From the NCBI GenBank assembly GCA_951406725.2, contig OX597815.1:28086001-28150000 (forward strand): a stretch of DNA of 64,000 nucleotides, written 5' to 3'. The stretch comes from Octopus vulgaris. Lineage: Eukaryota. The notes under the pieces were generated by a model. It had not been told where the DNA came from. It was given only the letters and a program-made list of their open reading frames with translations, and did no database searches. The position numbers and the translations under genes are program-made. This document shows positions 1 through 64,000 of this stretch, piece after piece (position 1 is the first letter of the stretch; every line of letters starts with the position of its first letter).

Positions 1-33
1 GAACTGCGGATGCTCCTTTTCGGAATAATGCAA
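1..33 (-). CDS. KCNMA1 (slo1): Slo1 exon, partial (runs off the window start): (V)ALFRKGASAV..., RCK1-RCK2 linker
   Basis: Strong acceptor ctttttccctctcacag at 34-50. Phase 1 fits the upstream exon. Resembles insect Slo LATFRKGVRAVQ (recalled). Confidence 0.85.
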   Translation of the reverse strand, partial: MHYSEKEHPQF

Positions 34-3000
34 CTGTGAGAGGGAAAAAGAAATTTGAAAACAATAATAAGTATGGTTATCTTAATCAATACTCCATAAT
101 TGTTCAAGTCTGGGACTTCAGTTGGTTAATAGAATCAGGAAATTAAGTTATACTATATTAATAGGAAAATAAAAATATATATATATATAAAGATGAATTA
201 ATGAAAATTTGATGGATCTATAAGATATTTAAAACACCATTTGAATAAATGAAATGTTAAAAATAAAAAAAGCATGCTGTAAGTAAAAGAATATTTTTTT
301 TTATTATGTTATAATGGAAACAGTATGAGAAGAATCTGAGAAGAGATGAATTTGCAATGAATAGCTAGCAGCAATAAAATATGATGAAGGGTTATACATA
401 GAAGTTTATGGTGTTTTATTGATTTGCCTGTTATTCTGGTTGTTAAATTTTATGACATAGCTAGTCAATGTCACAATGATATACACATTATGATTAATTT
501 ACTTTGTCTTCTATAATTACTATCAAGTGAATACTGTGCTATTTATATGTATCTATATATGAATATATATGTATATAGATATTTATCTATAGGTGTGAGG
601 GTGTGTATACACACACACACACATGCGCAGACATATATTTGTATGTTTCTAATTCTTAGTCTGAGTATCAACAATGCTCTTCTGTGATGATGGTTGGAGA
701 TAGTCAGATGAAGTTAAAGGACTAATCATTCTGTTCTGATGGTCAAGTTAAGGGCACTGCATATGCAGAGTAGAAACTTTTGCATTGCAACTGCAGAAGA
801 ATGATAATGGAGTAAGATGTTGTAGAGCACTCATGAGTGAAGTCTTATCTATAAAATAGATAGATTTCTTGTAGAGAAGTATGCAATCTAGAATGTGTAT
901 ATTATTGTTTAGTTCCATGTCACCCCAATTAAGCAGACCTGTGATCAAAGACACTCAAGCCATGACCAAAGGCATGCTAGCCATGACCAATCCAACTGTT
1001 TCAAGGCATATAAGATGACATTATTGTCTTTATCTTCTGTAGGTTAGCAGGGTGTGATTTGAATGATATCTAAGTGCCATTTCAAGCATGTTGAGTGATC
1101 ACATAGAGAGCCTGTTCATTGGCTGATATGTGTGTATATGGTAAGAACCATCATTCATATATTTGAGTCACATTCCAGGGTAGTGTATATTTGTGCTTCA
1201 TATAAATTCAGCAACAGGCTAGAACTGAAATATTTTCTGTCCCTGGAGAGGAATAGCATAATTCTAAATTTTATGTTTCAGCAGTTTTGTTGACCAATGC
1301 GGTCAACATGAATGATATTATATACATATGTATATACTTATTAAGGACTGGTCATTTTTTGTTGTTGTCTAGCTCTAGGTGATCACAGACTAAAACAAAC
1401 CTATGGCCAAATATGTTCCAGTAGTAACCAGTCTATCTAAGTCTACATTATCCAACATTGCCCAATATGCTCTTCTTTTTTTTCAGGATAGAAAATGATG
1501 TTTGGCAATTTGGTTACTATTTCTAGCAGAATAAGCAACCATGTAAAAGGTTTACTCATTGGCAGAAGACTAGTTATCTGTTTATTCAACTAGACTATCT
1601 ATAATAAATAGCAAACTAGTTCCAAATATATAGACAATTTCATGTTGAATTATCTCTAATTTTTGTTTTAATTTGATAACACGAGCTTCTTATCTATCAT
1701 ATGATTAATGAAGATAAACATTTAAATGCTTCTTGCTTTCTCTCAATATTTAGGGTTTTCATTGATATGGCTTATACAATTCATTTCTAGATAATGCAGT
1801 TGAAAGATTTCAGTCTCATTGTTAGTACAATATATTTTTCACTAAGAATAATTCTTCCTATTTGTAAGCTTTTTGTATTATGCTGCCATTATTGCACCAT
1901 AGAATAAGTTAGCATTAGGTGAGAAGATGAACTAAAATAGCTGCTGTTTTTGATGGTAGAATTTTTCATATTAGCAACAAATAAAAATTGTTAATATTTG
2001 AGAAAGAAAGGAAAGAGATTTTTCTTAATATTAGATAAAACACATGGAATCAATAAGCATAACACAAAAAATTCCGTATTCTAGTTGTTCAGCATATGAA
2101 AGTGATTTTATAAACTTAAAATATTTACTTAACTTATTATGTATTTTATTAAAACATGTCTGAGTTTATACTGTAAAATTTACATGATTTTCTACTGAAA
2201 AAATTGAGTGGAGGCATTTCTTATCATTATCATATTGTATGCAGATAATTTCACATGAAAGGTTTGGAAATACTGAATTTTGGTAACAAAAGAAAAGAAA
2301 AGTATGTTTTGCTTCAGTGAAAATAATGAGATATTTAGTGAAAATTTAATGTTTACTTAAAGAAGTGGTATTATATTAGAGAAATTTATGAAAACATTGA
2401 AGAAAACAGTACTGTTTGAAATGTATGAAGTTTGAGAAGAAGTGGCATAACTTGCTCAGACAGTTCTTATAACCTAAAGTGAAAATAGTGCCATACAGTA
2501 TTGGATGGTGTTGCTGCAGAGATGATATTACAAAAGAAATGAAAGAATATTGATAGATATCATAAAAAGTTAAAAACAAAAAACAAAACAAAACAAATAT
2601 TTCTCACTACTAATACATTTTCAAGACTTCTTTTTAAAAAGGGTCAAAAATAAATAAAAAATAATGTATTCCATTGCAATCCAGATTGTACTGGTCAAGA
2701 ACAATAAATTGGGGTGAAAGAGATGATGACAGCTTATAGATTCAGATTAACAACAATATTTAAGAACTTAGTCACATGTGTCAAGACAAGGGTATTTCAA
2801 TAGTGAATAAAATGGCCAAAAAGATGGAAATTATTTTACAATTGCTTTGTATTATATCAGAAAAAAATTTGGTTGCATTGATTCTTAAACAGTTACATTG
2901 TTCTACTATTTGGATTCTATAAAGTACTGAATCCACCAAAGGTACTGGAGTTTATTCTTTTTAATGTTTAACAAGTGACATTGTAACATTCTTTAATGGA

Positions 3001-3069
3001 AACAATGTGTTTAAATAAAGCATTAATTATTTTTAAATGTGTGCACTTCAGTTATAATAAAAATGGGTA

Positions 3070-3400
3070 AAGACCCCTTTGGTTATGAATGACCATGGGA
3101 TTGCACATACAAAGTTCCTCTCTGAGGCACAAGTCTGGGCAAGGTTGTTTATAAAAGACCAGCAATCACCCATGCATACCAGACTCCTCTCTCCATGTCA
3201 CCAATGTTATCCAAGGCAAAGGCCAATACAGCTTGGAACCAATGATGTTGCAACTCATTTCTACAGCTGAGTAAACTGGAGCACCATGAAATAAAGTGAA
3301 GTGTCTTGCTCAAGAACACAACACACACCCCGGTCCGGGATTTGAACTCACAGCCTCATGATTGTGAGCCTGATGCTCTAACCACGGAGCCATGGGCCTA
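3070..3400 (-). mobile_element. tRNA-derived SINE family D (second copy at about 18000-18228)
   Basis: Shared acagctgagt.aactggagca..gaagtgt..tgctcaagaacacaa. The minus strand has a tRNA head (gtggttagag..gagttcaaatccc). Confidence 0.7.
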
Positions 3401-4042
3401 TTCAGTTACAATACTCAGAAATTATATGGTGTTATAATTGGAGATGTAGTCTTAAGTGTGACTGTTAAACATGTTTTATGGTAATATTAAATGAAATATC
3501 TACTTTCAAAACGTCTGGTTATTTAACTGCATAACATGTGAATGGGGATAGGAATATCACAACTTAATAATTCCCTCTCTTTCTCTAAATCAAAACATTG
3601 AGAGTTTATTTTGATCAAGGTCTAATGCAGTATGGTTGATGAAATACCACTATTGCTTTTTATATTAATTACAAAAATGGAAGTGGATTTTAAATAATGA
3701 TTAACTGAAACATTTTTATAGTTGAGACTTGAGCGTTTTAAAAACATTCTCCTTGTGGGAGGTATATAGTAGATAAACACATTAATGACAAAGAATATGA
3801 AAAATATATTATACTGAAGTATGTCTTATATATATTTATATACCATACTTCAAAACAAAGAAAATCATATTGATAACCTCAAAATAAAATATTGTACATT
3901 TGTATATTCTTCACCATGTACTTTATGATTCACAACAATTAATGATATTTCAAATTCCTTTCAGCTTACAAACTTGTCTCTTCATTTCTCGTACAATGTT
4001 GAAATTAATAATGACACATGCAAATTAAAACAACATCCCTAC

Positions 4043-4119
4043 CTGGTCGACATCGACATTTTTTAATTGCTCGAACATCTGTCACAACTCCATGGCAAGT
4101 CTTGCAATAATAGAAAGCC
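4043..4119 (-). CDS. KCNMA1 (slo1): Slo1 exon with heme-binding CxxCH ([25 protein letters not shown]), 77 nt, phase 2-1
   Basis: Matches [24 protein letters not shown]. Acceptor attatag, donor gtaggg. Confidence 0.95.
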
Positions 4120-4489
4120 CTATAATATCAACAATAAAAAATATATATAAATATACTAAAATGAAAGAAATCTGAATTAAAATTCAAGATTTTCTAAATT
4201 ATGAAATGGAAATGAAAATTTCATGGGTGACAGGTTGGAAAAAATGTTTTAATTGGTATAGCAGAGAATAATAAATTGGAACTAGATGGATATATGCATG
4301 GCTGTGTGGTTAATAAATTTACTTTGAAGCTACATGAATATACAGTTGACTCTTGATTAACATCATAGGCAAATGCCTTCTTCCGTAGTCTTTGATCAAA
4401 CAAGGCCTTGGGAGGGAAGTTTGGTAGATGGAAACTGGGAGAAACCCCACCAGAAGGACTGTTCCTTCTCAGGTGAGAATCTTAATCCA

Positions 4490-6385
4490 TCATCCACTTC
4501 AACATTATTACTTGAGCCTTGGGTACCTTCAGTAGAGTTCATGCTGGCCAGCACTTGGGCCAGTCACCAGTCTGAAAATATTTTTCTCCTTAGTTCCCAA
4601 TAGTTATGGAGTCCCTGCATAGGGTCATAGATCCTAGATGATATGTATGACAAAAGAGACTTATAACTTGGAGGACAAGTGGGATAATTTGCTGAAAGTT
4701 ACTGACCAGATCTCGGGTTGGAGCAAAGCATCAGCAAAACAAAAAGTAGCATGATAGTGGAATACTACTGTAAATAGAACCTTAAATGCTAAAAGACAAG
4801 GCTGAAAGAAATTGGGGACCAAAGAGGAATACCATTTTATTAGAAGAGAAGCTAGATAACAAGTGTATATAGCATGGAGAGTAGCTGAAAAAGAAGGTTT
4901 GCTGGTGTTTAGTGCTGGGAGGATTAGAGGCATGATGTGTTCCAAATTACAAGGCAGTATGTTAAAGCAAACCAAAATTTCACAGGGGAAAAGTATGTCC
5001 AAAATAATAGTGGTGCAGTTTCCTTGAGTGATGAGAAGAGAGAGAATCTGATAGACTCACTATGAGAGATTGTTTAAAATGGAAAATTTGTAGAGGGAAG
5101 CTACTGAGATAGATAGTTATATGGTCAAATTGGCTACTAAGCATATGAAGTTTGAAAAAGCAGTTGGTCAATGTAGTATTCTGAAAATACCTGAAGTAGG
5201 GATGGAAATATGTGATCTGTGGGTGTATAAGAAGTGTAGTGGAATCAAAGACAGGTTGACAGAGAATAGAGAGTTTGCTTGTGGTAGAAGTACAGAAGTA
5301 GAGAGGCTTTAGCACATCAGTAAAATAAATTCCTTGCAATGCACAGAAGGCTCTATAGAAGTAATTGATGGCTTCTGTTACATAAGTGATCTAATCAGCA
5401 GTTGGGGAGGGTGTTCTGAAAGCATAGTGGCCAGAATTAGAATAGATTGGAATACATCCAGGGAGCTATTACTTCTGCTAACAAAAATAGGATTTGTTTT
5501 CTGGGTGAAGGGTAGATTGTATGATGTCTGTGTATACACTGTGACATTGCATGGTAGTGAATGCAAAATATGTGCAATGGCTGTAAAGAAATAAGGTGAT
5601 ATGCTTGATATGTATAATTACTGTGCATAAATGACAAGGCATTGAAGGCGGCAAGCTGGCAGAAACGTTAGCACGCCGGGTGAAATGCTTAGCAGTATTT
5701 TGTCTGCTGCTATGTTCTGAGTTCAAATTCCGCTGAGGTCGACTTTGCCTTTCATCCTTTCAGGGTCGATTAAATAAGTACTAGTTACGCACTGGGGTCG
5801 ATATAATCGACTTAATCTGTTTGTCTGTCCTCTTTGTGTTTAGCTCCTTGTAGGTAGTAAAGAAATAGGTATTTCGTCTGCTGCTACGTTCTGAGTTCAA
5901 ATTCCGCTGAGGTCGACTTTGCCTTTCATCCTTTCGGGGGTCGATATATTAAGTACCAGTTGCACACTGGGGTCGATGTAATTGACTTAATCCATTTGTC
6001 TGTCCTTGTTTGTCCCCTCTGAGTGTAGTCCCTTGTGGGCAGTAAAGAAATAATAAATGACAAGGCATAGATAATCCGAGAGAAAAATTGGGTATAAGAG
6101 GAATCAACTGTAGTCTGCAAGTGTAACAGCTATATTCATATGGAGATATAATGCATATGGATCATGACAAGTAGGTGAAAAAGTGCAAGGAGATTCATGT
6201 GGAAGGATTCAAGAGAAGAGGACAACATGGGCAAAATCGATGAAGGTCGAACTCAGGAAACTGGAACTCACAATTGAAATAATAAAGAAATGTAATAAGT
6301 AATGGGATGCTGTGTTGGAGGAAAGCTGTCCAACCTATACAAGCATAGAAAAATGGACATAAAAGTGATGAGAAGGACGATGATG
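4490..6385 (+). mobile_element. Decayed RTE-like LINE, split by a SINE at 5646-6055
   Basis: IEVIDGFCYISDLISSWGGCSESIVARIRIDW..KGRLYDVCV..LHGSE. Sequence resumes after the SINE with the duplicated target ataaatgacaaggcat. Confidence 0.75.
5646..6055 (+). mobile_element. tRNA-derived SINE family A (Meta-domain-like), with internal tandem duplication; other copies 6868-7097(+), 17648-17880(+), 22663-22895(+), 24742-24950(+), 25680-25845(-), 36920-37150(-), 56764-57180(-), 63590-63680(-)
   Basis: aaggcggc.agctggcaga head, gagttcaaattcc B-box, and central gcctttcatcctttcggggtcgata shared across the copies. Confidence 0.88.
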
Positions 6386-6547
6386 TTTAAATATAGGATG
6401 GGAAATTTTTCTTCATGCAAAAAATTATATGTAAAAAGTGTGCTGTTGCAGTGTAATGAGTGACACATGTGGATTGTTTATGGAAGATGATTATATAGAT
6501 GAGGATTATTAGAGACATACATATACGAATACTGCAAAAGAAAATAC

Positions 6548-6706
6548 CTTTTAACTTCTTCAGCAGATTCTGCAATGAAGAATCCTTGAGTTGCTCTTTC
6601 TATTTTGATTTTGGGTCCTGGGTTAATTGCAAGAGAACTTTCTCTGCTATCACCAAGACGTGCTTCAATAGCTAACAACAAGAGTTTCAGTTTCGTGAAA
6701 CATAAC
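6548..6706 (-). CDS. KCNMA1 (slo1): Slo1 exon: end of RCK1 ([53 protein letters not shown]), 159 nt, phase 2-2
   Basis: Inside ORF 6478..6753. Acceptor ttttatag, donor gtattt. Confidence 0.96.
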
Positions 6707-7624
6707 CTATAAAATAAAACATAGTATAAAAGAATATAGACAAATATATACATTTTTTAAAATTACATGGTTTAAAAAAAAACGGTCAAATTTTTAGTTC
6801 TTTAGTCCATTTTTGCAAGCTGGAATAGCTTGGAGACATTGTCATGGACTATGTCATCTGGCACACCAAGGCGGCAAGCTGGCAGACATGTTAGTGCGCT
6901 GGGCGAAATGCTTAGCGGTATTTCGTCTGTTGTTATGTTCTGAGTTCAAATTCCGCCGAGGTCGACTTTGCCTTTCATCCTTTCAGGGTTGATAAATAAA
7001 GTACCAGTTTCACACTGGGGTCGATGTAATTGACTTAATCCATTTATCTGTCCTTGTTTGTCCCCTCTATGTTTAGTCCCTTGTGGGCAATAAAGAAAAA
7101 AATATGTCATCTTGCACACACAGTAACAGAGAGCGTCTGACTTTGGTGTTGTGTATGTCTTACAATGTGGACTGAATACAGTTCACCATGCCACTGATAC
7201 TTTATGACACCTCATCACAACCATTTTTGTCTTCCTTCAAGCTACTTCCCTCCACCTGTATATATTGTGGTGTAGCTGTGTCTCTCCTAGGCCTGTCCGT
7301 CTATCATACTTTAGCCTCTCAACACCTGGCATAAAGCTGCCTCCCTCTCAACTACAACCCCACTCAGACAAGGGATCTTTCCTATGTCTTACAAGCTCTT
7401 TGGTAATATCACAGATGCTAGTGTCATGAAAAAAACACCACCCAGTATACTCTGTAAAGTGGTTGGCAGTGGGAAGGGCATCCAGCCACAGAAGCCATGC
7501 TAAAACAGATATTGGAGCTCAAAGTTGTCCTCCAGCATTTTGAATCATGTCAAGCTGTCCTGATCATGTCAGCATGGAAGATGGCTGCTAAATTATGATG
7601 ATGATGATATACATACATATATAT

Positions 7625-8460
7625 ATGTTTGCTGAACACTTAGAGGATATAAGACTCTGGAATGAAACTCCAGTCTTGCTCCACTTCACTTGGCTTGGCA
7701 TTCCTTTCAATATCCATGTGCTCAAACTGGTAGTGCATAGAGGCCTCCTGGGCTCCTGTCTCCATCCGGAGCAGGAATTAGTCTTTTCTTTTTGAACTTT
7801 GATCTCCAACAGTTTTAATTTTCAATCCCTTGTTTGTTTAATTTCACATTTTTTACCACTTTATATACACACCACCCACCTCATGCTTTCCCACAGTCCC
7901 CATATTCAAAATTCCTTACATACCAATACCACTCTTATAAGCAAAATACCAAACAGCATCCACACAAACACATTTAAACAGAGTACGCATACACATTGCA
8001 GCCACATATACACTTAAAAACATACACATACACTAGCACACATACTTCAATTAGTTTCACATGCCACGCATATGCACACACACACACACACACATTAATG
8101 TCCCCAACACACATTAATGTCCCCTGTTTTCACATAAACATGTTTAGCCAGTATAAATGCACACAACAGCCTCATACACACACAAACGAAGCACACACAC
8201 ACACACACAAATAAACTAGCAAATAAGCACATACACATACATGTCAGGTCACAATTGTAGCCCTTGACACTCACACCTAAAGCGACCACTCAACTACTTC
8301 TACTTTTTCACCATGCCATGATGGCTGGTTACACGTGTGTATCTATGTTTCAAATTTTTCTTTTCCTTTCTTTTCCATCTCTATCCTATCTGTCAGAAGA
8401 AGAGTGTATACTTGAAACATTAGACATTTCCTTCTGTTTCTATTTTCATTACTTCTGCAC
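7625..8460 (+). mobile_element. Decayed Penelope-like remnant (EN tail, CA-rich spacer, pLTR)
   Basis: FAEHLEDIRLWNETPVLLHF...EQELVFSF resembles a PLE EN C-terminus. Hammerhead relic tgtcagaaga-a-gagt-gtat-actt-gaaa-catt-agaca at about 8391-8426. Confidence 0.6.
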
Positions 8461-9840
8461 AAAACACATGTGTGTGTGTGTGTGTATGTGTACATACATA
8501 CATGCATACATACATATATAGATAGGGTAGATGCTTTCAAGAAACAAATTGACCTCCTGGTGTCCAAGGCACCAGATGAACCTACATCACAGCAAGAAAC
8601 TGAAAAGAGAGCAGCAATATGGAACTCCCTCCTTCTCCAAAAGTCAATCGCATAAGAATAGCCATTGAAAAAGTGATAACACTAGCAGTGCCCCAGCATG
8701 GCCATAGCCTTTGGGCTGAACACTTAAAAGAATAAAAGAATGTGTGTATGTGTGTTTGTATGTATGGATGCATGTATATGTGTATATATGTATAAACAAA
8801 GTGAAGAATATTGGTTTTCTAAATATTGCACAAAATAATGATGTTTTCATTCCTGAAATGAAAAAAAAAAAGTTTTTACATCCCTTTTTTTTCTAAAAAG
8901 AAATAAATAAACTATCTTAACTAGGGTAAGAAGGATTTTGCATATTTTAATATTTGCATTTAATGTGTTGCAGAAAATGCATTTTTTTTTTTTTTTGCAT
9001 TTGTATTTTTCAACTGGATGGTTTTGTTACTTACTACTAACCATTCAGCTATGAAATAAGATTAACATCTATTTTGAGCTGAGTTGGCCAAAGGAAATAG
9101 AAAAAAATAATAAATAAATAAAAAGATGCAGATAATTTTCAGACATATATATATATGTATACACAATAATTTAAGAAGGAAACCGACAGCCTGTTATATG
9201 ATAGTATGCCATCTCTAGCTATCTTCCATACATACAGAAATATCTAAAAACTGAAATTCAACAAGTTTAGTAGTAGGTAGCTGTGCTATATATAATCCTA
9301 TGAAGTTGCTTCTTACCATATAGAACTGGTTCTTAAGCTTGATACCTCAGTTTAGGAGAGAGAAGTAAATGGTATGTTGTGATATTCATACATTTTCAAA
9401 AGGTTAGTAATGAGAGTGGCGTGGTTATTTAGTGAACAATAGTGTCATTAGTTATGTACACCTGACGGAAAGGGTGACAAGAGATGAACAAATATTGCAA
9501 AGAGCTTCATTTGAAGGGTACTGGTTTTTGTAATTTTCTTACTGATGTTTATATCTTTTGCTGATTTACATGAGTGAATGAAAGGTAAACACTTATATAC
9601 ATATATATTATATATATTATCATAATTTAATATCCGTTTTCCATGTGGGCATGAGTTGGACGGCTAGATCAGAGCTGGCAAGCTAGAGAGCTGTACCAGG
9701 TTCCAGTCTGATTTGGCTGGATTTCTATAGTTGGATGCCCTTCCTAATGCCAGCTGTTTTACAGTGTGCTGGGTGCTTTTTACATGAACTAGTATGGGTG
9801 TTTTCACATGGTCTGGCAAAGGTGCTTTTTACATACCTAC

Positions 9841-9903
<63 letters not shown>

Positions 9904-10161
9904 ATATATATATATATATATACACATAAACACGCCTATATCATCATCATCACCATCGTTTAGCGTCCGCTTTCCATACTGGCATGGGTTGGACGGTGCA
10001 ACTGGGGTCTGGGAAGCCAGAAGGCTGCACCAGGCCCAGTCTGATCTGGCAATGTTTCTACGGCTGGATGCCCTTCCTAACGCCAACCACTCCATGAGTA
10101 TAGTGGGTGCTTTTTACGTACCAGATGAGGCTGGCAAATGGCCACGATCCTATATGTATGC

Positions 10162-10196
<35 letters not shown>

Positions 10197-10984
10197 TATA
10201 TGTGTGTGTGTAAGAAATTCCTTCAGACTAATGAGGCAATCAGTTCTAATAGTATCCCTTCTGTTACCTTCAAACTGTGGGCAGCAGGGATAGCTTTTGC
10301 AAAGCTTTATTATTTTTTTCTCTTTATAAGGGCTTATCCTAAACTTTGGAAACATGCAGCAGTATATCCCCTTCCCAAGAAATGTAATCTTCTTGACCTT
10401 GCCAATTACTGTTCTACTGACTGCACTGTTGAAATCTGAAAGGTGAGGAAAATAGTTATGAACAATCACTGTTTTTATTAACTTTAGGTGATGAAACCAC
10501 TATGTGGTTACTCAACCTACCAAAAATAACACCCAAATATTTTTCATATTATAGTCTAACATCTTTAAATAAGGAAGGACACATTGGATAATGAATTTGT
10601 AGATGCACTATCAGTGTTATTTTGAGACATTAAAAATAAATTTGGAAGGTCTTATTTTCACAACTAGTGTGACTCCAATCTACTATTCATACTACATAAA
10701 AGATTATAAATTTACTGCAGCAGTTTATTTACTACTTATCTTTCGTTATTTTGAAAGATTTAAGACTTCAGATATCAGTTGATTAAATTTGACATTTAGA
10801 AAATGAATAGCTATGGTAGTTAATATGAGTGCTAGAGTCAGAATCTATTATCTCTTTTACTCTCAGATATACACAAGTGATTTCCTTAATCACGTTCTAT
10901 TAAGGAAATAACCTTCTAAACATTCCCAAATAACTTTTTGAGAGGAGAGCTTATAAATTAAATGTACTTTCAGCAAAAAATACT

Positions 10985-11520
10985 CCGAGGAAACTGAGGG
11001 TTTTGTGGCCTGCTGCTAATGAGAAAGGGAAATATAAAGAGTTTGAAAACAAGGTTTGTCGGGCTCTTTATAAAATGACAGGCTCTACAGTGGAGAAACT
11101 GGGTAAATTATCAAGCTCAATATATGATATAGGAAAAGATTTATTTGGGTTCGTTGGACACAGTGTGAGACGACTGTTGTTATTGCTAGGCCTAACTCAT
11201 CATAAAGTCAATACTACCATGACCGATATCCAATCTACAGTGGAGAAGGCCAGCCACTGGATTTGGATAAAAAGAGATGATGAGCGATGGCTAGAAGGAT
11301 ATTGAGCTTAATTTGATAACCTGCTGATCTAGCAAGTGAGGCTTCATATCAGTGATGGGGGGGGGGCGGTGTGCATTGATGCCGTCGAGAGGTAGGCCCC
11401 AAAACAGCACGCATTCTCTCCTGATGACCCCATACACTTGCTGGCTTCCGGTATACAGAGCTTTTGACTGGTAGAACTTGCATGTGCAAGTTGTTTGCAA
11501 GACATCTACACAAAACAGTA
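10985..11520 (+). mobile_element. Internally deleted RLE-type non-LTR retrotransposon (HERO-like)
   Basis: N-terminal-like WPAANEKGKYKEFE..LFG is fused directly to C-terminal VEKASHWIWIKRDDERW. A related 3' UTR lies at about 36230-36390. Family assignment is from memory. Confidence 0.6.
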
Positions 11521-13484
11521 TATGCTCTCAGGAGTTTAACTTCAATGGTCAGCATCTATCTTGATCTCTTATGGTAAAAATGATAATACAAAGTCATATA
11601 TTTTTCTTTTACTTGCTTCATTCATTGCACTGTAGCCATGCAAGGGATAGCCTCGAAGAGTTAAGTTGGACAAATCGATATCAGTACTCTTTTCAAATCT
11701 TGTACTTATTCTTTCAGTCCCTTTTGCTAAATCACTAATTTACAGGGACATAAACAAACCAACTGGTCGTCAAATGGTGGTGGTGGGACAAACACAAATA
11801 CAAAAACAAACACACATGTGTACACACACACACACTGTACATACACAGACACATACACAAAACAGATTTTTGTCAACCAAATTCACTCACAATATATTGG
11901 TTAGCCCTGGGCTATAGTAGAAGACATTTGTTCAAGGTACTGTGCAGTGGGACTGAACCCAAAACCACATGGTTGCAAAATGAGCTTAACCATACAGCTA
12001 TGCTCATGCCTTTATTTTAAAGAATATATTTTGCAGATTTTGGAAATTTTCTAGCAGTTTAACAAAAATATTTTACTGACAGTAAAAATATTTACTGACT
12101 AAATATTTAGTAAAAATATTTTACTAAATTTAAGCATTTAAGAAAGGGTCAGAATTTGGGTATAAAGAACTGACATTTGCAAATATACTCTATTATTATT
12201 TATGCCATTTTTCTTTAAGCAGAAGTTTAGTAAAATAATATCATAACAATTAGATGTAGCTAAAAGAAATATTGAGAAACTGTTGTCTTTGATGATGGAA
12301 AAACCAATACTATGATATATATGTTATGTGCTACACTTTACACAAGGGTATTGTTTGTAGCAATGAAGCATAAAAGTTTTCAAAGGTTAGCAAGAATTAG
12401 AATGAGTTGATATACTGGTTGTATAATGTGAAGTGAAAGATTGTCACTTTTTGGCAGTAATTTGTTCTGTAAATGAATGGTATGATAAATATTAATGAGC
12501 GAATGCCAGAGAAATAACCATTGTCATGAGAAGAGAGAAGTGGAAAAGTTGAGCTAAATAATAACAGAGCTTGAGAGTATCAAGTTAAAGGAGTTAAGTA
12601 ATACAGAGAACATAACTGAAGGATAAATACATGTGGAAAAAGAGTGGCTATAACTATTTTATGCCATTACAGTAAAATGGAATATAATATAAAACTGATT
12701 ATAATAATGGTAATCAGGATGCCTTCATTCTATAAGTATTTTTAATTCATAACAGAAATGAAAATTATTACAATCCATTTATGTTGTTGCAATTATCATA
12801 TATCAGAGCTTTATTTGCAAGGCTAAACACTGGCAAACTCTTCAGTTATATAATGGGAAAATGACAGCTTGCCAAAGTGAAAAGATACTGGTTAAATGTA
12901 CTAAGTGTGTACCAGGTTAGAAGTGTACTAAGAAAGGAAATCTAAGCAAATACAACAGAAAATACTTTCTTCACTCAGATATATAAAATTCAGACAATTC
13001 AACAGCTTAGAGCTGGAAGTAAAAATTAGAAGATTTATTTCCTCAACTGATAGAATTTGACCCCAAAATGATTTTCATCTAGCCACTAAAATATTTTCTG
13101 ACATGATTTGTAGCTACTCTGAAAAAGATTTCCAAATTTTTTGGAATAAACCAAAGTCAAAAGTTTTAAGAACTATGAAAGGTAGTTTTTACCACACTTG
13201 TAAAAAAACAAATAGAAGTTCACAATATTAGAAATCCCTTAAGCAGTTAACAACTAGTTGATTTTATTTTCAAAAAATTTTTTCATTCTTTTATGTTGAA
13301 ATTCTTTTTCTTCTAATTCAGTTACCTTATTTATAATTTAACCTGAAATCAATATCTATGAAACTATTAAATATGTCATTGAAAAAACATAAAATTTAAA
13401 AATTTGACATTGAATTTTATATGGCCTCCCAATGCACAGAAGAGGAACATGAAGAATGAATTAACATTAACAAATTTTGATATA

Positions 13485-13660
13485 TTACAAAGAGATAGGA
13501 ACGAGGTTTGCACAGCATGCAAACTTCGTTACAAATAGATAAGGATGAGGTTTGCATAGCATGCAAACTTCGTTACAAAGAGATAAGGATGAGGTTTGCA
13601 TAGCATGCAAACTTCATTACAAAGAGATAAGGATGAGGTTTGCATAGTATGCAAACTTCG
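13485..13660. repeat. Minisatellite, 4 x 44 bp, each unit carrying a hairpin
   Basis: Unit ttacaaagagataaggatgaggtttgcatagcatgcaaacttcg. Internal stem gaggtttgcat / atgcaaacttc. Confidence 0.92.
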
Positions 13661-14534
13661 TCCCTAAATCTGTGTAATATATCTTTGGGTATAAATTAGA
13701 GATACTAAATTACTGAATGTTTGTTCTTATTGTTAAAGTATCCAAGTGTAAGCTGGTCGACAAACTACTTCCATGTTCTTGAGTACAGAATATTTGAAGC
13801 CTATTTTCTCTTTCTAGTTTTGTAATCTATCTTATCTTCTAATTGTTTCAGTCACTGGACTGCATTGAATCTGAAACACTATCTTGAAGGGTTTAGTCTA
13901 ATAAATCAATCCCAGTCTTATTATATTGGTCTCCTTTGTTAAACTGTTAATTTACTGGGATGTAACCAAACCAACACAAGTTGTTAAGCAGTGGCAGGGG
14001 TAAAACACAGACACAAGCACAGACACACATATTACAGCTCTTCCACAAGAACTTGTTCTGCCTAGCTCCCTTTTCTCATACTCTAACCTCTCATCCCTGA
14101 GCCTAATCTGATTTCCCCCTCCTCCCTCAGAGTTCATAGTCTTGCAAGTTGCATGACAACCTCAGTAGAGGTGGCATGACAAAAGCACCTGGAACATGAT
14201 GTAAAGTGGTCGGAGTAAGGAAGAGTAGAAGCCATGCCAAAACAGATTTTGAAATACAATGCGGTCCTAGAACCCATTGGGTCCTGTCAAACTGTTCAAC
14301 CCATGCCATCTTGGAACATGGCATTAAATAATGACGATGATGATGATGATGATGATACATATGATAGGATTCCACACAGTTTCCATTTACCAAATTCACT
14401 TACAAGGCATTGGTTGACCAGGGAAGACACTTGCTCAAACTTTTTGTATATTTCCCTGTTTCAGTAAATATGAATTGTTTGAAAGAATTATTATTCCAGA
14501 AGCCGAACTATGATGAAGATGATGATGATGATAT

Positions 14535-14568
<34 letters not shown>

Positions 14569-17221
14569 GATAATAACAAAACCCAAATGTGTTCACTTTA
14601 ATTTGGTTGAGTTGAAATGAAAATGCTGCTGAACAAAGGAAGGATGCATATCCAGCCATATAATCTTTTAGCTTTATCAATTAATTTGCAATTTGGTTTT
14701 AATTACCAAGTGAGTTCTAGATCTAGTCTCATTGTACTTGCTAACAATAACTGCAAACATCATCATGAAGAGGAAGTTTTAACTAGTTTTCATCTAGCTT
14801 ACCTAAACTTACATCATAACGAACCTACAGTAATTACATATATATATATATATATCAACTTATAATGAATAAAGTGAACACTATAAAGATAAAATACATA
14901 GAAAAAAAATGATTTATGAAACAAATTGTACAATTGTTCTGGAACAGGATGTTGCAGATGGTACTTGTAAATAGCCTACATTTGATGAAGCTTAGATAAT
15001 TTATAATTAACAATGAAATTAATAGCTAACAATTATGACACCATCATAATACCATAACTGATATTTTTAGGCAGATTTTTCAATAATGAAATGGTTACTG
15101 TAAATATTACTGATTGAGAAAAGTAAAATTATGGCATATAAATGATGTGTGGATGTACTTCAAAGAAAAGAAATAAGTTTGTTATAGTAATTTTTAAGCA
15201 AATATTTTCCATCATCTGTGATGAAAACTTTACGTCCTGTGGACACAGGCGTGGTAGTGTAGTAAGAAGTTTGTTTCTCAATCACATGATTCTGAGTTCA
15301 GTCCCACTGCATGGTACCTTAAGTAAGTGTCTGTTAATATAACTCCAGGCTGACCAAAGTGACTCAAGGGCCGAGAGTTTTGTGTATTTGATAAATGCCA
15401 ATGCATGAAACTTGCTCCTTGAGTCACTCCATTGCTTCTGGTAAATATCAATAAAAAATATGTATATATATATATATACATGTTTTGAGTTCTATTTATC
15501 TGCTTGCATCACCAAACCTAACCTGTATATATAGTTATATGTATATCACAGTAAGTTTTTACTTTTATACACACACATATATGTAGGTATATGAGTGTGT
15601 GTATATGTGTGCGTATCTGTGTGTGTGTGTATCTGTGCATGTGTGTATCTGTGTGTGTGTGTGTGTGTATGTGTGTATCTGTATGCCTCTGTGTGTGTGT
15701 GTGTTTGTGTGTATCTGTATGTGTGTGTGTGTGTGTGTGTGTGTTATTGTTGCCTTGCATTGACATAGTTTGATAGTTGTAAATGAGTGTCACCACCATG
15801 CAAGCCATATCCTTTGTTTTCAATCTTCTGTGAAAACATGTCTGGTCATAGGGAAATATTACCTTGCTTGGAAACAGGTAAGGATTGGTGGCAAGAAGGG
15901 TATCCAGCCCAGCTGACGAAAACTCTGCCTCTACAAGTTCCATCCGACCCATGCAAGAATGGAAAAGTAGATGTTAAAATAAAGACAATGATGATAATGA
16001 TGATGATGGTGATGATGACTCATTTTAATTTTAGTGAGTAATATAACCAGCGGTTAGCAAAAGGAGGACTTGGAGTACAATGATTACATCAGCATCAGCT
16101 TTATTCTTTTTATCTTCTATCACTATAACAATAGCCTCTGCTCTTCTGAAATGCTATCTACATCCACTCCCTCCAGGCTTTATATGCAGGTAAATGCCTA
16201 TCTATCTTCATATTTAATCTGGTTTACCTACCAGATTCCCTATAACACACTTTAACCAATCCTTTCACTTAATAACAACTTCTGTCTGGAATTTCTTTTA
16301 CGGCAAATTTTTTTTCACACAAATTTATAAAATAATAGATCAGACTAAAACAACTTCATTAAGATTTGAACACCTGGTTATGTAGTTAGTAGTTCAATAC
16401 TACCTCATTCTTATGATCTTCCCCACAACTCATATCATTGGCCATCCCTCCACCCTTGGTCAAGATTTACTACATTCATCTTTTCTCCTATCTCTAACTC
16501 CCTCCCCACACACACCACCAGACTCTTTTAAGCTTTAACTACTCACTCCTGCCAATCACCTGCCCTCATACTTGTCATCTTGTTGCACCTCAAGAGCACA
16601 CTCAGACACCTAACTATCACCATATTTATTTCTCTTTCCAGCTCCACTTCCATCTGTACCTATATATGATTTTTATTAAGGCACACATTGTATATGCCAC
16701 AGAACCTCCCAAAACTAGAAACCATTATCTAAGTATTATACAAGCCAAATAAGATTATCTATGAAGTAAATCAACCAATATCAATATAAGCAATCACCAT
16801 AAACCATGAATCTACAAACTTGTCCAACTTTATGAGAATGAAGGACAACTCAGAATATAAACCTCAAGACATAAAAAAATTCACAGACAAGCATATCAAA
16901 TATACATTCCCATCATTAGTTGCCAAGCAGATATCACTATAATTTCAACACTTTGGCAGTAACATATGTAGGCCCACTAAAAATATTTTTGGTAGTCATT
17001 TATTCAGGTAAATTTTATTGTGTTGCTGAGGCCTCCTGCTATTATCACTATCACCTGTACATATCTTTTCACTTGATCTCTCCATCACCACCACTACCTC
17101 TCACCATTACTTCACAGTATCACTTGTTGCCAATGTTATTTGATAAATAACTAACATACATAATGTGATAGCAAAATAAATAAATAAAGACAAAAAAACA
17201 AAAGAAAATATTTATAAATAC

Positions 17222-17334
17222 TCTGCTGCTTCTGGAAATGTCATCCCACTAAATGAACTGGACAGATATTCTGTGTACATTTCCATTGCAGTACCTCTCA
17301 TGTAATCATTCTGCCATTGTGCCATATCAGGAGA
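17222..17334 (-). CDS. KCNMA1 (slo1): Slo1 exon ([38 protein letters not shown]), 113 nt, phase 0-2
   Basis: Matches invertebrate Slo1 SPDxxxWxNDYLRGTGMEMYTE. Acceptor ctttttcag, donor gtattt. E535 equivalent is present. Confidence 0.95.
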
Positions 17335-20300
17335 CTGAAAAAGAGAGAGAGAGAACAAATGATTTTGTTATAAACAAACACTTGTATGTGTGTGTATGCA
17401 TAAATAACTCAGTGTGTGATCACTTAACAGTGTAACACCTGAAAGACAGTTATGTTGTTTACTTTCTCCAGTGCACAAAGGCTCTGTAGCTCAGTACGCT
17501 CTTGCTGGAATGAAAAATATGTTACTTAAAAAACTAGTAAGGGTTGGTGACAGGAAGAGCATCTGGTCGTAGGAAATCTGTTTTAATAAGGTTTCATTAT
17601 GCCAGTACAGAAAAAGTTTTTATGATGATAATAAATTTTCAGACGTTTAAGGTGGTGAGCTGGCAGAACCGTTAGCACGCCGGGCGAAATGCGTAACCGC
17701 ATTTCGTCTGCCATTACGTTCTGAGTTCAAATTCCACCAAGGTCAACCTTGCCTTTCATCCTTTTGGGGTCGATAAATAAAGTACCAGTTATGCACTGGG
17801 GTTGATGTAATCGACTTAATCCGTTTGTCTGTACTTGTTTGTCCCCTCTATGTTTAGCCCCTTGTGGGTAATAAAGAAACAGATAATAAATTTTCAGATG
17901 TTTTATTCAATGAACATTAATTAAGACAGTTAAAACCTTTCATTCTAATTTCCTTATAAGTGAAGTAAATAAGTACTGTTTTGAGTCCTAGGATTCAAAG
18001 GGTTGATTACCTGGTTTTGCCATGGTATATAAGATACCAAAAGCATAATATTCCCTGAACAAGACACCAGTCTGTCATAGAGTTATTCATTTACAGCTGA
18101 GTGAACTGGAGCAATGCGAAATGAAGTGTTCTGCTCAAGAACACAATACACCACCTAGTCCTGGAATTGAAACCACGATCTTGCAATCACAAATGCAACA
18201 TTCTAACCACTAGACCATGCAGCTTCAACATATTCTGATGTACAAAAGTAAACTATAAATTTTAATTTTTATCCTGCAGATTAAAGAAAGGCTTAGAGGA
18301 AGAATCAAACAACATTGTTTTCAAGCATGTGACACAAACAGATTCAAAGACCAAGTTTTCAGTGAGACAATAGTGCTAATAATGGTTTAGTGTTGCTGAA
18401 TAAGATTTTAGTGTACACATAGCTGACTGTTCATACAGCTACTTAAATGAGATGTTACTTACTATTCTAACATAATAAGGCTGGAATTGGAATTTTCGCA
18501 AAATTCCAATTCTTTCAGAATAAGCAAGTAAAGAAAAGAACTCACAACTGATATCATCTTTTTACCTTTCACTTGTTTTAGTCATTGAACAGTGACCATA
18601 CTGGGGCACTGCCTTGAAGGGTTAAGTCAAACAAATTGACTCTAGTACTCTATTATAAGTCTGGTACTTATTCTATTGGTTTCCTTTGCTGAACCACTAT
18701 ATAACAGGGATATAAACAAACTAAAATTGGTTGTCAAGAGGTGGCAGAGGACAAACATAAACACAAAGACACACACACACACAAACACACACAAACACAC
18801 AACAAGCCTCCACCCAGTTTCTGCTTACCAGCTAGAAGCTGCATGATGGGACTGAACCCTAAACCATGTGGTTGCAAAGCAAGTTTCTTAACCACACAGC
18901 TATGCCAGGACCTATACAGCTATACCTGTGCCTATTTTGTTTTAGTTGCATTTTATAGAAATTTGGAATTTTGCCCTGTATGTTAACGATTCTGCCAGCT
19001 CGTTGCCTTAATAATAATAATAATAATAGTAGTAGTAGTAATAGTAAAAATAAAAAAATAATTGTAAATAGTCTTTAACTAATCAATGGAATCTTATTGC
19101 TAAAAATAGATTTTTTAAATTAATTTTTCCACCAGCTAATTTGAAATTTCATCATAATTCTAGTGCAAGACAGGCAGACTAGATTTTTCTTCATTGCAAT
19201 CATACAATGATGATAAAGTATTGAAGCAACAACAAAAATACAATAACAAAAAGGCTGTTACTGAGTTTGGACACATAACAAACCAAATGATCATTAACTA
19301 AACTTGTCAACCGTTCATCTATTCAATTATAATGTGGTAAGTACTGTATGACAAGAGGTTAAGTTCCTGATAAGCCTAATCTGTGATCCAGTCTGAATTG
19401 CTTGCTTATGTCTATTTTAGCCTTTGTTTATTTTGCTTTTGATAAAAGCATGACTGTCACATAATCCTATTCCAGTTCCTTACAAATCTAAATGACAAAT
19501 ATTACCCTATGGGGAAAGTTTTCAACAAATTCAGTTTCAATTCTCAACTGGAAATGCTTCATTTCATCTACAGCTCTGGTAAAGACAGGAATGTTTCAAA
19601 GACCCAATCGCCTTTCTTTTAAAAAAGAGAAAACTCAAGCTTAATATCTATGAAAGAGATTAAAAATTACACTAAAAATTTTGTTGATGTAAATATATAG
19701 TTCATAGACAGCTTTCTAAGCATTTCAAAAGATTATTTTCTTTCCAAATATTTTATTTTTTTTACCTTAAATAATAATTGCTTAGGAATAATGTTTTTAA
19801 ATCTATTTCAATGATTGCTTCTTATGTAACATATTCTTTCTCTCTTTCTCCAGACACACATGCATACACTTACACATGCGCACAACTTGTTCGGTTGGAA
19901 GAAGAATTCTATTAATATATGAACGATTATATTCACAACTGAAAAGTCTATTAACCAACGCTATTTTTTTTTATTGTGCTTTCCTTAATTATGCATACAA
20001 AACACACTCATAAACATTTTTTTTTCTTTTCCTTAATTCTTTTTACTATTACATTTCACAGAACAGTTTCTGTTTGAGTGATTTTTCCATCACTATTCAT
20101 CAAATATTCTGCAATTCTAGCTTACAAGTTTCCAGTGCAAAAAACAAACAAAAACAAAACAAACAAAAACACACAAAAAAACAACAAAAAACAAAACCAA
20201 ACAAAGTACACCCATTCCTTACAAATACAAACAATAAACAAAAACTGAAATAGTTAGGAGAATAGGTTTGTTACAGATAGGTTTTTTAGCCATCTCTTAA

Positions 20301-20634
20301 TCTAAATTTATGCCACACACCTTCAGTTTCACCTGATTTCTTCACATTCGGATCTAAGTAAGGTAAACAGCTTCTGACAGAAGCTTTTCAGGAATTTGGT
20401 TTTTATGATAAAGTTTATTTTTATAACAAATAGAAAAGTTTTAGTAATTTAATAAAAAAAAAAAAAAAAATTGCTTCCTGATAACCTTTCCTTCTTCTCT
20501 TCGATTGTTTCATTCTTTCTTTTTTTTTTTTCTAGTTACAAAGTTTGTTTATTTCTCTAGGAGGGAAGATGTGTAGGGTGTTAGATAGAATTATAAGGTT
20601 AGCTGGGTTAGTTCATTGCATTAGAAGAGATTAC

Positions 20635-20679
20635 TGGCAACATATGACTATGAGTATTAGGTTCCAGAATGATGCAGTC
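20635..20679 (-). CDS. Candidate 45-nt in-frame cassette exon (DCIILEPNTHSHMLP)
   Basis: Acceptor tctttcctttgcag, donor CCA|gtaatc, phase 0-0 inside a phase-0 intron, no stop codon. No homology support. Confidence 0.4.
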
Positions 20680-21160
20680 CTGCAAAGGAAAGATTCCACA
20701 TTAATTTAGTCATACTAAATTTAGTATGGAGCGTACACAATCTAAGATATAGATTTGCGAAAAGAACATCTTCAAGTATATGGAATCAGATATCAAATTT
20801 CAGTTTGATTCCTTCCTTTCTTTCTAGCTTGGAGATCTCAGTCCTGTGCTTGTCTATTATTTTAAACATTGCTCTCAAACGATGCAGTGGAAGAACCTGG
20901 AGATACAGTACTTCATTGTTATCTTGTCTTGTTATAATCTTTATTTCCAAGTGGCACAACTGTATCATCTGTTTCTTTGGTAGTGGCTTGTTAAGAATAA
21001 CAGTCTAGAACCACTTTCCTTCAACACATTTATGTGTATGCTTCTGTGTGTGTAAGAAACTGCAGAGTAAAGTAAAAGAGAAAAAGTAGCCCTGAGGCGA
21101 AACACAAAATAATTTTACGAATAATTAAAAGAAACAGGGATCATTAGGTGAACTACTTAC

Positions 21161-21316
21161 TGGCTTGTAAGACCTCATTGTGAATAAATTAGCCATTAGT
21201 GTCGAGAAGCCAGGAGCCAAACAACTTTGAGCGATAAATCCAAGCTTTAACTCAGCAATACACACGGCATCATCGCCACGTTTCCAATCCCAGCTGGGAA
21301 TGTTTAACAGGTAAGC
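21161..21316 (-). CDS. KCNMA1 (slo1): Slo1 exon: RCK1 ([52 protein letters not shown]), 156 nt, phase 0-0
   Basis: Inside ORF 21125..21337. Acceptor ttttctacag, donor gtaagt. M513/R514 equivalents are present. Confidence 0.97.
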
Positions 21317-21635
21317 CTGTAGAAAATATAAAAACAAATTAGAATGATATTCAGGTAAAAGTATTTGGAAAATTTAACTCCACCCCGACAAAATCCTTAA
21401 GAAACAATTACATATAGCAGGGAAGGTAACAATTCTTATGTGAACAAATTGTGAAAGGTTGTCAAGAAGATGTGTATAAAATTCAAATTAGGTGCGTGTT
21501 GTGTGGTTAAGAAGTTCATTTCACAAGAACTTATTTCAGATTCAATCTCACTCAGCAGTATTTTGGCATCTTCTATGATAAGTCTTGAGCTAGCCAATGC
21601 CTTGTAATTGAAATTGATAGCTAGAATGTGTGTGT

Positions 21636-21740
<105 letters not shown>

Positions 21741-23214
21741 ATTTGTCTTAAAGTGCCTCAGTGCCTTTTTTTTTGTATTGACACCACTCGGAAAAAAAAA
21801 CAACAAAACAGTGCCTTTGTTTATGTATTGTAATCTGATGATGAGACGTTGGCCTCATGGATACTGTGACTGGCAATCTGGCATCCCATGAACTTAGCAG
21901 TACTATCTCCAACTCTTTCTTATAGGTGCACAGAGATAAATATTTGGAAATGCCAATTTCAATAGAAATTCTTTTCTTTTTTCTTCAGAAAGTTCCAAAT
22001 AGAGAAGCCACTTAGTGTAAGGGACTGTGAAGAAGGAGAAATTAAGACAAAAGTAATAAATTTACTTTAGATTTGAAAGAGATCATATCATAAGAAGGAG
22101 GAAAACAATGAGATGGAAAAAAGTTCCAAAGTTAAGAAGTTTGAGGAAAAAGCTTCAAGAGTAAAAAAATCTTCCTTATTTGTGGAAGCACAGTAACATG
22201 TGAATGAAGATGGTGTAAATTTTGAGCCAGGCAAGATGGCACAAAGTGATCTGGAATTACGAGAGAAAGTCCATCAGAGCACTTCCTGTGGCAATAACGA
22301 CAGAAAAGACTAAGATTGGTGATGTTACATCGATGTGACAAGGGTTAAAGCAAAAGAGGGACCAATCATTTTAGTCAAACAAAGTTTCATGGTTCCAAAT
22401 TTAACACCTATGAAAACTTATTGAGCTTTCGCTTCTGAAAGTCAGAAATATAAATTAAAAACACTCATTAAAGGCTGGTAGGTACATGAGTAATTAAGGC
22501 ATTGCACTTAGAAAACAAAAATAAGCTGGCAGAGTCAACAGAAAGTTCAATAGATTGCCTAGCAGGATTTGTTCTAACTCTCTGTGCTCTGAGTTCAAAT
22601 ACTACTGTAGACAACTTTGTTGTTCATCCTTTCAGGGTTGGTAACTATCAGTCCTTTGTCTTAAAGGTGGTGAGCTGGCAGAAATGTTAGCGCACCGAGT
22701 GAAATGCTTAGCGGTATTTTGTCTGCAATTACTTTCTGAGTTCAAATTCCGCCGAGGTCGACTTTGTCTTTCATCCTTTCGGGGTCAATAAATAAAGTAC
22801 CAGTTACGCACTGGGGTCGATCTAATCGACTTAATCCCTTTGTCTGTCCTTGTTTGTCCCCTCTATGTTTAGCCCCTTGTGAGCAATAAAGAAATATACC
22901 AGTCCTTTTTCTTTTTGTGTGCCTGTCTCACTTTCTTGAAGAAATCGGTTGGAGAGGGATGGGCTCTGCTAAGTTTTAAATTCTCAAGAAATGTTGTATG
23001 TCATGACCAATCCACTATAGCTTCAACAGAAGTTGAGGCCCAAAGCAAAGCCATAATTATACTTGACCAACAACTTATTCAGACCATGACAACCTATCCA
23101 ACCCATCCCAGTAGAGAATGATATATGATGATGATGATGATGATGATGATGACAACGATGACGAAGATGGCAATAGTAATGATGATTGATATGCATGATT
23201 GGAAGATGGATTAC

Positions 23215-23367
23215 CTTGTTGTGATACTGCAACAGCTGGACAATAACTTTAATCTCTGAATGATAATTCTTGATTGAGATTACTCTCATGATGTTTGCAG
23301 CATCTTCTTGGTCAGGATCATCACAGTATTTATTTGCTAGCACCAAACATGCATCTGCCTGCTGAAT
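23215..23367 (-). CDS. KCNMA1 (slo1): Slo1 exon: RCK1 ([51 protein letters not shown]), 153 nt, phase 0-0
   Basis: Overlaps ORF 23023..23346. Acceptor ctatttcag, donor gtaatc. Confidence 0.97.
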
Positions 23368-26300
23368 CTGAAATAGAAACCAAGAACATTGAAGAGTAAA
23401 AATGTAATAAATGTGTTAACAGTAAAAACACACTGACACTTTAACACTGTTATTTGTCTGTCTGTCACTGAAAGACAAACAACAGAATTACTAATAAGTG
23501 GTTTCTTACAAACTTTGGCACTATACTCTTTTACTACTCACTGTGAGGAATAATTTATATGCCAAATTACCGACTAGTTATTTATAATTGAAACCCCTGC
23601 AGTTTTACCTTTGTGACAAGCCAATGGGGTACCTCCTCAAGGTTGGCTAACCAAATAAAAAATTTCAACCAATTTCCCTCAAATCATTTCTGTAGTCTTA
23701 AAATCTTCCATAGTCCAAGTTATTTTACATCAGGTAAAAATAAAAAAATACATGAGATGTGTATGGCTAAAATGTTTTTACTGAAGATGGGTCTGTGGGC
23801 TAACAATGATAATGTGGTGATATTTTAGAGTATTGTCCAAGAGAGGCAAGGAAAAAGAGAGTGTGTATAAAGTAGAATAATGAATTAAAAATTGATATTT
23901 TATGTTGTAGTGAAGTTAGGAATCATATTTGGGTGGTCTGAGAGAGAGCGGAAATGAAGAACAGAGCATAAAAGAGAAAAATAGTGATTTCATGGAACAT
24001 TAGGATGCATGAGCTTATATTTCTAAGTAGATGACAAAAACATTTTTAGCTACTTTGGATGGATGGATGGATGGATATGGGGGAGAGAGAAAGGAAATGA
24101 AAATATGACAGAGACACATGATTGTTTTAATTACATATACAAATGAATGCATGTGTGTATGTTTTTATGTATTTTTCATACAACAAACACTCAAACAGAA
24201 AACTTGTAATGGAAATGTGTAATAGAAGTGTAAAAGAGTGTGTGCATGTGTGTGTGTGTGTAAGAAAGCGGAATATTAATTTTGTAGCAATAGTTTGCTG
24301 ATGTACACAACTACTTGTTACTTCACCTTGTATGTACATATAAAGAAATTTACAGGAATAATTCGTCAAGAAGGTGAGAATAATAGAGTGCAAGTGTATG
24401 TATTCAGATAAATGCAACATAGTTTGTTAATAGATTCCAAATGGCTATAGGTACAAGTGATTGGCTAAGAAGCTTGCTTTGCAATTCTGAGGTTCCATTT
24501 TGGGCAAGTGTCTTTTACCATAACCTTGGATCAACCCAAGCCTTGTAAAAGAAAATGGGTAGATAGAAACCGGCAGAAGCCAATCAGATTGATTGTTTTT
24601 GTAATTCAAAGGGCCAACCTAGCCATGCACTATAGTATGTTTATCCTGTATGAAGATTTCTTTAAGGATTCATGTACTTATGGAATACTCAATCATTTGC
24701 ATTATAATAATACCATATAATTAATGTGGTATAATGTAATAAGGCAGTGAGCTGGCAGAATTGTTAGCATGGAGGAAATGCATTGCAGTATGATTCATTA
24801 TGTTCTGAGTTCAAATTCCACTGAGGTTGATTTTTGTCTTTCATTGTTTTGGGGATCAATAAAATAAATACCAGTGAAGTACTGGAGTTGATGTACTCAG
24901 CTTGCCTTTTCCCCTCAAAACTTCTGTCCTTGTGCCAAAATTAGAAACAAAATTAGAAAGACAAAAAATTTATAATTTAATGAGTTGTTTAGTTGATTGA
25001 ACAACTGGAATATTTTATGTTGAAAAGGATGGCGGATTAGTTTATTTTTACTTTTAAATGCAATACAATATCAATTTGAAGTCCTCTACCAAACACAGAA
25101 ATGCAGATATTAGTTGATTAAATGAGGGACCCACTATGTGATAATTTACTCTGCTAGAAATAGAAAGCAAATCTTCCCCAAAGAACATTCTATCATCTTA
25201 AAAAAAAAAAGGGTAATGTAGTCCCAGTTAAACTGTATATTGGAAAAAAGAAGAAAAAATGACAGAAAAAAAAAGACTGTAACGCATTTGATCATAGATC
25301 TTGAACAGAGCTGACTTGGAGCAAAACAACAAAAACAAGACATTAGATTAGTGGCAGTGGAATTGGTGATGATGATAATAATGGTGATGATGCTGATGCT
25401 GGTAAAGATATTCTAACAAAAAATAAAAAATAAAAATCAGTGAACCAATATCATGCCAGCCATGTAATATCAAGTTTGTTTTAACTACTTTCTACTACAG
25501 CTGCTTCTAAGTGTGTTTTTATGCCCTTCAAATAATGTGAAGAGTGTTCTTTCAGAAAATGTCTGTTCAGTGAAAAGCTAATAAGTGGAGCGTTAGGCTA
25601 GAGACATGTTAAAATACATAAGTATATTGGCTTCAAATTTAGGCACAAGTACAACAATTTTAGGGGAGGGGGTAAGTTAATTACATCGGCCCCAGTGCTC
25701 AAGTGGTACTTATTTTATCAACCCCGAAAGGATGAAAGGCAAAGTCAACCCCGGCAGAATTTGAACCCAGAAATGTAAAGACGGATGAAATACCACTAAG
25801 TATTTTGCCTGGCAGGCTAATGATTCTGCCAGCTTGTCACCTAAAATACATAAATGCCTTTGTGGTAATATAGTAGCTGGAGCAAGAAACTAGCGGAGGA
25901 ATTCAAAAGGGTATGGCTTCTGTTGCTGTTTAGCCCCAGGGTAAATATATGATCAAGGCGTTCCAGCCATAGCATCCCATATTTTTAGCAGTATTTAAGA
26001 CTAAATCATTTAATATGATCTTTTTTTGCTTAAGATGATAGCGAATGATTGGAGAGAGATTTAGCTATTATTTCTAGAGGTTCTCTTGTCAACTTGTTTT
26101 ACCTCATTTGGTAATGAGAAGGTAGTGAATGAAACATGCCAGTGAATGCTGAATGTGTGTAGAAGATGAAGAGAATTAAGGTGAACATGTTCAGATAGGT
26201 GTATGATAGTTAATTACATTAGGAATGGAATACGGGTTGACAAAATAGCTAGATATTAAAGGCATTAGCTAATGTGAGTAGAAGAAATTACTGTAATGGT

Positions 26301-27387
26301 ATGGACATATGATGCAAATGGACAATGATAGGTTAAAAAGTGGCCAATGGTAGTACTGGAAGGGACATGTAACAGATAAATATATAGAAAGTGGTTGTAC
26401 AATGAGATCTTGTGATATTGAACATTACAGATTAGAATGTTGGTGACATGCAAACATATCCAACCCATAGCAGCATGGAATGGTGGGAAATGATGGAAAG
26501 ATAGGGAAGAGTAGGTGACAACTGTAATGAATGGGTAGGGTTGAGGCATGGCTGTAGAGAATAGTGGAAGGTAGGGGAGAGTAAGAAATGACTGGCTATA
26601 TAAAAAAAAGTAGGTGTAAGCAGGGAAGAACAGTAGAATAGAAATAATGATAATGATGATGATGCTGATTTTGTTAAAATTGCTGATATCAAATCAAAGC
26701 TAATGTTATTTTCTTTAAATGCTTTGAATACTAGAGGTTTTTGGTTACATTGGAGTATTTGCCAGAGCAGCAGCTTTCTCTAAGACAAGTGTTATGTAAA
26801 ACAGGCATATAACATTTCTGGAACCATTTTTCAAATAAGGAAATGGTTGATTCAGGAAAGAGAAAACAAAGGGTAAAAAGAAAAAAAAGTTGAAAAAAAA
26901 AGCAAACTGTTGAAGAATGATTAGTAAAGGATCAAATGAAAGAAATGAATCAAAGAAAAACAGACCCAGAGGGTTTGACATACACCGGAAAATAAGAGGA
27001 AAAAATGCAACATTGTTATAGATACCAGGTATGTAGGTGTTAATTAAACTTAAGCTGTAATTTGGAAATGTCAGTAGTTCATTCCCACACCACTTTGGCT
27101 CCCCTGTTCTCAGGAATGATTAATTTATAGGAAGCTGGATTAGGTAACATAGATATCTCAGGAAAATTGGTAAGAATCAAGAATGCTGTTTAATATCTTC
27201 TTTTCTTTTTTTTCTCATTTTTTATTTTTATGTTTACCAAAATTTTCTTACAATGATTTATAGAGGAAAAAAACAAAAACAAACAGAAAGCAAAATAAAC
27301 AGAAAGAATAAGAATTACTTACATTCCACAGAACTAATCAAAAAGGTAAGATTGTTCTTTCTATCATTAGCAAATATTCCAAGATAG

Positions 27388-27389
<2 letters not shown>

Positions 27390-27452
<63 letters not shown>

Positions 27453-27454
27453 AC
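27390..27454. repeat. (CA)n microsatellite
   Basis: Directly visible. Confidence 0.98.
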
Positions 27455-30400
27455 TTTACATATATGTTTTTCGTAGCACGTGACAGAACACATTTTTCTT
27501 TTATCTCAATAACTTTCTACTAATTATGAACAGTTTCCAGCTACAAATAACAGCTTAAGGTATGTTGATGCTTGAAGGCTTCTCCAGATAATATCTTTTA
27601 TAGGAAACATCAAAGAAAGACAGAAAAGAGCGCCAACAGGTACCATAACTATTAAAATTACCAGTGTTTTAACATAATAATTATTATGAGATGGAAATAG
27701 ACAAGTACTTTAAATGTTTGTTGAACACCTAAGATAAAACCCAACATACTTCATTAATTTGACGAGTCAATAAAGTAGGTATCAATTAAGGAAGACAATT
27801 TCTTTTTTAGTTTGTTTAATTTTTTTCCAGATAATGCTGTTGTGTTTACGGAGATGTACTTTAATAGTGAGTGACTTGATCTGAGATCGTGTGCTGGAAG
27901 AAAAACAATTGCAGTGTGGAAGGTGTTTATAAACCTATTAAGAAACACACAAAAACTGTTAGATTCACTTCAACATTTAAATTTAATTTGTCAAAATATT
28001 TTCATCGCTTTGAGACCACGACCTGTACACTGACAAAACTCTGTGCTGCATGTTCTAGTAAAAAAGGAATCCAGTCAACAGTTGAGTGAGGCAGTCATTG
28101 GATATGGCTGAAAAGGAGTGATGGAACATATGTGTGTGGTGTGTGTGAGTGTGTGTGTGTCTTTGAATCTGTGTTTGTCCTCTGACACCGCTTAACAACC
28201 GGCATTGGTGTGTTTCTGTGCCCATAATTTAGCAGTTCGGCAAATGAAACTGATAGAATAAGTACCAGACTTTAATGGAAAAAAAACCCCAAAAAGTATT
28301 GGAGTTAATTCGTTCAGCTAAAATCCTTCAAGGTGGTGCCCCAGCATGGCCACAGTCTGATGATTGAAACAAGTAAATGAAAGATAAAAGATTAATTATG
28401 AATATCTTATAGGAAAAAAAACAAGAGCTACAGCAGGATGCCAGATGTATTTCAAATTAATTGTTATCCATTTCTTTAGCAAAGAACTGATACTAATGAC
28501 AACAGAAAGAAATGAAAACTTTATGATCTGTTACAACAGAAAATTAGAAGAGATGACATCTAACCTGATATTATGAAGGATCAAGTTTTGTGTTTTATTG
28601 CTAGGTCAACATTCTAGACATTGGAGATATGGAGAGAAAGGAGAGTATTAATATTCGAGTGAGTTATGGAAATTTTCCATCATTAGCCTTGTTTTTGTTG
28701 TGTTAGCCGTTCTTTGTATGTGCATATGTTCCAGAATGGATTGAATTACATTCATATAGTCTTATATAATTTTTCTAAACCAATGTTTGTGAATACTTTT
28801 TGTGTAGTTTTAATATGGTAATATTGGAAATGGCAACTTTAGGTACTATGTAATTGATAAAATAAGAAACACTAAGCTGTTGGAGTAAATGATCCTATAG
28901 ATGAGACAAAGAATGGCAAGAGAAAAAGTTAAGAAAACAAAAAAGAGAAAGAATAAGAAAAGATTATAGAAACGAAAAAAAGAAGAAAAAGGAAAGAAAG
29001 AAGCAAAATAATAAAATAAAGAAGATGAAAAATAAGAACTAATAAAGATAGCAAATGAAAAAGAGGAAACTAATTCCATTGTCCCATCTGTGAACAGGAG
29101 GCAGCAAGAAGATATTCAATAGCTACAAGATTCGTTTAGTTATTCAAACAAATTCTTTGCCAGAAGAAGATGAAGAAATGTCTTGAACTATTTCAGTCTC
29201 ATTGTATTACTGTGTCAACCAAACCAAGAGCTGCATCTATGGTGCTGTACATTTCTCATCCAAACTTCTATCTCACTACATTATTCCATCAAACATAATT
29301 TCATACATAAGATAGAATTTCTCTGCAATTCCTGTTTCTAATAGATTCCAAGCCTATCAGTTTCAAATAGAACGAAACTTTGTTAAATAAGTATAATGTA
29401 ACAAGAAAAAAAAAAAAAAACGCAGAACAGCAGCAACCAACACTACCAGCAGCAGCACTAGCACCTCTATTTACAATAATCACCATGAATCAATAAGCAA
29501 GCCTCTACATAGTTGTTTAACCTGCTAGAAACACCAGCTCTGTCTCCCATTCTCATCACACTGTACTGTCTTTGAGCCTAGGTTTGCTTAATCAGTGTTG
29601 ACACAATTTACAATAACAATCACTACACCAATCACCACCACAACAACCATCACCATGGAATCAAAAAGTATCACAGTTCCCTATTTCCCCTTCATCTCTT
29701 GTCCACATTATGCATAGTGCATTTACATAGTCCTCGCATTTCCAAATGATTGTCATCATCATTGATAAGATTACCAACCTCCTCTAAATTGTTTCTCTTT
29801 AAATCTTCTTCTGCAATGTTTCCTCAACAAACATCATCTTTCCTTCTCATTTTCTGTATCTTTCCAATACATCATTTTATTTCATTTTGTTCAATTGCAA
29901 CAGTTTCAATTTTACATTTTATCTTTATATCTTTTGCCACTTCACTCCTCTTACAAAATATATTCAGAACAAAGCTTTCAATTACCCATTTTGTGTGTGT
30001 GTATTACACCCCTGTCTCTCTCTTGTCTTTCTATCATTTGTCCTCTCTCCTATGCACTGTATAATGCTGCCATGGAATGAGAAATAACTTTAGATTGTCC
30101 ATACTTAATCCAACCCCTCTCATAATCTCTGTGCCTCTCTCTCTCTCATTCCCATCACAAAGTTACAAAGTATCTATTTAAACTCCTGTATTGCTGGCCA
30201 TTACTCCCTCTCCTCAAAGGTTTTCGCAACTGACATATATTACACTCTTTTACCAGCAGACAGATAGTTGCCATTCATGTCTCTTTCTCACAGCCATCAC
30301 CCTCTGATATATATCATTTCTCTCTCATTATTATTCCTCTTCCATTACTCCACCTAGAAGTGTTTACTATCTTTTCCTCTTTTCTCATACTGTGCCGGTG

Positions 30401-32060
30401 GCACGTAAAAAGCACCATCCGAACGTGGCTGATGCCAGCACCGCCTAGACTGGCTTCCGTGCCGGTGGCATGTAAAAAGCACCAATCCGATTGTGACCGT
30501 TGTCAGCCTCACCTGGCACCTGTGCCGGTGGCACGTAAAAAGCACCCACTACACCCACGGAGTGGTTGGGCATCCAGCTGTAGAAACACTGCTAGATCAG
30601 ACTGGAGCCTGGTGCAGCCTTCTGACTTCCCAGATCCCCGGTCAAACTGTCCAACCCATGCTAGCATGGAGAACGGACGTTAAACGATGATGATGATGAT
30701 CACTCCGATCGCTTTTTTCCCCATATTTTCTCTCCTTTCTCCCACCCATTTTAGTTCACCTTGTGCAATCACCCTCTCTTCTACTCACCCTATCAGTTAC
30801 ATTGTCCTGAATGAACAGAAACAACATTAAATGATGAAGATTCTTTTAACTGACTGGGTACACTATTGCTGGTACTATGATAAAATACATCCTATATGCT
30901 CCGTAAAAGTTAATAATAGGAAAAGCACCCAACTATAGAAACCAAGCAGAAATGAAAACAGAACAAGCAAGATGTTGTTCCCTGACCCATCTAGAAGTTT
31001 GGTAACTCTTTTGGCGTTTGTTGACATTTCTGATCAACAAATCATTCACTAGCTATGCACTTACAAATTTCTCTGGAATATAAAAAATTCCTTACTTGAA
31101 GGTTTGTGACAGGAAAGGCGAGTGGCCATAAATATCCTGCCTTGTTTTCCTCCTGTCTAAGCTATGCTAGCATAAGAAACAAATGTTAAAACTAAATGGT
31201 TTAACTCTGTTAAAGTATTTTATACATCTTGTTTTGGTATTCCTCTAAAACGTCATCTGTGAATCAGTAAGCTCATGGATAAATATATGCATAAATGAAT
31301 CTGAGTTGACATCTAAGTCTCAATGAAGAGAAATTGTAGACAAATAAATTACTATCGCCATTCATTATTTTGCTCTGCAGATAAAAAATTTTGACAGAGA
31401 TTTTCTTTAACAAAAAAAATGTCCATTTCGAATCATTAAAGTAAAGATTTATAAGAACCTATAACTCATATTGATTTAAAAAAAAAATTTCAATTATTTT
31501 CCAAGACAAAAACCAATAGTTAATGAAGGTTAAAAACTTGTACTGAGCCATTTATATCAATTGAGAATAACAAATATTTGTTTCCTTATTTTTTTAAATA
31601 GGAAAATACAATGATATTCATTATCACTAATGTGATGTGTTGTGATTATCAAAAAATAATGGTGTAGAAGCAATTAATAGATGGGCTTCAGGTTGTGATT
31701 TACAGTGATGGTCTATAAACCTCTGCTTAACAGTAAGCAAATATTTAACAGTTTAGATTTGTTAAAGATTGGTGAAAGTTTCCCACTGACAATTGTTCTT
31801 TATTTGTTGATTCATTATCAAAATAGCTAGGAAAGGAAAGAGAGAACTCAATACAAGTGGAGTATGAAACTTCACTTCAATTCTACTCCTCCAACTTAGT
31901 GAATATTTATTCAGAAGAATTTCCAAGCCTGAGGTATGTTGTTCCATTGCATTAGTTTTCTGCTATCAATATTTCCAAGTGTAGTTCTATATTTAAGAGA
32001 TGAGGAATTATGTACATTATTTACATTCGACGGATATCTGTCCTCATCTTGTTTGCTGTT

Positions 32061-32106
32061 GACACAATGTTTCGGTTGATATACCCTCCAGCCTTCTTCA
32101 GGTGTC
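32061..32106 (-). ncRNA. Minimal type I hammerhead motif (partly decayed)
   Basis: GACAC-CUGAAGA-A-GGCUG..CAACC-GAAA-CAUU-GUGUC. Perfect 5-bp stem I, one stem II mismatch, CG>CA in stem III. Homologues at 32518-32568 (+) and 43821-43865 (-). Confidence 0.65.
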
Positions 32107-32179
32107 TTGGGAAATTTCAAACATGGGTTCTCATTCCTAAGGTATTTTTCGATGTTATTATTATTATTACTGTTCACGT

Positions 32180-32249
32180 CACTGCTTGGAATCAAACTCG
32201 GTATCTTGGGGTTAGTAGCCCGTGCTCTTAACCACAATGCCATCTGCCC
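32180..32249 (-). promoter_or_regulatory. tRNA-like segment / internal Pol III promoter within the PLE 3' region
   Basis: A-box-like TGGCATTGTGG, anticodon arm GGG-CTACTAA-CCC, B-box-like GTTTGATTC. No proper acceptor stem. Confidence 0.6.
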
Positions 32250-33049
32250 GTGAACAATTATGGAATTAATTTTAGGGTTTATAAATCTAATATTTTCTTA
32301 TCCTTCCTTAATACCGGTTCCCACATGCTGCTCATATCTGCACTCAGTCTGCTTAGGAGGTTGTTGTGTCCTAGCATATGTGCTGCTTTTAGTTTTTGTA
32401 TTTTCCAGTGGTGTTCTCTGTCTATTATTTTAACTTAAAATAATAATAATATTAACAATGATAATAACATCCGAAAAATACCTTAGGAACGAGAACCCAG
32501 GTTCGAAATTTCCCCAAGACACCTGAAGAAGGCTGGAGGGTATATCAGCAGAAATGTGTAAATGTGTTAACAACAAACAAGATGAGGACAAATATCCATC
32601 AAATGTAAATAATATAAATAATTTCCAAGTGTGTTTTGCCCTACATATGCCTTCACCACTGCAAACAAATCAGCTGGGAGGATAGTCTAACAGCTATATA
32701 TATATATCTAACTACATATACATCATGATTGTTTTAACATCCACTTTTCCAACCTTGCATATGTCAAACAGGATTTGCAGGGACAGATTTCCTATAGCTG
32801 CATGCCCTTTCTGTCACCAACCTAAGCCTATTTCCAAGTGAGGTGATATTTCCTCATACACTGATCTGTGTGTGTGTGTGTGTGTGCACGTGCGTGCGTG
32901 CGTGCATGCGTGTGTGTGTATGTGTGCTTACTTTTACTAATGACAGCCCATCAAACGTCATGATAGCATTGGTCCAGGACATGTTGGCAAGACTGATATG
33001 AAATAGGCAGATCCTGTCACATTGAGGAGATTGAGAATGACTCTGAACA

Positions 33050-34240
33050 ACAGCTACAAGGGGTTGATGACAATGTCTCCTTCTTTCTTCATGCAATATC
33101 CTGTGTTCAGTTTCAAAACACTCCCAGCATCACACACAGACCTCCTTGTCTTCTGATTAACAGCCAGGGCCTCCAACCGATTGGGAGGGACACCACATAA
33201 AATAAGAAACTGCTTGAGATGATCATGAAAATGAAGTTTTGGACAACTATGAGATCTGCCTCCATTTTCAATCTCATTGAAGAGAACTATTTTCGGGAGC
33301 TGGTTACCCAGCATCTGAATTACATGACCAACCCAGCAGAAAAGATGATGAAGGATGCAAGCCCCTACTCTGTAGATCCCAGCCTTCAGGAGGATTTTGG
33401 CAAGAGGAGGATTTTGACTGAGGATACTTTGGAGTAATCTGATATGGAATGTTTCCAGATGTTTGATCTGGTGCTGATAACTGTTCCAGTACACAGACAA
33501 ATACAAGAGAGTGGAAATTGGAAATGGAAATTTTTGTACTTGCTCTAAGGTTCTTCTTCTGAAAGACTAATTTGCTGAGTCTCTGGTAAGATGCAGAGGC
33601 CAATTTGATCTGATAGAGTATCTCCTTGTTGATGAGTCCTTGATAGAGACGGTGCTTCCAAGATAGCAGAATGAGTCTGCCAGCAGTAGAAGAGCATCAA
33701 GAAGGATGGGCTAAAGAGAAGTGACTACAGGAAAGCTGATTAGAGAACTTCAGTTTCTCAATAATTCAATTTAAGACTGAACCAAAAATAGGTACAGTTC
33801 ATTAGTTCATCATAGGGGAACAAGATGGTGAAACTGAATTGTCAGCTACTGAATCTTGCACACTGTGGTTGAGAGGGTTTTTGATGTGGCTTTCAAGTGG
33901 CAAGTGTTAAAGATGCTGCCATTATAGTGATATTTGATATGAATTCTGTCTTCTTTGGTGAACTGTGACCTGGAAAGAAGGGTTATAGCCACCAAGTAAA
34001 TGTTAAACAGCACAGGGGCAACCTTGTTTTACCTCCACTTGAAGTTCTGAGGCTTCACTGCTGAATGTCACTCTTGCTTGCATATCGTCATGAAACTTCT
34101 GGAAAAATGTTGGTAGACAGCCACACTTCTGAAGTAGGAACCACAATGTAAGATAGCTGACTATGTCAAATGCCTTTGTTAGATTGATAAAAGTGTAACA
34201 TATGTTTCTCTGCTGTTCACAGCACTTTTAAAGAAGATAC
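33050..34240 (-). mobile_element. Decayed RTE (BovB-like) LINE fragment
   Basis: HIKHLETFHIRLLQSIL..WVGHVIQMLGNQLPKIVLFNEIENGGRSHSCPKLHFHDHLK. An RT motif FINLTKAFDIV lies near 34160-34192. Confidence 0.85.
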
Positions 34241-34399
34241 TGTAAAGTGGTTGTTGTTAGGAAGGGTATACAGTCATAAAAACCAAGCCAAATCAGTTTG
34301 GAACCTGTTGCTGCTCTCCGGCTTGTCACCTCTGGTCAAACTATCCAAACCATGCCAGTATGGAAGACGGATGTTAAAGGGTGATGATGATGATGATGA

Positions 34400-34440
<41 letters not shown>

Positions 34441-34582
34441 AGTTCAGCAAAAATTTAGATTCAGATGAATATGGTACTTAAGTTAAAGGCACCAGAATTT
34501 GGTATGGTATTATCCATATAAATCAAATGGGGTGATTATAATCAAAATAAGCAACAAGGATACCTTTGGGTATCCTTGTTGC

Positions 34583-34643
<61 letters not shown>

Positions 34644-34836
34644 CATACATATATGTAGTAAAACACACACACACATTTGTAAGGTAGCACAACTTGGCCA
34701 GTTCAGACATAACATTTCATTAGTAAAGTAAACCTAAACAATGCAAAAGTTGACAACAATGTTCAATCTAAATATTAAAGTTGTCTACATGCAAACCAAT
34801 AATACTGAAATTTGTCTGGTTTCTTATATTACTTAC

Positions 34837-34942
34837 CTTTACTCTTTCTAAATCATTGGCATCCATAACCGTGCCTTGGAAAAATTCTACTTGTGTAAAA
34901 TGCCTCTTAAGCAACCCTTCAAGTTCTAAATCAGGGAGTTGC
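34837..34942 (-). CDS. KCNMA1 (slo1): Slo1 exon: RCK1 ([35 protein letters not shown]), 106 nt, phase 2-0
   Basis: Matches [23 protein letters not shown]. Acceptor ttttccag, donor gtaagt. H394/E399 equivalents are present. Confidence 0.97.
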
Positions 34943-37842
34943 CTGGAAAATGAAAATAATGAAATACAATGAAAAATAAAATAAATTTATTTTTTAAAAG
35001 TGGTTTAATATCTTGTATTTTGGTAGGGTCTTTATGCTAATAATAAACACATGCACTGGTTCTATTTCACTTTTTTTTCTTATTAGCTAATTGATTAACA
35101 TTTAACTAATCAATTGCTTGATTAATTGTTTGGGCAGTCAATCAATTAATTTGTCAAAGTCCTTTCCTCATCATTAGAAACCTCAATATTGACATGCTCT
35201 CTCTACTCAAGGTTTACCTGTCTCTTAGTTTAATGATTCTATATTAAAACTGGTGTAATATCCACTTCTCAATGATAGTGTGGATAGAATCGTTCTCCAA
35301 ACTTAAATATCGAGGCATATATGATTGGATTGTTGTCAGTGTCGCTTGACTGGCTCCCCATACCGGTGGCACATAAAAAGCACCATCCAAACATGGTTGA
35401 TGCCAGCTCCCCTGCCCTGACTGGTTCCTGTGCTGGTGGCACGTAAAAAGCACCCGCTACACTCTTGGAGTGGGTGGCATTAGAAAGGGCATCCAGCTGT
35501 AGAAGCATTGCCAGATGAAATTGGAGCCTGGTGTGGCCTCCTGGCTTGCCAGTCACCAGTCAAACTGTTCAACTCATGCCAGCATGGAAAACGGATGTTA
35601 AACGATGCTGATGAATTACTGAAGATAACATGCAACTGCCTCACATATAGAAAAGGTCATCTGGCTTATCAAAGAGTCTCTCACTGACATCTTCCCCTCC
35701 ATACACACACAAGCATGTTCACTTTCCAGACATTTCTACATTACTGCATGTACTTTATATGCACTTTCTGACAAGTTGTGGTGCACCTGAGCACTGTATA
35801 CAATAATTTCATTATTATTATTATATAACTACTGCCTCTAATTCTTGCACTGAGGTTACAATAACATTTTTCTCTCTCTCTCTAAACTAGAAACTCATGT
35901 AAAGCTCCAACACAACTCCAGCTAAAACACATCTCCCTTCCTTTTGTCATTCTTCTTATGCTTTGTCCCAAACCTTTTGTTATACATTATTCTTTTATCC
36001 ACAGAACTACATCTCCCTGAAACTCCCCCTCTGCTTGCATCTCTCTTCAAAAGGTATATATTCCAACTGAACCTCAACCTCACTGGTTAACATGTCTGAG
36101 AGGGTCAGTAAAGTTTATGAACAATGGCTCTCCTCTGCAAGCCAATCCTGTATAACTCCACAATTTGAACGGGGCTTATGATTCTGACATGAAGGACTTA
36201 AGATTGAATGTTGATGGTTAAATACCAATCAATCCAGAAGGTGGGGCCTCACATCTATGAGGCAGCCAGTATACTGTAAAGTCCTGTTGAAGGCTTTGAA
36301 ACAGTGTCCATTCTCTCCTGATGACCCCCGAAACCTACTGGTGTCTGGCTACACTTGCATAAGCAAGCTGTTTACAAGTCTCTAGACAAATAGCATAAAA
36401 TAAAAAAGAAAAAGAAAAACCCAGATACATTAATTTTAGAGTTGGTTATCCTTTTAAATATAAGTTACTAAGTTATGAAAAAAATTGCAGAATCTGATTT
36501 CAACAGGGCAGCACAGTAATATGGAATATTACTGTGTAATAAGTTTGAACTACAGATAATGGTAAAAGACAAAATTTGGTGAGTGATATTGAAAAGAAGT
36601 AAATTCAAAAATGTTTAGATAACCCAATGTCAAATCTTGGTTCAAACTATTGTTTATCATTTCATTTTTATTGCTAATATATTTTTTAAATGCATGAACA
36701 TAATAACTTTTAAAACTTTGCACTCTAAACACAATGTCCTATTAATTAGGAAATCGATATCAAGACTTATCATTAAGACAAAATGAAATTAATGTTAATT
36801 AATGTATATGTGTGTGTGTGTGTACCCACACATGTACTTACATACACACATTGATATATACAATGTATGTATGTATGTATGTATCCGGAGTAATTTAAAG
36901 CGTAAATTGCGTGACAAATATATTTCTTTACTACCCACAAGGGGCTAAACACAGACGGGACAAACAAGGACAGACAAACGGATTAAGTCGATTACATCGA
37001 CCCCAGTGAACTGGTACTTAATTTATCGACCCCGAAAGGATGAAAGGCAAAGTCGACCTCGGCAGAATTTGAACTCAGAACGTAGCGGCAGACAAAATAC
37101 CGCTAAGCATTTCGCCCGGCATGCTAACGTTTCTGCCAGCTCGCCGCCTTTCGTGACAAATAACTAGTAGTTAGAACTCGGTGTATTTCCTTTCATGGAT
37201 TTTAATTGTATCCTTTGTCATTAAATTCGGTTTTGAGTGTAACACATAGTATATGTCTAAGACAAAAATCTCGAGTTTGTTTATAAAGATATTTAGTTAC
37301 ACCATTAAGAATGTTTCATTAACATAAAGTAATTATCATCTATTATCTTTTACTTGTTTCAGTCATTAGGTTATGGCCATGCTGGGGCACTACCTCAAAG
37401 AATTAACTGAATGAATTGACTGCAGTATTCACGCTGCCATGAAGAATGAATGTAAAATGATGATGATGCATATTTTCGAGTTTGTATCATTAGCTTTGTT
37501 CAGCTTAATTAGGTGACTTCTACTTGATTATATTTTGTGTAAACAAATTAATAATTGGTTTCATATTATTGTTTTGGTTTATTCAAGCATGTATGTGAAT
37601 GCAAGTGCAGGAGGTTATATTTGTACGGAAGCAAGACTTATGATTTATGATCTGGTAGTTCCATACCTTAACCACCTGGTCATTTTTGCTATATTCAAAC
37701 AAACAAAAATATACACATTGAGTATACAATAAATCAATTACAAACACATACATTGAGTATCTCTAATGTTTACATTAGTTATACATACTATTATACACAA
37801 ACATATATACAGATATATAAAGAGGAAAATTAAGTTACTTAC

Positions 37843-37953
37843 GTATCAATAAAAATAATCTCTACATCCACGTCTTCTCTGTCTTTGTGTAAGAAATCTT
37901 TTAAGAAGTTTGAGACCGAGTCATATGTAATATGGCCACACACTACAATATGT
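37843..37953 (-). CDS. KCNMA1 (slo1): Slo1 exon: start of RCK1 ([37 protein letters not shown]), 111 nt, phase 2-2
   Basis: Near-identical to Slo1 [27 protein letters not shown]. Acceptor ttttctacag, donor gtaagt. Equivalents of D362/H365/D367/E374 are present. Confidence 0.97.
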
Positions 37954-39248
37954 CTGTAGAAAAATAAAGAAGAAAAATGAAAATGTGAAGAGAAATGAAA
38001 ATGTAAGCAAAAGAAAAAATAGAAATAGCAGGGCTACTAAGTGACAACGAGAAAAATTCCCACATTGGCTTTTTGGTGCAAAATGCACTCTTGTTTATAT
38101 TGTTAGTGGGGAGATGAAGCCCAACTACCTTCAGTGCCATGATCACATGATTTCGACTTTCTTGGTTTTGTCAGTGATGGACATAGTGCATTTTGCACCA
38201 AAATGCCATGTTCTAATAAGTGGTGATAGATATCTCTTGACATTAATACTTTTCCTTATACAGTTCTTTGAAGCCACCACTAAGAACCTAAAAATGTGGC
38301 ACTCACTCAAGTGTACATTCAAGAAAAGCTGCTATTCTTGTTGCTTCGCTCTGGGTCAGTGTTGATTGCACAAATCCATGATTAGAGGCATTCCAATTTG
38401 ATGACAGGCATCCATGCTAGTGGAGCGTTAAGAACACCATCCGAGTGTGATCGTTGCCAGAGCAGCAAACTGACTTCCATGCCGGTGGCATGTAAAAAGC
38501 ACAATTCGAGCGTGATCGTTACCATTGTCACCTTACTGGCACTTGTGCTAGTGGCAAGTGAAAAAACATTTGAGCGAAGTCATTACCAGTGCCGCTGGAC
38601 TGGCTCCTGTGCAGGTGGCATGTAAAAAACACCATCTGAGCATGGCCGTTGCCAGTACTGCCTGACTGGCCCTCATGCCAGTGGCACGTAAAAGCACCCA
38701 CTACACTCTCGGAGTGGTTGGCATTAGGAAGGGCGTCCAGCAGCAGAAACTCTGCCAGATCAAGAGTGGAACCTGGTGCAGCCATCTGGTTCGCCAGTCC
38801 TCAGTCAAATCATCCAACCCATGCTAGCACGGAAAGCAGATGTTAAACGATGATGATGATGATGATGAGTGTCTACACTGTCAAAATATCTCTCCTATTT
38901 CTTTTGAGTTCATAAGGGGTGATTTGAGGGAGATTTTAGCTGTTATTTCAAGCAAGTTGAGCAGCCACAAAGAGAATTTTTTGCTGGCTAATAGTAGAAA
39001 AAAAAAAGGCTATAAAAAATTAAAAAAACATGTTTTTCTGATTATCTGAGAGTAGCTCTTCAGTCTTCAATCACAATTATTGATTCACAGACTGTCTTTT
39101 ACAGTAATTACAATTGTTTCTGTTTCACTGATTCTTGAATACACTTGGTGCACCAACCTTATCCCCTCATGTTATGTGTTCTATGGTTTATCTTCCATAT
39201 AGTAATACTAAATGCATTTGAACATACTCCTATTTTGTTGCTCACAAG

Positions 39249-39446
39249 TATTTACTGAACACTACAATCTAGCCTGAGCAATGGGATTTCTATAACTATT
39301 TCACAATTTAGATGAAAAAATCATATTATATATATATATAATATGATTTTATATGATTTTTATATATATATATAATATGATTTTTTCATCTAAATTGTAA
39401 AATAGTTATAGAAATCCCATTGCTCAGGCTAGATTGTAGTGTTCAG

Positions 39447-39452
<6 letters not shown>
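39249..39452. repeat. Near-perfect fold-back inverted repeat (about 90-bp arms)
   Basis: 39249-39340 versus 39361-39452, one mismatch seen. (TA)n at the centre and right flank. Confidence 0.93.
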
Positions 39453-39495
<43 letters not shown>

Positions 39496-39708
39496 TCTTT
39501 TACTTGTTTCAGTTATTTGACTGTGGCCATGCTGGAGCATCACCTTTAGTCGAGCAAATCGACCCCAGGACTTATTTCAAAGCTGGTTATCCTTGTAAAG
39601 ATAGGGTGTACTTCATTCTATATGTAAGTGCATCTACAGACACATATACACACAGATGCATATATATAAAACACACATCTAAGGCAACATTTACTCACCA
39701 ATTGTTCA

Positions 39709-39749
<41 letters not shown>

Positions 39750-39751
<2 letters not shown>

Positions 39752-39976
39752 GAGAATAAAAAAAGGAGGACAAAGATAGGTGTGTCAACAACAAACAGAT
39801 CTATTAGTTTCACACTTGGGAGGTGAGAAAGTGTTTTACATTTTGAGTGTACACTCTTCGATAGAAAGGAACACAGAAATAAACAGGGAGAGAAAATAGA
39901 AAAAGGTGTAGTGGCTAGTGATCTAGCATGACCGGACAGCAGGGTCACACAAGAGAGCTAGGAAGAAGGGGAGAAG
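39750..39976 (-). mobile_element. PLE pLTR remnant next to (TA)n with a hammerhead relic
   Basis: Minus strand reads TTT-CTATCGA-A-GAGT-GTAC-ACTC-AAAA-TGTA-AAA at about 39834-39867. The layout matches the 8391 relic. Confidence 0.5.
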
Positions 39977-40678
39977 ATACATACATACATACACACACCC
40001 CTACACAAAAGCACACACATTCATAAACACATACGTGCACAAACACTAACATATTAATGCATACACAAACACATACACAAACACACACAGAATTTCAATC
40101 ATGTGTACACATAAGCTTTCAGATATAGATATAGAAAATGTATAGGGTTATATAAGTATTTAGATGTAGGAATCTCATAGTCAGGTAGGTTGTGTAAACA
40201 TTGAAGAGATGTTCTGTTCACAGGATATCAAGGCTCCCTCCTGTGTGTTACAAAAACTGAATAATGAGAAGACAGCATACATATTTATTTCAGGAGGCTT
40301 GGCAGCATTTTAGAACAAGCAAAAGGTGATCACCTTTGTAAGTAGGCATAACCATTTCATACAATGAAATATAGGAAAACTGAGTCGAGCATGCAGACAC
40401 ACCCCTTAATACACAGGTATACATGCATGCACCCATTCATACACACACAACACAGTACAAGTTGAAAGTTTATGGAGAAAAAATGAGAAGCAGAAAACAA
40501 ATACTACAAAGGTAGAACAAGAGCAGGGTTAGTGTAAGCATGGGGAAAATGAAACTAGTTTACTCAGTACTGAAAAATGTCATAAAGAAATGACAAATAG
40601 GAAATTCCAGATATAGTTCAAGAATCTCAAATTTTATTATTGAAATTTGATATACATACATATATGTATATATAACTA

Positions 40679-41924
40679 TTAGGTCCTCTCATAAATAATG
40701 TGGTTTTTTATACTTCTTTTATTTTTCAAAGTTAAGATAAACAAAGTTCTTATTTAATCTAAAATATACTCTCCTTCATTTTCTACAATGTTATTCCATC
40801 TATCTGCCAGACATGTAAGGCCCCTCTTCCAAAATTCACTTGTCCATGGCGAAAAACACTTTTCCAGTACTGTTCTGACCTCATCTAGAGAATTCATATT
40901 TTTACCGTCCAAATGATTTTGAAGACTGCATAATAAATGATAAACAGATGGGGCAATGTCCGGCAAATATGCTGGGTAGGACATCATTTCCCATTCAAAC
41001 TGCTCCAGCCTTTGGAATGTCATCCTCGTTGTATGTGGTTGAGCATTATCCAAATGGAAGAATACCTTTTGTCTTGAAACCAAAGATGGTTGTTTTACTT
41101 CTAGCACTGACTTAAGCCACTCAAGGTCTTGCAGTAGATCTCCTCTGTTATCGTTTGGTTTAGGTTTAAAAGTTCAAAGTGGACTAAACTTTTCATATCC
41201 AACCAAACAGATAACAACACCTTCTTTAACCTGGGTTGCTGGTGTTTCTCCTTTCCCTACCCACTTTCTCCAGTGCTTGACATTTTTATAGAGAACCCAT
41301 TTCTCATCACCAGTCACTATTCTGTCCAAAAAAGGTTCATTCATGAGATGTGACAGCAAAGAAGAGCACACATTCACTCTCTGTGTGCAATTAGACTCAG
41401 AAAGTTTGTGAGGAACCCATTGACCCAATTTGCTGACTCTTCCGATGGCATGTAGGTAACAATGAATGGTTGAATGACCAAATCCAAGTTTCTCTGCTAG
41501 TTTTTCAATAGTTATGATGGGATTTTGTTCCACCAGGGTTTGCAGGATGTCATTGTCAAGCTCTACAGATCTTCCAGGATGAGGCTTGTCTTCTAGGCTG
41601 TAGTTTCCGGCTCAGAATTTCTGGAACCATGACACTTATTGTCCAATCCCCATATACTGCATTAATATCCCTCACACTTTCCATTGCATTGTTGCCTTTA
41701 TTGAACTCATAAAGCAAAATATGCTGAATATGCTCCTTTCTCACTTTCATTATAGCTTTGAAAAAATAACTTGAAATCAAGATGCACTCTTCAAAACTTG
41801 CATTAAGAATAAATACAAGGTAAAATTACTACCGGCTTTTATAGCAAGTTGATGCAGGCAGTTTACCCTCCAACTTTTAGTTCATGCAATTGAAAAAAAC
41901 CACATTATTTATGGGATGACCCAA
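40679..41924 (-). mobile_element. Full-length but inactivated mariner (Tc1/mariner) transposon, about 1.25 kb
   Basis: About 30-bp TIRs (ttaggtcctctcataaataatgtggttttt / aaaaaccacattatttatgggatgacccaa) with flanking TA. Frameshifted transposase with WVPHKL, TGDEKW, HLDNAQPH and YLPDIAPSVY (third catalytic D replaced by V). Confidence 0.95.
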
Positions 41925-41985
41925 TATATAAATAATAGTAGATTCTTACTCTCTGAATTGCAACTACATATAACAAAAATAATTA

Positions 41986-43069
41986 CCATAAAAACTCATG
42001 TAATTTGCACACCTGTGTAATTTACACAGGAGATTTTTCAGGATAAAATTTGTTAAAAAAGCTTCTACTCATGTAAAATTTGCACCTAAAAGTTTTCAGA
42101 ATTGCCAGTATAGCCAGGGGAAAAAAGGTTTTCAATTTAGTTGTATTTAGAATAACTTCACTTACTTATGATTAGATTTTATTAAATTTTCATTAAATAA
42201 AAAATATTTCTGCTTAACAGGTATCATATTGAAAGCTATTAAATTACAAAGTGTTTGTGTTGTTTATCATAAACTTTATTTTATATTTCTTGCCCACAAG
42301 AGATTATATTCGATTTTTAGCATACTGCTGTATCTCTACTCAAATCACAATCACTGGAAAAGCTGTTGATAAGAATTACCAACAAAAACAAAGCTGATAA
42401 GTTAGAACAGGTATTGCAAATTAAGTTTAATTACCAATAAACATCAGCTTGGATGACACTTTACTCAACCGACTGAGGAAGGTAACCGATCAAACTGATC
42501 ATGTAAACAGAATTCTTTTCTGCCTTTTCTTGTCGGAACCTTTGATACGGAGTATCGAAATTTTAATCCCTTTCACACTTATAAAGTGTCAAGCAAACTT
42601 AAAAATTTGTCATTACCATTGTTGTCAGTATGAGCAGAACTTATGAATTGTTTACTGTGACAGAGAAATTAAATATGTGCTCCATTGCGATAGGTAGAAA
42701 CTCTAAGTGATGTAAAATATGAACCGGATTGTGTTTACTAGCATGAACATCAGATTTCAGAAACTAGTTAACCATTTAATGGTTTTAGCAAATTTATACA
42801 GAAAAAGTAAGCATTAAACTGTCCAGCATAAATAAAAGTCAACTTCATTATGTGTACTTCAGCCATTATTTTTTTCTGTAAAAATCTCTATTCTGACATT
42901 AAATGAGTCAACTTCCGTTACAAAATTTTATGTTTTGTACATCTTTTCTTAACAAAAAAAAATTTCAAAATAAATTCTGGAAATGATCTACTCATGTAGT
43001 TTACGCACCCACTAAAGTTTATTTTTAGTTTTGTGAAAAAATGTGCATAAATTACATGGGTTTTTACGG
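41986..43069. mobile_element. Non-autonomous Tc2/pogo-like DNA element
   Basis: Imperfect TIRs ccataaaaactcatgtaatttgcaca / tgtgcataaattacatgggtttttacgg, each flanked by TA. Subterminal motif ctactcatgta..ttt.c.cacc is repeated inside. Confidence 0.65.
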
Positions 43070-43539
43070 TACCCAGAATTGTTAGGTAGTGTGGAATAAC
43101 ATGATTCAGAGCTGAGTTTGTATGTTATAATAGAACAAAAAAGTAGAAATAATGTTCATAATAAAAATAGAGGTAAAATTTGAATAACAATTCAAAGGGG
43201 AAAAAATTACTCAATAGAGTTAAGTAGAGCAGAATAATAACATTCTTCCAAGCTGACTGTGAGATCTTGACTTGGAGCTTCCTTGAACTTAAATTCTGAA
43301 TTTATTTCCTTTGGGGAGGGATGGAAGGATGGACGATCTATCTGACTGTCTGTCTATCTATCTATATATATATGAGAAAGACAGAAAGGGGGACCTGGAA
43401 AGAGATGGGTACTGCTAGGTTTAAAAATAACGGTAACACCATAGTTAAAATAGAAATACTATGACTCTAATAGGGTTAGGAGTTCAAAGAAGAAAGGGAC
43501 ACATTCATACATGTGCACATGTATGGATGCATATATATA

Positions 43540-43765
43540 AATCTCCTGATCTGACCCCACCTGACTATTATCTGTTCCCCAACATGAAAAAACAATTGGT
43601 TAGGGACCAGTATAGCAGTGATGTTGATGTCACATCTGGTGCTGATGACTTTTCTGTTGACCAACAGGATGAAAACTTCTTCAATGGGATAACAGCACTG
43701 TAACACCAATGAAAGAGGTGTGTGGACTACAAGAGGGACTATGTTGAAAAATAAACTACATTTGG
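43540..43765 (+). mobile_element. 3' fragment of a second mariner transposase
   Basis: SPDLTPPDYYLFPNMKKQL, then FFNGITAL and KRCVDYKRDYVEK. Confidence 0.85.
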
Positions 43766-43769
43766 TTGA

Positions 43770-43937
43770 TTATTTACATTATTTACAATTGATGGATATT
43801 TGTCCTCACCTTGTTTGTTGTTAACATGTTTCGGGTGATATACCCTCCAGCCTTCATTAGGTGTCTTGGGGAAATTTCAAACCTGGGTTCTCATTCCTAA
43901 GGTATTTTTTGATGTTGTTTATTATTATTATTATTAA

Positions 43938-43969
<32 letters not shown>

Positions 43970-44105
43970 GGAGTGGCTGGCATTAGGAAGGGCATCCAGC
44001 TGTAGAAACACTGCCAAATCAGACTGGAGCCTGGTGCAGCCTTCTGGCTTTCCAGATCCCTGGTCGAACCGTCTAACCCATGCTAGCATGGAGAATGGAT
44101 GTTAA

Positions 44106-44138
<33 letters not shown>

Positions 44139-45160
44139 TCACTGCTTGGGATCAAACTCCAAGCAGTGACCTGAACAATAACAATAATGAAGCCAGTATG
44201 CTCCAATGGATGTGTAAGGAATGAAGCCAGTATGCTCCGATGGATGTGTAATGTCAGTGTGCATACTCGACAAAGTGTTAGTCCCTTGAGAGAAAAGTTG
44301 AGCCTAAGAAGCATCAGATGTGGTGTGAAAGAGAGACAATTGTGCCAGTATGGCCATGTGGTGAGAATGGATGTGGATAGCTGTGTGAAAAAGTGCCACA
44401 CCCTAGCGGTTGAGGGAATGTGTGGAAGAGGTAGACCCAGGAAGACCTGGGATGAGGTGGTGAAGCATGACCTTCAAACACTGGGCCCCACCAAGGCAAT
44501 GACTAGTGACTGGGACCTTTGGAAATATGCTGTGCTTGAGAAAACTCAGCAACCAGCCCACTTATGCGTACCTTTCCTTCACTGGACACTAAACTCTGCT
44601 TGCAAAGACCTATTGAGGCAAGTGAAATCAAAATCGAAATCAAATTCAATGACTGGCATCCGTGCTAGTGGAGCGCTAAAAGTACCATACGAGCGTGATC
44701 GTTGCCAGAGCAACAAGCTGGCCTCCATGCCGGTGGCATGTAAAAAGCACCATTCAAGTGTGATCGTTACCTGCATTGCCTTATTAGCACTTGTACTGGA
44801 GGCATGTGAAAAAACATTCGAGTGAGGCCATTGCCAGTGCCGCTGGACTGGCTCCTGTGCAGGTGACACATAAAAAGCAGCATTTGATCATGGCCGTTGC
44901 CAGTACCGCCTGACTAGCACTTGTGTTGGTGGCATGTAAAAGCACCCACTACACTCTCGGAGTGGTTGGCGTTAGGAAGGGAATCCAGCTGTAGAAACTC
45001 TGCCAAATCAGATTGGAGTCTGGTGCAGCCATCTGGTTCGCCAGACCTCAGTCAAATCGTCTAACCCATGCTAGCATGGAAAGCTACAAACAAGATGAGG
45101 AGAAATATCCGTCAAATGTAAATAATGTACATAATTCCTCATCTCTTAAATATAGAACTG
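43770..45160. mobile_element. Nested cluster: inverted pair of PLE pLTR remnants (same family as 31983-32623) interrupted by a SINE tail and an RTE 3' fragment
   Basis: 43770-43920 (-) pLTR. Junction hairpin gtcactgcttgg..ccaagcagtgac at 44138-44170. The (+) pLTR end resumes at 45086-45160. Confidence 0.7.
44187..44560 (+). mobile_element. RTE LINE 3' coding fragment
   Basis: RNEASMLRWMCNV..YGHVVRMD..VEGMCGRGRPRKTWDEVVKHDL. Confidence 0.88.
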
Positions 45161-45708
45161 TACTCATTTGGTTACATTCCATGAGAGTTTCTTGGTCAGC
45201 CTGTGAACCTTTTAGCCAACCTTTGTGTGTGTATACATATTTATACACAAACACACAATGAGTTTGTTTAGTCCAATCCATGTAAGCATGGAAAAATGTT
45301 TGTAAACTGATAATAATGATGATGATTTTTTTATGTATGTATGTGTAGGTGTGTGCATGTAAGTCTGTGCAAATGAAGATTTGTTTACATTATCGTGTGC
45401 TTAGGGTAGGATATTTCTACTAATTCGGTTCAGGTATTTTGTGATGCTTGAAAACCAACTCACTGGAATACCTGTACAATTATTGCTAGGTAAACAATAT
45501 TTCAGTAAATTATCAATTTCTCACTTCTACTTCAGTAAATCTGCCCTTCCCCCTATCTCGATATAGCTATTGAATACGGTTGGTTATTCTATATTTAAAT
45601 CCTGTTAATTTTAGACATGGCATGAACTGAGATTCTCTCTGGCAGTTAGATTAAATTAATATCACCTACTTTACTTGCAGTAAATTGAGTTTTAAAAAAT
45701 TTTCTTGG

Positions 45709-45741
<33 letters not shown>

Positions 45742-45930
45742 TTAAACATTCATGCACGTACATGTGCGCTCACACGCACACAGAGAACAAGTTGGCTGAA
45801 TCAGTATCATATAATAGAAGACAATATATATATATATATACGACTAATATAGGATGAAGTTTTTTACAGAAAAAATTTCATAAGAACGTGGCAGCATATT
45901 AAAATACCTTTAAAGATTAAAATTATAAAC

Positions 45931-46234
45931 AACTTATAAACAAAGGCTAAAGAAAATATTTCTATGCCAATACGCTGATAACAGACTTTTAAATCATCAA
46001 TTTCCACATATTATATACTCACTACAGAAATACATAGTACTGAAATCGGGAAGCTAGTCAACAGAATTTTTTTTAAATAACAAACTTTTTTAAAAAATTC
46101 TATTGACTAGCTTCCCAATTTCAGTACTACGTATTTCTGTAGTGAGTATATAATATGTGGAAATTGATGATTTAAAAGTCTGTTATCAGCGTATTGGCAT
46201 AGAAATAATTTTCTTTTGCCCTTGGTTATAAGTT
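45931..46234. repeat. Fold-back inverted repeat (about 140-bp arms, about 20-nt loop)
   Basis: 45931-46072 versus 46092-46234 with few mismatches. Ends at (TA)n. Confidence 0.93.
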
Positions 46235-47419
46235 ATATATATATATATGTATATAATGAAATGAGATCATCATCATCATTTAACGTCTACTTTCCATGAT
46301 GGCATGGATAAGATGGTTTGACTGGAGTTGGTAAGCTTTAGAGCTGCACCAGGTCCCAGTCAGTTTTGGTTTGGTTTCTATGACTGGATGCCCTTCCTAA
46401 TGCCAACTACTCCACAGCGTGTACTGGATGCCTTTTACACGTCACCAGCATGGGCGCCTTCTATGTGTCACTGGCAGGGGTGTCTTTTATGTGCCACCAG
46501 CATGGGGCATGGGTACCTTTTGCATGTCACTGGCACTGGATAATAATGATAAAAATTTGTGGGAGCCAGGAAATTCCATGCTTTATAAAGGCTCTTATTT
46601 CTAGTTTGAGGCATAAATTTATAGATTTTTATAATATTGTTTCAATATGTCAATGATTTTGATTATGTCTTCTGCTGTGTTCCATAGTTGGACTTTTTAA
46701 AAGCATAACATTAGAATGTATAACATAACACAAACACACACATACACAGACACACACATACACATGATGGGCTTCCTTAGTTTTCACCTCCCAAATTTAC
46801 TCACAAGGCATTGGCTGACCCAGGGTTATAGTAGAACACACTTGCCTGAAGTACCATGCAATGAAGTGAATTTGAAACCATGTGGCTGCAAAGTGAGCTT
46901 CTTCACCAAACAACCATTTCATTTTCGTGTATTTGAACATCTCGTCTTCTATTATATGATACTGACTCAGCCATCTTTTTCTGTGTGTGTGTGTGAGCGT
47001 GCATGTACATGCATGAATGTTTAACCAATATATACATTCAAAGAATGTAAACAACAAATGAAAACCCAATGCTTTCCAAATGAGGTCATTTGCACTGAGC
47101 TCTAGAGGCTCCCATGTTATTATTGCTGTCAGAAATGTAGTGAATTAGGTATTGGTTTATTGGAAACCTATAACCAAACAAAGCAATTAATCGCAAATTG
47201 TGATATAAAATCCAAAAATAAACAGCACCAATAATAGGCGCAGAGGCATGGCTGTATGATTTCAACTTTGTTCCACTTAACAGCACCTTGGGTAAGTGTC
47301 TTCTACTATAGCTTCAGGCTGACCAATAACTTCTGAGTGAATTTGATAGATGGAAATGGTAGGAACACATCATGTATGTGTGTGTGAAGTGTATAAAATC
47401 AAAATCGATCAACATGAAT

Positions 47420-47825
47420 GGAAATTGTAGCTGTAATACCAGTGCTGGTGGCACATAAGAGAACCATCCGAATGTGGCCGTTGCCAGTGCCGCCCTGACT
47501 GGCTTCTGTGCCGGTGGCACGTAAAAAGCACCATCCGATCGTGGCCGTTGCCAGTCTCGCTTGGCCTCCGTGTCGGTGGCATGTAAAAAGCACCATCCGA
47601 CCGTGGCCGTTTGCCAGCCTCGTCTGGCACCTGTGCCGGTGACATGTAAAAAGCACCCACTACACTCATGGAGTGGTTGGCATTAGGAAGGGCATCCAGC
47701 CGTAGAAACATTGCCAGATCAGACTGGGCCTGGTGCAGCCTTCTGGCTTCCCAGACACCAGTTGCACCGTTCAACCCATGCCAGCATGGAAAGCGGACGC
47801 TAAACGATGATGATGATGATGATGA

Positions 47826-47828
<3 letters not shown>
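47420..47828 (+). mobile_element. RTE-tail repeat family C with tandem ccggtggcacgtaaaaagcacc subunits and a (GAT)n tail; other copies about 9940-10145(-), 30390-30700(+), 35360-35612(+), 38395-38868(+), 44570-45083(+), 46268-46540(-), 52210-52420(-), 60690-60965(+)
   Basis: Recurrent ggagtggttggc.ttaggaagggcatccagc..ccaacccatgc.agcatgga..cgttaaacgatgatgat. It follows RTE coding sequence directly at about 44560. Confidence 0.85.
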
Positions 47829-47889
<61 letters not shown>

Positions 47890-48030
47890 TTAGAGACAAA
47901 ACCACTATTTTGCAAAACATATATACATATATATATATATATATATATTACCCATAAACATAAATCCGAAAACAGAAGCACACTCTAAGTTATAGAGCAG
48001 TATTTATTAAAGTTAGATAAGACAGTTTAT

Positions 48031-48091
48031 GAGATTACCTTAGGTTTCATGCCCATAAAGGACTTAGCTTTATGGTGTATCATCAGATCCC
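48031..48091 (-). ncRNA. Type I hammerhead ribozyme in a PLE pseudo-LTR
   Basis: GGGAU-CUGAUGA-(U ACA CCAUAAAG..CUUUAUGG GCAU)-GAAA-CCUAAGG-UA-AUCUC. Core intact; stems I, II and III identifiable. Confidence 0.8.
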
Positions 48092-49819
48092 AAAACCTGT
48101 TGGCCTAAAAGCCTCTCTAGCAAGTGGCTTCTGTAGAGTATGGAAGAGGAAAGGACCCCATTACTCAATATCAACAAAGGGGATTGTCTGCCCTTGGCTA
48201 TTGCTGATGTCAACAAAGAGGATTGAATCTCTTTGGCTAGCAATTACAAGTGACCCTCTTATCTTGTGGGTTCCAATAGGCTAGTAGGAATTTCCTGAAA
48301 TATAAACATGGTCTGAAGACCTCTGTTCTGAAGTTCAGAATGTTCCTTGGGTCAAGGAAGTCCTTTAGGATCCTTGCCTGTTCCACTATGCATAATTTAC
48401 AGCAATTGGTCTCGATAATTTAGGGACTTAGATTTTCTAGGATTCTCCATCATATTGCGTATGGAATCCTGTCATCTATCAGCTGCCATACATGGCTGAA
48501 TAATGATGTGATGACTCTCCTTTCTGGAATCCTGAAGGGAGATCTGTGGCTGGAGAGGCATTGTTTGAACAAGTTCCCAGAACAGCTGATATATTTTCGT
48601 GGTCGGTTGTTGGTGGTGGTATGTCTGTTGGTGTTGACATTGCTGCCACCACTGTTGCTGGAACTGGTGTTGTTGGTGCTGGCGCTGATGATGTTGGTGA
48701 TAGTGATGGTGTTGATGCTGCTGTTGCCGGTGTTGGTAAAGGTGCCATTGTTGTTATGGCCATCGTCATTGATGGAAGGTGTTGTCATTGCTGTTGTGGA
48801 TGCCATTGGTGATGTCTCTGCTGCTATTTCCATTAGGGATACTGCTGTCGTTATTGTTGCTGTTATTGTTATTATCACTGGTGATGGTACTGCTGCTGCT
48901 GTTATGGGAACTGTTGAGCCTGCTGTTGTAGCTGTAGCCATTAGGGAAACTGCTGCTGCTGCTGTTTTTGCTGTTGTCAAGCAACAAGACAGGTAAGGGT
49001 GATTAGGTGATGGTCTAGGGCTTAGGGGCGGGAGACCCCAGACCTTGGAAAAAAAAACAACTTTAGTCGTCTTGTTGTAGTTGAAGGCTCTTCGTTGACA
49101 CCCGATACCACTGGGAGGTTGACCTTGAAGTCGCTGGAAATGGAGATCTCTAGGTCCAAATTCTTGAATGGCTGCTGCTGCAGTTGTTGTTAGGGATACT
49201 ACCTTTGCTGTCATTGATGTTGTTATTGTTATTGCTAGCAATGGTGCTGTTGGTTCTGTTCATATTTCTGCTGCTGATGTCCTTGCTACTGTGGTTGTCA
49301 TTAGTGGAGCTACTGATGTTACTGCTGCTGCTAGAGTCAGCCAGTATCACCTCCCTTGGTTTTGCAGTGGCCCCTCACTGGGCATCTGTTGTAGTCCCTG
49401 TATTCATGGGTTAAGGGTGCTAACTAGAATGCTCTTAATATTGAAGCACAGATAAAAGAAACCCTAAGGTTGTGCCTGTTGAAAATGAGTCCATAACTAT
49501 GTGAACTAGTGAAATGTCTATCTTTTAACTTAAAGAATATCCTACCTACAGACATTTTTATGTTAAGAGAGAACTTGATAGATGGAAACTGAAAGAATCC
49601 TGTTACGTGTGTGTGTATGTGTGCTAGTCTATTGGAACCCATAGGATAACAGGGTTACCGGTGATCAATAGCCAAAGGGATACCATCCCTTTGTTGACAT
49701 TAGCAATCAATAATCAAGAGGAGACAATCCTCTTTGTTGACACTGAGTACCGGGGTCCTTTTCCTTCTTCTTACTCTGGAGAGGTCACTCACTAGAGAGG
49801 CCTTTAGCCAACAGGTTTT

Positions 49820-49881
49820 GGGATTCTGATGATACACCATAAAGCTTAGCCTTTTATGGATATGCAGCCTAAGGTAATACC
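49820..49881 (+). ncRNA. Degenerate hammerhead (inverted pLTR copy; GAAA mutated to GCAG)
   Basis: CTGATGA at 49826-49832 with the same stem II and CCTAAGGTA, but GCAG at 49864-49867. Confidence 0.6.
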
Positions 49882-51179
49882 ATAAACTGGCCTTATCTAA
49901 CTTAATTATATACATGTGTGGCTGTATGATAAGAAGTTTACTTCTCAACCAGATGGCTCTGGGTTCAGTCTCACGGCATGCAACCTTGGGTGAGTGTCTA
50001 CTGCTATAGCCTTGGGCTGACCAAAGCCTTATGAGTGAACTTGGTAGATGGAAACTGAAAGAAGCTTGTTGTGTGTGTGTGTGTGTGTGTGTGTCTTAGT
50101 GTTTGTCAACTACTTGAAAACTAGTGTAACTTAGTGCTTTGACAAAAAAGACCAATAGAATAAGTAACAAACTAAAAAAAAAGTACATAGGTCAATTTGT
50201 GGATTAAAGTCAAGGCAGTGCTCCAGCATGGTCACAGCGCAATGACTGGAACATATGAAAGATAAAAGATAACTGTTGCTTATTTCCACTTCTCTTCATT
50301 TGAGCTTTGTTTACCATTAACAAATCAATGGTATCAAATCACTAACGGTTACATATGTTGTGCACAGAGTATAAACCATCCCCTTTTTATGGAGGATTAG
50401 AACTGTGGGGGAAAAAAAGTCAACACCTATCTGAAGAATCTACTAAAATCTGTACATGAAGTGAGGAGTGATATCAAGTGATAGTAAGACCCAAGATAGA
50501 AAAACAAGAAAGCCATTCACAGTAATCCAAACCCACCTTACTAGAAGTTGTATATAAATAGGATACATTCACTATACACAGGAGAAGGAAATGAACTGAT
50601 ACAAGGGGAGAACTGTTACAAATTACTCACAATGGTTTTATACAAATACTTAGAAACAAGTAAAGAATATGCAAAAAATATGCAAAAGGAAAAGACACCC
50701 TAAAACTTCTTTCTAATTATCAGGAAACTAAAAGCTAATTTTACTGAAGAACAAGATTCAGATAAGAAAAAAACAGCAAAAAAGATTTTAAAATATAAAT
50801 AAATGTGCAGCTCCAAAGAGTATTAAGGAAAAAAATAACATGGGAACAATTCAACTTTCAACAGTTAGTTTTCTGCCAGACAGTACAGGAAATAAGCATA
50901 TATGGAAACCTGTAATGGATTTATAGCAGAAGAGGAAAGTTTGAGTTTAGTTTCACAGGATAAATGTCTTAACTAGAAGAAACTACCAAAATAAAATAAA
51001 ACATGTCTAGCGTAGACAATGTACTCAATATAAAAAAAAAAATGAAGAAAACTGACCAAGTAATTTTAAATTGTTCAGTCTTTTCAAAGATAAAATTTAT
51101 TCACAGATATTGCTGGGTAGATAGCTTTGCCTACTGGGAAGTATTGCAGCCACTTTCATTTCGTGGTTTAAACATTTAA

Positions 51180-51580
51180 TAAAATAATAATGAAATTATT
51201 GTATACAGTGCTCAGGTGTACCACAACTTGTCAAAAGTGCGAATAAAGTATATGCAGTAATGTACAAATGCCTGGGAAGTGAACAGTTGTGTGTGTATGG
51301 AGGGAAGAAAATCAGGTGTAGTGCTGGCAAATCTCAGGAAGCATGGAAGTTTTGAAGGATGCAGTGCTTCAACAACTAACAACTGATACCGGCAGTTTGT
51401 TCCATGCTTCAGCAACTCTTAGCATGAAAAAATGTTTCTGAAAGTCATGGGAGTTTGAAAAGGTGCTCAGAGTTATTGTTTGTAAGATGGTTAATAATTT
51501 TATGGGTGTCTGCCAAGTCAGCTGCCAAATGTCGGAGTTTCAATGTATCCATGCTCAGGGAAGTAAGGCGTTCAGAATAT
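51180..51580 (-). mobile_element. CR1/L2-like LINE 3' end (related + copy at about 35615-35825)
   Basis: Shares the tail tgacaagttgtggt.cacctgagcactgtatacaataatttcattattatt with 35769-35825. Confidence 0.6.
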
Positions 51581-52434
51581 GGCAAATGCCTGATGGAGGG
51601 TATTCTCTTGGTCAGCTCTGCCTTTCATCCTTCCAGGGTTGATATATAGAGTACCAGTCTAAGGATGAGGATACTTTCCTCCCATTTTCCTACCTGTCTC
51701 AGGCTTTTTAAAGGATAATAGGTAATGCGCTCCCTCTTCATGAAGTGATAAAACAAAAATGCAGTATATAACAATGATTTAACCACAGTAGTTGGGTATA
51801 TCATTCAACCCCATCACTGTTTTAATGTCCACCTTCCTGTGCTTGCATGGGTCAGATGGAGTTTATAGAGGCAGATTTTCTACAGTTGGACACCCTTCCT
51901 ATTTCCTACTTTTTTTTAACTTGCTTTCAAGCAAGGTAACATTTGCTCATGCCTGATATGTTTGCACAAATTATTGGAAATGAATGACATTCATTTACAA
52001 CAATCCCACAATGTCAAGATAGTGACACATGCATGGATTCTATCTACCAAATCCACTTACAAGGCTGTGGTCAACCTGAGACTATAGCAGAAGGCACTTG
52101 TCTAAGGTACCATGTAGAAGAACTGAACTCGAAACCATGTGGTTGAGAAGCAAACTTCTTAACCACACACTCACACCAGCACCTATATATATATATATAT
52201 ATATATATATCATCATCGTTTAACGCCTGCTTTCCATGGTGGCATGGGTTGGACGATTTTGACTGAGGGCTGGTGAACCAGATGGCTGCACCAGGCTCCA
52301 GTCTTGATCTGGCAGAGTTTCTACAGCTGGATGCCCTTCCTAATGCCAACCACTCCGAGAGTGTAATGGGTGCTTTTTATGTGCCACCAGCACGGGGGCC
52401 AGTAAGGCGGTACTGGCAATGATCTCACTCGAAT

Positions 52435-52733
<299 letters not shown>

Positions 52734-52734
52734 A

Positions 52735-53205
52735 AAAAACCCCACCTTTTATCAATTCAGTAATGAAAAATTAAATTATACCATTTAGGAAGATTACATA
52801 TTATAGAAAGATTAAATATAAGATAAAACATATACCAATGTTTAAGTAATGTGCAAAATAATAAATAAATAAAACGTATATATTTTCATTTCCTGTGAAA
52901 CATTTAATTTAGTGTTAGATTTTCATCAAAAAGATATTTGCATACCATTATATTATATGCAAGTTGTATGCAAGTTTTTCACTGCATCTCATACAGAGCT
53001 ATGTGTGAGCACAACTAAAATCACACTTTCTACACAAACATCTTAAAATATATACCAAATATATACGTTTTATTTATCATTTTGCACATTACTTAATCAT
53101 TGTTATATGTTTAATCTTATATTTAATCTTTCTATAATATGTAAAATTTCTAAATGGTATAATTCAAGTTTTCATTATTGAATTGATAAAAGGTGGTTTT
53201 TTCCT
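52735..53205. repeat. Inverted repeat (about 145-bp arms) enclosing copies of nearby sequence, inside (TA)n
   Basis: 52740-52885 versus 53057-53200. Loop segments match 54159-54283 (inverted) and 53549-53584 (direct). Confidence 0.88.
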
Positions 53206-53599
53206 AATTTATATATATATATATATATCTGTCTAAAATGACAAAAAGATCAACAGGAACCACTCAGCTGTTATAATTAAAGATAGAAGAGAGAAATCAA
53301 TGCACTGATAGGCATCTTGGTCTGTTTTGAACAAAATGTCACATAAAAAAAAGCTATTAAAGTACAGTGATGTAATGGAGATAAACAAGAAGTGGAATAT
53401 AAGAGTAGAAATGGTTTGAATAATATCTTATCAAAAGAGAACATGAATACAATGAAACTCATACATGGGAACACAAATTTATGTACTATCCAAAATATAA
53501 TCCTTCTAAACACATCATACATGCTATCCAAGCAACTTTAGATTGAATAGCACAACTAAAATCACATGTTCTACACAAACATCTCACAATACTAATAAT

Positions 53600-54015
53600 A
53601 GGCGTAGGAGTGGCTGTGTGGTAAGTAATTTGCTTACGAACCACATGGTTCTCCGGGTTCAGTCCCACTGCGTGGTACCTTGAGCAAATGTCTTCTACTA
53701 TAGCCTCGGGCCAACCAAAGCCTTGTGAGCGGATTTGGTAGGCGGAAACTGAAAGAAGCCCGTTGTATATATGTATATATATATATATGTATGTATATGT
53801 GTATATGTTTGTGTGTCTGTGTTTGTCCCCCCAACATCACTTGACAACCAATGCTGGTGTGTTTACGTCCCCGTAACTTAGTGGTTCGGCAAAAGGGACC
53901 GATAGACTAAGTACTAGGCTTACAAAGAATAAGTCCTGGGGTCGATTTGCTCGACTAAAAGGTGGTGCTCCAGCATGGCCACAGTCAAATGACTGAAACA
54001 AGTGAAAGAATAAAG
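53600..54015 (+). mobile_element. tRNA-derived CORE-like SINE family B; other copies about 11605-12010(-), 18560-18930(-), 49915-50270(+), 59900-60300(-), 62735-63095(-), 63100-63512(-), 63783-63965(+)
   Basis: ggcg.aggagtggctgtgtggtaag head, ggttcagtccc B-box, ccttgggcaagtgtc CORE-like box, internal (TA/TG)n, and ccagcatggcc.cagtc tail. Confidence 0.88.
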
Positions 54016-54609
54016 AGTAATGCTTTTGCAATGAACAGGAGCATCACCAGAAAGAAACGAAAAATAACACAGGATAAAAGATTAAAAGATTAGGTGTAAC
54101 AGAAACAGTTTTCCACACATCCAAAAGACAGAATTGCATATACTAAACTGCATGTGGCACACATAGCTCTGTATGAGATGCAGTGAAAAACTTGCATACA
54201 ACTTGCATATAATGTAAAGGTATGCGAATATCTTTTTGATGAAAACCTAACACTAAATAAAATGTTTCACAGAAAATGAAAATGGCATCTAGGTAAATCT
54301 ATCATTCATCTTGCAGACTGTTGAGTTGCATTATGACCTTATTTTTAATAAATAGGTGCAAAACATGTAAGCCAATCCTATATATATGTATATGATGATG
54401 ATATGTGTGTGTGTGAGAAGAAAGATATAAAAGAATATACGCATACAAGTTTATAAATTACACCAAATTAACATCTTTTGAAATTGAAGAAGTGATTCAG
54501 TGCTTTCTCTATGAACTACATTTAGTGCAAATCAAACTATTACTGTTAATATTATTTGTAGTAAAAGGTGAAAAATTCATTTGCCCAATCCTGAGTGGTT
54601 AGTAGAGAA

Positions 54610-54651
<42 letters not shown>

Positions 54652-54654
<3 letters not shown>

Positions 54655-55005
54655 CTACTTCATTTTGGTTAATATAGAAAGGATTGAGGTAACTCCTCCT
54701 TTGACTATATCTTCAGGAGGAGTTACCTCAGTCCTTTTTATATAAACCAAAATGAAGTAGATTGACAAATTTATTTTTGAACCAGTTGAAGACATACAAG
54801 ATGTTGAAATATCATTCACTAGATAACAATGGCGCTCTTCTTTTAATTTTGACTCTATATCTTCTGGAGGAGTTACCTCAATCCTTTCTATATTAACCAA
54901 AATGAAGTAGATTGACAAATTATTTTTTGAACCAGTAGAAGACACACAAGATGTCGAAATATCGTTCACTAGATAACAATGGCACTCCTTTTAATTTTGA
55001 CTCTA
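54652..55005 (+). repeat. Two tandem ~150-bp units plus a ~48-bp inverted 5' copy, embedded in (ATT)n; PLE pLTR architecture with hammerhead-like folds
   Basis: Units at about 54701-54850 and 54851-55005. 54652-54699 is the reverse complement of 54866-54913. Hammerhead-like motifs at 54778-54818 and 54928-54968. Confidence 0.8.
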
Positions 55006-55021
55006 TTATTATTATTATTAC

Positions 55022-55066
<45 letters not shown>

Positions 55067-55074
55067 TATTATTA

Positions 55075-55105
<31 letters not shown>

Positions 55106-55122
55106 CATTATTATCATTATTA

Positions 55123-55171
<49 letters not shown>

Positions 55172-55172
55172 T
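55005..55172. repeat. (ATT/ATC)n microsatellite
   Basis: Directly visible. It is the source of the poly-I/N/L ORFs. Confidence 0.98.
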
Positions 55173-55463
55173 ATATGCTTGGCTTTTGCTTTGTATTTGT
55201 ACAAGTTGACTCCAAGACTCATCCACAGACCTAAAGAGACAACAAGTTAGAAGTTCAAGTTGGTGTTATGGCTAGAGTGCAATATTTTTGGCTTTGCACA
55301 AAATATTGTTCTAGAGAATGTGTGTGAAAACACAAGAAAATTAAAAGTTTGTTTTAAATGTAATATTATAAGAGGATAGTTTGATGCAGTAGAAGGTGTT
55401 TGCTATTATGTACATTTAAAAGTATTTTGACACTGTTTACAGATTAAAATGTTTTTGGGATTA

Positions 55464-55503
<40 letters not shown>

Positions 55504-55504
55504 G

Positions 55505-55985
55505 AGTGAGAGAGCAGTGTATGCCATCAAAATGACATTGGGGTAAAATATACGAAGCCTAGTATACTCATCATGATTACCTGTCTGATAAGGGTACACC
55601 AGGAACATGCATCACAATCATATGTGAGTGACATGGCGATCTCATATCAAGATAAACAGTACATGACCTTGCAAGTGGTGCCCAGTTAGAATTTTCTTCA
55701 GGTCGAGTAGCCCATCCCACTCAAAAGGTCCCTGAATAAGACTTGTTTAAGGATGTTGAACAAAATACCTATGTTTCCAGAGGTGAATTATTGAAACCCC
55801 AAAGAATTTCTCACAACACATGGCAAGACATCAATCTTGCATGAGATTTCCAGTTGCCTTAAGAAGTCTTGAAGTTTCAATGAGATTGAGCCCAATGCTC
55901 TGATCACCGCTGGTATCACTGGTACGTTACCCTCTTACATTCCATACAGTCTTGCCATTTCCACTTTCAATTCAGAGTACTTGGT
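55505..55985 (-). mobile_element. R4/Dong-like RLE LINE 3' remnant
   Basis: 55830-55985 (-) reads KYSELKVEMARLYGM..VPVIPAVIRALGSI, followed by a UTR-like segment ending at (AAT)n. Confidence 0.6.
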
Positions 55986-58900
55986 TATTATTATAATTAT
56001 TATTATCATCATCATCATCATCATCATTATTATTGTAACTATTATGCACTATATCATTTAACAGGGATGTTTTATTGTTATTATTGAGGGTGGTGGAGTG
56101 ATAGAGTTGTAAGATTTTAAGAAATATTTCTTGCGGTATTTGATCTGGCCCTTGACATTCTGTGTTCCAATCATGTTGAAGTCTATGTTGTATTTCATTC
56201 TTTCAGGATTGATAAAATAAAATACCTGTCTAGTACTGGCACAAGGCAGGTTGATGTAATCAACAAACCATGCTGGCCTTGTGCCTAAATTAGAAATGAT
56301 TAGCAATATTATCATTTAGGGAAGTGAATTGGTAGAATTTTTAGAATGTTGGACAAAATGTTTTGGAGGTTTGTTCATATTCTTTGCTCAAATTCCATTA
56401 AGATCAATTCGTGAGGTCGATAAAATGTAGTACCAGTTGAGTGCAATTATCTCTCTCCCTTTAGCTGTGAGGTCTTGAATATTCTGTGGTCCCTAGGGTG
56501 AGAGGGTCAACAAGGTGTCAATGTCTGTAACTACATGGACACCTAAAAACACTAATGAAAGGCATAAGGCATGTTGATCCCCAGTCCTGTTTGATTGTAA
56601 GTGATGGTCACAGAATTGTTCTTCTTGTTATTGTTTGCTGAGTATGCACTTGTTTATAGAGTTCCACTTAGAAGGTGATTTCTTCCAGGATTACATGATG
56701 GGAAATAAAATTTCATTTTTATCAACTAAAAAATTTAGTTTATCATTCTTTCCCAGAACTATACCTATTTCTTTAATACCCAAAGGGGCTAAACACAGAG
56801 AGGACAAACAAGGACAGACAAATGGATTAAGTCAATTATATCGACCCCAGTGCGTAACTGGTACTTATTTAATCAACCCCGAAAGGATGAAAGGCAAAGT
56901 TGACCTCGGTGGAATTTGAACTCAGAACATAATGGCAGACGAAATACCTATTTCTTTACTACTCACAAGGGGCTAAACACAGAGAGTACAAACAAGGACA
57001 GACAAACGGATTAAGTCAATTATATTGACCCCAGTGCGTAACAGGTACTTATTTAATCAACCCTGAAAGGATGAAAGGCAAAGTTGACCTCGGTGGAATT
57101 TGAACTCAGAAGGTAGTGGCAGACAAAATACTGCTAAGCATTTCGCCCGGTGTGCTAATGTTTCTGCCAGCTTGCCGCCTTTCATTCCCAGAACTATACC
57201 TTCCTAAAATTCCCTTCTTGTCTGTAATTTCTTATAAACACAAACCTACAATGATTTAAGCTGAACATTAGATGCACCAACTATTAGTTAGCTCAATGTG
57301 TTTCAGGTTCTTTCTAAGAGGACCTAAAAAGTATAATGTTTATTGCTCCACTTTCTCTTAATATGTTAGTGTGTTAAGTCGATGCTGTATATCATTTTCT
57401 ATAGCTTCAAGTTTTAGAAAAAGCTATTTTCTATAGCCATAACTAGTGAATGAAAGTGGATTTATGGAAACTGTATAAAAGCCCAGGGTTGATGGAAACT
57501 GTATTTATATTTCAAATGGTCTACTTTGTCACAGGCTGCAGCCATGCTGATTCTGCCAGAACATTACATTAAGGGTACATACACCTATGATATACTCAGC
57601 CACTTCAAGAACATAAATGCAGTTGGCTGAACAACTGAATCCTCATTGTCAAATAACAGGATTCCATCACCATGACTACCAAAGAAAGCCTAAAATACTC
57701 TGTGAATTGTTCCTCTTTTGAAACTAGTTATGCTAGTGAGAGAAATTCAATCTAGATGAGGCTAAAAATAATATGATTATTGCCTCTATACTTAGATTTG
57801 ATTAATAAACTAAATATATTTCATTATGGTTGCTGCAAATTGAAAAAAAGCAAGGAGAACTTTTATCACTTATATCATAATAATTCTCCATCCTGTGTTT
57901 TCATTCTTTTATTCGTTCACGCTACATAAATTCTAAATGGTTGTTTTCAACTGAGGAAACCATCTTGCAAGAATTAAATTCATCAGAGATGATGTAGATT
58001 GAACCATAAATAATAAGCAAGTCAAATGTACTCTACCTAATTCTGGGTTTTATTTTAGATCATCCGTTCCTTCTAGAGTATATTTAGCTGCTTCACAGCA
58101 GGCTAATTTTTTAAAATTGCCTTCAGTTACCCAGATATTTACAGTATATATTTCTAATAGTTTGAACTCTTAACCTAAAGAATTCACACAGAATCCTGCC
58201 TTTTACTTTTCCTGAGATAAATCAATGCATTAGCAATTTTAAGCTGGGGATTAGAGATAATATCAAAAGATTGCTCTTCAAACAAATAACATATAATATT
58301 TACTGACTTTATATATATTAAATTATATACACTGATTTTAGTAGGTGAAGAAGAGGAAACAATTTTTTTTCTCCCAGCAATTACAAATTATGAAAGAAAA
58401 AAATGTTCTTATTTTAATGTGAAATTTTTATAAAATATCTATATATAAACAAAGCAAATTGAAGCTAGTAGATACAAACAGCATACAAAAAAAATACAAA
58501 AAACAAAATGGGCGCCAGATGGTCTTGTATTTACTTTTTATGATATGTTTTTTGTCTTTTTGCTCACTTGGATTTTTTATGAATGTAAATATATTCATTG
58601 TAGAATCTGAGGATAAACTCAGATTAATTTAACTAAATTCAATTTTTTAAAGTTTCTTTTCATTAATATAGAGTAGAAACCAAAGTGTCACCATGTTTCT
58701 TTCCATTCTTTCATTCAAAGCCATTTAAAAAAATCTTTAACCTCTTTACTATTGTCAGGCAAATACAAAACACATGTTTACAACAAAATAGTTGCACTGT
58801 TTGTTGTTTCAGTAGAATCAAACTTGGAATTTGGTTCTCTAACCACTTTGGATAAATTACAACAAACTGAGGCTGCCATGACAACTGAATGCAAGCATGG

Positions 58901-61149
58901 CTGTGTGGCTAACAAGTTTTCTTTTGCAACAACATAACACCAGGTTCAATCACACAGCACAAATCATTAGATAAAGGTCTTTTATCCTAGCCTAGAATAG
59001 TTAAATACTGTATTTGATGGCATATAATATGCACTTCTTTCTCAAACAAATATCTCAAAAAAATCATCTGGGCCTCCTGTAATCTTTAATGAACTAAAAC
59101 ATTTTCCTGAATATGCATTGCTGAAATTAGGGTTTGTCTAACAGACTCATGCATCTTTTATGTTGTCAAATATGGTACTTTGTGACTGAAATTTGGTTGT
59201 CAGAAATATATATATGGAAGCCTGTTAAAGGGATCATTCTAATCCTTAGGTGCTAGGTACAGTCAGTTTTCCAATTCAATACCACCATCTGAGCCTTAGG
59301 TGTCTTTAGAATAGTCCATTCTGTTGCAAGCATTTGAGCCAGGTCTCAGTCTGAGGACAACATCTTCCTTTCTTTCCCACCAGCCTCATATGGGCTAAAA
59401 AGTGGCATGGGTACTGTCTTTCCTCCCCTGACTATGCTATTAAAAAGAACAAGAACAAAAATAAAAAATAAAAATGGGATTTCCAGTTGCCTTAAGAAGT
59501 TTTGAAGTTTCAATGTGAATTGTTCCTCTTTTAAAACTAGTTATGCTAGTGAGAGAAATTCAATCTAGATGAGGCTAAAAATAATATGATTATTGCCACT
59601 TTACTTAGATTTGATTAATAAAATAAAAATATAAATATAACTAAGCCTGATAACTATGAGATAATCTTGTAGTCAAATATTGGTTATACCAAAACAGATG
59701 TAACCCACACAATGTCTGCTTGTCAGAACATATAATATAATCTCAAACTCAAAATTTATGACACGTCGATACTGTGGTTACAACAACCACTTTTATCTCT
59801 CAAAGAACTTGAAATATTCTACTTATAGTTCAATATTTTTGAGATTAAATATGATTAGAAAAAAATAAATATTGTGTAGGTTTCTTTATCTTTTTATAAC
59901 TTTTACTTGTTTCACTCATTAGACTGTGGTCAAGCTGGGGCACCACCTTCAATTTTTAGTTGAATGAATCGATCCCAATATTTATTTTTAAGCCTGGTAC
60001 TTATTATATCGGACTCTTTTGCTGAACCACTAAGTTATGGGGGATGCAAACACACCAGTACTGTTTGTCAAGTGGTGATGGTGAGATAAACACAAACAAA
60101 AGGACACACACATAGGTACACACACACACACACACACATGATGGGCTTCTTTCAGTTTCTGCCTACCAAATCCACTCACAAGGATTTGGATAGCCTGAGT
60201 CTATAGTAGAAAACACTTGCCCAAAGTGCCATAGAGTGGGACTAAATCCAGAATCATGTGGGTGAGAAGCAAGCTTTTTACCACACAGCCATGCCTGCAC
60301 CTATTTGAATAATTCTCATATTTTTTCACTTACTGCTCTAATCTACTTTCCTTTACAGAAAAATAAAATCTCATAAAGTTATAAACTTAACTTTTCAGTA
60401 AAACAATTGATTGTTACATTTTTGCCTGTAACTATGAGAAGAATTATTGAAGTTTGGATTTGGTTAAGCATTGGTTAGCATTACTATTGATGGCATCTAT
60501 TCTCTCTCTTTTAGACCAATGCTGCAGGCTAACAACTTGCCAGTTACACAATGTTTACACAAGCTAACCAGGAAACTGCTCCATACATGGTCATCTGACA
60601 TGCTAGAAGAAGTAGCCAAATGCCTCTTAAATCATACACACACACAATATAATCTTTAAAAAATGAATGAATACATTGTAATCTGGGTTGTGCCGGTGAC
60701 AAATAAAAAGCACCATCTGAACATGGCAGATACCATCGCCGCCTGACTGGCGTCTGTGTTGGTGACACATAAAAGCACCAACTGATCGTGGCCGTTTGTC
60801 AGCCTCATCTGGCCCCTGTGCCGGTGGCACGTAAAAAGCACCCACTACACTCACGGAGTGGTTGGCATTAAAAAGGGCATCCAGCTGTAGAAACGCTGCC
60901 AGATCAGACTGGAGCCTGGTGCAGCCTCCTGGCTTCCCAGACCCTAGTCGAACCATCCAACCATCCAAGAATTGTACCTTCAAATGGGACATAGGATATG
61001 AACACTCAGTCTTGTCCTCTAAAAAAACAAATACAGATAGTGAAATGTTTCATTTCTTAGCTAATGGAAACACTTTCTTGAATATAAATCCTTTGCTTAT
61101 TGCTGCATTCATCATTCATTGTTCGACTGTGGTCGACACAATGGAATTT

Positions 61150-61500
61150 ACTATGTTACGTCAGACTTCACGGAGGTCCTGTTGCTGGATGCCTGAATCC
61201 CTGGAGATTACATCAGGGTAGGAGAGTGTGCGCCCTCTGGTATTGCGAGCAGATGGCTTCCAGAAGAGAAGAGTAGAAATTACCTCGTTTTCAGCTCTAC
61301 AACAATGTCCAGCAAACTGGACTCTCTTACCTTTCACAAGAGATGATACAGGTGGTAATTTCCCGTATATTTGTTCTTTGGTTGGATGACGCTTCCACGA
61401 GAGATTTTGAGCTCTCATAAGGAGGCGAGTGTAAGTTCCATCCAACTGCCTCTTAAGCTTCTTTGATAACGTCCAGGTTTCTGAGCCATATAGTAGAATT
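61150..61500 (-). mobile_element. RTE-clade LINE 3' coding fragment
   Basis: ILLYGSETWTLSKKLKRQLDGTYTRLLMRAQNLSW..QFAGHCCRA. Confidence 0.85.
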
Positions 61501-62218
61501 ACTGCTGCACCACCACCACCACCATCACCAACATTACTCAACATTCATGTTCCATGCTGTAATGGGAAGGGACTGAAAACCTGGCAGGAATGCTTGCAAC
61601 AAAGTGGACTCTGCTAAAGGCATCTAAGGTGACAGGTGGTGGTGTTAAGTTAGGTGACAGGTGAAGTTTATCATTCAAGTATGCCTTGGTGGGATTTGAA
61701 CTCAGAATGCAAAGAAGTGGAACAACTACCAGAAGATATTTAGTTTGACTTTCTTACAGTTCTGCCAAATCATTGCCCTTGATTGGTATTTTTTTTTTTT
61801 TAGTGATCACAAAAGGATTTAAGGCAATGTCGATACTGGTAGGATTTGGCTGGAAGTGTGGAAAGTGTCAAGACAAATTTCGCGATGCATTTTGTAGGAT
61901 GCTTTAATAACTCTACCAATTCACAGCTCTACACACACATGAACACAGGGACACACACACAAACACAGGCACACACATCAACACATGACCACAGGCACAC
62001 ACACACACGGGCATATACACATACACATTTGGACTCATACACACACACACACATATGGAAAAGGCATAACTATTCAAGGCAAATTGGTCTGATAAGATAC
62101 TGAAACATTAAAATAAATACAGAAATTTTAGGTAAATGTTCTTTTTTTATACATATATATATATATAAGCAAAACATTTAGTTTCTTTATGAAAAGTAAT
62201 AGAAGATATATTTCTTAC

Positions 62219-62310
62219 TTTTTGCCCCTTTCTTTCTTATATGTTCCGCCATACTTCTGTCTCCGGCCAATAATCTCAGCGATTTCAGGAATAAAGCTTG
62301 TAAATATACC
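62219..62310 (-). CDS. KCNMA1 (slo1): Slo1/BK channel exon: end of S6 and C-linker ([31 protein letters not shown]), 92 nt, phase 0-2
   Basis: Manual minus-strand translation matches Slo1 [24 protein letters not shown]. Acceptor cctag at 62311-62312, donor gtaaga at 62218. Not in the ORF track. Confidence 0.96.
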
Positions 62311-63302
62311 CTAGGATATTTAAAGAATAAATAAATAGCAATTAAGTTTTATTACAATAGAATATAAAAACATATCAATTTCTCATAGTTTATATCTTGA
62401 GATGTTATGAAACTGTTAATCTTGACAAAATGGAGTTTTATAAAATATCATAAATATTTATCTCACTTATCTTTTGAGTTAGATATAAAACTGGTAATCT
62501 GTTTTGCTTATCTAAGCAATTTATTTTGAATGATTGATGCTGAAAATTGTTTGAATTCCTTATATTTTGAATTTTTCAGTTTGCTGGGAAGCTTTTTTGA
62601 AACAGAAATATCATATGAAATAAAACATATGATATTTAATATAAAACTGATTCATATCTATATTTTCACGAATATTTCATTCAAATAGAAAGAATTTTCT
62701 TTCTCCACCTACTCATCCATCATATATTCTTTTATTTTTTGCTTGGTTCAGTTTTTGTACTACAGTCATGTTGTAGCACTGCCTCAAAGCGTTTAGTCAA
62801 ACATATGAACCCCAGCACTTATTTTTAAGGCTTGTACTTATTCTGTCAGTCTCTTTTTGCAAAGTTATGGGGATATAAACAAACCAACACTGGTTGTCAA
62901 GCAGTGCTGGGGACAGACACAAATACAAAAGCCATGCACACATGTATGTGTGTGTATGACAGGCTTCTTTCATTTTCCGTCTACCAAATCCAAACCCAGT
63001 GCTATTGTAGAAGACACTTACCCAGAGTGTCAAATAGTGAGACTGAACCCCAAACCATGTGGTTGGGAAATAAACGTCTTACTACACAGCCATGCTTACT
63101 CTTTACTCGTTTCAGTCATTTGACTGCAGCCATGCTGGAGCACCGACTTTAGTCGAGCAAATCGACCCCAGGACTTATTCTTTGTAAGCCCAGTACTTAT
63201 TCTATCAGTCTCTTTTGCCGAATCACTAAGTGACGGGGACGTAAACACACCAGCATCGGTTGTCAAGCAATGCTAGGGGGACAAACACAGACACACACAT
63301 AC

Positions 63303-63345
<43 letters not shown>

Positions 63346-64000
63346 TACGACAGGCTTCTTTCAGTTTCCGTCTACCAAATCCACTCACAAGGCATTGGTC
63401 AGCCTGAGGCTATAGCAGAAGACACTTGCCCAAGATGCCACGCAGTGGGACTGAACCCGGAACCATGTGGTTGGTAAGCAAGCTACTTACCACACAGCCA
63501 CTCCTGCGCCTTGTCAATGTTTTTAGTTTCTTTTTTTTATTTAGTGTTAAAATAACTCATTCAAATTTTGGGGAAAGTTAGTCAATTACATCAACTTCAC
63601 TGCTTAACTAGTAATTATTTTATCGACCCAGAAAGAATGAAAGGCAAAGTTGACCTTAGCAGAAACTGAAATCGGAATGTAGACATTTACAAGAAATTCT
63701 GTAAAGCCTTCTTTCTGATTCTCTAACAATCCTACCAACTCAATGGCTTTTTAATGTTAAAATAATACTAAGAAGTTGCGGATAGGTGCAGGCATGGCTG
63801 TGTGGTAAGAAGCTTGCTTCCCAACCACATGGTTCCAGGTTCAGTACCACTGCATGACACATTGGTCAAGTGTCTTTTACTATAACTTTGGACTGGCCAA
63901 AGCTTTGTGAGTGGATTTGGTAGACAGAAACTGAAAGAAGCCTTTCGTATATATGTGTGTGTATGTGTATATATATATATATATATTATATTCGGTGAAA

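What the first reader, a model, noticed from the sequence alone, without database searches (positions are those of the whole stretch)
54778..54968. Tandem hammerhead-like pair with a non-canonical CAGUNGA core
Seen: both 150-bp units contain UGAAC-CAGU(U/A)GA-A-GACA-loop-UGU(C/U)-GAAA-UA-UC-(G/A)UUCA. Stems I and II, GAAA, a palindromic AUAU stem III and an AUC site sit where a minimal type I hammerhead needs them. The core, however, is C-A-G-U-N-G-A instead of C-U-G-A-N-G-A (U4A plus A6U) in both copies, which differ at the normally variable position 7. Tandem units, a short inverted 5' copy and an (ATT)n target fit PLE pLTR architecture, where minimal hammerheads are thought to act as dimers. 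Inference: either a natural catalytic-core variant or a family-wide dead relic. The relic at about 39834-39867 also has U at position 6.
Basis: partly seen in the sequence, partly recalled or inferred. Interest (0 to 1): 0.78.

Follow-up and report, generated by a model that had tools for sequence, protein, structure and literature searches.

The report
Altered hammerhead core in Penelope repeat
A 150-base repeat, likely a hitch-hiker of a Penelope-type jumping gene, carries a hammerhead-ribozyme shape whose catalytic core differs from the textbook one at two letters across a whole subfamily; it likely cuts slowly or not at all, and one of the two changes recurs in a second, very abundant element of the same genome.

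Summary
The motif is there as described. It belongs to a dispersed 150-bp repeat family related to the pseudo-LTR of a Neptune-type Penelope element (PLE). The two share stems I and III, the base of stem II, both 3' junction sites and the (TAA)n target. The odd core is not private. A6U is fixed in all five lineages; U4A marks the youngest subfamily (76 of 147 assigned loci) and is the commoner letter by depth in contigs of four other organisms. The partner PLE keeps U4 and A6. Stems and G5/G8/A9/G12-A14 took 0 of 41 lineage-level changes, so the fold looks constrained, but there is no compensatory covariation. The 39.8 kb 'relic' is not this family: it is a copy of an unrelated PLE (8,495 pattern matches) whose core is CUGUNGA with free N7, so A6U arose twice. 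Cleavage is untested, and 5' ends show no clear pile-up at the cut site. Best reading: A6U is a tolerated slow variant and U4A likely removed most remaining activity without stopping spread. The scan noted other odd PLE cores elsewhere, not this one.

The parts
54610..54652 (+). (ATT)n microsatellite, left part of the target
54652..54699 (-). inverted 48-nt piece of the unit (unit positions 12-59), its RNA-sense 3' end abutting the microsatellite
   Evidence: (100% to unit 2)
54705..54854 (+). unit 1 of the 150-bp repeat (the forward segment starts at about 54700)
54778..54818 (+). minimal type I hammerhead-like motif 1; core CAGUUGA at 54783-54789; predicted cut after 54813; private G1.1A and C11.1U
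54855..55004 (+). unit 2 of the 150-bp repeat
54928..54968 (+). minimal type I hammerhead-like motif 2; core CAGUAGA at 54933-54939; predicted cut after 54963; private A7
54890..54896 (+). one of the two preferred 3' junction sites of the family (unit positions 41-42), homologous to a junction site of the partner PLE; not used in this copy
54998..55006 (+). second preferred 3' junction site (unit end), used here, with microhomology to (ATT)n
55004..55174 (+). (TAT)n microsatellite, right part of the target
39834..39867 (-). decayed hammerhead-like motif of a second, unrelated PLE family (family core CUGUNGA); element piece about 39755-39935

Best explanation
This is one insertion of a 150-bp non-coding repeat family, likely a non-autonomous derivative of a Neptune-type Penelope element, whose hammerhead fold is likely still under selection while the CAGUUGA core likely cuts very slowly or not at all. 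Shown: tandem units, 5' inversions, (TAA)n targets, two fixed 3' junction sites shared with the coding PLE, A6U in every lineage and U4A in the youngest. Inferred: plus-strand RNA was bound by the partner's RT/GIY-YIG protein. It was primed from nicked (TAA)n by microhomology at either junction site, often from both strands (which gives the inversion), and copied straight through the motif from an uncut multimer or a circle. A6U was likely a tolerated slow variant. U4A likely removed most remaining activity, and the fold would then persist mainly as a recognition or folding signal for the partner protein.
For: Homology to the coding PLE: same stem I, stem II base, AUAU stem III, 3' tail and both junction sites. 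The partner carries GIY-YIG (E 4.8e-5) and a CX5CxxC linker as described for Neptune/Nematis. 3' ends pile at unit positions 41-42 (56 of 251 segments) and 131-150 (135 of 251); 75 of 156 loci hold both orientations. Fold kept: 0 of 41 lineage-level changes in 22 stem nt (3 of 152 circular shifts as low); 2 in an a-priori 31-nt stem+core mask against a mean of 8.4 (2 of 152). Stems I and II have pairing probability 0.82-0.94 in three array units. Weak catalysis expected: all single and double mutants in the CUGA region except the C3-G8 swap had low activity in a pairwise scan (PMC9901934); natural A6C cleaves at under 0.1 per min (PMC3088659); PLE minimal hammerheads are slow even when canonical (PMC4209133); Naiad PLEs spread without canonical hammerheads (PMC8557442). 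No footprint at the cut site: 9 of 82 segments chosen by a downstream anchor end within -3..+8 of it, the same as background (p 0.45).
Against: No cleavage assay exists. Read-through is also seen in the partner PLE with a canonical core, so it does not show that this core is dead. G5, G8, A9 and G12-A14 never changed at lineage level, and apart from U4A every lineage-level change in the motif stays inside published natural variation. The second family keeps U4 and U6 while N7 varies, which fits real catalysis by U6 cores. 12 of 24 segments reaching a second cut site end near it (post hoc p 0.007, 0.015 without a duplicate). The direct autonomous parent was not found: the repeat sits on a long branch, and the one PLE piece near a unit is a separate insertion.
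Confidence: 0.5

Rival explanations
1. CAGUUGA is an active, slow natural core. [quoted passage not shown]
For: The general acid and base positions G8 and G12 and all stems are unchanged across five lineages. A6U arose independently in a PLE with 8,495 pattern matches: U6 in 95, U4 in 98 and N7 A/C/G/U 30/29/6/35 of the first 100 listed (C and U partly CpG decay). Segments of one locus share polymorphic letters (e.g. 23 of 23 against 0.48 between loci), as one monomer template would give. Segments of up to 562 nt occur. U4C supports viroid infectivity (PMC3088659). There is a weak excess of ends at the second cut site, four independent ones exactly at it.
Against: Both U-turn letters (U4, A6) are lost and are not a Watson-Crick pair that could be swapped (U-turn geometry recalled). 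There was no rescue among CUGA double mutants. All 56 motifs of the published PLE alignment have U4-G5-A6 (that search required the core). There is no first-site footprint. A homogeneous multimer explains the concordance equally well.
Confidence: 0.3
2. The motif is a neutral dead relic: cleavage and fold stopped mattering when A6U was fixed, and the apparent conservation is chance plus slow change.
For: Core positions 3, 4 and 17 each changed once at lineage level. With the PLE as outgroup the tree can be read so that all these changes are losses. There is no compensatory pair change at lineage level. A 20-nt stretch outside the motif is also invariant.
Against: The shift tests give 1 to 3 of 152. 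Changes inside the motif fall mostly in loop II, N7 and H17. The lineages chosen by a flank-only query show the same stems.
Confidence: 0.1
3. The repeat is a parasite substrate. Its own core is dead, but its AUAUC-stem I strand is cut in trans by the canonical hammerhead of the partner PLE in a mixed double hammerhead, which explains why stems I and III match the partner letter for letter.
For: Stem I and the stem III palindrome are identical between repeat and partner, while the flanks have diverged. The mixed helices have the same computed energies as the self helices. A partner lineage of similar age exists (5.4% from its majority against 5.1-5.4% for the young repeat lineages).
Against: The helices are very short (-3.0 and +1.6 kcal/mol). 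Stem identity also follows from slow compensatory change. It does not explain A6U in the second, coding PLE family.
Confidence: 0.08
4. Chance resemblance: the unit is an ordinary satellite or LINE fragment and not hammerhead-derived.
For: Rfam finds no hammerhead. The isolated motifs fold no better than shuffles (z -1.57 and 0.61). LINE-like fragments abut some copies.
Against: There is direct homology to a canonical-core motif in a GIY-YIG PLE. The anatomy matches the published minimal-hammerhead consensus, including the extra base and the palindrome.
Confidence: 0.02

Closest known systems
Minimal type I hammerheads of Penelope-like elements (Cervera & De la Pena 2014, PMC4209133)
   Same: U-rich 5' flank, short stem I, extra base between 9 and 10.1, G10.1-C11.1, GAAA, palindromic 15.2/16.2 with no real stem III, NUH site; placed near the 3' end of a PLE-type element.
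   Different: Core positions 4 and 6: A4 and U6 here, U4 and A6 in all 56 motifs of their Figure S3. The only core covariation they describe in the text I read is U3-A8.
Non-LTR retrozymes of animals (PMC7229834; bioRxiv 10.64898/2026.07.22.740005)
   Same: Non-coding tandem or dispersed units with one type I hammerhead each, low GC, related to PLE pseudo-LTRs.
   Different: The unit is 150 bp (short end of the range), the hammerhead is minimal rather than canonical, the core is non-consensus, and cleavage and circles are not shown. Descriptor searches that require CUGANGA would miss it.
Neptune-clade PLEs (as described in PMC8557442)
   Same: Microsatellite target, inverted 5' pieces, and an extension of about 40 bp between two junction sites. 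The partner has a CX2-5CxxC linker before a C-terminal GIY-YIG.
   Different: The repeat encodes nothing. The partner's clade rests on motifs, not on an RT tree, and Nematis was not excluded.
Natural hammerhead core variants A6C, U4C, U3-A8 (PMC3088659)
   Same: Single departures at the same core positions, with low but detectable activity.
   Different: Here A6U is fixed in two multi-copy families and is combined with U4A in one. Their Figure 5 and Figures S6/S7 could not be seen.

Membership tests
PLE minimal type I hammerhead | stems I and II with G10.1-C11.1 and an extra base after A9 | tested here: met
   (G-C in 90 and G-U in 10 of 110 motifs); unit 1 has one private stem I mismatch
PLE minimal type I hammerhead | GAAA, palindromic 15.2/16.2 and an NUH site | tested here: met
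   GAAA-UA-UC in both units; A15.1-U16.1 in 103 of 110 motifs
PLE minimal type I hammerhead | core YUGANRA (U4, A6) | tested here: not met
   U6 in 99 of 110 and A4 in 65 of 110 motifs; A6 in 3 of 177 listed pattern matches, two of them PLE copies
PLE minimal type I hammerhead | stem covariation across lineages | tested here: inconclusive
   stems invariant at lineage level; one C>U wobble at 9% of depth in two other organisms; 3-8 covariation only in the partner PLE (13 C-G, 32 U-A, 6 U-G, 0 C-A of 55; two lineages, so one event)
PLE minimal type I hammerhead | self-cleavage as a dimer | not testable with these tools
   no assay; 5'-end footprints inconclusive
Non-LTR retrozyme | non-coding head-to-tail units with one type I hammerhead each, dispersed copies | tested here: met
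Non-LTR retrozyme | relation to a PLE pseudo-LTR in the same genome | tested here: met
Non-LTR retrozyme | abundant unit-length linear and circular RNA | tested here: inconclusive
   83-132 reads per run on both strands, mostly running into flanks, no start or end piles; ordinary cDNA libraries of another coded organism can lose 150-nt circles
Non-autonomous Neptune-type PLE derivative | microsatellite target, 5' inversions, junction sites shared with the coding element | tested here: met
Non-autonomous Neptune-type PLE derivative | partner placed in the Neptune clade by RT phylogeny | not tested
   only the CX5CxxC linker and the GIY-YIG domain were seen

The most novel reading that the evidence does not exclude
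CUGUNGA is a recurrent, working natural hammerhead core in PLEs, present in thousands of copies and invisible to CUGANGA descriptors. CAGUUGA is a further working variant without the canonical U-turn letters, which made 150-nt circles that kept amplifying in several related species.
Probability: 0.3. Interest if true: 0.8.

Novelty: new variant of a known kind. Interest (0 to 1): 0.58.

Why it matters
Whether PLE minimal hammerheads must cleave is open (PMC7761336 calls their in vivo role a mystery). This genome holds a natural series on one scaffold: the partner with CUGAAGA and UUGACAA, the repeat with UUGUGGA, CUGUGGA, CUGUUGA and CAGUUGA, and an independent CUGUNGA family. One gel could show either a new working core, which would widen the hammerhead consensus and expose families that descriptor searches miss, or that a PLE passenger can keep the fold and spread after losing catalysis. 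Both answers bear on the open question.

Tried and rejected
Rfam scan of the window: no hammerhead match. Canonical CUGANGA..GAAA scan of the window: 11 loose hits, none at the finding. Idea that the unit is the 5' UTR or 3' tail of a LINE: rejected; LINE-like pieces abut only some copies and share the target. Idea that L316 holds the direct coding parent: rejected; the PLE piece is truncated and separated by about 300 bp of microsatellite. Idea that the PLE family of L152 has A4 as consensus: rejected; position 4 is U in 11, C in 6 and A in 2 of 19 motifs. Cleavage footprint: first-site test negative; the second-site excess is post hoc. Rooting the lineages: ages suggest O oldest (7.5, 6.8, 6.1, 5.4, 5.1%), but the tree with the PLE outgroup roots near Q on a long branch, so it is unresolved whether U3>C and U17>C are repairs or the reverse are losses. 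Sequencing runs: no RNA holder listed. Pfam did not recognise the decayed protein P0001, and family PF26215 is not in the searchable library. Lunse et al. 2017 and Arkhipova et al. 2017 are not held; either may already list U6 cores. The look-up of earlier scan findings by sequence returned nothing.

Full report
Observation. The sequence shows two 150-bp units at 54705-55004, each with the described motif, a 48-nt inverted piece at 54652-54699, and (ATT)n on both sides. Hammerhead numbering in unit 2: C3 54933, position 4 54934, position 6 54936, N7 54937, C17 54963. Rfam gave no hammerhead among 31 matches. The isolated motifs fold no better than shuffles, but in three consecutive units of a genomic array stems I and II have pairing probabilities of 0.82-0.94.

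The family. A genome search with unit 2 gave 103 matches from 40 scored of 860 candidates, on many contigs, including an array of about 20 units on C1. A motif pattern free at positions 4, 6, 7 and loop II gave 175 exact matches and 0 for the control. With U4 there were 77 matches, 73 of them U6. Without U4 there were 106; of the 100 listed, 96 have A4 and 97 have U6, and 16 lie in the array. A6 occurs in 3 of these 177, two of which are copies of a PLE. I excluded array-overlapping and PLE loci and dropped 6 duplicates, leaving 156 loci; 147 were assigned: CAGUUGA 76, CUGUUGA 38, CUGUGGA 33. They co-segregate with flank letters and lie 4.3%, 5.3% and 5.2% from their own majority. Because the pattern searches select on the motif, I also took loci by a downstream anchor and by a flank-only query. 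In these plus the whole-unit hits, 99 of 110 motifs have U6, 8 have A6 (some are PLE motifs or poor hits) and 65 have A4. So A6U is family-wide and U4A is a subfamily trait. In contigs of four coded organisms (D, E, B, F) the share of depth with A4 is 0.64, 0.74, 0.89 and 0.79, and no other letter is listed at position 6 at 3% or more. Depth is not copy number, and the reference itself carries A4.

Insertion pattern. RNA-sense 3' ends cluster at unit positions 41-42 (56 of 251 segments) and 131-150 (135 of 251), mostly next to TAA or ATT runs; 75 of 156 loci contain both orientations. This fixes the plus strand as the RNA strand and fits priming from both nicked target strands (inference). 5' ends are scattered, and most segments are under 200 nt (26 of 247 are longer; the longest is 562 nt).

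The partner. One canonical hit (L063) led to a family with the same stems and a CUGAAGA core, preceded by RT-end, CX5CxxC and GIY-YIG coding remnants (Pfam GIY-YIG; Atlas clusters with HTH_animal and GIY-YIG). This fits Neptune-type PLEs as described in PMC8557442 (passages). Among 55 partner motifs, 51 have U4 and 53 have A6, and positions 3 and 8 covary between two lineages, the known U3-A8 variant (PMC4209133). The partner's tail aligns with the repeat and ends at the same two junction sites. The U3-A8 lineage is about as old as the young repeat lineages (5.4%). The direct parent was not found.

Is the motif constrained? Of 136 aligned near-complete units, 125 were sorted into five lineages (7, 10, 17, 25, 66; the first three picked by hand from the tree order), 7.5% to 5.1% from their majorities. 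I counted 41 lineage-level changes by hand, merging indels and repeated columns. Seven fall in the motif: three in loop II, N7, H17 (U/C), position 3 (U/C) and U4A. None falls in the 22 stem positions (3 of 152 circular shifts as low), and none in stems plus G5, G8, A9, 9.1 and G12-A14 (1 of 152, mask chosen after seeing the data). The a-priori stem+core mask has 2 against a mean of 8.4 (2 of 152). U3 with G8, and U17, both occur in the published PLE alignment, so U4A is the only one of these changes outside known variation. Against this: changes are clustered, a 20-nt stretch outside the motif is also invariant, there are no compensatory pairs, and the root is unresolved.

The 39.8 kb relic. 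It has no significant similarity to the unit. It is a decayed copy of an abundant family (1,923 candidates) with different stems and U6 in 30 of 30 copies, preceded by a long C-rich 3' region and a GIY-YIG-type coding remnant (read from motifs, not scanned). A pattern free at positions 4, 6 and 7 has 8,495 exact matches; among the first 100, U4 is in 98, U6 in 95, and N7 is A/C/G/U 30/29/6/35. A6U therefore arose at least twice, and in this coding family it behaves like a fixed core letter beside a free N7. This is the strongest hint that U6 cores are functional.

Cleavage footprints. Of 82 segments chosen by the downstream anchor, 3 end at or within one base of the cut site and 9 within -3..+8, no more than in neighbouring windows. 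Among segments that had crossed one motif, 12 of 24 end near the second site, four independent ones exactly at it; this is post hoc and partly the same loci. Read-through is expected from circles too, and the canonical partner shows it. In three RNA-seq runs of organism B (about 6% of each read), 132, 125 and 83 reads were laid. They lie on both strands, 77-87% run on into unlike sequence, there are no start or end piles, and 14, 8 and 7 reads join unit end to unit start, which tandem DNA also gives. This looks like read-through transcription and neither shows nor excludes small circles.

Literature. PMC4209133: parts 1-2 of 4 of the text, part 2 and passages of supplement 2 (supplement 1 not searchable); all 56 aligned motifs have U4-G5-A6, and dimers cleave weakly. 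PMC3088659: section 8 and passages; figures not seen. PMC9901934: passages and the supplement list only. bioRxiv 10.64898/2026.07.22.740005: parts 1-2 of 5; animal retrozymes derive from PLE pLTRs (supplements closed). PMC8557442, PMC7229834, PMC7761336, PMC6765202, PMC6155905, PMC13282606: passages. Searches listed no paper that, by title or abstract start, reports A6U or U4A hammerhead cores. Lunse 2017 and Arkhipova 2017 could not be read, so 'not in print' is provisional. That U4 and A6 make the U-turn contacts, and that the genome's repeats look cephalopod, are recalled and come from no call.

Verdict. It works like a PLE-dependent retrozyme. It is not filed as a member of the minimal-hammerhead family, because the core test fails. 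The fold is probably selected. I put about 0.55 on U6 cores cleaving usefully and about 0.3 on CAGUUGA doing so (judgement). New variant of a known kind; interest 0.58.

Noticed in passing
window 39755-39935 (-); L347, L353, L369: Second PLE family, apparently targeting (TA)n, with 8,495 exact motif matches, core CUGUNGA, a long C-rich 3' region and a GIY-YIG-type remnant: an independent A6U hammerhead family that deserves its own study.
   Followed up: partly
L091-L120, L261-L290: The partner PLE has C3-G8 and U3-A8 lineages (10.8% and 5.4% from their majorities); G10.1-U11.1 is common (33 of 55 motifs).
   Followed up: partly
L014:1038-3153 and L017 (G000:C1, about 33.626-33.629 Mb): Array of about 20 units with array-specific variants, likely grown locally after insertion; it abuts a deleted LINE-like piece.
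   Followed up: partly
L128, L147, L160, L182 (exact); L002, L004, L013, L027, L052, L060, L202 (near): Segments that cross one motif tend to end at or just before the second cut site (12 of 24); unexplained.
   Followed up: partly
window 54652-54699 against 54866-54913: The inverted piece is 100% identical to unit 2 over 48 nt while the two units differ by 9%; possibly conversion between the inverted arms.
   Followed up: no
L014:1-640, L028, L063:1950-2300: Fragments of a LINE that shares the (TAA)n target (Dong/R4-like by recalled motifs, not tested) often sit in the same microsatellites.
   Followed up: no
window 45953-46211: Long inverted repeat (125-nt arms, 95%, 9-nt spacer) that draws sub-threshold Rfam hairpin hits; MITE-like.
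   Followed up: no
window 13485-13661, 30390-30546, 47442-47657, 56761-57131: Other tandem units (44 bp x4; 62-63 bp x2-3; 184 bp x2), the latter ones within dispersed SINE-like repeats.
   Followed up: no
L152:530-760: Single PLE pLTR copy with core CAGAGGA (A4 with A6); its relatives mostly keep U4, so this is probably private.
   Followed up: yes
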